From positions 1 to 64,000 of the forward strand of contig NMRA01000248.1 in NCBI GenBank assembly GCA_002633005.1: a stretch of DNA of 64,000 nt, in the 5' to 3' direction. The position numbers were made by a program, and so were the translations under genes. Shown one piece after another: positions 1-64,000 of the stretch (position 1 is the stretch's first letter; each line of letters begins with the position of its first letter). The DNA comes from Phoronis australis (taxonomy: Eukaryota; Animalia; Phoronida). The notes under the pieces are model-generated. The model worked only from the letters and a program-made list of their open reading frames with translations. It was not told where the DNA came from and made no database searches.

Positions 1-2663
1 GGTACGTCTCGTAAAGCAAGTTTCTTTCGGGAAAAGCGATATCACGCAAGACCACGCTAAATCAACAGAGCCAAATTGAAATGTTTCGCGACTAACCTCG
101 AGAGTGAGACCTTACTCGAGTTAACTAGTAAAATGGCCGATACTAAAGTGATTGGTGGACAGGCATGGAATTTAGAAACAATCGATCTTTTTATCACGGT
201 ATGCGGTTGCCTGTACAAAATTGTTCAACGTTTTGGGGAAGGTCTAGACATGAAAATTTATTAAAAAATATAAAAAGATAATTAATTACGCGCGTCAAGT
301 TAAGATATTAGCACGCTAGAGATGGGTTGTCTAGTTGAAGGAAATGGTAACTCTTTTAAAGAATCTCTTCCGATAAAATATCATTATTAGGCAACGCTCA
401 ATTTTATAACCTACATATTTCCCACCTTCAGTTATCGCCAACATTCGATTCAGAATAATTGCACTGGGTTCTCTGTTTCAGCTATAGTTGATTATTTATT
501 TACTTGGAAATTAGCGATTGCTAAGGTGTTAATACCTCTCCACAATGGTACTCTCTCACTATTTGACAGACAGATTTCCAAGATGAATTTACTTTGTGAT
601 TTGGTTTAATAACTAAGACCAAATAAAACAAAAAGACGACTTGCGTGATCATTCCTGTTACAGAGTGGTCAATACTCAGCTCAGAGCTGAAAAGCCATCG
701 AAAAGTTTTTCTAACTTTGTGGAATGAGTATAAACCAGAAGAATGAAAGAGAAATACTTGTTGAGTGGGCTAGCACTAATCAAATCAAATTTCCTTGGGA
801 TAATTAGGAAACCATGAAGGTCTTACCCGGTCACATTCCATCTTTTTTACCTTTCTCTAACAAGGAAGAATCAAATCGTCTGCCATCTTGCACTCTCCAT
901 TTTGACCTAATTACGTAGTGACCCTAATGCCAGATTGCCTTTTTGGTGCAGCAAACTTTGGACCCTCAAATGCGGCATACATCCGGAGGCATTTCGAACT
1001 CCTCGGGTATTTTCGCAGCCTCAAAGTATCCCCGGAGGTGTTTCACATGCGCATACTTGTGCTAATTTCAATCATACCAGTAAAATTGAAGGCCACGGTA
1101 AATTTTATTGCGAATAACACAAACTTATTTGACTTCGCCAAACTCTTGACCCCCCTCGTAGACCCAAATTTTAGATTCATCCATATCGTCAATATAGCAC
1201 ACGCCCCCATAGGTGGGCTGATTTTGCTGTTTGGGACGAGGCCCTGAAAAGGACCTCCAGAATCTTTGCTACCCTGGTTTTGAAAAATCAACTTAAAGAA
1301 TCACTTTTTATACCTGAACACGTTAAACGACTAACGCGTTTAGGATAGGATTTTGGCTATTAGAGTTGTCCTTTCACGAAATACACCTTTTAATACGTCA
1401 AAAAGACGCTCTAACTTTTGGGGGGAGGGGTTGTGTAAGCGAAATCCGGTGAAGTATGGAGAGAAATAATGTCTCTTGGAATTGATTGGTAGAACACTGT
1501 CTGAAAGTGAGACTAACGCCAAGACTCACTTTATTGGAAGGGTTGTTTCAAAATCCCTTGTTGAAATACGGGTAAATACCGTTTTGATGGCTTCTCCCCT
1601 TCCTTGGTAGAGAAAGTGGTATAAAACTGGCGGAATGGCACCAGATTACGTCAAAATTCAACCCGACAATTTATTTTAAAGCTGCACTCCGAGAGATCGG
1701 AAATTTTACAGAGAGCATGAGTAAGTGTACATCAAGCTGTCCAACAGAAAGCACTGTTGTGTTTTCAAAAAAGCATAGTATCGGAAACTTTCAAATGATT
1801 TGCCATTTCTGAGATATCATGTTCCAAAGCAAGCCCGATTTGGACATTTTCTTGGGTCCTACATAACATCGACAGACTCACCCTCTCAGCGGAGGTTAAT
1901 ACAAGTGTTTTTAATACAGTCTGACAGTTGGTTTGTTTGATTCACTTGTCTTGATAATTCTATCCTTCACATGAACACGTTCTGTGGTTTTCTCGAAAAA
2001 TATTGTCTAATTCTTCTCTTCGTGAATAACTGACAGTGCCGAATTTATAGTAGCTCCTCCAAGAGAGGACCCCATCTGAAAGAAGGCCCTTAATATAAAA
2101 GGCTATATCAATAATAAAGTTGAAAAGAGTGAAAATCAATTCCAGTGGTAACACTCCACCAAGTGGCTTTTCTTAACGTAAACGATTATACGATTTCATA
2201 AATAAAAGATAAGAGAGGCATTTGATTCCTTCGGAATTCCCCTTAAGAAGAAAACATTACACAAACAGGTAAAGAGTGACTGCGAATGCCATCAACATGC
2301 CTTCCCCAACGGCTGGGACCCTTAAGTATGAAAGGATATGTAATTTCATTAAAACATGCGAAACAAGCAACAACTGATGCCAGCGCTATCGCCCCTTTCC
2401 GTTCACAATTACAACGAGAGATATAGAATTTCAAAAAGGAAAAAAACTGAAAAAGAAATCGACTGCCTATAGGTAATCCCATTTTCCGTTTCTGGAGAAA
2501 ATCCCTGGAAAAATGGTTTTAAGAATTCACTTTGTAAATCAGTACACACGAATTCCCTCGGACTTATTCGAAGTTTGCTGACTGAGAGCACTTTTTCAAG
2601 TGCGTTTAGATGATGTGGACAAAACACTGGGACCCTCCTCAACAAAAATGTACAGCCAAAGGC

Positions 2664-3299
2664 CTCTTATGGGTAACTACAACACAGGTAGTTGACAAAT
2701 ATTGTTTTAAATTGTTTCTCTTCTACTGTTTTCTCGCATACCCCCAACCCTGCACGTATGCCGATCACCAAGGGTTCACCGACGCCTGCAAATTAGGGGG
2801 GTACCCCTGCTGCCTACGGCCCTAAATCGAAGTACAAGATGAGAAGTTAAATTCTACCTCTGCTGTCTCAAAACTGGTATTTCACCATTTAATCGTTTTT
2901 TACGCTTGTGTTCGGTAATTTTTATCGGTGTAGCGGAAAGAAAGTGACACACCACGCCCACGTCTAGGATGGTTAATTTGNCTCTTATGGGTAACTACAA
3001 CACAGGTAGTTGACAAATATTGTTTTAAATTGTTTCTCTTCTACTGTTTTCTCGCATACCCCCAACCCTGCACGTATGCCGATCACCAAGGGTTCACCGA
3101 CGCCTGCAAATTATAGGGGTACCCCTGCTGCCTACGGCCCTAAATCGAAGTACAAGATGAGAAGTTAAATTCTACCTCTGCTGTCTTAAAACTGGTATTT
3201 CACCATTTAATCGTTTTTTTACGCTTGTGTTCGGTAATTTTTATCGGTGTAGCGGAAAGAAAGTGACACACCACGCCCACGTCTAGGATGGTTAATTTG
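2664..3299. repeat. Near-identical ~317-bp tandem duplication across a single N (probable assembly overlap or haplotype artefact)
   Basis: 2664-2980 matches 2982-3299 with only a few differences; N at 2981. Confidence 0.9.
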
Positions 3300-4599
3300 T
3301 CATTTCAACTGATGACGTAGTTCGGTTGACCAATGAGATGAACGATTTCCGTCCAGGGGGACAATTATCGCCTATCAGTTCTGAGTCGGCATCCGCCTAA
3401 TATCCGTATGTACTGCGGTTGTATTTCGTATATGTACATAAGTGGCTTTCAATACATCTCGATTTTAGGGTGATTAGGATGAAGATTGAAATGGCGCAAT
3501 CACTGAGATGGAAACAAATAGGCTACAACATTGTTGATTTTCCGTATGCTCTTTGTTATCCCCTGACGAACTGACGGTACATGAAGATCAATCAATACTG
3601 AACATTTGTGCGCTTTTTCATCGTTGGTCTTATTTCGCCAGTTTAACTGCTATTGGAACACAATACCTAAATTCAGGGAAAGTATTTACCCAATTAAATA
3701 TCACACTGCCTATTACAAAAAATCCTCCCTAGTCGAAACACATTGCAAAAATCTCCTGGGTTACCACTAGTTTTCGCTTCCTCCCCGGGAAGCCAACAAT
3801 TTCGTGAATAGACCCCTACTTCTGTCTACACAAGTGATACCTTTTCCCAAGTAAAATTCAGTGTCAAGTAAGCTCTTAATATTATATACGCTATTATTGT
3901 CAAGTAATATTAAATATTATTCAATCATAACAGTCTAGACGTATTTAAGAAACGATTAAAATCATGGACTCAGACCAACAGGTCTTAAAAAACGTAACCG
4001 ATGTCATTTTCAATCCTTAGATGCGCACCATTACAGAGGACAAGAGCGCACTGAAAATTCCGTCCTCTGAAAGTGTTTGGGATGTGAGGACTGGGTGGGA
4101 CGGGACGGGACTCAACCCTAGCTCTCAAATGCTCAGTTAATAAAGCCTTCCGTTATCAAAAACGATTTCTAGGTATTTCGTTGAGACCACTGCCCGAATC
4201 TAATCTTAGCACTCGAAATTGGCGAACTAGAAATTAATTTTAAGATACTCCGTTTTACTTTTGCCTGTTATGGTTTATGGTAATGCGCGGTTTGTTCAAG
4301 TTCGCAGCACATCGTGCTCTACGTACCGAATTGACAATTTCTTGACGGATGATTTTACGTTCATGACATTGCAAATTGAAAATGTTGGAATCTATCTATT
4401 AAAACGCTTATTTCGGACCCGGATGTTAACATTCGACTCCGTAGGACAAAAACAACTCGAGAGCGGCCTCGAGAACACCCGCCCTCGCCCGACGCCTCCT
4501 TCCCATTCGTTCCCGCAACGGAAAAGCGCTGGGTTCTGCGTCCGCAAAATCTCGGCGTGATTTTTTTTCGTTGTCTTACAAAGTCTTGGCTTCAGTCGA

Positions 4600-6622
4600 T
4601 CCGACGAACTCGCTTCTTTTTCGAAGCCAATTTACTATTCGGGAGTATTCGTCCGCAGCCTGCGTTTACTGTTTAAATTCCATAGGGGAAACAAAGTCTG
4701 AAGAGTGTAACAGTTTAGCAGTACGAATTTGGGAGTTTTCTATTGCTCACAACGTTTGGCGTAGTGCTTGTCACTGTCAGCGTAGTAACCTAGCTGATTA
4801 TGAGTCTAGGAATTATTTTTGTGATAACACTGAATGGATGTTGCATCGATCTGTTTTGATCAGATGACAAAAGAGTTGTTTCTCACTGAGATTGATTTGT
4901 TTGCTTCTGGGTTGAGAGGTTTGTGTCTTGGCGACCTGAACCTGGGGCAGAATTCATTGACGCTTTTTCAATGTGTTGGCATGGTCTCAATTTTTATGCT
5001 TTTCCGCCTTTCAATCTGATCTCCCGTTGTATACAGAAGGTTACAGTGGACCGTGCACAAGGTATTATGATAGTGCCTTATTAGACAACTCAAGTGTGGT
5101 ACCCCAGACTCATGAAAATGTTGGGTGCCAAACCTCTTGTGCTTCCGCAAGGAGTGCTGCGGATGCCAGTGACGGGTGCGAAACATCCATTGAGACAGAA
5201 GCTGGTGTTACTGGCAGTTCATTTATCAGGCGATCCGCAGAGGGTCCGGACCTTTCTAGCCGCACAAAAGAAGTTTTCTTGGCATCGTGGAGATGCAGCA
5301 CCAAGAAACAGTATGCCATGCATCTTGACAAATAGATACTGCACTGTCTTCAAAGACAAGCTGATCCCATTAATGTTGTTCTTCTTTATCTGCTGGATTG
5401 GATTTTTTGGCCGAATTAGTTAAAGATGGATTAAGTTACAGTTCGGCAAACTCTGCTTGTTGTGCTTTTATCTAATTTTGTTATATTTGAGCAGACTGAG
5501 TCTTTTAGCAGCCATCCACTGGTTGTGAAGTTTATGCGAGGGGTGTTTCAACTGAGACCTCCTGGAACCAAGTACACTCGTATATGAGATGTTAACCCGG
5601 TGTTGAATTATTTGAGAACTTTGTCTCCTGTGGCATCATTGACTTTAAAAGATTTAACATTGAAGCTTGTGGTGGTGATTGCTTTGTTGTCTGCACAGAG
5701 ATGTCAGACTATTCATTTATTGGATATTGCTGATGGTGAAAGATAAGTCAGGTTATAAGTTTGTTATTCGTTCACATGTGAAACAGAATAGAACAGGAAT
5801 ATCTCCTGTTGTTGTAAATTTGAAAGCTTATCCTCCAGATAGAAGACTCGGTGTTTATACTGTGCTTAAGGAATACTTGAATCGCACTTCTCGGATTCGA
5901 GGGTTGCGGTCACGGTTGTTCATTATTTATGTGAGGCCTTATCATGCAGTGACTGTAGACGCAATGAGGCGTTAATTGGATTAAGGTTGTCGTGTGGAGG
6001 GCAGGTATTGATACTTCCCAGTTTGCCGCTCATAGTTCTAGAGCAGCCAGTGTGTCATCTGTCAATCAACGTTCAGTGCCAATTTCTACAATTGTGGCCA
6101 CAGCTGGATGGTCATGTGCATCTACCTTTGCTCGGTTATGTGATAAACCAATTGGTGTTTCTGATGATTTTGCCTCTACGTTGTTGAATGATGTGGCTAT
6201 GAATAAATGATTATTGATTTGGAACATTGTTGTTTCTGAATATGCACATCAGTTGCTTTAAAGTCTCATGGAACCGTATTATGCGTATTCCTACGCAGGA
6301 TTTTGAAATTAAACGAAACTTCACTAAATTGAAGTTTGATTGTAATTCTGCGTAGGAATATTAGCATAATAGAGGTTACATGCCCGCCTCATAGGTTTCC
6401 TTCCCATGTTGGTGAGATGTTTGTTTGAGTTGGGGTATTATTTTGGGTGCGGCGTAGAGCTGTTCGCACAGGTAATTTTGGTCTGATGATGTATACTCAA
6501 CTTTGAAGAATGGTTCGGTTATGCGTAGTGCGCTCTCGCATGTAACCTCTATTATGCTAATATTCCTACGCAGAATTACAATCAAACTTCAACTTAGTAA
6601 AGTTTCATTTAACTTCAAAATT
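4600..6622 (+). mobile_element. 5'-truncated, degenerate DIRS1-like tyrosine-recombinase retrotransposon
   Basis: RNase H tail (IWEFSIAHNVW...NLADYESR), methyltransferase-like motifs (EWML, IDLFAS, YAFPPF at ~4995-5012) and tyrosine recombinase (HVKQNR, AHSSRAAS...AGWS...TF) ending at ~6210, followed by the terminal inverted-repeat structure. Frameshifted; left limit approximate. Confidence 0.9.
6300..6621. repeat. DIRS 3' terminal inverted repeat pair (ICR/ITR region)
   Basis: 6300-6383 is the reverse complement of 6538-6621 (84 bp, 4 mismatches by eye). 6278-6298 is a further partial direct copy of 6551-6573. Confidence 0.9.
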
Positions 6623-6817
6623 AAGGACCAAGTTGAGATCAGTTTTATAGCGGCATGTTGTCTCAATCGGAACGCGGGCTCATACAGTTCATTTTTGACA
6701 TTTCGAGACGGTCGCAGATCATTCTCAAGAATCCTGTAGTCTATGTTTGTGGGGACTTAGGACGGGATACAGCATTTTATGAAGTCAAGTTACAATGTCG
6801 CTGTCCTGGGTAGAGGC

Positions 6818-6950
6818 CAGTAACACCAGGACCTACGCTAGGACCTCGCTAAAAAGCAAGACTTCGCGAGATTACGCGAGATATTTTCGTGTATTTTAAA
6901 GAACTCGTGATTTTGGTTAGATTTTTCTAGTCGCGAGACAGCTACTGAAC
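6818..6950. mobile_element. Copy of the 35075-35213 MITE family
   Basis: Shares ACGCTAGGACCTCGCTAAAAAGCAAGA-TTCGCGAGATTACG and the end CTACTGAAC. Confidence 0.7.
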
Positions 6951-7190
6951 TCTACATACCCTGGTCTGCTACCTCCTGTCGCCTCTTAGTGTTCTTGTTA
7001 ATACATGCTCATTTGATTATAAGTTACGCATTTGCGTCACTCGACGTCTTGCACCAAACGAGTGACAAGTCGTGAAATTCACGGACGTTCATAGTTTGCG
7101 ATGTAAGGGAAATGACAGATTCTTAACATCAAAATAACGAAGAATTACTTTGACAGGGTTATATTTGGCTTTACCACATAATTATATAGT

Positions 7191-7426
7191 GGGGTCCGTT
7201 TCAAGAAAAGTGGCTTAATCTTGTGCTCTTACTTCACAACCACTGAATAAAGATTTAGCTGTGTAATTATCATCACATCAAAGCCTAGAAATTATTAACT
7301 AGTTACGTGGATATTCTTAGAGACTTTGTATTTGTGCTAAAATGAGATTTAATTATTTTTCAGAAGTGATTGTGTAAGATCAATACTTAACACCAATTTT
7401 TAGTCATTTTTTAAGAAACAGACCCC
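7191..7426. mobile_element. MITE with imperfect TIRs (Harbinger-like termini)
   Basis: GGGGTCCGTTTC... at left and ...GAAACAGACCCC at right; no clear TSD. Confidence 0.6.
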
Positions 7427-8747
7427 TCGTCTGCCATTACGGGAGTATATTAATATAAAAAATGTCGGATGACAATCCCGGCCCTCTTGCCCCCTGGTGT
7501 TCTGTTATAGCACTAATGATAGTGATTTGAGTCATTAACTGTGACATAACGTGCAGGAAATCATTATACTGTCACCACTCGCCAGATTTGTAACGGAAAT
7601 ACTAAAATGCTGTAATAAGGATGGTAACTATACAGGAAGTCTGAAACACCAAGTCCAAAGATCGTTCCTGCACATCTTCCCAATCTGTCTCTCAAGAAAC
7701 TTTCTTTCTCTCGTGGAACCTCTAGGAGTTGGAAAAGCAATCGGCACAGTCGGTTTAGTTTCCACGAAGAATCAGAGTGAGGATTGTCATCTTGAGGCAC
7801 ATCCTAAATATTCTGTGCAATTGGTTACAGCTCATTAAACTATGGATCTGGTTTTTCGAATTGCCCATCTAAAGCAATTCCTTCTCACCATCAGACGCAG
7901 AGATCATATTCCCACTGCGTTTCGTGATGACCACTGGGTTTTCTGGAATTGAACGTTTCCTTTCACAAGATTTACGAATTTTTCACTAAAACCTCGCGAC
8001 CAACATAAAAATCACTTGGTTGTATTATTTCGTTTTTGATTTTCGTCTTCGTAATAGTTATTGTAGAGTTACTTTTGCTTCATGTTGGAGTGTGAGCGTG
8101 AAAGAGAGCGTGAAAGTCCTTCCCCTTTCCCCTGTCATTCACCCCCTTTCATAATGATAATATGTTTATATTACGCCCAATTTTTACTACTTTCTTTTTT
8201 CTTTTGTTGTAATAATTTTCATATTACTATCATTGAAGGGCTGTGCAGTTGGGGTTAGTCACCCCCAGCCAAATCCAAATTACCATTTCTGGGTGAATAT
8301 ACGTATTGGCAGAAAAAACTTGGTTGTACATAGTTGGGTTTGCCTGTGTGTCTTTTCATCGTTATATTCTGGTTTGGAGGGTTCAATTTAGGAAGAATGT
8401 GAGTGGTGCTAAGCCGGTCGTTGCGTGTGGTGTGCTGCGACAGGTTCTGAGGAAGGCTTGAAAAAGGCGTTCCTTTACCCTTTGCAACCTTGATGTGCTT
8501 CTTCAGAGTCCGTACACTTTTTCCACTTCCCCATTCGCCCTCAGCGACACCGCAGTCACCTTTCAATGATTGAAATAAATCACATTTTCAAATCTAGCAA
8601 ATTACTCACTGTTGAATCACAGGCCTCTGTCAATCTTTAGGGCTTCAGGAGTACCAAAGGTCGCAAAGATTTGGGCAAGTTTAGGTTTGACTTTTGAAGC
8701 AAGTGGCAATCCAAGTGGTTCAACAATAGGATAGCGTGAACAGCAGT

Positions 8748-8913
8748 TGTAGAAAATTTCCGTGTCTCTGGTGGGACTTCAACCCAGGTTGCACGAGCGA
8801 CGGTCAAGCGCCTAAACCAGTCGGCCAAGAGGCAATTGCCACTTGGCAAGCGACTAAGAGAGGCTTTATCTGGCTGTACGTGTCGTCACAACCGGAAGTC
8901 ACGATTCACAACA
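8748..8913 (-). repeat. 3' LTR of the TRIM
   Basis: Copy of 9103-9268, immediately preceded on the minus strand by the polypurine tract. Confidence 0.92.
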
Positions 8914-8927
8914 CTACTCTCCCTTCC
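8914..8927 (-). other. Polypurine tract
   Basis: Minus strand GGAAGGGAGAGTAG directly abuts the 3' LTR. Confidence 0.85.
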
Positions 8928-9090
8928 GCGGAACAGGCGCGCTCCCTGGCTTTTAAATCTCAGCAACACCCTAGCGTCCTGGAACTTGCCATCAGCGACG
9001 CTCTCTTTGTGCTCAGAATCCAGCATTATCAGGTCGTTCCCTCTCCATCCGCCGCTTTACATCTCAGGGTTAATTGTGGATTTTTCCATA

Positions 9091-9101
9091 GTTGGGCGCC
9101 A
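9091..9101 (-). other. Primer-binding site, tRNA-Lys(CUU)-type
   Basis: Minus strand TGGCGCCCAAC, complementary to the 3' end (...GUUGGGCGCCA) of eukaryotic tRNA-Lys(CUU), 1 nt from the LTR end. Confidence 0.85.
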
Positions 9102-9102
9102 A

Positions 9103-9268
9103 TGTAGAAAATTTCTGTGTCTCTGGTGGGACTTGAACCCAGGTTGCACGAGCGACGGCCAAGCGTCTAAACCAGTCGGCCAAGAGGCAATTGTCACTTG
9201 GCAAGCGACTTAGAGAGGCTATATCTGACTGTACGTGTCGTCACAACCGGAAGTCACGATCCACAACA
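9103..9268 (-). repeat. 5' LTR of the TRIM
   Basis: Minus strand reads TGTTGTGGATCG...AGAAATTTTCTACA and is followed after 1 nt by the PBS. Confidence 0.92.
9129..9182 (-). promoter_or_regulatory. tRNA-type (type 2) internal Pol III promoter in the 5' LTR; second copy at 8774-8827
   Basis: A box TGGCCGACTGG (9182-9172) and B box GGTTCAAGTCC (9139-9129), the latter within a T-arm-like hairpin TGGG-TTCAAGT-CCCA. The 3' LTR B box reads GGTTGAAGTCC. Confidence 0.82.
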
Positions 9269-12200
9269 CAGTCAGTGATTTGAAGAATGATTTCTCTGTC
9301 GATAATGGAGAATTCTTTTAAAGGTTGCTCAGTGGGCTTTAGAAGTTCACGGCTGTGTACAGGTTTAGTTACCTGGCACAGTGAACCAGATTTTACAGTT
9401 TGCCCTAACAATCGATTCACTAATAAGAACTAAACGTTCTCTTTCATTAACACTGTCGTCTTCACAATCCCCAAAAGTCTTTAACAAGCGATGTCGAGAG
9501 TTTTCAGTTGAAGAAATGCTAGGACCATGACGCCATTCGACTCACTGTGAGATGTGCAGTTAATTTCAGCTTCGGAGCGAGAAACGTCAGCTAAGCTTAC
9601 GCCAGAAATGGGTTGTGCCAATTCCTGCAAGATATTCGATTACAGCTTGCAGTACTTGATCAGAGGTAGTTCTTGCTTCGATATCGCGAAGCTTCATCGC
9701 GTTTGAGACGTCATGTGCTATCTGCTGCATTCTCAATACCCGGTTGATACTCAACACCGAAACGATACTTCTGCAGATCCATCAAATAGCCTTGTAATAC
9801 GTCTGACAGATGGCTTGCATGTGCAATTGTTGAACAGGGGTACCAACTGTTGACCACCAGTAACAATTTTGAAGTATTTTCCAAACAGATACAAGTGATA
9901 TCACTTGATGGCCTAGTAGATCGACAAGGCTTCTCAATCAATTTGCGCATACGGTAGATGATTAGTTACAGCTCGCATAGTGAAACAGGTCTGATGTGTG
10001 ATCATTTGGTCCTTTCAGAATGCGTCCATACAAAAACATTCCTGATTTCAACAAAAGACTCTGTTCTTCATCATTCCACTTCCATGGTTGGACTCTGTGA
10101 GTCAGCATTCTCACGGGCCTGGTGACGGTAGCACAATCTCGGATATATCGTGAGCAGAACAATGCAGAGCTTAAGAAGCTTCTTTCTTCGGGAACATTGG
10201 TAGTTGGTCTTAGAGAATGGATAAGTTCAATTTTCTTTGAATCAGACGACATGTTTAAAGGAAATCATACTCAAGGTGCAAAAAACGACACTTCTGGGGG
10301 TTGACTTTCAGGTTACGATGAGCTTGAGATATTCAAGCTCTTGTCGCAGGTGCCTGTCATGCTCATCTAAGTTTCTTTCCGCAATGCAGATGTCATCGCA
10401 TACATTCTTCACTCCTGGAATGCCAACTATTGTTTCACTTATAATTTTCTGGAAAACCTCAACAGGACACGACATTCTTAAGTCCAGCCCCTTGTATCGC
10501 CGCAGTCCAGTATGGGTAGATAATGTAGTTAGACTCCGCGATTAAAAATTGAGTGAGATCTGATGTTAGCCATGTTTAAAATCAATCTTACTGAACACCC
10601 GGCACCCTTTAAGGTCAGCTACGACGTCACCGATCGCTGGGACGATGTGACGCTCTCGCACATTCGTACGTCATCGGAGTTGGTATCTTTAGGAACTACA
10701 ACAATAGATGATATTCAGGTAGTTGGATCATCTGCTCTTTCTATGACGTCATCGTCTTCGAGCTCTTTCAGTTTCTCTTCTAACTTGATGCAAACTTAAA
10801 ACGGAATTTTGCTGAAAGGTCGATAGACTGGTGGATTCATTGACATGTACTCTAACGGGTTCCCACTTACGTGATCCGGTTGCCTCTGTTATCTAAGGGA
10901 ATACCTAGAGAACACTGTTGTCTTTTGAAGAGTCAGATATAGCATTTGGGACCTGCAAGAGCTTCGGATCTTGAAAAGTCGTCCAGCTTAGAAATGAGAC
11001 GCAAGGTCCCTTGGTTATTAACATGCCACAAACGATCGACGGTGGTTCGAGACCGCTTTAGCTTTAGACTCACCCACAAGGTGGTGTTGACATATACTGG
11101 TATACCTTTGAAGTAGAATTTTTCAGGCGGAGGCGATTAGGAATCTTCATGTAGTAGATGAGGTGGAGTATTTTTACAGAATCTTCAATGCAAGGGAACG
11201 GGTAACCTTCAATGAACACAAGTCGAACTGTGGCTTGTTTCTCACTTCATTGGTTACGACGAACAAGTTCTTATCTTTGGTTGCCACCATAGGCTATGGT
11301 ACATGGATCGCCATTTCCGTATATTTCAATGGACGAAATCTGTGAACTTACGCATAAGCCGTGAGTCATTATTCACTAGCGACATCTGGCAGATATGGCA
11401 CGTATTACTTCTGGCAAGTATGTCGTCTGCTAATCATGGTCATTTCGTCGGGATTTGGATCAGCGATTTTGCACAATTCACATCCACATTTAAATAAATT
11501 GAACGCTCATAAAATGTTAACTTCATAAATAAAGCTCATACTAATACTCCAGAAATAAGCACCAGGCCTACTCAAAAAACAATCTCGCACTTCAACAGCA
11601 GTTTACTTGACGTTTCATTTTAAGCTCGAATGCACATCGGTACCGCTCAAACTTTTCTAAACTCTAGTGTTGGAAGACAGTCGAGCACCCAGTTGATACA
11701 TACATACATACATATATATATATGTACTGGAGAGACAGATAACAAAGGGGTTTTGGAAATCAGTGGCAACCAGGGCGCCTATAGTCGGGCAAAAAGGTAT
11801 GTCATAGGATCTCTCGACCGGTTCAAGTACGCCTATGGTCAATGCCGATTGGTAGAAAAACAGGAAAACGATTTTCCTTATATCCTAAAAGGTATAGTCT
11901 TGTTTAAAAAAAAAGCCCCTGGAAATTAACATGTGTATGGGCTTGTACCGAAAAGCTTCTAAAACAGGGATTCTAAATTCCAGTAGATGCCAGTCTCAAA
12001 TGAAACAGTCGAAATTTGTACCCTGAACTTAAACGCATTTACACTTGTATTTTATCCACCATCTGATTTCATGCTTTGCAAGATGTCTATAATAACGTGC
12101 CACCACCTTGGAGCAGACAATTTGCAAAGACAATTCTTCTGTTTGTCTTCGTTTTGGTCCAGTAATTGACCTATCGCAAGTTCCGTACCCTTGCGAATAG

Positions 12201-13610
12201 TGACAAACAAACAATAAGTTTTACCCGAAAACGTGTTATTTGTCGAGTAAAATAGCAGCTTGGAAACGAAGGTGTATCAAGAATGCTGCGTTCTGATTGG
12301 TCAGTTAAAGCGTCATTAAAAATTCTGTCGATAGGTCAATTAATAAACGCTGGCACGTCTGCCATAAGTAAGTGACCGGGATTTATCCAGAAAAGCTTTA
12401 GAGTAAGAGGAATTTTACGGTATTTGTCTTGGAAATAGCACTTTGTAAATTTTTACCAATGGGCCACGATCCCGATTTAAATCCTTCTCATATGTCATTC
12501 CCGCTGTTTTGAAGTGAATGCTCCGCCACTGAGCCGCGTTACACTGTTTAAGTTTTCTTTTACGTTTTATTTTGACACCATCGTGTTTTCTATGAAATGA
12601 TAAAAAATGAATGGGCCACAGACTTAGTTTTTGAGGTAATATAGAATATGCAATGTGCTCTTCTGAAATGTCACATTCACCCCGCTGCATTTCATTTGCT
12701 AGCGATTACATAATGTCGGGTTTGTAAAGTAAATCTAGTTATTGAGAACAATCTAAGACGAGAACCTTATTTAACTAATTCAAATTAACCGTTTGTATTT
12801 AGAGTGTTCGTTTTAACTTACAGTTGATCTCAAAACAAATAATATTGCATTGTGCGTTTTGGTCTTTTCCTACTAAAATTCTGCCAAAATGTACGGGTCA
12901 TCGAATTAGTTTTTCATATACAGCTGCCAAACAAAAGAACTTCTGGCAAAAATGTGAAGTGTACATGGCTTATTGAAAAGCCACCAACAAAAGAGAACAG
13001 TCATCAGATGTTTAGGATGTCTAGGACAGCTCTTAGCGAGATCTGGATACGAAATTTCTGAGGAGCCCTCAAATAACCGCTGAACTAGAATGAGCTAGAG
13101 TTCAGCGAATCGAAAATTCGAAAAATGGCTATCTCTGCAATACTGATGCTGATGAATCCATTTCCAACATTTTGTCTGTAGTACCTCGTACATTTGTATT
13201 GGTATGTCCATTTTCACACAAGAAAAGCGACAACTTGCTAGGCAGAAAAGGTCAAATTAAGTAAGGATCCGGGTTTGACGGGTGTGTTTTATATAACGTG
13301 TCAGATGAAGACAGCAAGATGACGAGGTGAAGGCGGTAGTGAAATAATGAATTATTCATAGACTTGCTGCAAATCGAAAATAGAAATTCAACGTAGCAAT
13401 CGCTTAAAATCGCGAGCGTCTTGTAAACATGCGACAAAGCCAGACCTTTTCATCATTTATAAACGGTTGTTACGCGTATTCAAGAACCAATTTTCCACGA
13501 ATGGCGTATGTGTTTTTAGACGTCAGAGAGAGGGTGTCGAAATCATATATTATTAACTCTTTCTGCGCACTTGCAGGATTCCGATGCTATTACACATGTA
13601 TAGTGATCAG

Positions 13611-13915
13611 TGCCCGGTTGCATGTAAGAGTCCCAAATTGGGACTCAACTAACTTCCCCGAATCTTTTGCATATTTGTTTTGTTCTATACTCACTGGTAT
13701 AGCGTTTTTTCAATAATTATATTTTATTATGACCTCTTCTTTAACTAATGACGTTCTCTAGTAATACAACTGAACACTGGGCCCTTAATTCAGTCAAAAT
13801 AATTAGGCACTTAGTCCTTAAACTAGGGGCGTTGCATCAAAAGTTCCCTACATAATTTCGATAATATTGAGAACTCTCTGAGTCCGTATTTGGGACTGCT
13901 TCATGCAACTGGGCA
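13611..13915. mobile_element. Harbinger/PIF-like MITE
   Basis: TIR TGCCCGGTTGCATG...AGTCCCAAAT matches ATTTGGGACT...CATGCAACTGGGCA; 3-bp TSD CAG on both sides. Confidence 0.8.
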
Positions 13916-16857
13916 CAGAGATCATCTAGAGACTAAAACAAGAATAAAATTTAAAGAAAAACCGTTCTATTAGTATGGCATATAGCAGTACACCTGAGGT
14001 TATGTGGAACCCTAAAAAATGAACAACTTAAGCTAAATTTGGAACATTTTAGAAATGGCTGATCGGATTCATATGAAACTTTCAGGTAATGTGCTTACAC
14101 AATATTCTCCAAATTGCTATTAGGAATTGTTACATTTTTGCATGTGGAGTTATCAAAATTAGGAATTATGCTTTTTCTAAAAAAAAACAATAAAAAATTG
14201 TATGGTATAAAACGGAAACAAAAGGATCGATTAAGATACAGTAACAAAATTTTTGGGAAATATCTCGAGCACCTGTATCATTTTATAAATTGCTATCGCC
14301 GTTTTAGTATTATTGTACATTTTTGCTATATTTTACTGTAATACATGGTCAAGTGACCAACTAAATTAATGGGACATTGTATAAAGTTAACAATCAAATT
14401 CCACTGATTTATTCTTTAGAAAACTTTTACTGAGTTAAAATCTATAGTTTTGTTGCAATTTCTATAAATACACACACGTCTCTCCTTGATGATGTCTACG
14501 TTTTTCCGCTTATCGTTCCCATTAGCATCAGCGCCCATCATTTTCTACCTGACATCAGTTGTCTCCTACTGCATCCAAATTCAGCTCAGCCACCATATGT
14601 TGTTATAAATAAATAAAGGCTGAATGAGGATACAAGACATTCCGCCATTGCTCACCGAATTGGATAATCTAACAAAGCACGTGATTGTAAGTCAGTGTTA
14701 GCATGGGGTGGACGCGACACGATGACCGCGCCTCCAAATAATTCCAGCCGCGATGTAAGATATTATATGCTAATGTTGGCTTACAAGGAAAATAAAGCGG
14801 ACACAGCAAAAGTTAAACTGTCACTTGAACGGAAAAGATTGTCGAATTCGTCCAATAGTTGGCGGGTGCTGTCCTTCGCCGTTAACTGAAGAACGGCTGC
14901 CAAAATCGTGATTATCGTTAACGGGATTTGGAAAATAGACAAATAGATGCCAAACAAGCAAGAACAGGAAACTGAAATTGCCACTGAATGACGCAGTATT
15001 AGTTGATTGTTACAAAAAAATACACGTGCTTTCCTATACGTCACGGTAGTGCGTATTCTAAAATGTGCTAACTACTTAAACACATAGAATATACAGCGGA
15101 AAAGAAGATTGTTTCAGTAAAGATGTATTAAATAAAATACCCAAACGCCTGGACGTACCCATCCTAGACTAGTTTCTTATCTCTTTTAACGAAGGCTGGC
15201 CGTCCCAACAAGGGAACATAGCAGTCACCCCAACAATAGTTCCTTTTTAACAAAAGTGGTATCGAAATACCACAGACTGTACATGTCTTATATTGGTTAT
15301 AGGATACGTAGAGGGTTGAGAAATTTTAGACTCCAAATAATTAGCTTTGTACGGAACAATAATGAAACGAATGGCAAACGATGCTTTACATATATTATGT
15401 TCTCTACAACTTTTTTAAAACGTGAAACTACACAACAAACAGGCTGGTCACCTCAGTAACTTTCTAAACAAGCAAGTCAGTAAGGTCAGAAAACTGACTT
15501 TGTTTTAGTTAACACAAAGCTTGCGTGCTTGGTGACGAAACGAGGCTATGTCCCTCTTTCTTCAATTACGGCACCTGATCGATTGTCTATAAGAAAAACC
15601 AGCATGGCAGAACCTTGGGCAAAAACAATTTATTGAAAATACACATTATCTTGGAAAAAGGCTTTCAAGTCCACATATACAATAGTCTTGTTTCAGGTTT
15701 TTATTGGACATGACACATTCCACAAGACGACAAAACACATAAACATTGCGCTATAATAAGTATCACCATGCCACAGTAACATCCAAATTGTCGCGTCAGT
15801 TTCTGGTTGTAATGATTTAATGTTCTAGTGAAATTCAAGCCAAACAGAGCTTGATGAAGAGTAGCATTCCTTTGCCCAACTCATGGCTACTAGAGTTTTC
15901 CATCAACGTAATGCGACGGCAAAAAGCTCGACTATGTCCAAACGTTTATTGATAATGGTCAGTGTTATCATTTTGATAACAGCATGTAATAAAAAAATCG
16001 ACTTTGATTTTTGCCATTTCATCAAAAAACGTAATACTCAATGCACGACATATATCCTATATTTATTTTACATATACCTTATACAGAATCCATGTTTGTG
16101 TACTTTTCGATGAGACTGTTTCTTTTCCATTATCTCCTATCCAGCATCATCGTGCTGCGTTCCTTAGATCCAAAGACATAACCTTGTACTTGTGGTAAAA
16201 AATCTTCACTTACGTAACGAACATATGTTATTTTGTAGTACACGCGAACGCGAAATTTCATGAAGTACTTTCAGTTGATATTCTTTCACAGGAAACCTTT
16301 GATAATTGGAATAGTTTATATCTTTCGTGTTCATGTATGCCCGTTCACAGTTTTCCACGTTTTCCGGAAAGCGGTTGTGCAGATTGATGCAAGAATAAAC
16401 AGGAAACATCATATTTACAAAATAAGCAAGAAAAAATGCCTGCCTGGGGACATACTGCATTTCATCATGGAAGATTGGAATATCTGAAATTGCTTGCAAG
16501 TGCATAGCTAAGTTTACTTTTGTCAAACATAATGATATGATTCATCAGGAATTTTGACACTTATGTATAATTCCCTCTACATATCGAATCGCCATAAAAT
16601 GCTAATCATCCTTCACTTAGATTTTTGCGCTGCAGAATGCGGGGGGCGGGGGGAGGGTTTGCGCTCAGCTGTCATCTACATGTACTGTGGCTACCGAGTC
16701 TCTAGAATGGCTACAAACGAACGCACAAACTATCTGTTTGTGAGTTTGTAATGTTAAGTATATACGCAATCCCACAGGCTGACACTTGACACCCGCTTTT
16801 GCATGTTATTGATACGATTTTAATAATTTTAACTGTACACCATCTTAATTATTTTAA

Positions 16858-17829
16858 AGTGTACACAACATGACTCTAGTACCTCAAAATAAATTTTATT
16901 ATTTTATGTTACTTGATTTCAGTGCCTTTAGTGCACAGCTCATAAAGAAACACGCAAAAATTGAAAAAAGTAATAATTATGTACTACGTCATGGGTTGAA
17001 CCCAAGTCGTTCGCAATACTGTTCGGATCAGAGACAAAGTGTATAGAGTGAAGAGAAAGCAAAGTACATTTAGCGTCGAGAAGGTTCGTAGAGGGATCAA
17101 AAGATGTGTTTCCGGAGGCTGCAGCAACAGCAGCCAGGCGGAAAACGTCTCGGTGTTCCGAAGGACACCAAAGTTGCGCAGAAGTGGCATGGCTTCGTGC
17201 GCCGAACGAGAGTGTGGCCACTGTGGGACGTCATCGTGGACCAAGCGATTCGGTCCGGGGCCACTCTGTGTTCTGCCAACTTTGAGGACTCGTGTTTCGA
17301 CTCCAGTCACAGGAGACGTTACGATGAAGGCCTGGTTCAATAAGGGACAATATTTATCATTCGGAAACATCAGCTCTTAATTCAGGAAAGTCTGTTGGAT
17401 GACTGGGTTGACTCGCCGAGCCCGAGGCCGCTTCTCTCGCGGGAGGATCCAGTTCATAAGGCTCAAAGTAGAAAAGTACGCAGCCGGAAGCACATTAAAC
17501 TTGTTGTCGCTTTCGTCCAACCCCATTTCCTCATCCTGGCCACCATTCCCGTACGTTTCTTCATAGTATTCGTTCAATTCTTGCTCATAATCGTCGTCAC
17601 TTTCAAATTCATTGGTCTCCGCCATTGTTCAATGCTAGTCACCGATCTCTTGTGTTCAACCCATGACGTCACATGGCGGGAAATGTGAAAATTGGCAAAA
17701 TTGAAAGAAAAATCAAAATTTCGAGCTAATTACACAAAATAAACATGGGTTTAGCTAAATTTTACGTCATGCATTTAGTCTGTGGCCACCGGTAATTCAA
17801 AATGTGCAAAAATCCATGGTGTGTACTGT
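16858..17829 (+). mobile_element. Kolobok-like DNA transposon, internal-deletion derivative
   Basis: TTAA on both flanks (16854-57, 17830-33) and a 15-bp TIR with 12/15 match. Frameshifted THAP on + (RCVSGGCSN...PKD...KW...LCSANF, ~17102-17300). A convergent acidic ORF start on - (17625 down) has FYFEP at 17473-17459 after a frameshift. Confidence 0.7.
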
Positions 17830-19189
17830 TTAAAAGATGGCAAATGCGAGCTCGACTCGAGCAAGTATAGAGAGAACAAAAATCTGAGAACGCAACTATA
17901 CGTCTTCTCGTCAGTTTTGTTAATGGTCAGAAAATGCGATTTGGGCATATTCTAGGTATTCTGCATCATTTTTTGCTTCACTGTTTTAGAAATAAAAATA
18001 TTCAGTGGTATGTCTGTTGTCAAATCGTGGCATGCATTAATTCTGTATTATAAAGTTAACATTTTTCATGAAGTCGAAATTAACTGCTAAGCATACCCAC
18101 TTTCTTAAATTTTGTGACGGTCGCAAAAAGTAGACGAGATGGTAGTGATTATGCCAACAGCAGGACACTAAACCTCACCAGACACCCGTAATAGTCAATA
18201 AAGTTTCGCAGTTAACTTTGTGGTTTTCCGCTAATTCTTGTGATTTGTTATAATCCTAATGAATAGCTAATAACTACCTCACTTGACAATAGAGCTGTTC
18301 GCTTATCGCTAAGAGACTTGTCAATAGATAGAGTACTTGCTCTGAAGTACTTGGTGAAAGTCCCCCAGTGACTGATCTAAGTGACCCAAGTAGCGGAAGA
18401 CAAACATCGCGGGATAATTTTCACCTGGGTCCAAACGCAGTCACGCACGACAAAAAATTGTTGCTAAACGCGCAAACAAACATTGATTTTTCATTTACAT
18501 TGTAAGTTCAATTTTAACTTTAGACTGTGCACCGTGAACACTGACCTACTTCATAAATTGCTTTGGTGACGATTTCACTTGTCACGCTGTGTTGGTTTTT
18601 TCTTTCAAGTATACGCTTATGTTCTACGGAGGCCATGGAGAGAAACGCGGCTTTGCGCGTGTAGCCTTCTACTCTTAGCATCCGTTACGGCTTCACGCTG
18701 ATTGAATACCGTGTTAAACCATGGGGAAGTGATAAATACGTTAATGACCTAGCCGATCACACGCCCGGTGTGCGCGAAAGGCGGGAGAGTTATGCGACAA
18801 CACGTGACGTGAGGCAGTGCGGGTGTGAGTCCTTCTGCGTGCTATAATCATTTCAAGTGTGGCGGTGTTCTATCTAATCAAGCGAAGGAGGCTCTCAATA
18901 AATACGAGTGGCAGAATGCTACCAGCACACAACTGAGTTTGAGCGAGCAACGATAAGACGTGATTTTTCAGTATTTTTTCACCGGAGATCTTGCAATCGC
19001 AATCATCACAGCAAACATTGACTGCACACACTTGTTTTTCGAACTACGAATTGGCTCCTGTCATATCAATGCCAGATACTCGTTGACACGGGGAGTTTTG
19101 AGGTAGCAAAGAAAAGACGGAGTGAGCGTTGTGTGAAGAAAAATTCGAAGTGTACTCAAGCCTAGTTGGCGTAAACATTTACAACGAAC

Positions 19190-19265
19190 ATGAAAGCTGT
19201 TCCACTTTTGTTAATACCGGTTATTATGCTACTGTTTGTTCACACGTGTACATCATTCCCGGCAG
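19190..19265 (+). CDS. Candidate first coding exon (signal peptide)
   Basis: MKAVPLLLIPVIMLLFVHTCTSFPA has n/h/c regions and ends at a consensus donor CAG|GTGAGT, phase 1. Confidence 0.6.
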
Positions 19266-22200
19266 GTGAGTTGAATTGTAGTTTAAGTATTCTAGCTTGC
19301 CTAGACAAAATGTATTTCCTTGTAATACTTACGGTCTAAACATGGGAATCCAGAACTGGACAACAAATTGGTCTCATTTTTACCTAATTAATATCTAACA
19401 TCGAAGTGAATTGATAGACCACTCGTCAAATTTGATGGCATATTGGTATTTCTTTTACCAAGCGATACACTGAATGGTTTGTTTTAGCACGGACACCATT
19501 TTCTATCACAGGATGGAAGGATTTGGGACACATTTTGCCTACTAGACTACCATGATTTAGAATCAGTGATTTTCGCAAGCGAGGAGAGCATGCCCTTCCA
19601 CTCAAGAGTCGTATTAGGGATGCAGACAATCACGATCTTGTATTGATAAAAAAGATTTTGATATTCAAAGAAACTAGGGTTTCGAAACTCATGCATGAAT
19701 TTCCGTTGAACAACGTTCGTCAAAGCTCACCAAATTTCAATCAAATAATCGTCATTAATTAGCGGCTCAAAACATTATAATTCCAAGTAAGTACAACAAT
19801 GCCCTTACGTGTTAGAAACACTTTTACATGTAGTGCACAATAGAGTAAAAAATATAATAAAATAAACACCAGCTAAGTAATGAAAGGTGGAGAGCAGTGT
19901 GGAGGTTTTTATTCCGTCGAAATCCAATTGAAGTTCACGTTTATTCAAATCTATTGCTAACGACTTAGTTATTTACAAATATAGTCTTTGGGATTTGGTC
20001 ACGATAGAGTTGGGGCTTTATGTTCTGGGAACATATTTTGATCTTTTAAAATTAGTTTACAGTGGCCATATAGATTGTGCTATGAGTCAATAACAATAAA
20101 ATGAATGATGTTTTAGCTGTCGTCATGATTTTGTGTCAAGAAAGTGCTTTAAATGCTAATTATTGGTGTAGATATTTTGGTTTCGCAGTTAATGAATTTT
20201 AACGTCCGACTATCACGTCAGAAATGTAAATTCACAGGGCATGCCGATATGGAGTGCTTGATGATATTTTTATGCTCATTAATTCGTATTTTGCCTAGGC
20301 CCAGCGTTTTCATTGTCATAGCCATGCGTTACTTCTTATTAGAAAAATGGTTGCTTCGCAATCGTGGTACGTTGAAACGAACGACGATCGAGTTTTGTGC
20401 TACGTGTGCTGGAAGCCAACTGGGCGCTGATTGCGGTTGAACAAATTCACGTTTGTACGTTTCGCGTCGTATGCGGCAAGCTTAACGCCTAGTTTTATAA
20501 TTGCGTTTGGATTACCCGTGGGAATAATGATTTATGACTCACCTAAGACAAATTGCTAAGTTGCTCACACGAGAATAGAAAGTTCCACAGACCTAACCCT
20601 CCACCTGAGATTACTTGCTGAATCATTCATGTAAAGGCCACCGTTGACTCATTGGGCGAGTTGCAGTAGCCAAACAGTTGGCAAGAAAATGGATTGATGA
20701 TATGAGTCCCAAGGCGGATTCAAAGCCACGAGTTCACGAGTTCGCGGACCAACTCTGTTAGTTTAGCTTAACCCCAATCGGTATACAGCAAGAGTATTTC
20801 AAGCGTATTTACTTAATTAGTCGCCCGCCTAGACTTCAGCGAATGACTGGCAGCCAACGGCGCGAGTTGTGTATTTGTAATACATGTAAAATCACTAAAC
20901 ACTACGGATTTTGTTGTACTATGGATCTGGTCAAAATGAACAACTTCAATAAGCTTATCCAACCCAACAATTATTCTAAAAATGCGTTTTTCGGTGGTAA
21001 AGCTGATCCTGTCCCTTTAGCCATTTTTTAAGTATAATATCGGGCTTATAATTATACATTGGTACTTAAGCAGCTATGAATAAGCATAAGCCGCATACAG
21101 GTTATTCATTTTGATTGTCTAGTTTTCATTGTATGTCGAGCAGATACCGTGCACGCATCCTAATTAGCTTCATCACGCTATTTTCGGAGAATCGGGCCGC
21201 TATTACAAAGAAAATATTCAGTGAAACGTTGCCTCTAAGAAATCAATGTAGTCGACTACAGCTAAAGGTTTCGTGTTCTTTATGGAAATTTAGAGGCTTG
21301 ACGACCGCTTCGCCATCTTTGGTTGATAACGGGAACTGAAAGGCTTCCATCAATTTGAATTGATGAACAAGAATTTAAATGTTATTAATTTGATTGAGCA
21401 ATATTGTATTATAAGTTAATCATATACTTGCTGGGATTAGTATTGTTCCTCGGAATCGTGTTACGAAACAAATGTAAAAGTTTAGAGATAACTTGGATGT
21501 AGAAAACGTAATAAATGGCATGTCAACTTGAATTACGCCCGTTGTCAACCATGCGATTAATCTTAAAATTATTACTCATACTCCCACTGCGGGCCAAATC
21601 CTTGGAAAGTGGCAAAGGAAATGAAACAATAACATTCCCAGATTGTTCTATAATGTTGGCAATTTTGTTTCGAAGTTAAATAAGGCAGCAAAATTGAACG
21701 TATACCCTGTTTAACTTTTACCAAACGTCTAGAGAGGAGAAAGAGCTCACCAAACCGTGTCACGACACCAAGTCAGCTTTATTAGCCAATATACTCCCTA
21801 GCAGTCAATCTCATCAATAACAATTCAAACATTAATTTCTTATTGAGAGTAACTTATTGACAACTAAGCCCGTAGTTGTCAAAGTAGACACTGTCGTACT
21901 CACTTCGTACATGGAAATCAAAAAAACAGGTGCGTGGTCCAAACGTAATTCAGTGTGTCTGTTATGGAAACTTATCTGAATGTACGTGTAAGCCCCGGGA
22001 CTAGATTTTAAAGCAATAATTATGCTGTTATAGTTTGTGTTGTTTTGCGATATGGACAGTTTGCAACACAAACAAGGCTTTGTGGAAAACAGAACTGTTT
22101 TGTTTCAGACATATATTGTATAATTTTATGTCCAGCTGCTACGCGATAGTTAAATTACGTAGAATCTAATGCAATGTAGGTGATCACTGCTAACGTCATC

Positions 22201-25200
22201 AGGGTTGGGTTGCATAAAACTTGAAAATTTATTCGCTGGAAAAGTTTGATTGTTACACGAAGTACATTATACAACATTAGCAACGTGACGTGTGCTAATG
22301 TGANATTTGCAATGACAGATAGAGCCCTGCTATTAATAAGTAATTTGACATTTACAAATGAAACTTTACATGTCGTTCAACAATGTGTAATCGTTAAAAA
22401 ATTATTAATTACTGCTCCCGTAGTATGCGGTTGCTGCGCAGTGCCACTAGATCCCATGATTATTGTCAACGTTAAAGATTCATGTCAACCCTTCCAAGTC
22501 ATGATGACTCAGGCGTTTCCTACCAGAAGCAGTCGCGCGTTAAAAACACCAAAACACATCGGTCATCACAATTCACTACCCTCCTTCTGCAGGATTGGGC
22601 AGGGGGCAGGGCGAACAGGGACTTTGCTCAATGCGGCAGTCAGCACACTGAACCACGAGTTTTTTCTGATTTAAAGCGGCATTGAACTCGATTTTTCTAT
22701 CAAAAATCAAGTTGTTATTTAGGTCAATTAACATGATGAAATTGATCTAGTCTTTTTCCTTAAACAAAATAGGCGAAATTCTTAGCCTGGACAGAACTAG
22801 CAATTCGGCAACTCTTTAGATCAAGTCCATAACGCCTGATCAGAAATTTTAGTAGCTTGGTCTATAGAAAAAAAAACTTATCTGTTCCTCTAGATTACAC
22901 AAATTCTTTTAAACTGAGCAAGGAACAAGTCACGATCATTTTTAAAACGGTAAGTGGATTAAATCAAAACTTGTTTTTGACAGAAAGCACGGGTTTAATG
23001 GCGGTTTAATTGAAATGAAAACTGTCTAAGTTCATGGCTAGTGACGGTCTTGTGCATTTCTGTATTTCTCGTAAATTTTTGGGCTCCCTTATCGTGAAGC
23101 ACAATTATTACAAATGATTAAATGAACAATGAAGTGCCTGCTATTGATATAAGTAGTAAAATTGGCTCCATTATCCTGCACTCATAATATTTATTTTGTG
23201 AAACTGCAAGTGTCTCTATACAACCCGTTTCCTGGCGTACTGACAGGATAGCACATTCCGTTTTAGTCGCGAAAACTTATTCTGCATGAAATCTCTCAAT
23301 AGCACAGACACGCGTCCGAATGATCATACTGATCAGGACTAACCGTTCGGAAACGGACTGCAAAGTTCGACTGCCTAAGTGCAGACAATAAACAAAAAAA
23401 GAAACCATGTGTCGTTAATTTAACTGTGAATTCGACTTTCTCAACACGAACCGAAGCAACAAATTAGTGATCTGTGCGAACCGCCAGTATAACACCCACT
23501 GGTAAATGAGTCTGTAGTAAGACACGATTGACTCACCTAATGTGACGTAATTGGTTAAAGCCATCCTACAGACTTAAAGGACCTATGCTGTTAGTTGTTG
23601 TCAGTAGACTCACAATATTCATCAGGGGACTAAACAAAGAAACATTCTGATAAGCATAGCTTTTTACAATGCACTGAACACGCCTCTGTATTCTTGGTGC
23701 ATGGTATTGGCTGTTTAGACACTGGTTCCATAGATTGGCCAACTGACCTGTTTCTGAAGCTTTGTAGGAGTATAGGAGTGTAGAGGTGGTGAAGACCTAT
23801 CTCATTCGAAAGCAGACAAGTTTAAAAAAGAACCAATGACGTCACGACCGTACATTTGGATTGTCTGTTACTGGAGGAAGGATATTAATTGATGACGCTC
23901 ACAGAGAGTGTTTCGCTATGCACATCCTATCCACTAGGGTTAAGTTGTTTCCAAACTCAGTGTTCTTTCAGAGGACAGGAAAAAGCCCGTCACGTAGTCT
24001 TATCTCAAGGGCAGTCATGGTTCGCCGGCCAAAGTTGTTTTATTTAAGATTGTATTCTCATTCTCGTACTATTTAAGACGTGTTTGTTGTGTCACTTATA
24101 TCTTTTTCATATCTTAGTACTTGTTAAACTTGCTTCTCTTAACAGTTGGAATTTTCATTTAATAGAATGTACTGAAATTTAAAAATCCACAAAAATTAAT
24201 GCGTTATAGTCGTTTTCAAAGAAGTGCATCCCTACGGCAGTAAAGTTTCAACGCCAAAAGGCCTAATTAAACTCTGGATTGATGAATTTGTGAACATAAC
24301 ACATTTAACTTCTGATGTGATTGACATTTTTGTCCGTTATTCGAATTAATATGATGCAATTTAATATTTGAATCGTGTATTAAAAAATTCTGCAGCAGTC
24401 ATTTTCAGCGGGTTGAACTACCGTGGCCACTGTACTCTCGTAACGTCATTCAAACTACTTTATTACCACTCCAGGCTCAACGTTTCCCTTTCCATCTTAA
24501 AGGGGTATTCCATGAGATGTTGATGGGAGGAAAGTGACACATTTTGAACAGCTATAAAATTGCCGTGTGTCAACGACCTTGCTTGAAATGGTTTTCTGTG
24601 AGCTTCAGCAAGACCACACTTCGTTTACTGTAAACCGGAGATTGCAATCCTCGTATTAGCAAAGTTTAATTTTTGCACTTGGTGAAAAAATTAACTTCGA
24701 CTGTGTACACACAATCCGCTATCCTTGGATAGATTACGTGGATCAAGAAAATGGTATAATTTACATATTTTGAAAGAAGGGTTTATTGAGCGCTAAAAGC
24801 GAGTTTTACGTGAGATGTTACAAGTTCGAGATTGTGTGGATGTTTAAGTTTTATGAGCTTGAACGCTATTATTCTACTGTGAGCCTCTGGTCTCTTATAC
24901 AATAGAAGACTGCATGTTTACTCCTACAGAGTAATTAGCGATTCAATATCCAAATACTCAATACTCCAGTTTAACAGTAGAACACTCCAGACTAGTAACA
25001 GCAGAGACTAGACGGCTCCCATCTTTTCTGGCTTATGATAAGCCATAGCAATGATGTGGAGTAACATATCATGTCTTAGCACTGTTGCTTTTGAAATATA
25101 GAGCGCCGGACTTTCTAATTCACAAACATCATGACTTTGAAATAACGTAACAACACTTGTATTGTCTATCATTTTTTGTCAACTAATTTCGGCGAACATC

Positions 25201-27792
25201 ACCCACGACAGGTCTGTGACACATAAAATGAACCACGTTTTCTGACAGATGCTCGCTGGTAGACTCGCGTACCGCAGTGTTTCAATATAAAACCTATGTA
25301 TTGAACACCTTAATCTAGCGAATAAGCATCTAAACACTGCAGTTCCGTTTTGATTAGCCGAATTATTAATTACAGAATGCCAATTTTGAACGTCACAGTC
25401 AATTAGTCTCTAACGAAATTCGGATAGAAATAAATAAATGTCACCCGGTCCATATAACCGTACCTTCCAAAACCTTTGGTATACAGAAGCCTTTTTATCG
25501 TATTCTATTTTGCCCGGGGTACGCCATGAGCTATGCTGCAGAGCAAAAGCAGATGAGGATTGCGAATAATGTCATTTATTATAAAGAAGTCTCTCCAAGA
25601 TGAGCATGGGAAAAACACCACCGGCGTGTACAATGAATTGCCTTTAATGGCGGAACCAAAACAAAAGACTTAAGAACTGCCTGAAGGGCCTAAAGAAAGA
25701 GAACAAAGAAAAGATTATAAACAAACGAAAAAACTGAAAAGGCCTACCAGAAAATGCATGATNGTGGAGGGGGGGGGGGGGGGGAGCAGAAGAAAAACGT
25801 AGGTCTTGTAGACGACGGGGTAGGTGGCTGAATTAACTAAACCACGTTAACTTGAACAAAGGAAATACGATTGACCAATCAGGTGTCGAGTAGAAAAATG
25901 CATGAATACAAAAGTAGATCCCTGAGGCTTTAAATAGAGATGAGTAATGCAAAATAAACCCTATGGATTTATATAAAAGTAAAAGTGACAAATGTCAAAA
26001 TAATGACGATAAATGCATTTAACAAATTAAATTTAATTTACAGAATATCCCCAATCGTGCCTGCCGCCGTTCCCATATTGTTGCCGTAACTATGGCGCTT
26101 CATTTGAAGCAGTCGTATCCAGCAGACAATATGCTTAAACATATACCAAGTATACGTCATATATCTTCCGCACTCACCCCTAGTCTTGTCTTTTTTGTTT
26201 GGTCGTAGGGCGTATTTTCAAAAATAGCGACGACACGAAAAATTTCTATGAATTAGCAAGTGAGAACACCCAAATCTCTGCACCTTTCATTTCACAAATA
26301 ATACATAGTAACAAGAAATTAAGTGAATAGAACGTTCACATCAATTTCTCTATCAGCTTCACCGCGTCACCATGCTTAACATAATAACAATAGAGAATTA
26401 CATTGCTACATGTATAATTTTCCCAGATACTTGATTTAACAATTTATTAGATTTTCGCCGAAGTACTAGAGAGAATAGGTTAATCAAATCAGAGTCCAAT
26501 ACTTGGGTAGTAGTAATGTAATTCTATATCATCATATCTTCATTAATAATGATTTGACCAAAATATCTATACACCACAGTCTAACAAGATGTTCGTCTTC
26601 CAGAGTTCGTAAGTTCACGCGAAACGTAACGTAAAGTATGTGACTACTAGCATTTATGTCCATAGGAGAACCATAGCCTGTACTGCGTATGCTATAATCA
26701 CCTTACCAAAACTCGTCGAGAGGAGTGATTAGGCGAGATCTGTTGGAACTTCTGTCGCCGTCCTCGATACAGCGTAATTCCTACAATTAACGATGATTTC
26801 ACAAATAGAATGTCATAATATTGATTATTGTTCATCAACTTGTGTAAGTAAACAGTGTTTAGTCTCAATTAACCACTTTATTTTTGAACTCGTTCAAACA
26901 TCAGCGAACTATCGAAATTATTTCCCTTGACGTCACATGTTGGTGGATCCCTCAAGGGAATCCTCGACGTTCATGACATCACCTCCGTTCGATGATCGTC
27001 GCATTTTATACGGGGACAACCGTACAGGAATACATGGCCGGTCCAGGCTAGATTTCTGGTTCGGGGATTGATGTGAGTCGGCATTTACAGCAGTTGTTTT
27101 GTAACACTTACGTTGATTTAGAAACGGACTTCTGCCTATGACAGGAATCGCTAGCCACCATGTTTACAGAAGCGCCATCTACCGAGCAAAACGACAGAAG
27201 TGAACTATTTTTTCGTAGACTAATATACTCCGTATGAGTAAGAAAATACACGCTGGCTTACCTAGTAAATGGACCACCAGGCATAAAAACTTATAATGTA
27301 AGACTTAAGTTTTAAAGAGGCACCGCTGTTCGAATCTTGAATAACGATACCTTATCTAGTGAGATTGCGCGTGCTCTCGTAAGTTCAATCTACAAGTTCG
27401 TGCAATAAAACAAATTGGAGGCGTCTTCCACGTGCTCTGACCAGGTGACTGAAAAATTACATCAATCACAATTCCATTTGATTCTAGACAAATCATTATT
27501 TTTTAAATTCTGGGAATTCAAACTTCAGTCACACAACTGAATTTGCATTTCTTTCCAAAAGAATGGACATTTAGTGTTCTCTTCGTATTTGTAATGCTAA
27601 CTCGCGTTCTTTTACAAGTTTTACCGTAAAGTAACAATTAGTCTTCGTTGAAACAAAAGGTACCCACTCGACCAAGGGCTAACGGTGGCGCTGCTCGTAC
27701 CGATTAGGCACATGATTCATTCATTGTCATGAAGATTACCCACATAGGGCTTCAGTGGCGGATTTAAGGNGGGGAGGGCCAAGGGAGCCATG

Positions 27793-27875
27793 CACGTGTT
27801 CCCATTTAAAAGACAGGGCATCTCACGTAATCTCGACAAGTCTTGCTTTTAAGCGAGGTGCTAGCGTTACTGAAC
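27793..27875. mobile_element. Partial inverted copy of the 35075-35213 MITE family
   Basis: TCTTGCTTTTAAGCGAGGTGCTAGCGTTACTGAAC is the reverse complement of the family left end. Confidence 0.65.
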
Positions 27876-30800
27876 TTCACCCAGGTCTTTGATGGACAGA
27901 AGTTCAGCGCCACCTACAAGTCTCATGTAATGCAGACAGAAGATTTCAACCTGGTATAAAATGCGTTTTACACCTTTCCTGGCATGATAATGCGAGCAAA
28001 TTTTCATTGCTGCAGGGTAGTAAGTATTGATGTCCTACGAAAAAATACAAGAGTTTTGAAATATCAGTGGATGAACAAGAACATCATGTTCATACATTTC
28101 CCGCTGTGAAGAAGTATCCGCGACAAAGCAAACGGTGTTAAAAAGTTAAAATAAATCAGTGAACTTATTAAGCAATCAAACATTGAGAGAGGATGACAGA
28201 GTAATTTAGTCCTCTACTTTTGAATTAATGAACCGCTATGTAGTAACTGAATTTCTGTCCACCAAATCTGAGTCGGGGTCAATCGGAAGTCACTTTTGTA
28301 CTCTCATAACTCTAGAGAGCGCCAATATGAAAAGTTCCTTATCAAAGAATGCCTTGATTAGATAAATACAACGAACTGAAGGTGACTTTATTGGCATATA
28401 AACTAAATAACTCGTGATACGTTAACGGAAGGCTATTTTGAAATGGAAGACTATTATTCAGCAATACATGAATTAATGTTACATCATATCAGTTTAAAAA
28501 AAATGAAAAAAATACATACGCTTGAGAATTTTCATTTAGTTCCTATCGACATTCTCATCCCAAACATGTTTTTGTACTCATTTTCTCAAGTGACGCTACT
28601 TGTGTTTTGACAGTTATCGAGTGTTTCTGACCAGATCACCCCCAGAGTTTACTCATAAAAAGTGCAGTTTTCATACATGCATAGTTTGCTACTCCGTCGT
28701 TTTTGGAGCTGACGTTCGCCGTTTTCCGTTGCTGCTAACTAAAACACCGCGTACATGTGATCCTAGGGCGTACCCATACTCATGAGGGTCGGTGAGGGGA
28801 GAACCCATTTTCCCCGCAATGTTCGACGACTTCAATTAAAACTTCGCCTGACTTAGTAAAAATAAAATTAAAAGACATCATTTTGTTTTCTTGATCAGAA
28901 ATTTTGATTTATAAATTTTAGCTGTACTGTTTCTTTGAACTGTTCAGGATAATGAATCAACTCATTGGTTCTAAACTGATATTATTTGATATTGGTGCAT
29001 TTAATGTGGGGATTTTAAAATCATTGTGGACAGTTATCGGCTCGTAAACATCCGGTGACATATTACATAACTTATGGACATTTGGAAAACAACAGCGCGT
29101 AGATGAAATCTCCCGAGTTGCCACACGACGTCACACCAATGAGCGGAACAACACAGGAATTTCCCTGTATAGCAAATCTGTGTGGAATATCGAATCATAA
29201 CTACACATAACGACGTTACCACCATTCGAACGTTGTAACTGTGAGTCGGAATTAACATGGAAACAGTTTCAATAGACGACATTTATCCAATAATTTCTTT
29301 GGGGAATAAAGTGGATAGGCAGTCTTTCCGACCGAGGGATCATGGTTTATTGTTTATACTAATGAAAGATGATAATAACCTTTGGGCAAATGATCAAATT
29401 CCTGTTGTGTGATTGAATCAATCAAAAGAGTCCAATAGGGAATACAAAGACAAGCTTCCTTAACGCAATCGCATGACGAAAAAGTTGTACGATTTATGTA
29501 AAATTGTCCGTTAATTAATTACACCATTATGTGATTCGCTGAATCAGTCAAACGTGACAACCGTAAATATAATGACGTCAGTTATCATATATGCAGTTAA
29601 AGAGTGTCACATTTCGCTTATGTTTTACGGTTTCATTGACATAATAATATATGAAATTTACCCGGGGTTACTGAAAAGTCACCACTGATTAAATCAAAGA
29701 TTGGAATCCTTTTGAAAATGGAACAATTTCGTTGCACGATGTCAGTTTTATGTTTTAACGGCTGTTAATATTTTTCACGGTTTATTGATCTTCTCACGTA
29801 AGCAAAGATTTGCCGATTTTGTGTATGCCTTCCTCGAATATTAGACTTTTGGCTTTTACACACAAGGTTGTACAATTTAAGTTGTTTCTTAACTGTTTTA
29901 TTTTAATGCCTCTTGTGGTTAATATGACAAGTGTGTCTATTCAATTTAGGTCTTGACCTATTTTACTTCAAACAGCGTCATAAAAAGAATGCTCATTTTT
30001 TCTCAAAACCGCACCAATGGTTCAAGTTCAAAATTGCCCCGCTGCATTTCACTAGATGGCGATTATGCTTAATTGATGAGATTGTAAAAAAATTTATGTT
30101 CGAAGTATGTCCCGAAAATGATAGGTGTGTCACAAGCTGCGTAATATATTATGACTGACAACGATACAGAAATGTGAGTGTAAAATAATAAGTAAACATA
30201 AAATAATAATCTCTGGAAAGATGGGCAATAAAAAGCGCAGTTGATGCTAATAATCTCAGCCGAAAAGTTTCTTCTTTGCCATTGGTACTATAATGTCTAG
30301 GCTTCTCCTAATATGGTATGATGTCACTGGGGAATTTAATGTCGCGCGGTATACTTTAGCGTTATATTTACAAAACCCAACGCAAAATCATTTACAAAAT
30401 AAGCAAACATTTGTTTGAAATTAATGTTTTATGAATAAGTCAAAGTCGTATAATAGTGAATGTTTTGCGTTTTCTTGTCAAACTGTGTCGAACTTGAACC
30501 CATTTTTATGTTTGCACAAAAATTGACTAAACGCAAATCGACCTAAAGGTCATTGGGAAAAACCCTTGAGGGCAATTCATGATCCCTAGAAAACTGAATG
30601 TAATATTTCCTCGGCAATGCGAAATTGTTTTAGTAGAAATATCCTTTTTCAAGAGACATGGAACGCGAAAGCTCGTCAAAATATCCTTTAATCAATTCCT
30701 GTCCAAAGTCCCATCTCGCAACGTTTAGTGCAGAGTAATTCATTCTCTCCTGTAAGGAAATTTCTAGAAAAAATTGCAAAATTCACGATTTTTGAAATAC

Positions 30801-33800
30801 GCGCAAAAGAAAAACCTTGTGGTTACCACAGGGGTTCTAATTTGCTTCCACTTATGATAAATGCGCGCATACGCTCACAGTCAGTTGCTTGAAGTCACAA
30901 TTTCCACATAAGAGAAATGTGCTACGCGTTTGTCTTGCCATGCCAAGTAGGGAGACGTGCTTTGTCTTGTGAGAGTAAAATCGACAAAGTGGCGAGCTGA
31001 TCGTTTTTTCAAATTTGAAACTAAAAGTATATGCTTTAATATCAACAGAAATTAAAAATTTTTAATGAGAAACGAACGATTTTTTATACCTGGTGAGCAG
31101 GTTGAATTTTGTTTCAGTGGAAGAGAACTACTTTCAATATTGCAATTTAGTCTGTTTATCGCGTTCCAGGCCTCTTTAACAGGAGGTGAATCCAGAACCA
31201 AGGTTTTGCAAATTAGCGATCTAAATTCAGAAACTATGTTCACTTTCAATACACAGCACTCGTTCATTGAACCTGGAGGGTATTGACTGGTGCCAAACTG
31301 ATATCGAAGATTTCAGATATGATATTTTGATAACAGGGATTCGATTCCGGCCAAGGCTCAAACTCCTCAGAAATCCTTTTGGAAATGATTGTGTTTCGTG
31401 CCAGGGCAGTGACATTTTAAGGCAGTGCAAAACCCTTCAATTTAAAAACCCACGTCATTTAGCGATATGTTCATCATTATAGTGGCATTGTTATCTAAAT
31501 CACTGATTTTTCTGTCATTATCATTGTAATAGCAATACGGAGAAATAATTAACAATACACGAAATACATGCGGAAAAACATGTAGAATTGTACGTTGGCG
31601 ATCCACATTCGAGCAAACGTAAGTCATCGCATGCACGCGGGAGAGCAGACAATAAGGTTGATGGGCAAACGTACTGACAAACCCACACTCCGATAGATAT
31701 GCCGACGCACATATAGGCAAACGGTGTAGATACAGCAAGGAAAGTGGTCCCTGAAATAACACGTGATTACATTTTATTTTAGACCAGTCTTCTAACCTAT
31801 ATCGTACATAATAGGGCTCAAAGGGACCTCGCCGCTGTGTTAACAAAATCCTAAACAGCGAATACCTCTCAAGCTGACCTGTAAACGGAATTTGGACTAA
31901 ACGAAAGCTTATAACTTTTGACTACTATTAGACACATTACGATGCATTTTATGGTATGACCACGAACACAGGTGTGGTCGGTTCCATCTGCGGACGGGCG
32001 GTTTTTCAAATCCAATAAATCGCTTAGTTAATTGGATAGTAATAGGTTCAAAATACCCCACCAGATGTGCTCAGCGCCACAAGGCATTGTTTTTAATCTT
32101 GAAATCGTTGTCACCAGGTTAGTTTTATTGTATGCAAAATAAAAAGTGACGCACGCGCTCTTCTCGCAGTTACCTTGTTCACTGAGGGAAACAATCGAAT
32201 TGCCTGAAATAGTGGACATAGACTATGTGTGCCGATATTAAAACGTTCCGAAAATCTACTGTCGCATGAACATACCGGATTGTGAGAAATATTTATCGTC
32301 GGTAACTCACGTGTGATACCCTGATTTTAAAAACGATTCGCATGCTCTTCACGGTTGCAAAACTGCACCGCTTGGAAATAAATTTGTTTTGTTGCCCAGA
32401 ATGACTGTGCTCCAAAATTAGCGTACGTATCTTAGTTTAAGCACACTGTAGTAAAGAATGCATAGTAGGCTATGTTTGGAACAACGGAAATAGTGTCAAT
32501 ACCAAGCCGATAATGTATTGGTTAAAACTTCTGAAATAACTCTGTTGAGAGATTCCACACTCATGTTAAGTGATTCTGGATATCTGGCGTCATCCTAATA
32601 GCCTTCGCTTCTCCCAGTTTTTTGGCATCGAGTAAGAAATTATATTTTTATTACAACATGGAATAGGCTTCCTTTCTCCATTCGCTGGAATGTTTCATAG
32701 TTGGCGTCGCTCTTATCAACATTACCAGGGCACCTCCTGTAGCCAAGATGTTAAGATAATACAAATCGCGAGCTGGGAATGTTTTGATGTAGACGCTTAA
32801 TGACCTTAAAAAAATAAGGAAAATCACGTAAACAAAATTGGTACAGTTAAAAGCTCTTTTCCATAATCGTTTGAAGTTCAGTTTTGAAAAAGCCAATTTT
32901 GCGAAAACAGACCTCACAACTAGTGATCTTTTAATGGAAGTCTTAACTGTATCTGACTGAAGTCATACACGCAGCTCCGGCCTGCTTTCCGCAATTCTAA
33001 TACCTTGGTCTTGCACTGGCGGCTCGCTTGTAGAGGGGAAACAATGAATTCTATCCCATAAGACATCTGATTGGTTTGTAAGCCGGAAGTTGTCATCAAG
33101 AACCAATCTTAGCTGGCTGAATCATCGGTCGGGATATCAAGGGCATTCTATGTCTATCATAATCGTCATCGTTGCCATGATCAGCTGCGTTATGGTCGTC
33201 GCCGTCGTTCTTCAACGTCATTGCAATGGACGTTCTAGCCACCCTCTTCATCGTTCTTTTTGTCATTAAAAGCATTATTATTACGATTAAAAGCTTAGTC
33301 CCATTTGAAGTCATTCGTTTCTTAAAAATTGAATGTTCTGGTGTTCTTTACTCAATCTTAATACTTTTTAACTTTTTACGTAATTTGGGGGGAACAGTTC
33401 CACAAATTTCCCAGACCCAGTACCAAACCAGCAGACACCAACCCCTAGATACAAAGTCCACTCCCCTAAACACCACGTACGTGCCAAAAAAAGAAACTGC
33501 GTACACGATGACCTAACTAAAGTACCGAAGGCCAAAGCCCAGTCCCGGGACCAGCCCGTGTGAAGATTCTGGAGTTTGGTCACCGTGTATGGAGCATTCA
33601 TGGTGCGTGGGAAAAGTTTAAGGGCGCGTCTGCTGAGTTAAGTAGAGGGTCGTAGCTGGTAGATTCGTGACCAATGAAATCATCCATTTACAGGTACTCA
33701 CAACAAAACAAACAGCAACACCATGAATATTTACAGTAATGATATTTATCATAATTATAAAGACAGTGTTGATAAAGATGTGAAGAGTTGATACTGTTGG

Positions 33801-35074
33801 AAATGTTGAATATCACGGTGAACACAGAATGAAATATTTTCATTTTCCATTTTCAGGGAGCAGAGTTGGGCATTACGGAACACATATATCGACGTCAGAT
33901 TTGTTTCAAAAGATATTGACCATATTAGGCACACGCCAAAAATCAAGGTTTTACACAACGTCGCTGCCAAAACGAACAATCTCATCGCAGCAGTGTCTTC
34001 GTCACTGCAAGGTGACAGGAAAAAAATCCCACTTCATATGCAAGAACATTTGTTTCTCGTAGAGGTAAGTGATTTCTAAAACTATTGCTACGCAAGTTCC
34101 GTTTTATTTTGTCTTCCATTATCGCACACGTGTACGTACGAGTGCGAATGAATTTTGTATTTTAGATTATTACGACTTGACATTAAATGTGCACATCCGT
34201 CGTTAATGATCACTGTCCATTTCCTCTGCACAAAACCGAGATGAAACGTCGTTTAGACGCACTTTTACATTTTCATTCACGTCCAGTTAGCGCAAGGGTT
34301 TAATTTTTCTTACCCTGAGCGGCAATGTGATAATCTATTCAGACATGCTTAGTTATGTAAAAGACCATTGATTTATTAGCGTGACGGAATAAACGCGTTA
34401 ATTACTAATGGATTGATCATTCCACGCAGACCTGCGTCATTGCACTGGCGTTCACAATGTTGTCTGTTTGACTGAAAGCAATGTGTCTTGTGTAGTCTGC
34501 ATTGATGGGGCGAAACAGCTAGTGAGTAGCTATTGATGCTACTGATTCGATATATTATTGCAAATAAGACTGTTTGACTTTCTCACACTAATTTGTATTT
34601 TAAACATAAGATTGGGACATATCCACTTGCATAATGATGTGGGCCCGGAAATTATTTGGTAAAAACGAATCGGTAGCACTTCGTAATGGTTCTGTTTCTT
34701 TCTATTTTCAGAATAATTGGTTTGGATAAGAACACGGCTTTTGACTTACATCCGAATCGAAATGGCAACTTCGCTGTTGACTCTGCACCGACTGTGCAAG
34801 CCAAATGATTTGGACCAGCGGAACACGCGGCTACGAACATGAGGACTTCCGGCATGGTCGGAAACGAATGACATTCTTCATTCAAACACCCTGGTTACTC
34901 GAAACGAAACAATAAAACAGCACTGAACTAGAACTGTGTAACTACTATCAGCTCGACCTTGACTTCGCGATTTCATCATGGGACATTTCCTGTAACTTTC
35001 AAATTGCCACATCGGAAGTTAGATTCCCACGTATAATGAACGAAGGCAAATTAAGAGGGGCTACCAGCCTCCCC

Positions 35075-35213
35075 GTTCAGTAACGCTAGGACCTCGCTAA
35101 AAAGCAAGATTTCGCGAGATTACGTGAGATATTGCCGTGTATTTTAAATGAGAACACGTGACTTTGACTAGGGTTTAGCTAGGTTTTAGCGTAGGTCCTA
35201 GAGTCTACTGAAC
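35075..35213. mobile_element. Short MITE family, full copy
   Basis: TIR GTTCAGTA-(N)-CTAGGACCT; related copies at ~6818-6950 and ~27793-27875 (inverted). Confidence 0.75.
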
Positions 35214-38200
35214 GCACGCCAGATTTGTTGTTGAAGCTAGAATACATGTGACGATCAAAACATATCAAGACATAGTAATGTTAATTATTTATTATGTGTG
35301 CAACAATTGTAATCGACAACGATTAAAGCAAAACCCAGGCTACACTAATTTTCCCCGTGTGTACCGTTGTACTTTAGTTATGATTTGATTAGGAGATGGA
35401 GTATTTTCAGAATCAAATAACTTCAAGTATAGTGTGTTGATATTCGGCTAAGCCAATATTTTTTAAACAGATAGCTGCCACCAAGTGTTATTTTTCATTT
35501 CGATTCCATGTTGTAGTTTAATGGTTATTGTGAGTTACAGTTCCGTTGAGAGCTGAAACTGCTGAATCCCTGTCATAGCAGCACCATTGCGTTATCTGTT
35601 ACCTGAAAACGCTCGCAAGCACAGATCCAGGATGCATGAACGGAAAGTTCAACAATTGACCAGCATAGAGGGCGCTTGGAGGTCGTCTGCCACAAACAAT
35701 GTTAACATGGTCCCCTGGACACTCGACCTGGACCCGCGTCTGCTGAAAATAACAATAACTTGATTAATTTTGCTTTGTTTTAAGTTTGGACTGAATGAAC
35801 TTGTGAAGCATAACACGACATCTGTCGGACACACAAGCAAGAAGATAAAGGGTTTCAGATGGTATCACCGATCCTGCCTTGACGCTCAAGCACGGATGTC
35901 AAACTCGATTTACTTATCTTCGTATCTACTTTAATCACTGCCGATTGAGCAGACGACAAGTAGCTATTTTTGATCTGACTAAGATCACTTTGCAAAAATA
36001 AACATAGATTCATTGTTTGCATGTCACAAATATCTCAATTCACCTTCATTGGCGCTCATGGTAGCTACGTATCTGACACGCAGTGGAGTGAAGCACAGCT
36101 CCTATAAATCGCCTTCATAGTTGGGCTTCGTCATCCCTTCTGATGTCAAATACTTTGTGTCAAACTAACAAACCTTAAATTTGTTTTAACTTCACAAATT
36201 ACCGTTGAGACAAAAAGTGAGTGTCGTTCGTTTTTAAGTCCGAGGTATTTGTTTGTGTATGTTGGCGGGAAATTTTCTTCAATGACGGCGCTATTGAACA
36301 CACCAATGACTTCTGCCCATTCTAGCTTCCGCAGAGCCCTTTCGTATTGGCTACGCAATGCAATGTACACGAACAGCATTGTGCGCCCATCCAATTAGTG
36401 CGTTATTCCCGACAAACTTATGAGAGACCTAGAATCGGCAGAAGCCTGCGTTGCGCACAATAGCACCACAGGCAGCGAAACTCGAACGTAAACAGCAGAT
36501 AACACACGCCCGGTGGACGACGTATCATTTCCAAGTATTTGGACCACTTTTAAATGATCATTTAACATTCCAGTATTTCGACTGGGAGTTTTACGTTAAT
36601 TTGGCAAGTTTACAAAGTGTTCGGAGTTTTCTTTAGTAAATTGGTCAAATACAAGAACGCAATTCGGGGATTTCATCTACGGCTAAACTTCCTCGATTAG
36701 CGAAGCTAACTGTCGTTTTTCATTGCATTATGGGACGGTTGTTGACTCAAAAACATCCGGTGACACCAAAGAAAACTTGGAAACTTGCAAACAACATTAT
36801 GACAAAAAACAATACTTGTCACTTGAGCTCAACATAACTGAAAGCACGGGTGCAGCGAAACATGCCATTTGGTGCGAGTATAACTAACCAACCATCACAT
36901 AGCTTCAAAATTCATCGAATGGATGGATAATCAGACTTGATAGTAGTCTCGAGGCATGCGCCACCCAATCATGCTTAAAGGAAATCTCACCACCTGAAAC
37001 GCAAGATCCACGTTTCGTAGACCCAAACAAATCGAGAGAACGTAAGTTACGCAAGTCTTCGTGAGATATACAAGCCAATTATGTGATCACACCAGCTTCA
37101 CGAGCTAAATTCTTGCGTCACTGCATGTTTACGAGCCTAGAACGATCCTCGAATGTATTTTGAAAAACAACCGCAAACGCCATAGAAGAGATCTCCCGAA
37201 TTCTTTGCATTAGCCTCATTTGGCAGGTCTTTAATTTATGTTCTTGATTGAATAAATGAGGACTAGAAGGTTACCATGAATTTATAAACCTACTTAGTCT
37301 CATTCAAATTCCAATGTATTGCTTTATATGAATTGAATTTTACCGCCTAATTTTGTGTATTCAACAACGTAAGCCAGAATAACAACTTTCTCTGTTTGGC
37401 AAAGTGCTGTGAGATTTTGTCTTAATATCAAGTATCATTGAAACGTTAAATTATTTAATTCTGACGACGACGACGACGAGTTATTCATTTATTATTATCA
37501 TTATTATTACTATTATTTAAATAATCATTTGAGTTCGTATTTATAGATTTGGCTGTTTATTATAATGAACACGTATGTATTTTGGTATCATAAAACTGTT
37601 TAAAACTTCTCCTTTATCAAAGTGCGTTTTACTTTTAGCAACATTCAACATAAACTCAAATTCTTGCAACGGCTGCACTCAGCAGACGCAAGACTCTCGC
37701 GAAAGAGCGAGAGTCCGCAAGTCTTCACGAGATATCGCCATACATTAGAAGCAAAGAACGTGGCCACTCTGGGTTTTCTTTTACGAATCGCAACCCTGGA
37801 ACACAGCGGATATGTTTTAAATTTCAATTAATTACTTTCATATAGCACAACGAAATGGTCCTTTTCTCTGGTAATAGCCAGAGCACACTATAAGCAACTT
37901 CCCGTTCACGCTCTAGATCGGTTGTTCAATAATGATTTCCATGGAAACGAGAGGAGATCTTGTCATCAAATAAAATAAACGTAATTGAAATACTTAAATA
38001 AAATCTGGCTAGCATTCTTGTGTAGTCAGCGGTCAGTCACTTACTGAACCAGATAAATGAACCATATCAATGCTGTGAACTGAGTCTTCAAAATTCATTA
38101 CGACAGCTGAAGCGTCATCATTGCAGACAATTATGATGCTGAATTGTATTAAACATTCTGTAGTGTTTGAATGAAATAAATTACTCTTATGCTTGTTACA

Positions 38201-39384
38201 ACACAAACATTTTTACACTGCTTTTTTTTCGAAATTGAATCAATGCTGTCTTCAGCGTTTAGCTTTTAAGTCATAAGGTTGCTACTTAGGATTGGTTTAT
38301 CATTTCATTGTCTCTTCAGCTATAGCACATTTTGTATACTGTATTCAGGCGTCAGCTAGCCCGGTTTTACGAAAACGTTAATTCACCTATTAAAGCGAGA
38401 AACAGACAGATTTAAATTCTAAACTTTGTTGTTTCTCGTATTGATACAGGTAGCAGCCATCGTGACCGAGAAAGTATTGTACTTGGAGTCATTAAAATTA
38501 ATGGCTCGTTGGAACATTATTACGATGGTCCCGCTGAATCACGCGGTCCGGACCGGGGAAGCCGGTGATTTGTTTATAACTGGGTCCGATCCGACAGTCT
38601 GTCCACACGCACCATGTGTCCATCTGATTCAAAGATTTTGGACTTGATGATGGAGTCTCTCATGCAACGTAGCCACTTCCGCAAAAATGAAAAATGTCGG
38701 TGAATGTCAACATTGGTGTTATTCTAGTTTTTAAAGTTTTTGTGTGGAGGTAAAGATGAGTATCGGTTTCAAATGGTGGTGACAGAAGACGCCGCACTGC
38801 TGAAATGCGAAAGGGGCAGGCGGAAAAGGGTGAGTTCGCGCAAGAAATATTTGTTTGTCCTACAAGGACGTTTTTACTGCGCATGCTCAGAACCACGTTT
38901 CCTATGATGAGTCCAATCGGGTGTCCCGCACATGGCTAAATGCACACAGGATTGGACCAAGTTACACTTCGAGAATGGTTTGAATTCACCATTTTCGATC
39001 GGATTCGACGGATCCGGGTCTGGCGAATTCAAATGTGGCCCCAAACTATTTTTGATAAGAAGCAATGTTAGATTTGGTGGCAAAGTCATGTTACAAGAAG
39101 GCATCCATATTCAAAGTATTTGTAATGATCCTCCCATGAAACGTGGGCGACGGGGTACCAAACTAAAATATGTACTGTTGCTATGGGAACTAGGTATTTG
39201 CCAACCGAATTGAGCAATTTTATGACTTTATTCAAAGTTGAGGAACAAAAGTGGTATTAGAAGCGGGGAACCATGTCCAGAATACTTGGAGTGGCCTTTT
39301 GTTGAAACTTAGAGGGTTTTGGTAAGCTGAAGTGTGTGTCGTTACCGTGGTAACCGTGTATATTGCCGGCCAAGATCACCAATG

Positions 39385-39935
39385 TTTAAAAAAGACAGTG
39401 CAGGTGGTCTGATGTCATTTACTGTGCATCAGACGTGCGCAAGCCTCATGGTTGGGCCCATTGCACAAAACACCTGAGCAAAAGCACGAAAGCCCAATTA
39501 TGGCTCCTCGTGAAGAAAGTTTTCAAGTCTGCCAGTCTCCTTTAGGAAAACAGACAGACGTTTCCATTTGTTGCCATGCACTATATGTTGTAGGCATGTA
39601 ACAGTGCCATCCAGTAGGTTGCTCCTTAGCCTATGAAAAGGTGGGCAAGACTCTACCAGGTGTTTAGGAGATTCTACGTCAGTACCACACTCAGGACACA
39701 CAGGACTCCCCATATGCCAAGTAATGTGTCTGTGTCGGGCTGGGTTGCAGTGACCCGTCAAAATTTGAATGACGTGTCTTATACCCAATCTATCTAGACT
39801 CAGAAGGCTTTTTGAACCTTTTGGTTCGATCACGTTGGGAAAATTATCCTTGGTCTCTCTGCAGGAGTTAAGTGATGCCCACTAGGCTGCTGACTGGGTA
39901 TGTACCCAGTTGCGTATACTCATCCTGCAACACCG
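39385..39935 (-). mobile_element. 5'-truncated non-LTR retrotransposon 3' end (LOA/R1/I-group-like)
   Basis: ORF 39498-39833 contains ILTGH...CPECGTDVESPKHLVESCP, the C-terminal CCHC motif of LINE ORF2; short 3' UTR follows. Limits approximate. Confidence 0.8.
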
Positions 39936-42900
39936 ATGTTTGGCTTACTGACAGTCATGAGAAAAGCAGGCAACTATGCTTTAAGTACTTTAATGACCCT
40001 CTCTAGATACTCTGAGGAGTTGCCAAACTTATACCGTATCCACGGTTAACAGCATATTAAGCTGCGCATGCTTCATACCGACGAAATTTTGAAAAAAAAT
40101 ATTGGCATGTTTTGCATGTTTGCTTTACTGAAGATAAAAAACTAGAAGGACCATTTTGATAATCCAAAAATGATGCTCTGAGCAACTTAAGTACACACGA
40201 CACGGAAACAGCCTTTTAAAACGTAAAGGCTACATACAGCTGATGCAATAGAGTTGATTTACAGGAATCAACCACTAAAGCTAACTACTTGGGTAGTATA
40301 TCAAAACCAGCACAATTTTGAAAATCCAAAAATGGTTGCCATGGAAATTAATGCAAATAAAACAGTCAACTGCTTTTTAAAACTGCGTAAAACAGATGCA
40401 GCAAAATGAATTAAACAGAACGAATACGTATGGCTTTATCAAACGTACATCGTAATTAATACTAGTGGCTGTGGGAAAATTTTATAAATACATCAAAGGT
40501 TGTCATGACTTCGGGTAGGCATACTCATAACAAACGTGTTCTCAGTGTTTTTTGAATAAAAGCATGTGGTTCTTTGGATTAGTTTTTGGAGCAAAGCTTA
40601 CATCTTACCAAGATAAATGTATTCTATTATCAAAAGACCTTCATCATTTGTTCGTATGCGTACAATTAGTGTTATTGCATACGCAGTTTAGATGGTAATA
40701 AAATCCGTCATTTCTCCACGTAACATTAAAAATATATAGATATAACTCTGTAGCACATGTTCAAAATGGTTTAAATGTCAAAAAAACATTTTCCATCTTC
40801 GCCTACTGCAGTTTCCAAACCCAATTGCCTTTCACTTTTTTCTTAAAAATTAGCCATCTAATCTGTACTCTATTTAAAAAGTATAATTAGATTTTTGATA
40901 CTTTGTTTTCCGTGATTTGGCAATTTCGTTGTCATAAAGCATAATTTCACTTTTAGGTGAGAATATGGTAACACGTACTTCTAAGCGTAAATAAAAGCCA
41001 AGGCTCACAAAATACTAATGTGCGAGATTGAATTGGAAGATTTGTAATTCTACTGATTTGACATCTGTTGTTTATGGAAAGCCAAACTGGAAAAATCCAA
41101 GAGACATATTTTCTATGTAAAATTAAAAAATAGGCCAAAATATTAGTTTTCCTCTGAAGAACCAAAAATTCACCAAAACCAGAATCTTCACTTTCATACT
41201 GTCAACTTATTGATAATGTTTCACTTAGGCAACTTTTGTGTCAAGTTGGTGAGTCATGAGAAACAATTCACTATTTGAGGTAGACAGGCATTATGAGGCT
41301 GACAACAACTTGTGAATACAGCGAATTCAGGAAATGAAATTTACTGACACACCCTAATGCGAATGTGTGAGAGCTACACCGACCACTTCCCGTTCCCGAA
41401 TTTTGAGTAAATAAAGACACAGCTCTATATTTAATACTGCAAAGTTGAACTAAAACAGGGACATAAACATTTCTGTTCGTGTGCAATCAAATTTACAAAT
41501 TCAAACAAATATTCGTATAAGTCGCAAGTGACCCACACGGAAGTTGCTCTCTCCATATGACCTTGCTTTTCAGTGAGTAGTGTGAACCAATTTATCACGC
41601 ATTGAACAATGAGTGTGGAGCCTACTTAATGATATAAAGCGGTCAATTTAGCTACCTCATTATCACAAACCAAGTATAAAGAAAAAAATCCAAACTTAAA
41701 ACACTTGTAACTTTGTTAATTGGGAGATTTGAACCCCACAAATAGTGATCATTACAGTTTAGATACTTTTGAGAATGAGGACCTTTTGCTAACATTCACG
41801 GTGTAGATTCAGAGTTATTAATTGTGTATTCGCCGAATTTTGGCAGTTCCTGCCTTTTTAGTAGACTTTTGTCTAGTTTTCTACTTTTGCGGAGGTTTTC
41901 TTTCCTGAGGGGGACATTTTTNTTTTGTCTCTTTTTCTTGGACTTCTTGGGGCTCATTCGAGCCCCCTCCTCGAGCCCCCCTGGGTGAGCGCATGTTAAG
42001 ACGACATTAAGTTTTGGCTGGCTGACTATAGATATTGTCTCAAACAACTTCTCTTACTCCTGGATAAATAAGAACAATATTTTTTCTTTGAAAAGAAGGT
42101 TGGGACAAACTAACACACTGGCTGTGACCTTCCTGGAACGACCATTATATTTATTGTACTGCGGTTTATAGCCAAGTGCCCTTAAACAGTATACATCCCG
42201 GCTCAGAGCAATATCCGGGACAAAGATTTCAGAACATACGCAAAAGGACCAAGATTAAGAAATGCACGCTTTCGCGTTGCAGCGAAGACAAGAACTGGGT
42301 CAAATCTATCGACCGAGAAATCATGCGAACTTTGGAAAATCGGGTCACAGCTGACGGGTTGCCTGGCGGCCGTTTTTATTTCCGTCATGCATGGCTGCAT
42401 AACATGCAAATGTCACTAAACAACTAATAATGTGTTCTAAAGCAATGTGATTTTTTGCGGCAGTTGAAGATTTTGGAGTTAAAGTTTTCTAAGCCGGTAA
42501 AAATGCAAGAGCCCGAAACGCGAACAGAACACGGGCTAGTCTGATTTATGAATTTCTCCTGAGAATATTATCGCGTGGTTAGTGAAAGTATAGTATCAAA
42601 AGTTGAAAGGTAGATGTAGCGACATATGGGCAGATGGATGATTAACAAATTTGAAAGAATAATAGGTGCAACAGCTTGTGGTTTCGTGCCTTAGTCCTGC
42701 TCTGAATTGGACATCTCGGATACTTGCGGGTGATTTGGCGAGATCTGCCTCGACTTCTATCCCATCCGAGGCGCACCGAAGTTCGTACAGAGCACTCGAC
42801 TGCTTTACTAAAAACATGCTATAAGATGTTAATGGAAGTGCTAATCATCTTGTGTGATTACTCCACCTGTACAGTAGTAATCTGTCTGCACTGGATTGGC

Positions 42901-43321
42901 ACAGGTAACCTACTGCTACAATCCTGGCCCCGGCCTCTGCTGGGAGAATAATGGTGTTGACTATTTTAACCAAGTGCGTGTACACGATGATACAAGGACG
43001 CTGTTTCTATAACACATTCTTATTACCGTCACACAAATACTGTTGAAACAGTGGCAACATTAAAAACCAGTCGGTAGTAAATAAACAGGCAAGGCACAAC
43101 GCTGACTGCACAGGCTATTTAACCTATCGTATGTGGGGATTTCTAAACTAATGTAGTGGGAACGTAACAGCAGTGAGCAAGTCAAGTATTTCAGAGGTCA
43201 ACAGTGATTTTTTTGTGACTCAAGTAAAGGTCAAACTTTCTGTTGCTAAATGAATTTCACTGAATTGAATCGACGACAAAAATTCATGTATACCTATATA
43301 TCCTTCTAATGCATCTGTGGG

Positions 43322-44022
43322 AGATTGTCACCCACCTTTACAGCTCATCATATTATGTAACTTTTGTATTTATCGATATCTGTCGTAGTTTAGTTTGCCA
43401 TAATATTTATGACTTTTTATCTCACCTACACGTTTTGTTTCACTGTAAACCAGCTTCGGTGTCTCTTCGCAGTTAGCGCATACAAATATTATTTAAATAT
43501 TAAATTATTTTATGTACGCTATACTACTTCGTCCTCATTATCATACTGTTTGGATTTTCGGGTCAGTGACCCTCTTTGTTCTACGATTATTGGTTTAGTT
43601 GTACCACGTGATCTCTGTCTTGTCGCAACACTGGGCCATCGTCCACAACTATCTTCAAGTTTCAAGTTGTCAGTCAATTTCTATTTCCCTCTCTCCCTCA
43701 AACCAATTTTCTTTCCTTCCCTTTACACTTAATTTTTCATGTCGCTGTCCGGTGTTGCTGTGTTGCTTCCGCTTATTGTTACTTATCTTTCTAGTTCAAC
43801 ACGTGTGTATACATTCATTGCTTCATTGGACCTCCCATACTGCTGTTTGTCCGGCAGATTGTCACCCACCTTTACAGCTCAACATATTGTATAACTTTTG
43901 TATTTATCGATATCTGTAGTAGTTTAGTTTGTCATAATATATATGACCTTTCATCTCTCCTACACGTGTTGTTTAACTGTAAACTAGCTTCGCTATCGCT
44001 TCGCAGTTAGCGCTTAAAAATA
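43322..44022. repeat. Diverged direct repeat pair (~167 bp)
   Basis: 43322-43488 and 43856-44022 both start AGATTGTCACCCACCTTTACAGCTCA; roughly 85% identical by eye. Confidence 0.85.
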
Positions 44023-44139
44023 CCCATACATGTAAATATACATACATTTACATAGTTCACTTTTTAAAATTCTGCTTCCAGCCTCGAGTGTACGTCTTTG
44101 ATTGTTTTACCGTAATAGCAATATGTACACTCATTTTTT

Positions 44140-44500
44140 AAATTTTTTGATTGTAATATTTAAAATGAGGGTGGCCTCTTCAGTGAAACTGCTTTCCAAG
44201 AGGGCCCTCAGTATCAACATAATCATCAATCATATTATATCCCATTCCCCAAATTCTTACATTTTTGTCCACTTATGAAGTTTGTTCAATTTAGAAGCAC
44301 TTAAATCCTTTTTGAACATCCAAGTTAACCTTTTCACATCTTTAAAGATTGAGTATATTTTTTTAAAAGTTACCACAACCAGTCAACAACCTCTGTGAAA
44401 TATAAAATCGTTAAACTCGCAAACCATTTTCATTAAAGAGCACAAATCCATTTTAACTTCAATATTGAGGTATTTTTCCTGTATCATTGAAAACGATTGT
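44140..44500 (-). mobile_element. Possible L1/Tx1-like LINE 3' fragment
   Basis: Degenerate minus-strand reading ends ...KLNKLHKWTKM, followed by a GC-rich hairpin-like 3' UTR (44168-44209) and an A-rich tail. Confidence 0.35.
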
Positions 44501-44713
44501 GTTACCCTTTCTTCAAGTCCATACAGGTATATCCGGGTACCTGCATTCTCCTCACCCAGTTTCCCAACGGATATTCCCCTGCTCCAATTGTTCTCAGGTA
44601 TAAGCTACCACTGGTTCTCATGCCAATGTCTTTATGTTCACCTGTCCTGACGTTGAACCGGCTCAAAGTTCTGGACCCCAATAGTCCTTGTTTCCAAAGC
44701 TCGATACTAACTA

Positions 44714-45711
44714 AACACCTCAACAAAAGTTTGGAAATTTGTGTTTACTCATCCGTGTTTTCATTACTTTTGGTTGGAATATTTGCATACCAATGGAACG
44801 CTCAGTCAGTTCTCTTTCCAACAACACCATATTTTGTCAATAAATTTTTGATTTTTGATATGCTCAGTAAATTTACTGCCACAGAGGGCTTGGTCTCAAA
44901 GTGAATGTTACAAATTTCTCTGTTTTTGTCAAGCTCTGTCAACACCTGTATTGTGCTGGTGATTAACACCGAGAGGTAAATACCAAAATTGTGAGACACT
45001 GATTGATAGCATGGAACCCATTCTGGTAGCAGGCTCAGTATAAATCGCAACTATGCAAACTGTGCTTGGAGTGCCCAGCTTGCAGCTTTCTTCAGATGTA
45101 AAAATCTGGTGTTCTGGCTACAAATGGAATGACCCGCATGCAGTCCAGACATGAACCCTATCGAACACCTGTGGGACCAACTCGGACATGCTGTAGTACG
45201 TGCGTGAGTGTCCAACACAACCACTTTGGCTGATTTGCTTACTCAGGAGTGGAATGCCATCACACGGCAACGCGTGGCCAGGCTAGTAAAGATGTACACT
45301 GAAGTGACTGCCAATGGTTCGTCAACCCTATACTGAGAAGACTATCACTGTTGTCTATCAGTCAAATTATCACTACAGTCTACCAGTCTGTTGTTCAACA
45401 AATAATTAATGTTTAAGTGCTTCCAAACTGTTATAAGTTTTTATTACCACGAAACCAGCTTATTGGAAAGCTGAATGGTCAAACTTGAATACACATTTAG
45501 CTAAAACTGAATTTGCAACATTTACTTTGAGACCAAGCCCTCTTTGGCGACTAAGTTACTAAACATAATAAATATTTTTAGACGAAATGTGGTATCGTCG
45601 GAAAGGGTAATGACCGGGCTTTTCATTGGTATGCAATAAGATTTAATTAAAGTTAAAATAATAAAAACACGGGCGAGTGAACACAAATTTCCAAACTTTT
45701 GTTGAATTGTT
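44714..45711 (+). mobile_element. Tc1/mariner deletion derivative with ~210-bp TIRs
   Basis: TA flanks; TIRs ~44714-44925 and ~45510-45711 (TCAACAAAAGTTTGGAAATTTGTGTT outer, GAGGGCTTGGTCTCAAAGT inner); transposase C-terminal remnant PACSPDMNPIEHLWDQL at ~45133-45183. Confidence 0.9.
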
Positions 45712-46604
45712 TAGTTCCATTAATATAATTTGTGTGTCATTCCTAGTTTCTTTATAACGGCGTGTCGATTAAGTCTTTCATATTTAGTATGGCAGGACAT
45801 TGACGTAGCATGTTTCCCTTGTATGGAAAATGTGACCTTTGACCTCTGATGTAAAAATAACATTGGCGATTTCAAGCAGCAGTCAGTCCGACTTCTTTGA
45901 GCGCATGCGCAAATATATTATTAAGAGCAGAGAATTTGAAAACTGTACTGGGATGAAAGAGTTAAATATTTCATCTGTGTTTCAGAAATAGTGAATCTCA
46001 CATTCTTTTCTAAAAATTCTTGCAGTATTCAAAGTGAACAACTCACGTTTGCATCCCCAAGAATTAGATTCGCTAGGACCTGCTTAAAACGCTTTTTTAG
46101 TTTTCCGCGTTACATGTATCTTTAAACTACCACTGTAGTGTCTTTCTTGGCAGTTTCAATTGCGAAACCCCATAGAAGACTTAATGAAAATAGAATCTTC
46201 TCACGCGTATTGAACCACTGATCATTTCGAATAAACGCAGTACGTATTACGCATTTTCATTTTACCAATTACGGACAAAAGGAAACATTTTATTGAGAAA
46301 CGACTAATGCATTCTGGATTACGTACTAATGGAACCAGTTAGGAGACCAAATGTATCAAAGGAGAAATGAGACGGAATTGCACACAGAGGCAGATGTGTC
46401 TGGTATGGTCCGGGATAGCTCGAAAATCTTGTAAACTTGGGCCGACAAAGCATAGTTTCCGGTCATGTCAAGTTAACTTTAGAGCGCAATTAGTTTCATG
46501 CCTCGGCCATTCTACTCGTCGCTGTGCACGCGATGCTGTGATTTTAACCGTTAGGTCGTTTAATATCCTATGATAGATAGATCTAAATGAGATCAATTTT
46601 TAAA

Positions 46605-47522
46605 TAAATTCCGTGAGCGAGATGCTTTGGGGTTTCTTCCGAGCCCAACCCAGCCTCTTTTTCGGCAAAGAGAATTTAATGGACTTGTTTTGTGGTACCT
46701 CGAATGTTGAACAAGCTCACTGGGATGTCCTTTTTGGTTTTAGGAGAGCCTAATCTAGACTTATTTGATCTGTCATGGGTCATCCAGTGCTGAGTGTGGC
46801 ATGACTAGTCGTTTTAAATAAATTCTTTCTCGTACCTTCAATAAAGAATATAGGTCAAAATGTCAAGTGAATTCCATTGGTGAGGTATTTGCTAGTTTTT
46901 CCCGAGTCCAACTCAGAATGATTTTCCTGTCATTTGCCATTTGGAGGCGAGCGGCATGTAGAAAATTATATGGACTTGTTTCGTGTGGTACCCCGAATGT
47001 TTGAGTTAGCTCAGTTTTCGTTTTTTTTTTGATTTCTGGCAGTTTTTGTTTCATGGGTCATTCGATGGTCACAGTGGCACGATCACTAAATCAGCGTTGG
47101 CCGGTACCTCGAATATCTAATATAGCTCGCGTTTTCAACAGCATTCCGTGAGTGAACTTAGGAATTTCTAGTGAGACCAACCCAGCGTTTGCTTTGTCTG
47201 TCATAGGCCATGTAGTGATCAGTGGTGTGGACTGAATCATATGGAATATTTTTTGTGGTACCTCGAATGTTTGAGCTAGTTCATTTTTAAGCAGTCATTT
47301 TTGGGTTTCTGGTGGGCCCTTTCTACCATTGGCCATTCGATGCCCAATGTGGCATTTTAAATCAGTTTTGGCTGGTACCTCGAATATATAGTATTGCTCA
47401 CACTTTCAGCATCAATTCATGGGTGACATTTTAGGAGTTTTTGGTTGTATTTTATCTGCCATGAAGCATTTAGTGACAAGTGGCGTGTACTGGATCATGT
47501 GGTTATTGTGTTACATCGAATG
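46605..47522. repeat. Degenerate tandem array, ~270-290-bp unit, ~3 copies
   Basis: Recurring GGTACCTCGAAT core at ~46694, 46987, 47103, 47257 and 47374, with shared flanking blocks. Confidence 0.7.
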
Positions 47523-47524
47523 CT

Positions 47525-47579
47525 CATGGGAGGGGGGAGGGGCTATAGCCCCACTTTTTTCAGTACTGTGCCGTCCATG
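47525..47579. mobile_element. Mini-MITE with CATGG termini and 5-bp TSD
   Basis: CATGGG...CCATG flanked by ATGCT on both sides; shares the GGGGCTATAG-CCC core with 50274-50344. Confidence 0.7.
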
Positions 47580-48545
47580 ATGCTATCCGTTAAAATGTCA
47601 ATGCAAAGCTCAAGTTGTGTTGTAACGAGTGGATGAGCACATATACTGTGAAGATATATATCCGGGTTTTTATAGAGAGCAGTGCTGCAGTTACTTTAAG
47701 CTGTGTTTTGTTAAATAATACTCGCCTTGCAATTACCTTTGTCATATGACGTCAGACAAAGATTCCATAGAAGGAATGAATCACTGGCACATAAATACTA
47801 CAAAAGTTAACCGTAACCAACGTGAATGAAAAAGAAGGTTGACGACCTCTTTATTATTATCACCATCACCTCCGTAACTGGTAATTACTGAGAAAATTTG
47901 CGCAAATCATTTACAGGCAGTGGCGTGGTAATATGTACATGATTAAATTTTTTATTTGGCAATCGTGAATTGGAGCGTAAGACCAAATTTCTTTCTTAGT
48001 CTTAAGTCACAATTGATGAAACAGATTGCAGGACTTCTAAAAGACGTAGTAGGTTTGCTGTTCTCGTTCTATGCCAGAGTGCATGGGTTGTTTCAAATAT
48101 AGATATGCCATGATACTGCGTGTGGATGGGAATTGATGATTAAATCCAGTAAGTTACTTATTATTTAGCAGCTCCTAAGTAACACATGCGATACCTTATT
48201 GTTAATTTGGTACACTATCAGAAATGAAGTGTATCGACGCTAGCACCCTCTGTAGGGATAACTTCAATTAAATCACGATTGGTATCCCTAGGTAGTACTG
48301 GACATTTAGGCTGCAGCCACGGGCATTTTCTAGTCCTAGAAACCGGGTGCAATTTCAGGAAGCTGTCAAGNATCTTTGATCTTACGGGAGTGCCAATGTT
48401 CCTCTCTGGATAAAACTCGAGTATTGCCCATGTTGACGGTTTGGCCAGATGAAACTAAGTGGTCACCTACAGCAGTGGGTCCGTCGTGTGTTCTATATCA
48501 GATCCAGTATGACCAGGGTCGTCTTCATGTATACATCGGTGAATC

Positions 48546-48699
48546 CAGTGGCGGATTTAGAGAGGAGGCCAAGGGGCCATGACCCCTTAAAATTCCCCTA
48601 GATTCCATTTGGCAGTTCGAATCGGGGGTGCGAATGTCTGACGGGCAAGGCTAATACTCTGCCCTGCCTCCCCAACTCAAAATCCTGGATCCGCCCCTG
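48546..48699. mobile_element. MITE with CAG termini and 5-bp TSD
   Basis: CAGTGGCGGAT...ATCCGCCCCTG flanked by GAATC on both sides; partial copy at ~27753. Confidence 0.8.
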
Positions 48700-49503
48700 G
48701 AATCCCTCACACCTTTTTGTTTTAGTCCTCGTTTTTTGATAGTAAAAGGTCCACGTTGTAAAAAATTCGAGCCCTCCTGTATTCTAGGCTGAGTGCGCGC
48801 ATGCAGGTTTGGCAGAAAATTTTCACTTGCGATACCTGTTCATATGAGGTCATTTCATGTGAAGATGTAGTATGCTAACCAAGAATGATATTAACCAAAG
48901 AAGTATATAAAAATGAGTGATGAGGCGCATCCGAGACACAGAAGATAGCTCTCGTCAGGCCGATGTCGTAATGACTAAAACTCGCACATTCAAACACTGC
49001 TAATGTCAGTGTCGTGAATAAACTGTAATTTATCAGAAAAAATCACTATGTTACTCATCTTGCAAAGTTATAGAAGTGGACGATAAATTAGGTAGGCCCA
49101 CGCAGTGTCACAGTGATTACTTCGAGCAACGCGCGTGCTGGGTTGGACTAGACAGGTCAATGACTGCAATATATCCAACTAACTGCAGGAAGTGATCACT
49201 TTGTGCAGGACACGAATAAGATAGCATGCGTTGGTTTTTGGATTATGTTGTAAATGCCAGACTCCAGCTCACGAGACTGTCTTTGACGACCACGAGTCGG
49301 CTCACCAAGGACTGCTGAAGAACAAGTAATGGAAATCGACATTAAAAATATAGTACCTCAAAAAGAACCTTTTATATCGAGTTTGAGAACTACATTTTCA
49401 AGGATACGTTGACATACTTTACAAATTCTTTATTGTATTTGCACTCCCTAAAAACCAGGATGTTGTAGGCTAGCGACGAATTACTGAAAAAGTTGCCTGA
49501 GAG

Positions 49504-49506
<3 letters not shown>

Positions 49507-49562
<56 letters not shown>
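49507..49562. repeat. (GA)n microsatellite
   Basis: Perfect GA dinucleotide run. Confidence 0.98.
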
Positions 49563-49566
<4 letters not shown>

Positions 49567-49621
49567 TGTTTAACACAGTTTGGGGTTGGGGCAACAATAT
49601 ATGTCGGTGTTCATTGCACAG

Positions 49622-49789
49622 ATTGTTGCACCCGAAATATATTGTCTTCCGGTCTTGACCCGAAAATCGTCACCAGTTTCACTCCTCGCCATACCCAGTC
49701 GACACCTGTTATTTCTCCACCTGCACCCCTTGAGGCTGGGCCAACAGGAAGCTGGACAGAAAGAACAAACAGCGCTACCATCGGAATAG
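49622..49789 (+). CDS. Candidate internal exon (Cys-Cys then Pro/Ser/Thr-rich linker)
   Basis: Acceptor TTGCACAG| and donor AG|GTAAGA; 168 nt, open in phase 1-1: CCTRNILSSGLDPKIVTSFTPRHTQSTPVISPPAPLEAGPTGSWTERTNSATIGI. Confidence 0.55.
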   Translation: MVAPEIYCLPVLTRKSSPVSLLAIPSRHLLFLHLHPLRLGQQEAGQKEQTALPSE

Positions 49790-50273
49790 GTAAGAACTAA
49801 CTAGGAGTTGGATATGAAGCATGAAGGGCTGTAGGATGGTATTAGCCCAAATAATAGGATTTATGTCAGAGTGCCATAAATCTCATTAATTGCACATCTA
49901 GTATTGCTCTATTATAATTGTTCGTGTTGTTGTTGTACTTATTTTTGTGCAACACACATTTGAATTGTCTCCAGGTGAAATAACACTGATATTGATTATA
50001 GGAATTAGCTCGATCAGGTGCATGATTGACGACAATAATAATATGATAAAAGCTAGTTGCCCTTTTTTATGAGGATCTGCATTCTGATAACTGGCCATAC
50101 CCAATTTCGCAATTAACCTCGAACACAAAACCATTTGACATGGATAATTTGCCTTTGAAATTTGAGAATTGTGATTCAGTAGCACCCAGTGTGGTCACGG
50201 TCATTTTATGCCACAAGCATGACATGCAACTATCAGCTGTCGGTTCATCACATGTTGAGAAACCACTATATAT

Positions 50274-50344
50274 CATGGGCGGCGCAGAACTGAAAAAAAG
50301 TGGGGCTATAGTCCCCCCCAGCCCCATATGGTGCGCCGCCCATG
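50274..50344. mobile_element. Mini-MITE, TIR CATGGGCGGCGCA
   Basis: Perfect 13-bp TIR inserted in a TATAT duplication. Confidence 0.8.
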
Positions 50345-51181
50345 TATATATTTGAGTAAAACACTTGTCGGTTGCAGTTTGATTGCGCCAAGTGTTATAA
50401 ATCAAACACCAAGGTAGGCATTTTAACAGTTATGCAAATCTTTGTTACGCCTGAGTTTAGAACGCGAGCAAACATCCCCAGCTCGTAAATCATTCTCTAG
50501 GGTGGCGCCAGCGATCACGCAAAGCAGATGGGAAAAATTTTGGAGTTCACTGTGGGAAGAGACCTGGTGGTCGCCGCCATTTTATTAGCAAAATAGTTGC
50601 TGGGAAAATGTTTGGTGTTTGGAGGAGATTCCCAACAACGTGTGTGGGTGTGATAATCAGAGCGATCATTGATGTATATTTATTGTCTAATAAGGGAAAA
50701 GCAACATGAGTGAACAAATATACAACCTACCCAGCTTAAGACATATGCATTTAGAAAGGTTGCAGCCTGCGTATGCGCGCTCACAAGCGAGCAAATTATT
50801 CCTTGACAGCGGTATTTCAAATAAATGCACGTGGGCCTAATACGCGCGGTTAAGTCTACAGTGAAGAAATTCTCGAAGATTCACAGTTAAGGCTACGGAA
50901 TAAACATGTGTTTGACATATGATAACGAAGGTCGCCAAATGAAAACTGAGGTCGCCGGAAGTCGCCGACTAAAAAGAAAACGTCGTGCCGTTGTCAGCAT
51001 TATTAAAAGAATAACCGCATCTCTTCCATCTATTACGTATTCAATCTCTAACTAAATTCCTCTAACCAACGTAGAACGCAGACAATCGGAAACACTGGAG
51101 GCGTATGTTTGGTGGTCCGACCTTGCCCAGTTTTTGCCGAACAATTCTGACTTCCGTCTGTTTACGTCCTTTGTAATTTAA

Positions 51182-52893
51182 AGGAGAATGCCATCCAAAA
51201 AACAACCTATTTTGTATCAATTTAGATCGAGTAGTTCTACTCCTTAACGGCACGTTCGGTTGCGTTACCTGACACTTGACGGCAGACGGAGGTGTTGAAA
51301 TTAACCAATGACGTAATTGGTTTCACACGCAGTCTGTTCAGCAGTTCACAACACGGGTTACTGGTGTCAGCTTATCGCTTGAATTCATCGTTTAGCACCA
51401 ATAAATCATCAAACTTCTACGTAAAACCCTTAAAAATAAACCGAGTTATTATAATAACGTGTTGTTTTATTTTGCTGTTACGGATTTACTGGTATTTGGA
51501 CACACCGTAGCCTACAAAGTTCGGCAGGCCGATTTACCAAGGTCCGTAGCAGGAGTTTGGGGTGTGTTCAGAGATAAATTCGAAGTATTCTTCTGTGAAA
51601 TATAGGCAGGAGAACTTAGACCTGTGTTGTTTATACTTGTGATATTTTTACTTCTAAACACACAAAACGCTTGTTATCCAGGCCAGTGGCTCAGAACACG
51701 ATCAGGCCCGTCGCGGCCGGTCTGACTCGTTATCCCGGCCAGTGGCTCGGAACCCGATCAGGCCCGTTGCGGCCGCCGGTACTGGCACGAACATAAACCA
51801 GCTTGAGTTGGAAAGTAAGCCTCCAGTCACAAAAAGACTATAATAGTGAGCCAAAGAAATAATGTGCACTTAATTATTTATGTGAATTAGCCACGAAACT
51901 GAAAATCTACTTACTTGTCTTGGGTCGCGAAGTCGGGTTCCCCTTCCACAAACCGTCAGGGCAAAGGTTGTTAATTTGAATAATGACTTGTATTTTAATT
52001 TTGTATTTCTAAATAAAAATTCCCCTAACATTAACATGTGACCATAGCATATAAAATCGAGTGATTGTTTCACAACAGCTTTCTGTCAACAAACACTGAA
52101 TTAGCATGCGCTCACACGGCCTCGGTGCCCGGTCAATTACCTTTGTTGCCGGCATCAAAAGCCGGCAACGCAGTGGTTTATTCATTGCTGGCTTCTCAAA
52201 ACATTTGCACTCACGAGCACTCCAAGGCATTACAAATTGTATCCAATGAGACAGACTTTGTTTCAGTTTCATATAAGCATTGGTTAGGATGAGAATAATT
52301 CATTTTGAAACAGAACGCAGAATAATAAACGTCTACATGGCAACTCGCCGGGCGCCAATCCCGACTTAGTCAAGAGCTCATCCGACGAAGACTTCACGGG
52401 TCGGATCGTTAGGTTTCACAGGCTATCAGTTCGAACCGGAATACACTGATCAAGAAATACTAGAGAGGCACTGTGAATTAACATGCAAAGCAACGGAAAG
52501 TATGGATAGTTCTTTGGTAAGTCGGAATTCGTCAGAGAAATCACTGTCGGCGAAATGCCGGTCACAGACACGGAGACGTTTCACGGCCTCACAATTGCTA
52601 TCAACAGCGTACCTTTCATTCTTCACTACCGCGAGCCACTTCCTAAGCATTTCGGGCTCCCGAGGAAGTCGATAAAACGATATACCCGCTTTCTTCGCAG
52701 CTTCATAGTTCGGAAGTGGGAATCATGCACCGCAATATAGCGGCATTCATTCTGCAGACGAGCCACTGACGTCGCTGCGTCGTTTCTCACCTTCCTAACA
52801 GGTTAACGCGACCCCTCTCGGCAAGGTGAGGTCGACCGTATAAGAGGTGATGTGTATATAGACCGATTAAGACGGTAAAAAAGACATTCTCCT
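51182..52893 (-). mobile_element. Kolobok-like DNA transposon derivative
   Basis: TTAA on both flanks (51178-81, 52894-97) and TIR AGGAGAATG(C/T)C. THAP remnant on - (SFYRLP...RKWL...RVCDRHF, ~52750-52530) and convergent GYQFEPEYT on + (52421-52447). Confidence 0.72.
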
Positions 52894-53586
52894 TTAAGTG
52901 CGTGTTACATATGTGCTTACTACTGGTGGAAAATGCATTGATTTCATGAAATAAACCCAAGAATTCTAAACCAAAAGTATTGTAAGATACTGAAGATATG
53001 AAAAAAAATGTTTCATAAGAAACACATCTGTCAATTTGTATAATAATCTTTATTGAGCGATTTGGCAAATAAAGGCAGGGACGACAAAAAACGTACTAAA
53101 CATTGCAAAAATGGCTACTAAATGGAAAGACATTGTTATCTTCTTAATAGAAACCTCTTAGCTGAATTACATGAAAGTTCTTTAATGAACTCTGAACATA
53201 CAGAGGCAGACGCAAAAACAAATTTGCCAACAGGGACACAGCGATAGCCGGATCGGTCCGAAATTTGTTATCATTCGTCATCGGCACCTTAAGAACACAT
53301 TTGCCCGCACAGATCACAAAGCTCCTTCAAAGGGTTCAGGAGAAGAGTTGAAGATGTCTGGCTGCAGACGCAAAGAAACGAATTTCCTCTGTAAGCTCCA
53401 CAGAGGTAGTCGTATTGGTCCGAAATTTGTCGTCGTCCGGCTAAGATCTTGAAAGGATTTAGGAGGTATAGCAGCTACTTCGGTCGCTACCTACACGTCC
53501 TCCTGAAAATAATTGTCATCCACGCAATCAAGGCCTGTTCCCGGCATTGCGTTTATTTTTAGCCTAGTCGTCTCAGTGGATTTGCT

Positions 53587-54012
53587 GTGCATGAACTTGG
53601 AATCTTGCTTTATTTCAAGATTAAGCGGAAGTGATTGTTGCGTGAACTTGGAATTGAATATTCTTTAAGGCAAAAAGGTGAAATTTTTGTTCGGTGAAAA
53701 GAATTTTTGTAGTTATTGGCGTCGCCATAAACCATTTTCTCTTTAACCGTAACTTGTGCCGCTGAACCGGAGAAATATGTGAATGACTAAATCGATTAAT
53801 GTTTGGTGAAACTGATCGCCCGTAGTTGAAAAGGTTGGTTAAAAGTGACATTATTTTATTCAAATGTAACTTGATTTAGTGCAGTGCAAATTTTTATGAA
53901 CATGAACGTGATTCTTTGAGTGAACTTGTCAAGTTGCCTCGCGTATTCCAAGTTCACACAACACTCACTTTCGCTTAATCTTGAGATTAAGCACGATTCC
54001 AAGCTCACGTAC
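53587..54012. mobile_element. MITE with ~68-bp internally repetitive TIRs
   Basis: TGAACTTGGAAT occurs twice at left and is mirrored by ATTCCAAG(T/C)TCA twice at right, with CAAGATTAAGCG / CGCTTAATCTTG between. Confidence 0.75.
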
Positions 54013-54399
54013 AAGATTCACCTTCTGCCACAGCAAACGTATTCCCCCAAGTAATCTCCTTGTTTATTTTTGTTCTAGCCAAGGCCACTGCTGTATACTG
54101 TCTGTTGAAGTTGTGTGTTAATAGATATGTAAAATACCATGATTGTTTTCTGTTTCAATGCCTTCAAACTGTACAACGGGACATTTTATTTTCAGCGGTC
54201 ACACGTCGCTCTTATGGCAATGTCTGTTCATCTGTTTATAAAATAAATAACGTTCCCTTCTTGCTTACAACTCAGATCTTACAATAAAAAGATATATGGC
54301 GACTATACCCCCCTTTCTTCATATGCTCTTCCATGGGGCCGTTGTCTTGTCTCGGCACTATCTGACATAATTAAGGGACATCTGGACATGGTGATAAAC

Positions 54400-54680
54400 C
54401 GAACAGACATTTCGAAATCCTTTGGCACAATAGACCATAGTATCTAACTAAACAAGCTTTTATTTTACGGAATCGAGCATGTATTCTATTAAAAAAATTA
54501 ACCAATCGACAGAAAATGTTTTGTTTTGATAATTTCTCTCCCAAAAATTAATTACCATCAAATGTTTACCGCCAAGGATCTGTTCCAGATTTCCTCGTGT
54601 TTCTCATTTACGTAAACGGTGCACTTCTCTTGAGTGTTTTATGTATGTTAATAACTCACATCTTATTTACACATCCTTCG
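54400..54680 (+). mobile_element. CR1/L2-group LINE reverse transcriptase fragment
   Basis: DISKSFGTIDHSI*LNKLLFYGI (cf. DLSKAFDTIDH), LTNRQ, PQGSV (frameshifted) and FLIYVN remnants. Confidence 0.75.
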
Positions 54681-54849
54681 TCCACAAACAACTAAACTAA
54701 AAACAATAGTAAGCTATTAGGCATGCCCGGCTCACACCGTTATCAACATACAAACTGTCCTCAAATGTCACCGAACGGAGCACGTGTAATTAGTTCTACT
54801 CCCTTCAGAAATAATAACTCAATAATCGATAGTGCATTACACTCACTCT

Positions 54850-55212
54850 AACGAGTGCATGGTTTCGTTCCTTCGCCGCCAGGTGAGAACGCGTAAAAAT
54901 ATATTCGTATGAACGAGTGCATAGCCGGTTTCGTTCTTTCGCCGCCAGGTGAACGCAGGCACGTGTGAAATGAACTCGTTCGAAATAATATAGTACACGA
55001 TAAAATGTGTGCACTTGATTGTTTATTTGTAGTTTATTTGTAATGTGGGACAATGGACTGAACATACACAGATCAATATACAAGTGCAATGCGCTCATTG
55101 AAACGAGTGCCCTCGTCGCTGTGAATCTGGAAGTTATGTCTCAGGCAAAGAACAGAACTCATGAGATTTGTGCTCAAGTTCACCTGGCGGCGAAGGAACG
55201 AAGCTATGCAGT
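54850..55212. repeat. Inverted/direct repeat element
   Basis: TTCGTTC(C/T)TTCGCCGCCAGGTGA occurs twice (~54864, ~54930) and its reverse complement at ~55180-55202. Confidence 0.7.
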
Positions 55213-55268
55213 CGCATGAACTAAAACATTTCACTCGCATGACGTGTGCATTTCACTCGTAATACGAG

Positions 55269-55424
55269 CAGTGCTGTAGTGGTAAAATTAGAGGTAAGTA
55301 GGTGCCCAGAAACCACCGCATCAATTTGAGCACTGAACATAACTTACGGTGGGTAGGCGCTACGTTCAAATGCCAAAAGGTGGTTGGCTGCGCCTACGTG
55401 CGCCTGCGCCCCACTACAGCACTG
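55269..55424. mobile_element. hAT-like MITE
   Basis: Perfect TIR CAGTGCTGTAGTGG; 8-bp TSD AATACGAG/ATTACGAG (7/8). Confidence 0.85.
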
Positions 55425-55446
55425 ATTACGAGTGCGTTAATTACAC

Positions 55447-56521
55447 AAGGGCTGCAACGATTTCGAATCGATAATCGAATCGCAATTCTTTGGCCACGAT
55501 TACCGATTCGAGGATCATGATGATTCGATTATGTTATTTGTTTGTCATTTCAAACGACATCACGGCGTCGACGTTCGTGAAGACAGTGAAGTCTGAAGTC
55601 AAAATGCAACTTGAGCAGAGGTAAAAAAGCGCAGAAACAACCAGAACCGAAACAAACGGCAGCAGGCCAACTGAGGCTAACAGACACGATATTAAAACTC
55701 AAATCAGAGAGAGCAGGTAATTGCGAATTTGAATAATTTCCAATTCATTTTAGTAGTGGGGTACTCCTATAGAAATCATAGTCCACTGTCTAAATGGGTG
55801 GGTATGGTTATTTTTAAGTTGCACCTCTCCATCACACAATAAGGGGGTACCCTCGGAAAACACAGGCAAAAAGAGATTTTGATTAGCAATTTACGTGGGT
55901 AACATGAAATGTGATTATTTACTTACCTTGATTTACTTTAGTTAAAAACACTTTTCAAAAATAAGGATCCGAAAATGTAAATAAAATAACTGAAGACTGG
56001 ATACAGATAAGTTTACAGGCTATTTACAGCTGACATGGAGCCTTATTCTACAATGCAAAGCCCTGAATTCAAAAACATGTTACTCTGGAGCCACACACAC
56101 TGTCAAGCCGCAGCTACTTTAGTAAAAATGTAATGCCTAAGTTTCAAGAGACTGTTGCTGGCAGAATCATTGGGCGTGTACAAACTTCACAAAACATTTC
56201 AATCCCATGGTGAAGTCAATTATTTTAAATAGTTAGTTAAGGCTGGTCTCAATGGAACCAATACCAGGTGCTTTTGAATTGATGACTCCATCCTCTTTTT
56301 ATCTTTCATTGAGCTGGCCAGGTTTGACTCACTGATTTAACCATGCATGCCTCTCTGTTTAAGTGTATTAGTGGATGGTGATTCTTGTGTGCGTGGCTAG
56401 AAATAGATTTATGTCTTATTTTAGTTTTTCATTAATCGAATCGCGAAAAATCAAATAGTGAAAAAAAGTAATCGAATCGTATCGAATCGATTTTTTTGAA
56501 TTATTATTATTTGCAGCCCTA
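55447..56521. mobile_element. Non-autonomous hAT-like element
   Basis: TIR AGGGCTGCAA / TTGCAGCCCT with AATCG/CGATT subterminal repeats at both ends; TSD not evident. Confidence 0.7.
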
Positions 56522-59501
56522 CTGGCGGCTATCCATGATGACAATGAGTGATTTTTACCCACCTTTCTCCGTCGACCGGGAAACGGCCGTGCCAGCGCTA
56601 GCGTATGAAACGCGGAGGTGTTCTTTTGAGAACCTATGTAATGTACGATCTTGAAAGAGAATTTGTGGATGCCTTGAAAGATTTACGTTTTTCATGACGA
56701 TTTAATTTTGTTTTTGACTACACTTGTGGAATTTCAAGGACTCATTAAGCAAGTAGAGTTTTATTGCATGAAGTGGAAATTTGTTGCTTTTAATAACTAC
56801 GAAAGGTGAAGTGGAATTCAAAGGACAATAAAAGTTTAGTAGAATCAAGAAGTGAATATTGATTGAATCATTTTCTACTCCTTTTTCTTGGGGTAAGACC
56901 CCAAAAATGGCAGATAAAACAACATTTGTTTTGAGAAGAAACATGTCCCAATTTCTCGATGTGCCGCCTATCACGTTGTTTCAAAATTGTAACAATGTGG
57001 TATATCAATGCGTGTTGTGGCCGATAAATGGCGTGCACGTGGTAATAAGTAAAACAACACACGAATACTTTAACAATAGAATACGTCTATTAATTTGCAG
57101 CGTTGTGATTTACAAATTAAAGATTACAATAAGTTGTGAGACTGACGACTAACTGATTGAGACAAGATATCCCTACTAGAAAACTACTAATCAACAGTGC
57201 CACTGGTTCCCTGTAGCTACCGCACACGTTAACACAAAACAAGTCACAACAGAACTAATAAACCCTCCAGAACAATCACTAGCCGGTTCAAATTGACTTA
57301 ACAGGCTGAGACCAACGCCCGTGATAAATGTCTATACCTCAGTTGTCCTTTTCCCCTTGACTCTTTGGTCACAGAAGTTGTTCGTCTGGCCCCGGCTTCG
57401 TCTTAGAAGTCTGAGGTTGTCTTCCAGATCTGGAGTCGTGCCCCGTAGTCTGAAGTTTTGATCTAAGGTGGATCCAGTCTGCCCTGGTCTCGAGAGCCAG
57501 TGCTTTAAATACTAAACTAAGTGGCATCACGGATGGACCCACTCTGTATGTACATATATGTCCATCTCTCTATGACGAGCTGAATATAACGAACTAACTG
57601 ACCACGCGATGGACCCACTCTGCATATACATATATGTCCATCTCCCTATAACTCAAAATTCTAGCATAGCTGCCACTATTCCTGTATTATTGCATAACTG
57701 CCTCTATTCCTGGGTTTTCAACATCAGAGTACTATTCCTGGATTTAACTACCTCAGAGATAGCATATCCCCTGAAATTTATTGCACATGGAGGGCATAGC
57801 CTTATTATATTACAACACTCATTATTACAAAATGGTTAAGGAGTTTCGTGGTTTCACCCTGCATCGGATGTTGGAGTTGTGCACAATAAAGTTTGCGTGT
57901 TTATACTTGGTCTAGGGAGAAATACACAAAACATTGTCGCAACAAGCGAACGTGCTGGGATAGGCTAGAGAGCTCCCGAGCACACTTGCGAAATTCTCGC
58001 CTTTCGCGAGCTCTTGCTTTTTGGAAAAATTTGGTTTTCGTTTCTTTACGTTTCTTGTGTAAAACTCACTTTTGAAATCAATAATTTTAGAAAGGATTTG
58101 ATACAAACACGGAACATCAAATTTGTTATCACATCTTGTCAAAACCCTTCAAATCTGCATATTTATTTTGACCTCTTCAATATTGCAGGTGTTTTTAATC
58201 TGACCCGGCGTTATTGCTTTTTACAGACTTAGCCATAGGGCTAGCGTTGGGTATCTTACATTCAACTTTACATGTACCAAATTACATGCATACCAACTGC
58301 CATGCTTTTATCATAAAAGAACAGTTTGTAGAACTATTGATTCTGCATTATCCATCTATTTAGTCAAACCTGAATCTCTCCTTAAGTATGAAGTTCCTTT
58401 TTAAGTATATTTCTATTTATAGTTACTGTGCCGAAATAACAATCGATTTCCAAAATAGTATCAAGATGACAAAGATGTGATTTTTATCAGTTTTGATATT
58501 GTCATGAGCTCGCACTTAGTTATGTTTCCTGTCTGAAGCTGATCTGAATTGCGGTTGAGGATGAAAGCAGTGTGATCGTAAAAACAAAACTGCGGTGCAT
58601 AAGAAAAATACAACTGACATTAAAATAATTGGATTCCTAAAAAAGATTGCTGGTGCTTTCCGTGAGGGTTGACGGATTAAAATCGAAACGATGACGATAA
58701 ATATTTTTGTCATCTTGTATGGGTTTGTCATTATTTCTTTGTATGTTCTGTGTATTTTTCTTTATAATGATACTCATTATCTAGACTTGTCAAGGCTCAC
58801 ATTTCGGCCGAAAAGTGTGTCATTCTACTGATACAGTGCGTGCAAAGGGAGTGAGGTCAACAGTCAATAATGTCTAATATACATTGAGGATTGCGAACAA
58901 ATGTTGCATGCGCTGCTAAGACAAAACAGGTTGGTTTCGGAAACTCTAAACGAATTTTTGATATTTCTGTGCAATTCCTACTTTTTGCTATAGCAGCTTT
59001 AACGTGCCTTTCATATGTTCTCACAAGCTCAACCTACATAACGTTTTTACCGCAGAATAAGCAAAACTGTTTAATCTTACGTGATACACAATTCGTCAAA
59101 CTCGTTTTACGTAAGTTGGTTTCGCGGTTTAAACATTTCTTAATGAAGCAGCCCCCGTGCATTCACGAGCCAGCGCAAACCGTCAACTAGACGCCAATTT
59201 CTTTTATCAACCATCAATTTGGACATAATTCAAGGAAATAATTAGGAACGAGTGAACGAAAAAAAAAGAAAAAAAATAAGCTCGCAATGCATATTGCATC
59301 AAAGTGAAAAACAATGCCTATTTGTTTAAAACTATTGAGTGTTGATAACGCTGGTTTAAATGTCCGACTTTAAAACAATGATCTGGATTTTTTTTCGGGA
59401 ATTTGTGCACAAAACAATAAGCTTAAGCTTTTGTAATCTTAATGTTTGACCCTTAATCCCGAGAAAGTGCTCAAACATTATGGGGGGGGGGGGGGGGGGG
59501 G

Positions 59502-59569
59502 NNNNNNNNNNNNNNNNNNNNNNNNNNNNNNNNNNNNNNNNNNNNNNNNNNNNNNNNNNNNNNNNNNNN
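59502..59569. other. Assembly gap following a poly-G run
   Basis: Run of N. Confidence 0.99.
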
Positions 59570-60330
59570 TACTCTTGATACTGAAGACAATGGAAATGCA
59601 TTTCAAATCAGTAAATCCAACTATTATTACACTGAAAGTTTGAAAGAATTTTAGGAATCGTATCAAGAGGAACTTAGATAACTGAGCGTCAATACAGAGT
59701 TGCTCAAAATAAAATTTGATCTCGATGATCCTCAAACAATAAATATTTTTTTCGACATCATCTGCGTACAATGATGATGATTGACACTGTACTGATAATT
59801 ACTCACTATTTAACACAACTGTAACATACAATTTAAATGCTGCTCACCAGACAGTAATTCTCATGTTGGACCATATACAAACATCAAAAAATGCTTGTGC
59901 GTTTATAAAAAAGATACATGTGTTTCATACGTTTTTATAACGTAGGAATGCTTAATCTCACAAGATACATAACAAACATATAGCTATTACAAATATTTAC
60001 AAGCTCCCTGTAACAAAAGACACACGAATACAATTACTTTTAGATTAGTTTACGGATATCATTAAATCGAGCACCGAAAACAGACAAGTCATTGTTGCCT
60101 ACGATCTCGAGATTGATCTATTAAAAGTAATTCCAACCGAAAGTTTCAAGATTTCTTTGACATAAAGTGTAGCTTTCACCTACAACCAAAATCACTTATT
60201 CCACCAACTGAGCGACATGTCAGAATCAGGCAGGCCACACCGATAGACCCTTGAGTCAGATTTCTAGCTCCTTTTAACTATATATTAATAAAGCACAAAA
60301 ATAGTTCCAGGTGATCAGTGCAATGGGCCT

Positions 60331-60590
60331 GCATGCGCGGCCTGCGCAAGTCTGGTGCAACGTGCAATTATTTTTTGTTGAAGCACACGGTTCAACAAAT
60401 TTTTGAGAAAGTGGATCTTTTATTAAGATTCATGGGGTATGTTCCGAGATATGAATTGTGCATTCGCCGAATTTTGGTAGCTCTTGCCTTTTTAGTGGAC
60501 TTGTTTCTACTTTTTTCGGAGTTTTTGTTTCTCTGACGCGGACCTTTTTGCCCACTTCGCCCCACTAGCTCCCCTGTGGGTAAGCGCATA
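60331..60590. repeat. Interspersed repeat family; related copy at ~41820-41995
   Basis: Shared ATTCGCCGAATTTTGG...TGCCTTTTTAGT-GACTT and GGGT(A/G)AGCGCAT end. Confidence 0.55.
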
Positions 60591-62487
60591 ATGCTGTGGT
60601 TTTTATTTTACTAATCGTTAGTGAATCTACACCGCGAATTGAAGAATAAATTGACTGTATACTTACGAAACACAGTAGGCCCAAAGTGACTATATAGTTG
60701 TCACATGATATGCCATGCTTATCAAATATATGCATATTAGTTTGATTATCGGGAAGTAGAAAACAATTTTGTGGCTACAGAAATGTAAACAACTTTTGAC
60801 ATCTGACCCCATCTACCAATTTGAATGTCATTGTGAATATTACCAAGTCAGTTAATAATTTACTCTGTAATTGGTATATTAATGATAGAACTACTTGAAT
60901 TACAGTTCAAACCTTATAAATACTTGTTCTGAATGATTTTGATAATATCACCCATTCCACGAAGACCAGGAAACAACATGCTTGCTTTGCCGCTGTTGCT
61001 GCTTTCGGGTGGGTAAATTCCGAAAATTCCTCTTGACGAAAATGTTTTCAAATTATAGGGACATTACTGGATGAAAACCGCCATTTTGCGATTATTGTGG
61101 AATGTGATAGACTTCTGGATGTTAGTAACTTTGACTGGGGTTTTAAAATAAAAACCCGCCTTATTGTTGCGAATTTATTACTAATTGCTAATTGTCGCTG
61201 TTGTCTACTGGACATTCGCTGAAACCAAGACCAATATCGTTACCGTTTAATACGCTGAAAAAAAAAACTTGGTTGTAAAGCTTGAACTTTGGCGCAGTGG
61301 TAAAGAGGTTCGACTGCTGCTCAGTCCGCGCTATTGATAATTTCTGTAAAATTATTCTTCTCTTCAACAATGTCCCTTTAAGTGTCATTGTAAAGGTACG
61401 ATATAAAAAAGGTTATTTTGAAGAATTTTTGGTTAAAAATATTACTCTATGAACTATTTGTCTTAAAAGATATAATGCAAAAGAGAAAACGATCACGCAA
61501 AACTGTCTTGTTCAGAAACTAAAGGTAATATGTTAAGGGAAATTGAATACACAAAAAATTGCCTATTCAAAAGCGAGCATTCTGTTTGAATACATTTTTT
61601 AAATGGATCGGCGTTCTGACATTTCTACACATTTTCATGTAGCTGGTTGTGGTTGTAAGACTTCTGGATGTTTTTCAGGACAATTTATATTCGTGATGTT
61701 AATGGGAATCAGCCGCGCTAACCGTCTTAAAGTGAGACAGGATACCATAGAAATATCTAAATAACATGACTTCGTGGTCAAAGAAAAGTTGTGTTTGATT
61801 GAGTCAATACGTCAGAGATGAGCAGGCTACTTTTCCTTTGAATTTCCATAGTAGCGGTATCCCGCAGTGATTATTACATGTACATGTCCATGTCAGTTGC
61901 GAATAATTTGCTCTCAAGTTCCTTTTTGCTCGAGGTTGGTGACACGTGACGTACCTCTGCTTTCCCTGATGGTGCTTTTAGATTTGAATCGAAACGTTAA
62001 TCACGAACGTGTTGATATCTAAACATAATTAATATATATGATCTTGTGATTCAGGCGCAGTGCTAGTATCTGCCACCTGCGATAAGAAATACAAGGACGC
62101 TAACCCCAACCACTCCGCGTGCCTTCCCAGATCTTCGAATTATGTCGATGGAGGTAGGCTTAACTATTTTCCCACTGTTGATGGAGATGGATAGGTTGCA
62201 CGTGTGCGTGTTGAAATATTTGAATTTCCAAAGAAGTAAATCTGGTATGAATTCAGCTTTAAGCTTTGAAAACCGACCCAGAATAATTGTTAAGCAATTA
62301 TCAATCGTAAGCAAATTTTTTCCTTGAATGCTGACTGAAAGATGACTACATTGATTTTCTTACATATGAAATGCATCATGGAGCCCAATGAAATAATTTT
62401 GAAGGTAATTATTATATTTGCAATATTAACATATCTTCCTAATCATGGCGGATGAGTACAAGATGTATTGTTTACCACTGGCAATAG

Positions 62488-62585
62488 GTGTCTCTGCTGC
62501 TGACAAGAAGCAGATAGTCGATGAACACAACAACTACAGACGCGACGTTGCCAAGAAATACAAAGCAGCAGATATGCAGATGATG
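62488..62585 (+). CDS. Exon encoding the N-terminal helix of a CAP/SCP (CRISP/PI16/GLIPR1-like) domain
   Basis: VSAADKKQIVDEHNNYRRDVAKKYKAADMQMM matches the CAP pattern (I-x-x-x-HN-x-x-R...A-x-[ND]-M-x-x-M); donor ATG|GTGAGT, phase 0. Alternative start is an in-frame ATG at 62445. Confidence 0.8.
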
Positions 62586-64000
62586 GTGAGTTACTTTTTT
62601 ATATTTCCACAGTGATAAACATGTGACGCGCTCCTTTGAGTGCTTGCACGCACAATTATATCGTAAAATGAAGGTTCATTATGGACTCCGTTAGTATCAC
62701 ATGCGCGCACCCAGCCTAAAATATTGGGAGGCTTGAATTTTTCGGTATGCGGACCATTTACTAAAAGAAATCAACGGGGACTAAAAGAAAAAACTGGGCC
62801 ACTAGGATGAGGCCTACGGATTGTGCATCAGCGCCGAAATCCTGTGGGCTTTGTGGACTTTTGTCTCGTTTACTCGGACATTTTGTTTCGTTGAGACGGA
62901 CCTTTTTGCTCGAGCCCCCCGAGCCCCCTGGGTGGGCCCATGTATCATGAGTGATTGAAAATTTAACTTGTTGAAGTAGAAAAGTCCGTGCTGGAGTTGA
63001 CTCAGAGATTGAGTAGGTAAAACTCCCAACACCTTACTTTCTCGTGGAGGCCAATAGGTGTCTCACCTGGCTACCACATAACGGGAGAAAGCGGGGAAGT
63101 TTTCAATCAATCATCCTTGAAGAAAGACCTCAGAAGGGACCGAAAGCTATGTCCGCCAAACCAATAGACTCCGAAAATGTATTTTTTACCACTCAGTTTG
63201 CTTCCCTTTTAATAAAAAATCAAACGAACCGCTGGATGGATGTCTGGCTGGGTACGTTAACGTTGTTTGTGGTGTACTATGACGCATCTGGGGTGCTGCA
63301 AAAAATGTGGTGTGACGTGGTCTCTACTTCAGAATTGCTAAACCCTGCTTGCATTGTTGTAACCTCTATTAACGCGTATTACGTATAATAGACGTACTAT
63401 GGACAACGGTATTGGGGACATCATAACTAAAACATTGGCAAATCGGATCCAAATGAAAAGTTCATTGCCATATGTATCGTTTTTCCAAAACTGCGTAGGA
63501 ATCATTTGTGCCGTATTCCACTTTTGCATGAGGGGCTATAAAACGGCTTTTAGAATTTTGAGGAAAAACTCAAAAGTTGCATCAAAACGAAACAATAATT
63601 TAGAAAAATGTTACAGCATTCTATCCCAGTGCGTATCCTCATCAGCTACTTTTCAATGTTAGTGTAAAAGTAGCTCCTGACAATTTTTCTTCGACAGTCT
63701 CATCGTTTTGGTGCCTGGAGCTTCATGTGACCGCCGCGTTTGAGCAGATCGCAACAGAAATTCTTTTCTCACGTATCACCGTGCTGGAAGCATTCGTACA
63801 CATAGTGCTCGTTATATTCCTGGGTTCTAAGCTGACGAAATAAACATAACACCACAGTTCCACTTGTATAGACCCAATTCACGCGGCGGACACTAAAATC
63901 CAAAGCGAGGCTCACTGCGATAAACAAAGCGGAAATTTACATTGCGTCAGTTAAATGGCCGGTCTTTGGAGTCCAACCTGAATATTAAATCTTAGACAAT

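Follow-up and report, generated by a model that had tools for sequence, protein, structure and literature searches.

The 521-bp element at positions 8748-9268, on the minus strand of the window (the whole stretch of 64,000 nucleotides that was analysed), is probably, with a rough probability of 0.8, a complete non-autonomous LTR retrotransposon, a TRIM of the Helenus type, whose A and B boxes likely drive transcription by Pol III and whose reverse transcriptase and integrase are likely borrowed from an autonomous Gypsy element. Helenus (TRIMp3) comprises TRIMs with tRNA-derived sequence in their LTRs and was described by Kojima 2024 (PMC10886601).

Two 166-bp LTRs (8748-8913 and 9103-9268) surround a 189-bp interior. 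Both read TGT..ACA on both strands, and they differ at nine positions (six transitions and three transversions; K2P 0.057). On the minus strand, the interior starts with one T followed by the primer-binding site (PBS) TGGCGCCCAAC (9101-9091) and ends with the polypurine tract (PPT) GGAAGGGAGAGTAG (8927-8914), each of which has one exact match within the whole window. The interior is non-coding, the longest ATG open reading frame of the element having 46 aa. No AATAAA or ATTAAA poly(A) signal was found anywhere in the element, and its sense strand holds just two T4 runs, one per LTR, with no T run of four or more in the interior. A CAGT target-site duplication (TSD), the only one read in the family, lies at 8744-8747 and 9269-9272. 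The core of this anatomy had been given in the preliminary description (length, LTR size, nine differences, CAGT, PBS, PPT and a 189-bp non-coding interior) and was confirmed in the sequence. The features are as follows, with the basis of each in brackets.

8365..8743, minus strand: decayed integrase core, downstream part (tblastn, P0001 residues ~1067-1197, E 1e-26)
8744..8747, no strand: left target-site duplication CAGT (sequence; flank collinearity)
8748..8913, minus strand: 3' LTR, 166 bp, TGT..ACA (LTR comparison, sequence)
8753..8756, minus strand: T4 run in the 3' LTR, where a full-length Pol III RNA is predicted to terminate (sequence; putative role)
8762..8833, minus strand: tRNA-like unit of the 3' LTR, with A box at 8827-8817 and damaged B box GGTTGAAG at 8784-8774 (ARAGORN)
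8914..8927, minus strand: polypurine tract GGAAGGGAGAGTAG, adjoining the 3' LTR (sequence, window-wide match)
8914..9102, minus strand: non-coding interior, 189 bp (sequence)
9076..9080, minus strand: TCCAC motif 10 nt past the PBS, candidate second primer contact or hairpin arm (sequence, by-eye comparison, fold)
9091..9101, minus strand: PBS TGGCGCCCAAC, 11 nt, tRNA-Lys(CTT) type (match to published Helenus PBS)
9103..9268, minus strand: 5' LTR, 166 bp, TGT..ACA (LTR comparison, sequence)
9108..9111, minus strand: T4 run in the 5' LTR, to be read through by any full-length Pol III transcript (sequence; role inferred)
9117..9188, minus strand: tRNA-like unit of the 5' LTR, with A box at 9182-9172 and intact B box GGTTCAAGTCC at 9139-9129 (ARAGORN, possible pseudogene, tRNA-Asp(GTC))
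9269..9272, no strand: right target-site duplication CAGT (sequence)
9273..11219, minus strand: decayed Gypsy-type pol, upstream part, with protease region, RT, RNase H and integrase start (tblastn, P0001 residues 322-1066; P0001 domains)

The element sits within an older, dead Gypsy retrotransposon, whose pol at 9273..11219 contains many stops and frame changes, and it interrupts the decayed integrase. In tblastn with P0001, the two flanks were collinear and in the same frame, matching up to residue 1066 on one side and from residue 1069 on the other. The gap between these matching flanks is 531 nt, that is 521 + 4 + 6, and the 4-bp TSD is therefore independently supported. The decayed Gypsy pieces were detected by tblastn and were not recognised by the Pfam scan. 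That scan covered 316 open stretches and another 11 that had been selected, and gave a single match above the cut-off, a THAP domain; a search for longer homologs of the stretch carrying it yielded none.

This copy belongs to a diverged multi-copy family with common termini. We aligned 358 contigs from run X1 to the element, of which 29, 75, 140 and 114 had identities of at least 99%, 95-99%, 90-95% and below 90%, respectively. Contig depth was 79-1724 over LTR bins, 50-266 over interior bins and 5-20 in the flanks; it is not equivalent to copy number, and the window itself may derive from X1. Loose contig and read ends clustered at the LTR edges 9103, 8913 and 9268, so that further copies with the same termini, as expected from the preliminary description, are present. 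Many family reads stop at an LTR edge without entering the interior, and the LTR unit thus also occurs alone. Such reads would suit another reading, in which a pair of neighbouring SINE-like or solo repeats, or else a local duplication, mimics the LTRs of a single element. We consider this scarcely credible: the PBS and PPT adjoin the inner LTR ends, the TSD encloses the pair, collinearity holds across the integrase flanks and the interior, too, is multi-copy, while solo LTRs are expected and have been reported for Helenus (PMC10886601). SINE-type tails on the LTR unit, earlier held to speak against an LTR element, were not seen.

In addition to the LTR retrotransposon anatomy, each LTR carries a decayed copy of a tRNA, which is the likely promoter. 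The A box TGGCCGACTGG lies at LTR positions 87-97 and the B box at 130-140. ARAGORN reported no tRNA with the default threshold, nor with 95%; at 90%, its two matches in the window were the two LTR copies. Such a match arose in 3 of 2000 LTR shuffles, whereas shuffled whole windows gave 0-3 matches each (19 over 30 shuffles), and the score is therefore meaningful at LTR scale only. A search pattern combining the consensus A and B boxes matched the window once, in the 5' LTR, and matched none of 30 window shuffles and none of 2000 LTR shuffles. The cloverleaf drawn by ARAGORN was labelled a possible pseudogene and has five of seven acceptor pairs; the boxes and the T-arm are preserved, in contrast to the decayed anticodon and acceptor arms. 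The tRNA-derived stretch with A and B boxes proposed for each LTR in the preliminary description is supported by these shuffles. Its B box holds in full for the 5' LTR (GGTTCAAGTCC), the 3' LTR copy (GGTTGAAG) being damaged by one change. Likewise, the acceptor remnant was recovered, but the anticodon arm is not wholly absent, as ARAGORN draws a weak one with a T.T mismatch, G.U pairs and a GTC loop. The Rfam tRNA model gave no match on the element at E<=10 and none at the gathering score, and no Rfam model at all reached the gathering score there. At E<=10, the best full-length match lay on the opposite strand and was to the Plastid-ycf2 model (E 2 and 5.2), with a consensus read as antisense tRNA; it was set aside as too weak to use. 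The cloverleaf had no folding-energy advantage over shuffles (z +0.7 to +0.9), and none of the tRNA-like unit, the interior and the predicted transcript was more stable than shuffles.

Comparison with known systems places the element close to Helenus. It resembles animal tRNA-Lys(CTT) families such as Helenus-3_MyGa, Helenus-1_PiIm and Helenus-2_NVit in being a TRIM of less than 1 kb whose LTRs each hold a tRNA-like stretch. As in Helenus generally, it is shorter than 1000 bp and non-coding, with two LTRs and a PBS and PPT at the interior ends, and its sizes (166, 189 and 521 bp) fall inside the published range. The Helenus boxes (A box TRGCY..YGG, B box GGTTC; PMC10886601) are found in the 5' LTR, with one change in the B box of the 3' LTR. 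Shared with animal Helenus are the 4-bp TSD, an identical 11-nt PBS and YCCAC past the PBS; all animal Helenus with a determined TSD have 4 bp, and they have been tied to Gypsy through PBS similarity (PMC10886601). The affinity to Helenus and the 4-bp TSDs of its animal members, as given in the preliminary description, agree with both the sequence and this paper. Unlike most animal Helenus LTRs examined, in which the A box starts T(A/G)GCTCA, the A box here starts TGGCCGA. A search with 11 short motifs revealed no sequence shared with the published Helenus consensus set: eight motifs had no match, and for the other three the matches listed lay outside homologous context or were confined to the T-arm. 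This comparison consists of the short motifs and a by-eye reading of supplement parts 1 and 5-9, parts 2-4 having been searched with the motifs only. Its features fit Helenus, and the element is therefore, as judged by motif look-up and by-eye reading, a new family and not a new class.

Two other groups share part of this organization. According to PMC7215508 and PMC10886601, both LTRs of the plant TRIM Cassandra likewise contain a promoter sequence of Pol III type and the element is mobilised in trans, but it is 5S-derived (boxes A and C) and has a tRNA-Met-type PBS. Its Pol III transcription is reported as validated, whereas that of the present element is predicted only. The unit in the LTRs is tRNA-like, with no 5S Rfam match at E<=10. 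The tRNA-derived SINEs (SINE2) similarly have a tRNA-like unit with A and B boxes as a likely internal promoter; here, by contrast, the unit lies within two LTRs accompanied by a PBS, a PPT and a 4-bp TSD, with no LINE-like or A-rich tail.

From the sequence, we infer Pol III transcription and mobilisation by a helper. Initiation by Pol III would lie near LTR position 80 in the 5' LTR, with occasional read-through of the single T4 run at positions 158-161 of that LTR; the transcript would cross the T4-free interior and terminate at the same T4 run in the 3' LTR. Two products are predicted: a full-length RNA, about 437 nt long and carrying an R region of about 80 nt, and a short RNA, about 80 nt in length. 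The full-length RNA would be packaged by a Gypsy helper. Host tRNA-Lys(CTT) would prime on the 11-nt PBS and might make a second contact with TCCAC; the plus strand would be primed by the PPT, and the helper integrase would generate the 4-bp duplication. The T4 run of the 5' LTR precedes the PBS and could terminate most Pol III transcripts too early.

Three RNA runs (12.8, 11.3 and 11.0 million records read) contained 357, 359 and 41 reads matching the element. These were found in both orientations, 83% extended into unrelated sequence, and only one read was at least 99% identical to the copy at 8748-9268. No discrete transcript and no pile-up of starts or ends was seen in the three runs, which is weak counter-evidence because the library selection is unspecified. 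The element could be a true TRIM in which the tRNA-like stretch is the passenger of an old SINE or tRNA insertion, with Pol II transcription from U3 or read-through from a host gene. Family reads lying mostly within longer transcripts in both orientations would fit this, as would the T4 run ahead of the PBS, a TATA/TAAA word at LTR positions 46-49 and the statement by Kojima that the use of Pol III by Helenus lacks experimental validation (PMC10886601). We nevertheless regard a passenger as unlikely, with some weight left to it: boxes and T-arm are preserved beside decayed anticodon and acceptor arms, and the element has no poly(A) signal. Moreover, 25 of the variant rows listed (40 of 198) lie in the LTRs; three of these 25 fall within the boxes and all three move toward the consensus (A-box position 94, 785/792 and 251/271 depth; B-box position 134, 148/159).

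Thirty-three published Helenus families share this 11-nt PBS exactly, and host tRNA-Lys(CTT) is complementary to it over 11 nt. That the tRNA-like RNA of the LTR itself serves as primer for reverse transcription, or as a functional tRNA, is very improbable. The unit does fold into a loose cloverleaf with GTC in the loop. Its 3' end, however, lacks complementarity to the PBS, ARAGORN called the unit a possible pseudogene, Rfam did not match it, and Kojima found no such complementarity in Helenus (PMC10886601). Priming by host tRNA-Lys(CTT) is the preferred reading. A (C/T)CCAC motif follows the PBS at 6-14 nt in this element and, by by-eye count, in 30 of the 33 published families with the same PBS. 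It is found in families from wasps, bivalves and the coelacanth, in the present element and in one marine-metagenome element, and may be a new lead. One tentative explanation, which we think possible with the odds against it, is a split PBS in animal tRNA-Lys(CTT) Helenus, in which the 11-nt PBS would pair with the acceptor stem only and the downstream motif would invade the T-stem of the primer. The motif could instead be an arm of a small local hairpin. Families with a tRNA-His PBS were rejected as support for the split PBS: a matching CCTGG occurs in 5 of 15 such bivalve families, but it is a local hairpin arm in at least two. Split primer-binding sites are known from Drosophila gypsy (PMC1635307) and yeast Ty1/Ty3 (PMC5371799). 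In gypsy, the second site lies near the RNA 3' end and is dispensable for cDNA synthesis (PMC1635307), whereas the candidate second site here is putative, 5-9 nt long and 10 nt past the PBS.

The PBS type and TSD length agree with a Gypsy helper, and no helper was found in the window or the viral contigs. No LTR or PBS of the surrounding Gypsy was recognisable in the window, and P0001 had no relatives among the viral contigs. A helper scan for PBS plus YCCAC gave one locus, without LTR pair or pol match. The family-specific scan of metagenome contigs returned nothing. A generic scan for B box, LTR end and PBS gave no locus in viral contigs and 11 in metagenomes, 10 of them without an LTR pair; the remaining metagenome locus, L011, holds a Helenus-like element whose sequence is unrelated to the one described here. 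Of 26 candidate loci for tRNA-Lys genes in viral contigs, the four tested all lacked a tRNA gene.

The value of the finding is modest because the class is already known. It adds one clean family, whose A box differs from those of most published animal Helenus and whose TSD is backed by an interrupted gene, and if the host phylum is outside the six listed for Helenus hosts by Kojima (PMC10886601), the range of Helenus widens. The layout makes the passage of Pol III past the T4 run of the first LTR testable through the predicted RNAs of about 80 and 437 nt. Priming from an 11-nt PBS becomes testable as well, the conserved downstream motif suggesting a second primer contact. If the split PBS is true, these families would share one ancestral interior or helper lineage, though the class is thought to be of many origins, and YCCAC would be a sequence tag for tracking down the helper.

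In cis, the element is built for reverse transcription from a tRNA primer and for integrase-type insertion; it lies within an older retrotransposon remnant.

Features of the element and its insertion target
8748-9268, minus strand: the element, 521 bp
8744-8747 and 9269-9272: CAGT TSD flanking the element
8748-8913 and 9103-9268, minus strand: two LTRs of 166 bp each, starting with TGT and ending with ACA
8365-11219, minus strand: decayed Gypsy-type pol, host of the insertion, located by tblastn with the related protein P0001

The LTRs show 9 differences (K2P 0.057). The 189-bp interior begins with a single T followed by TGGCGCCCAAC, an 11-nt PBS matching tRNA-Lys(CTT) as given in Fig. S2 of PMC10886601 and in PMC8216282, and ends with the PPT GGAAGGGAGAGTAG; each has one exact match within the window, at the element. 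The longest ATG ORF of the element is 46 aa. These coordinates agree with the element, LTRs, TSD, PBS, PPT and non-coding interior of the preliminary description. No second copy was found elsewhere in the 64-kb window.

Two proteins related to the interrupted pol, P0001 and P0002, were retrieved with one RT piece and contain RT, RNase H and integrase domains. By tblastn, P0001 residues 322-1066 align with 11219-9271 and its residues 1063-1197 with 8757-8365; the alignments contain many stops. The upstream flank translation ends with LQITD and the downstream one reads SRYPIV (P0001 counterpart, FVDDYSRFP), and the gap between them is 531 nt (521 + 4 + 6). The Gypsy flanks are therefore collinear and in a single frame, the arrangement that a 4-bp duplication calls for. 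Decay has gone much less far in the TRIM than in the pol into which it inserted, for which no LTR, PBS or gag was recognisable within the window.

Other repeats and remnants occur in the window, where CpG is not depleted (observed/expected 0.94). Two 170-bp direct repeats (43319-44022) are 89% alike and 534 bp apart, with TG..CA ends, PBS and TSD not clear by eye. Inverted repeats at 44709-45716 (about 210 bp, 76%) and 6300-6621 (84 bp, 95%) resemble MITEs or DNA-transposon ends, and a third family, of repeats about 85 bp long, has three dispersed copies (6835-6915, 27793-27875 and 35075-35166). A 317-bp head-to-tail duplication at 2664-3299, 98.7% identical with a single N inside, is a possible assembly artefact. 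At 39501-39881 a non-LTR retrotransposon ORF has left a remnant of its 3' end (zf-RVT, E 0.02, below the cut-off). A THAP domain lies on the minus strand at 52453-52722 (Pfam E 2e-9), for which the search found no longer homolog, and a weaker THAP-like remnant at 17092-17340 (E 0.008). Taken together, the CpG value, the THAP domains and the 4-bp TSD suggest that the host is an invertebrate animal.

The tRNA-like stretch with A and B boxes described earlier in each LTR was recovered by ARAGORN at the 90% threshold, where both LTR copies (9188-9117 and 8833-8762) are the only calls in the window, labelled possible pseudogene tRNA-Asp(GTC). No call was made in the window at the default or 95% threshold. 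Such a call arose in 3 of 2000 LTR shuffles; 19 calls in total were obtained across 30 shuffled windows, so by its score alone such a call is not unusual across a whole window. A pattern written from the canonical A- and B-box consensus, with one box A mismatch permitted, matches the 5' LTR only (0/30 window shuffles, 0/2000 LTR shuffles); in box B of the 3' LTR, G replaces C. The Rfam tRNA model did not match the LTR unit, and its folding energy is not better than that of shuffles. What each LTR keeps is a promoter-like remnant and not a functional tRNA.

The family was examined in four runs out of eight listed: three RNA runs and X1, one of four DNA runs with the stretch, all of a single sample that may itself be the source of the window. 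In X1, 358 contigs match the element, mostly at 85-95% identity. Depth, which is not copy number, was 79-1724 in LTR bins, 50-266 in interior bins and 5-20 in the flanks. Seven contigs have loose ends at the LTR edge 9103 (flank agreement 0.47), and loose ends of RNA reads fall at 9103 (55, 53), 8913 (20, 23) and 9268 (16). Contigs and reads of the family stop matching at the termini of this element. Among the variants listed (40 of 198), 25 are in LTRs, three of those in boxes, and all three shift toward the consensus.

In PMC10886601, Helenus elements are TRIMs below 1 kb with tRNA-derived sequence in their LTRs and conserved boxes (A, TRGCY..YGG; B, GGTTC); the animal families, listed from six phyla, have 4-bp TSDs. 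The element departs from none of the testable Helenus features, and the initial assignment to Helenus holds for TRIM anatomy, TSD length and both boxes. Short-motif look-ups and by-eye comparison with the portions of the supplement covered found no published Helenus of similar sequence; the element is therefore likely a new family, set apart by motifs and by eye. A complete Helenus-like TRIM was also seen on a marine metagenome contig (L011:1402-1811; 410 bp, TTTA TSD, 139-bp LTRs 86% alike). It has no similarity to the element; its 5' LTR unit is called tRNA-Ser(GCT) at ARAGORN's default threshold, and the same tRNA-Lys PBS is followed by CCCAC 8 nt later.

A possible second primer site was noted past the PBS, where TCCAC starts 10 nt downstream in this copy. 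PBS motifs were counted by eye in supplement parts 5-9 of PMC10886601, giving 33 exact-PBS families (61 occurrences minus 28 in Fig. S2). YCCAC begins 6-14 nt after the PBS in 30 of them; one of the others has CCCAT, and two nemertean families lack the motif and have a PBS extended further. The background rate in the window is 1.2%, a comparison that gives no p-value because these families are related. The independently found metagenomic TRIM also carries the motif. CCCAC is identical to the 3' strand of the primer T-stem, and so could pair with the 5' strand after the acceptor stem opens. Pairing this copy by hand with the tRNA of PMC8216282 predicts five pairs, a mismatch and three more; in most other copies another base stands at the mismatch (site 9075, depth 65/77), predicting nine consecutive pairs, three of them G.U. 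There are precedents: Drosophila gypsy, with an 11-nt tRNA-Lys,2 PBS, has another site for the primer's anticodon and T stems that lies close to its 3' end and is not required for cDNA synthesis (PMC1635307), and in Ty1 the PBS is bipartite, with a small loop (PMC5371799). The motif may instead be one arm of a local hairpin: in predicted folds, TCCA of this copy is in a local hairpin and CCAC of the metagenomic TRIM is partly paired locally. In several published families GTGG stands at the PPT or soon after the motif. A matching motif occurs in 5 of 15 tRNA-His families, in some of them as a hairpin arm. No mention of YCCAC was found in the portions of PMC10886601 or in the open-access papers searched. 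A split primer-binding site through YCCAC is a tentative and rather doubtful candidate.

In 18-19% of each of three RNA runs with the same species label, 357, 359 and 41 reads match the element. Continuation into unrelated sequence was seen in 83% of them, and both orientations occur; the three runs show no pile-up of read starts or ends and no reads over the flanks of this copy, and one read is at least 99% identical. They look like LTR pieces within longer transcripts and, with library selection unspecified, neither demonstrate nor exclude a Pol III transcript. T4 is a Pol III terminator. Sense-strand T runs of at least four occur only at LTR 158-161, once per LTR, and the element has no AATAAA or ATTAAA. 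Pol III would start near LTR position 80, and because T4 is in both LTRs, the genomic RNA would have to read through the first and could end at the second, predicting RNAs of about 437 nt (genomic) and about 80 nt. In the sections of PMC10886601 covered, a terminator is mentioned once, about Cassandra, and none for Helenus. PBS type, through which that paper ties animal Helenus to Gypsy, and TSD length suggest a Gypsy helper; none was found in the window or viral contigs, and the dead Gypsy is not linked to this role. We give the full Helenus-type TRIM mechanism a probability of roughly 0.8, and Helenus-type TRIM identity a higher one. The element is real and was correctly read at the outset, and is a new example of an already described class.
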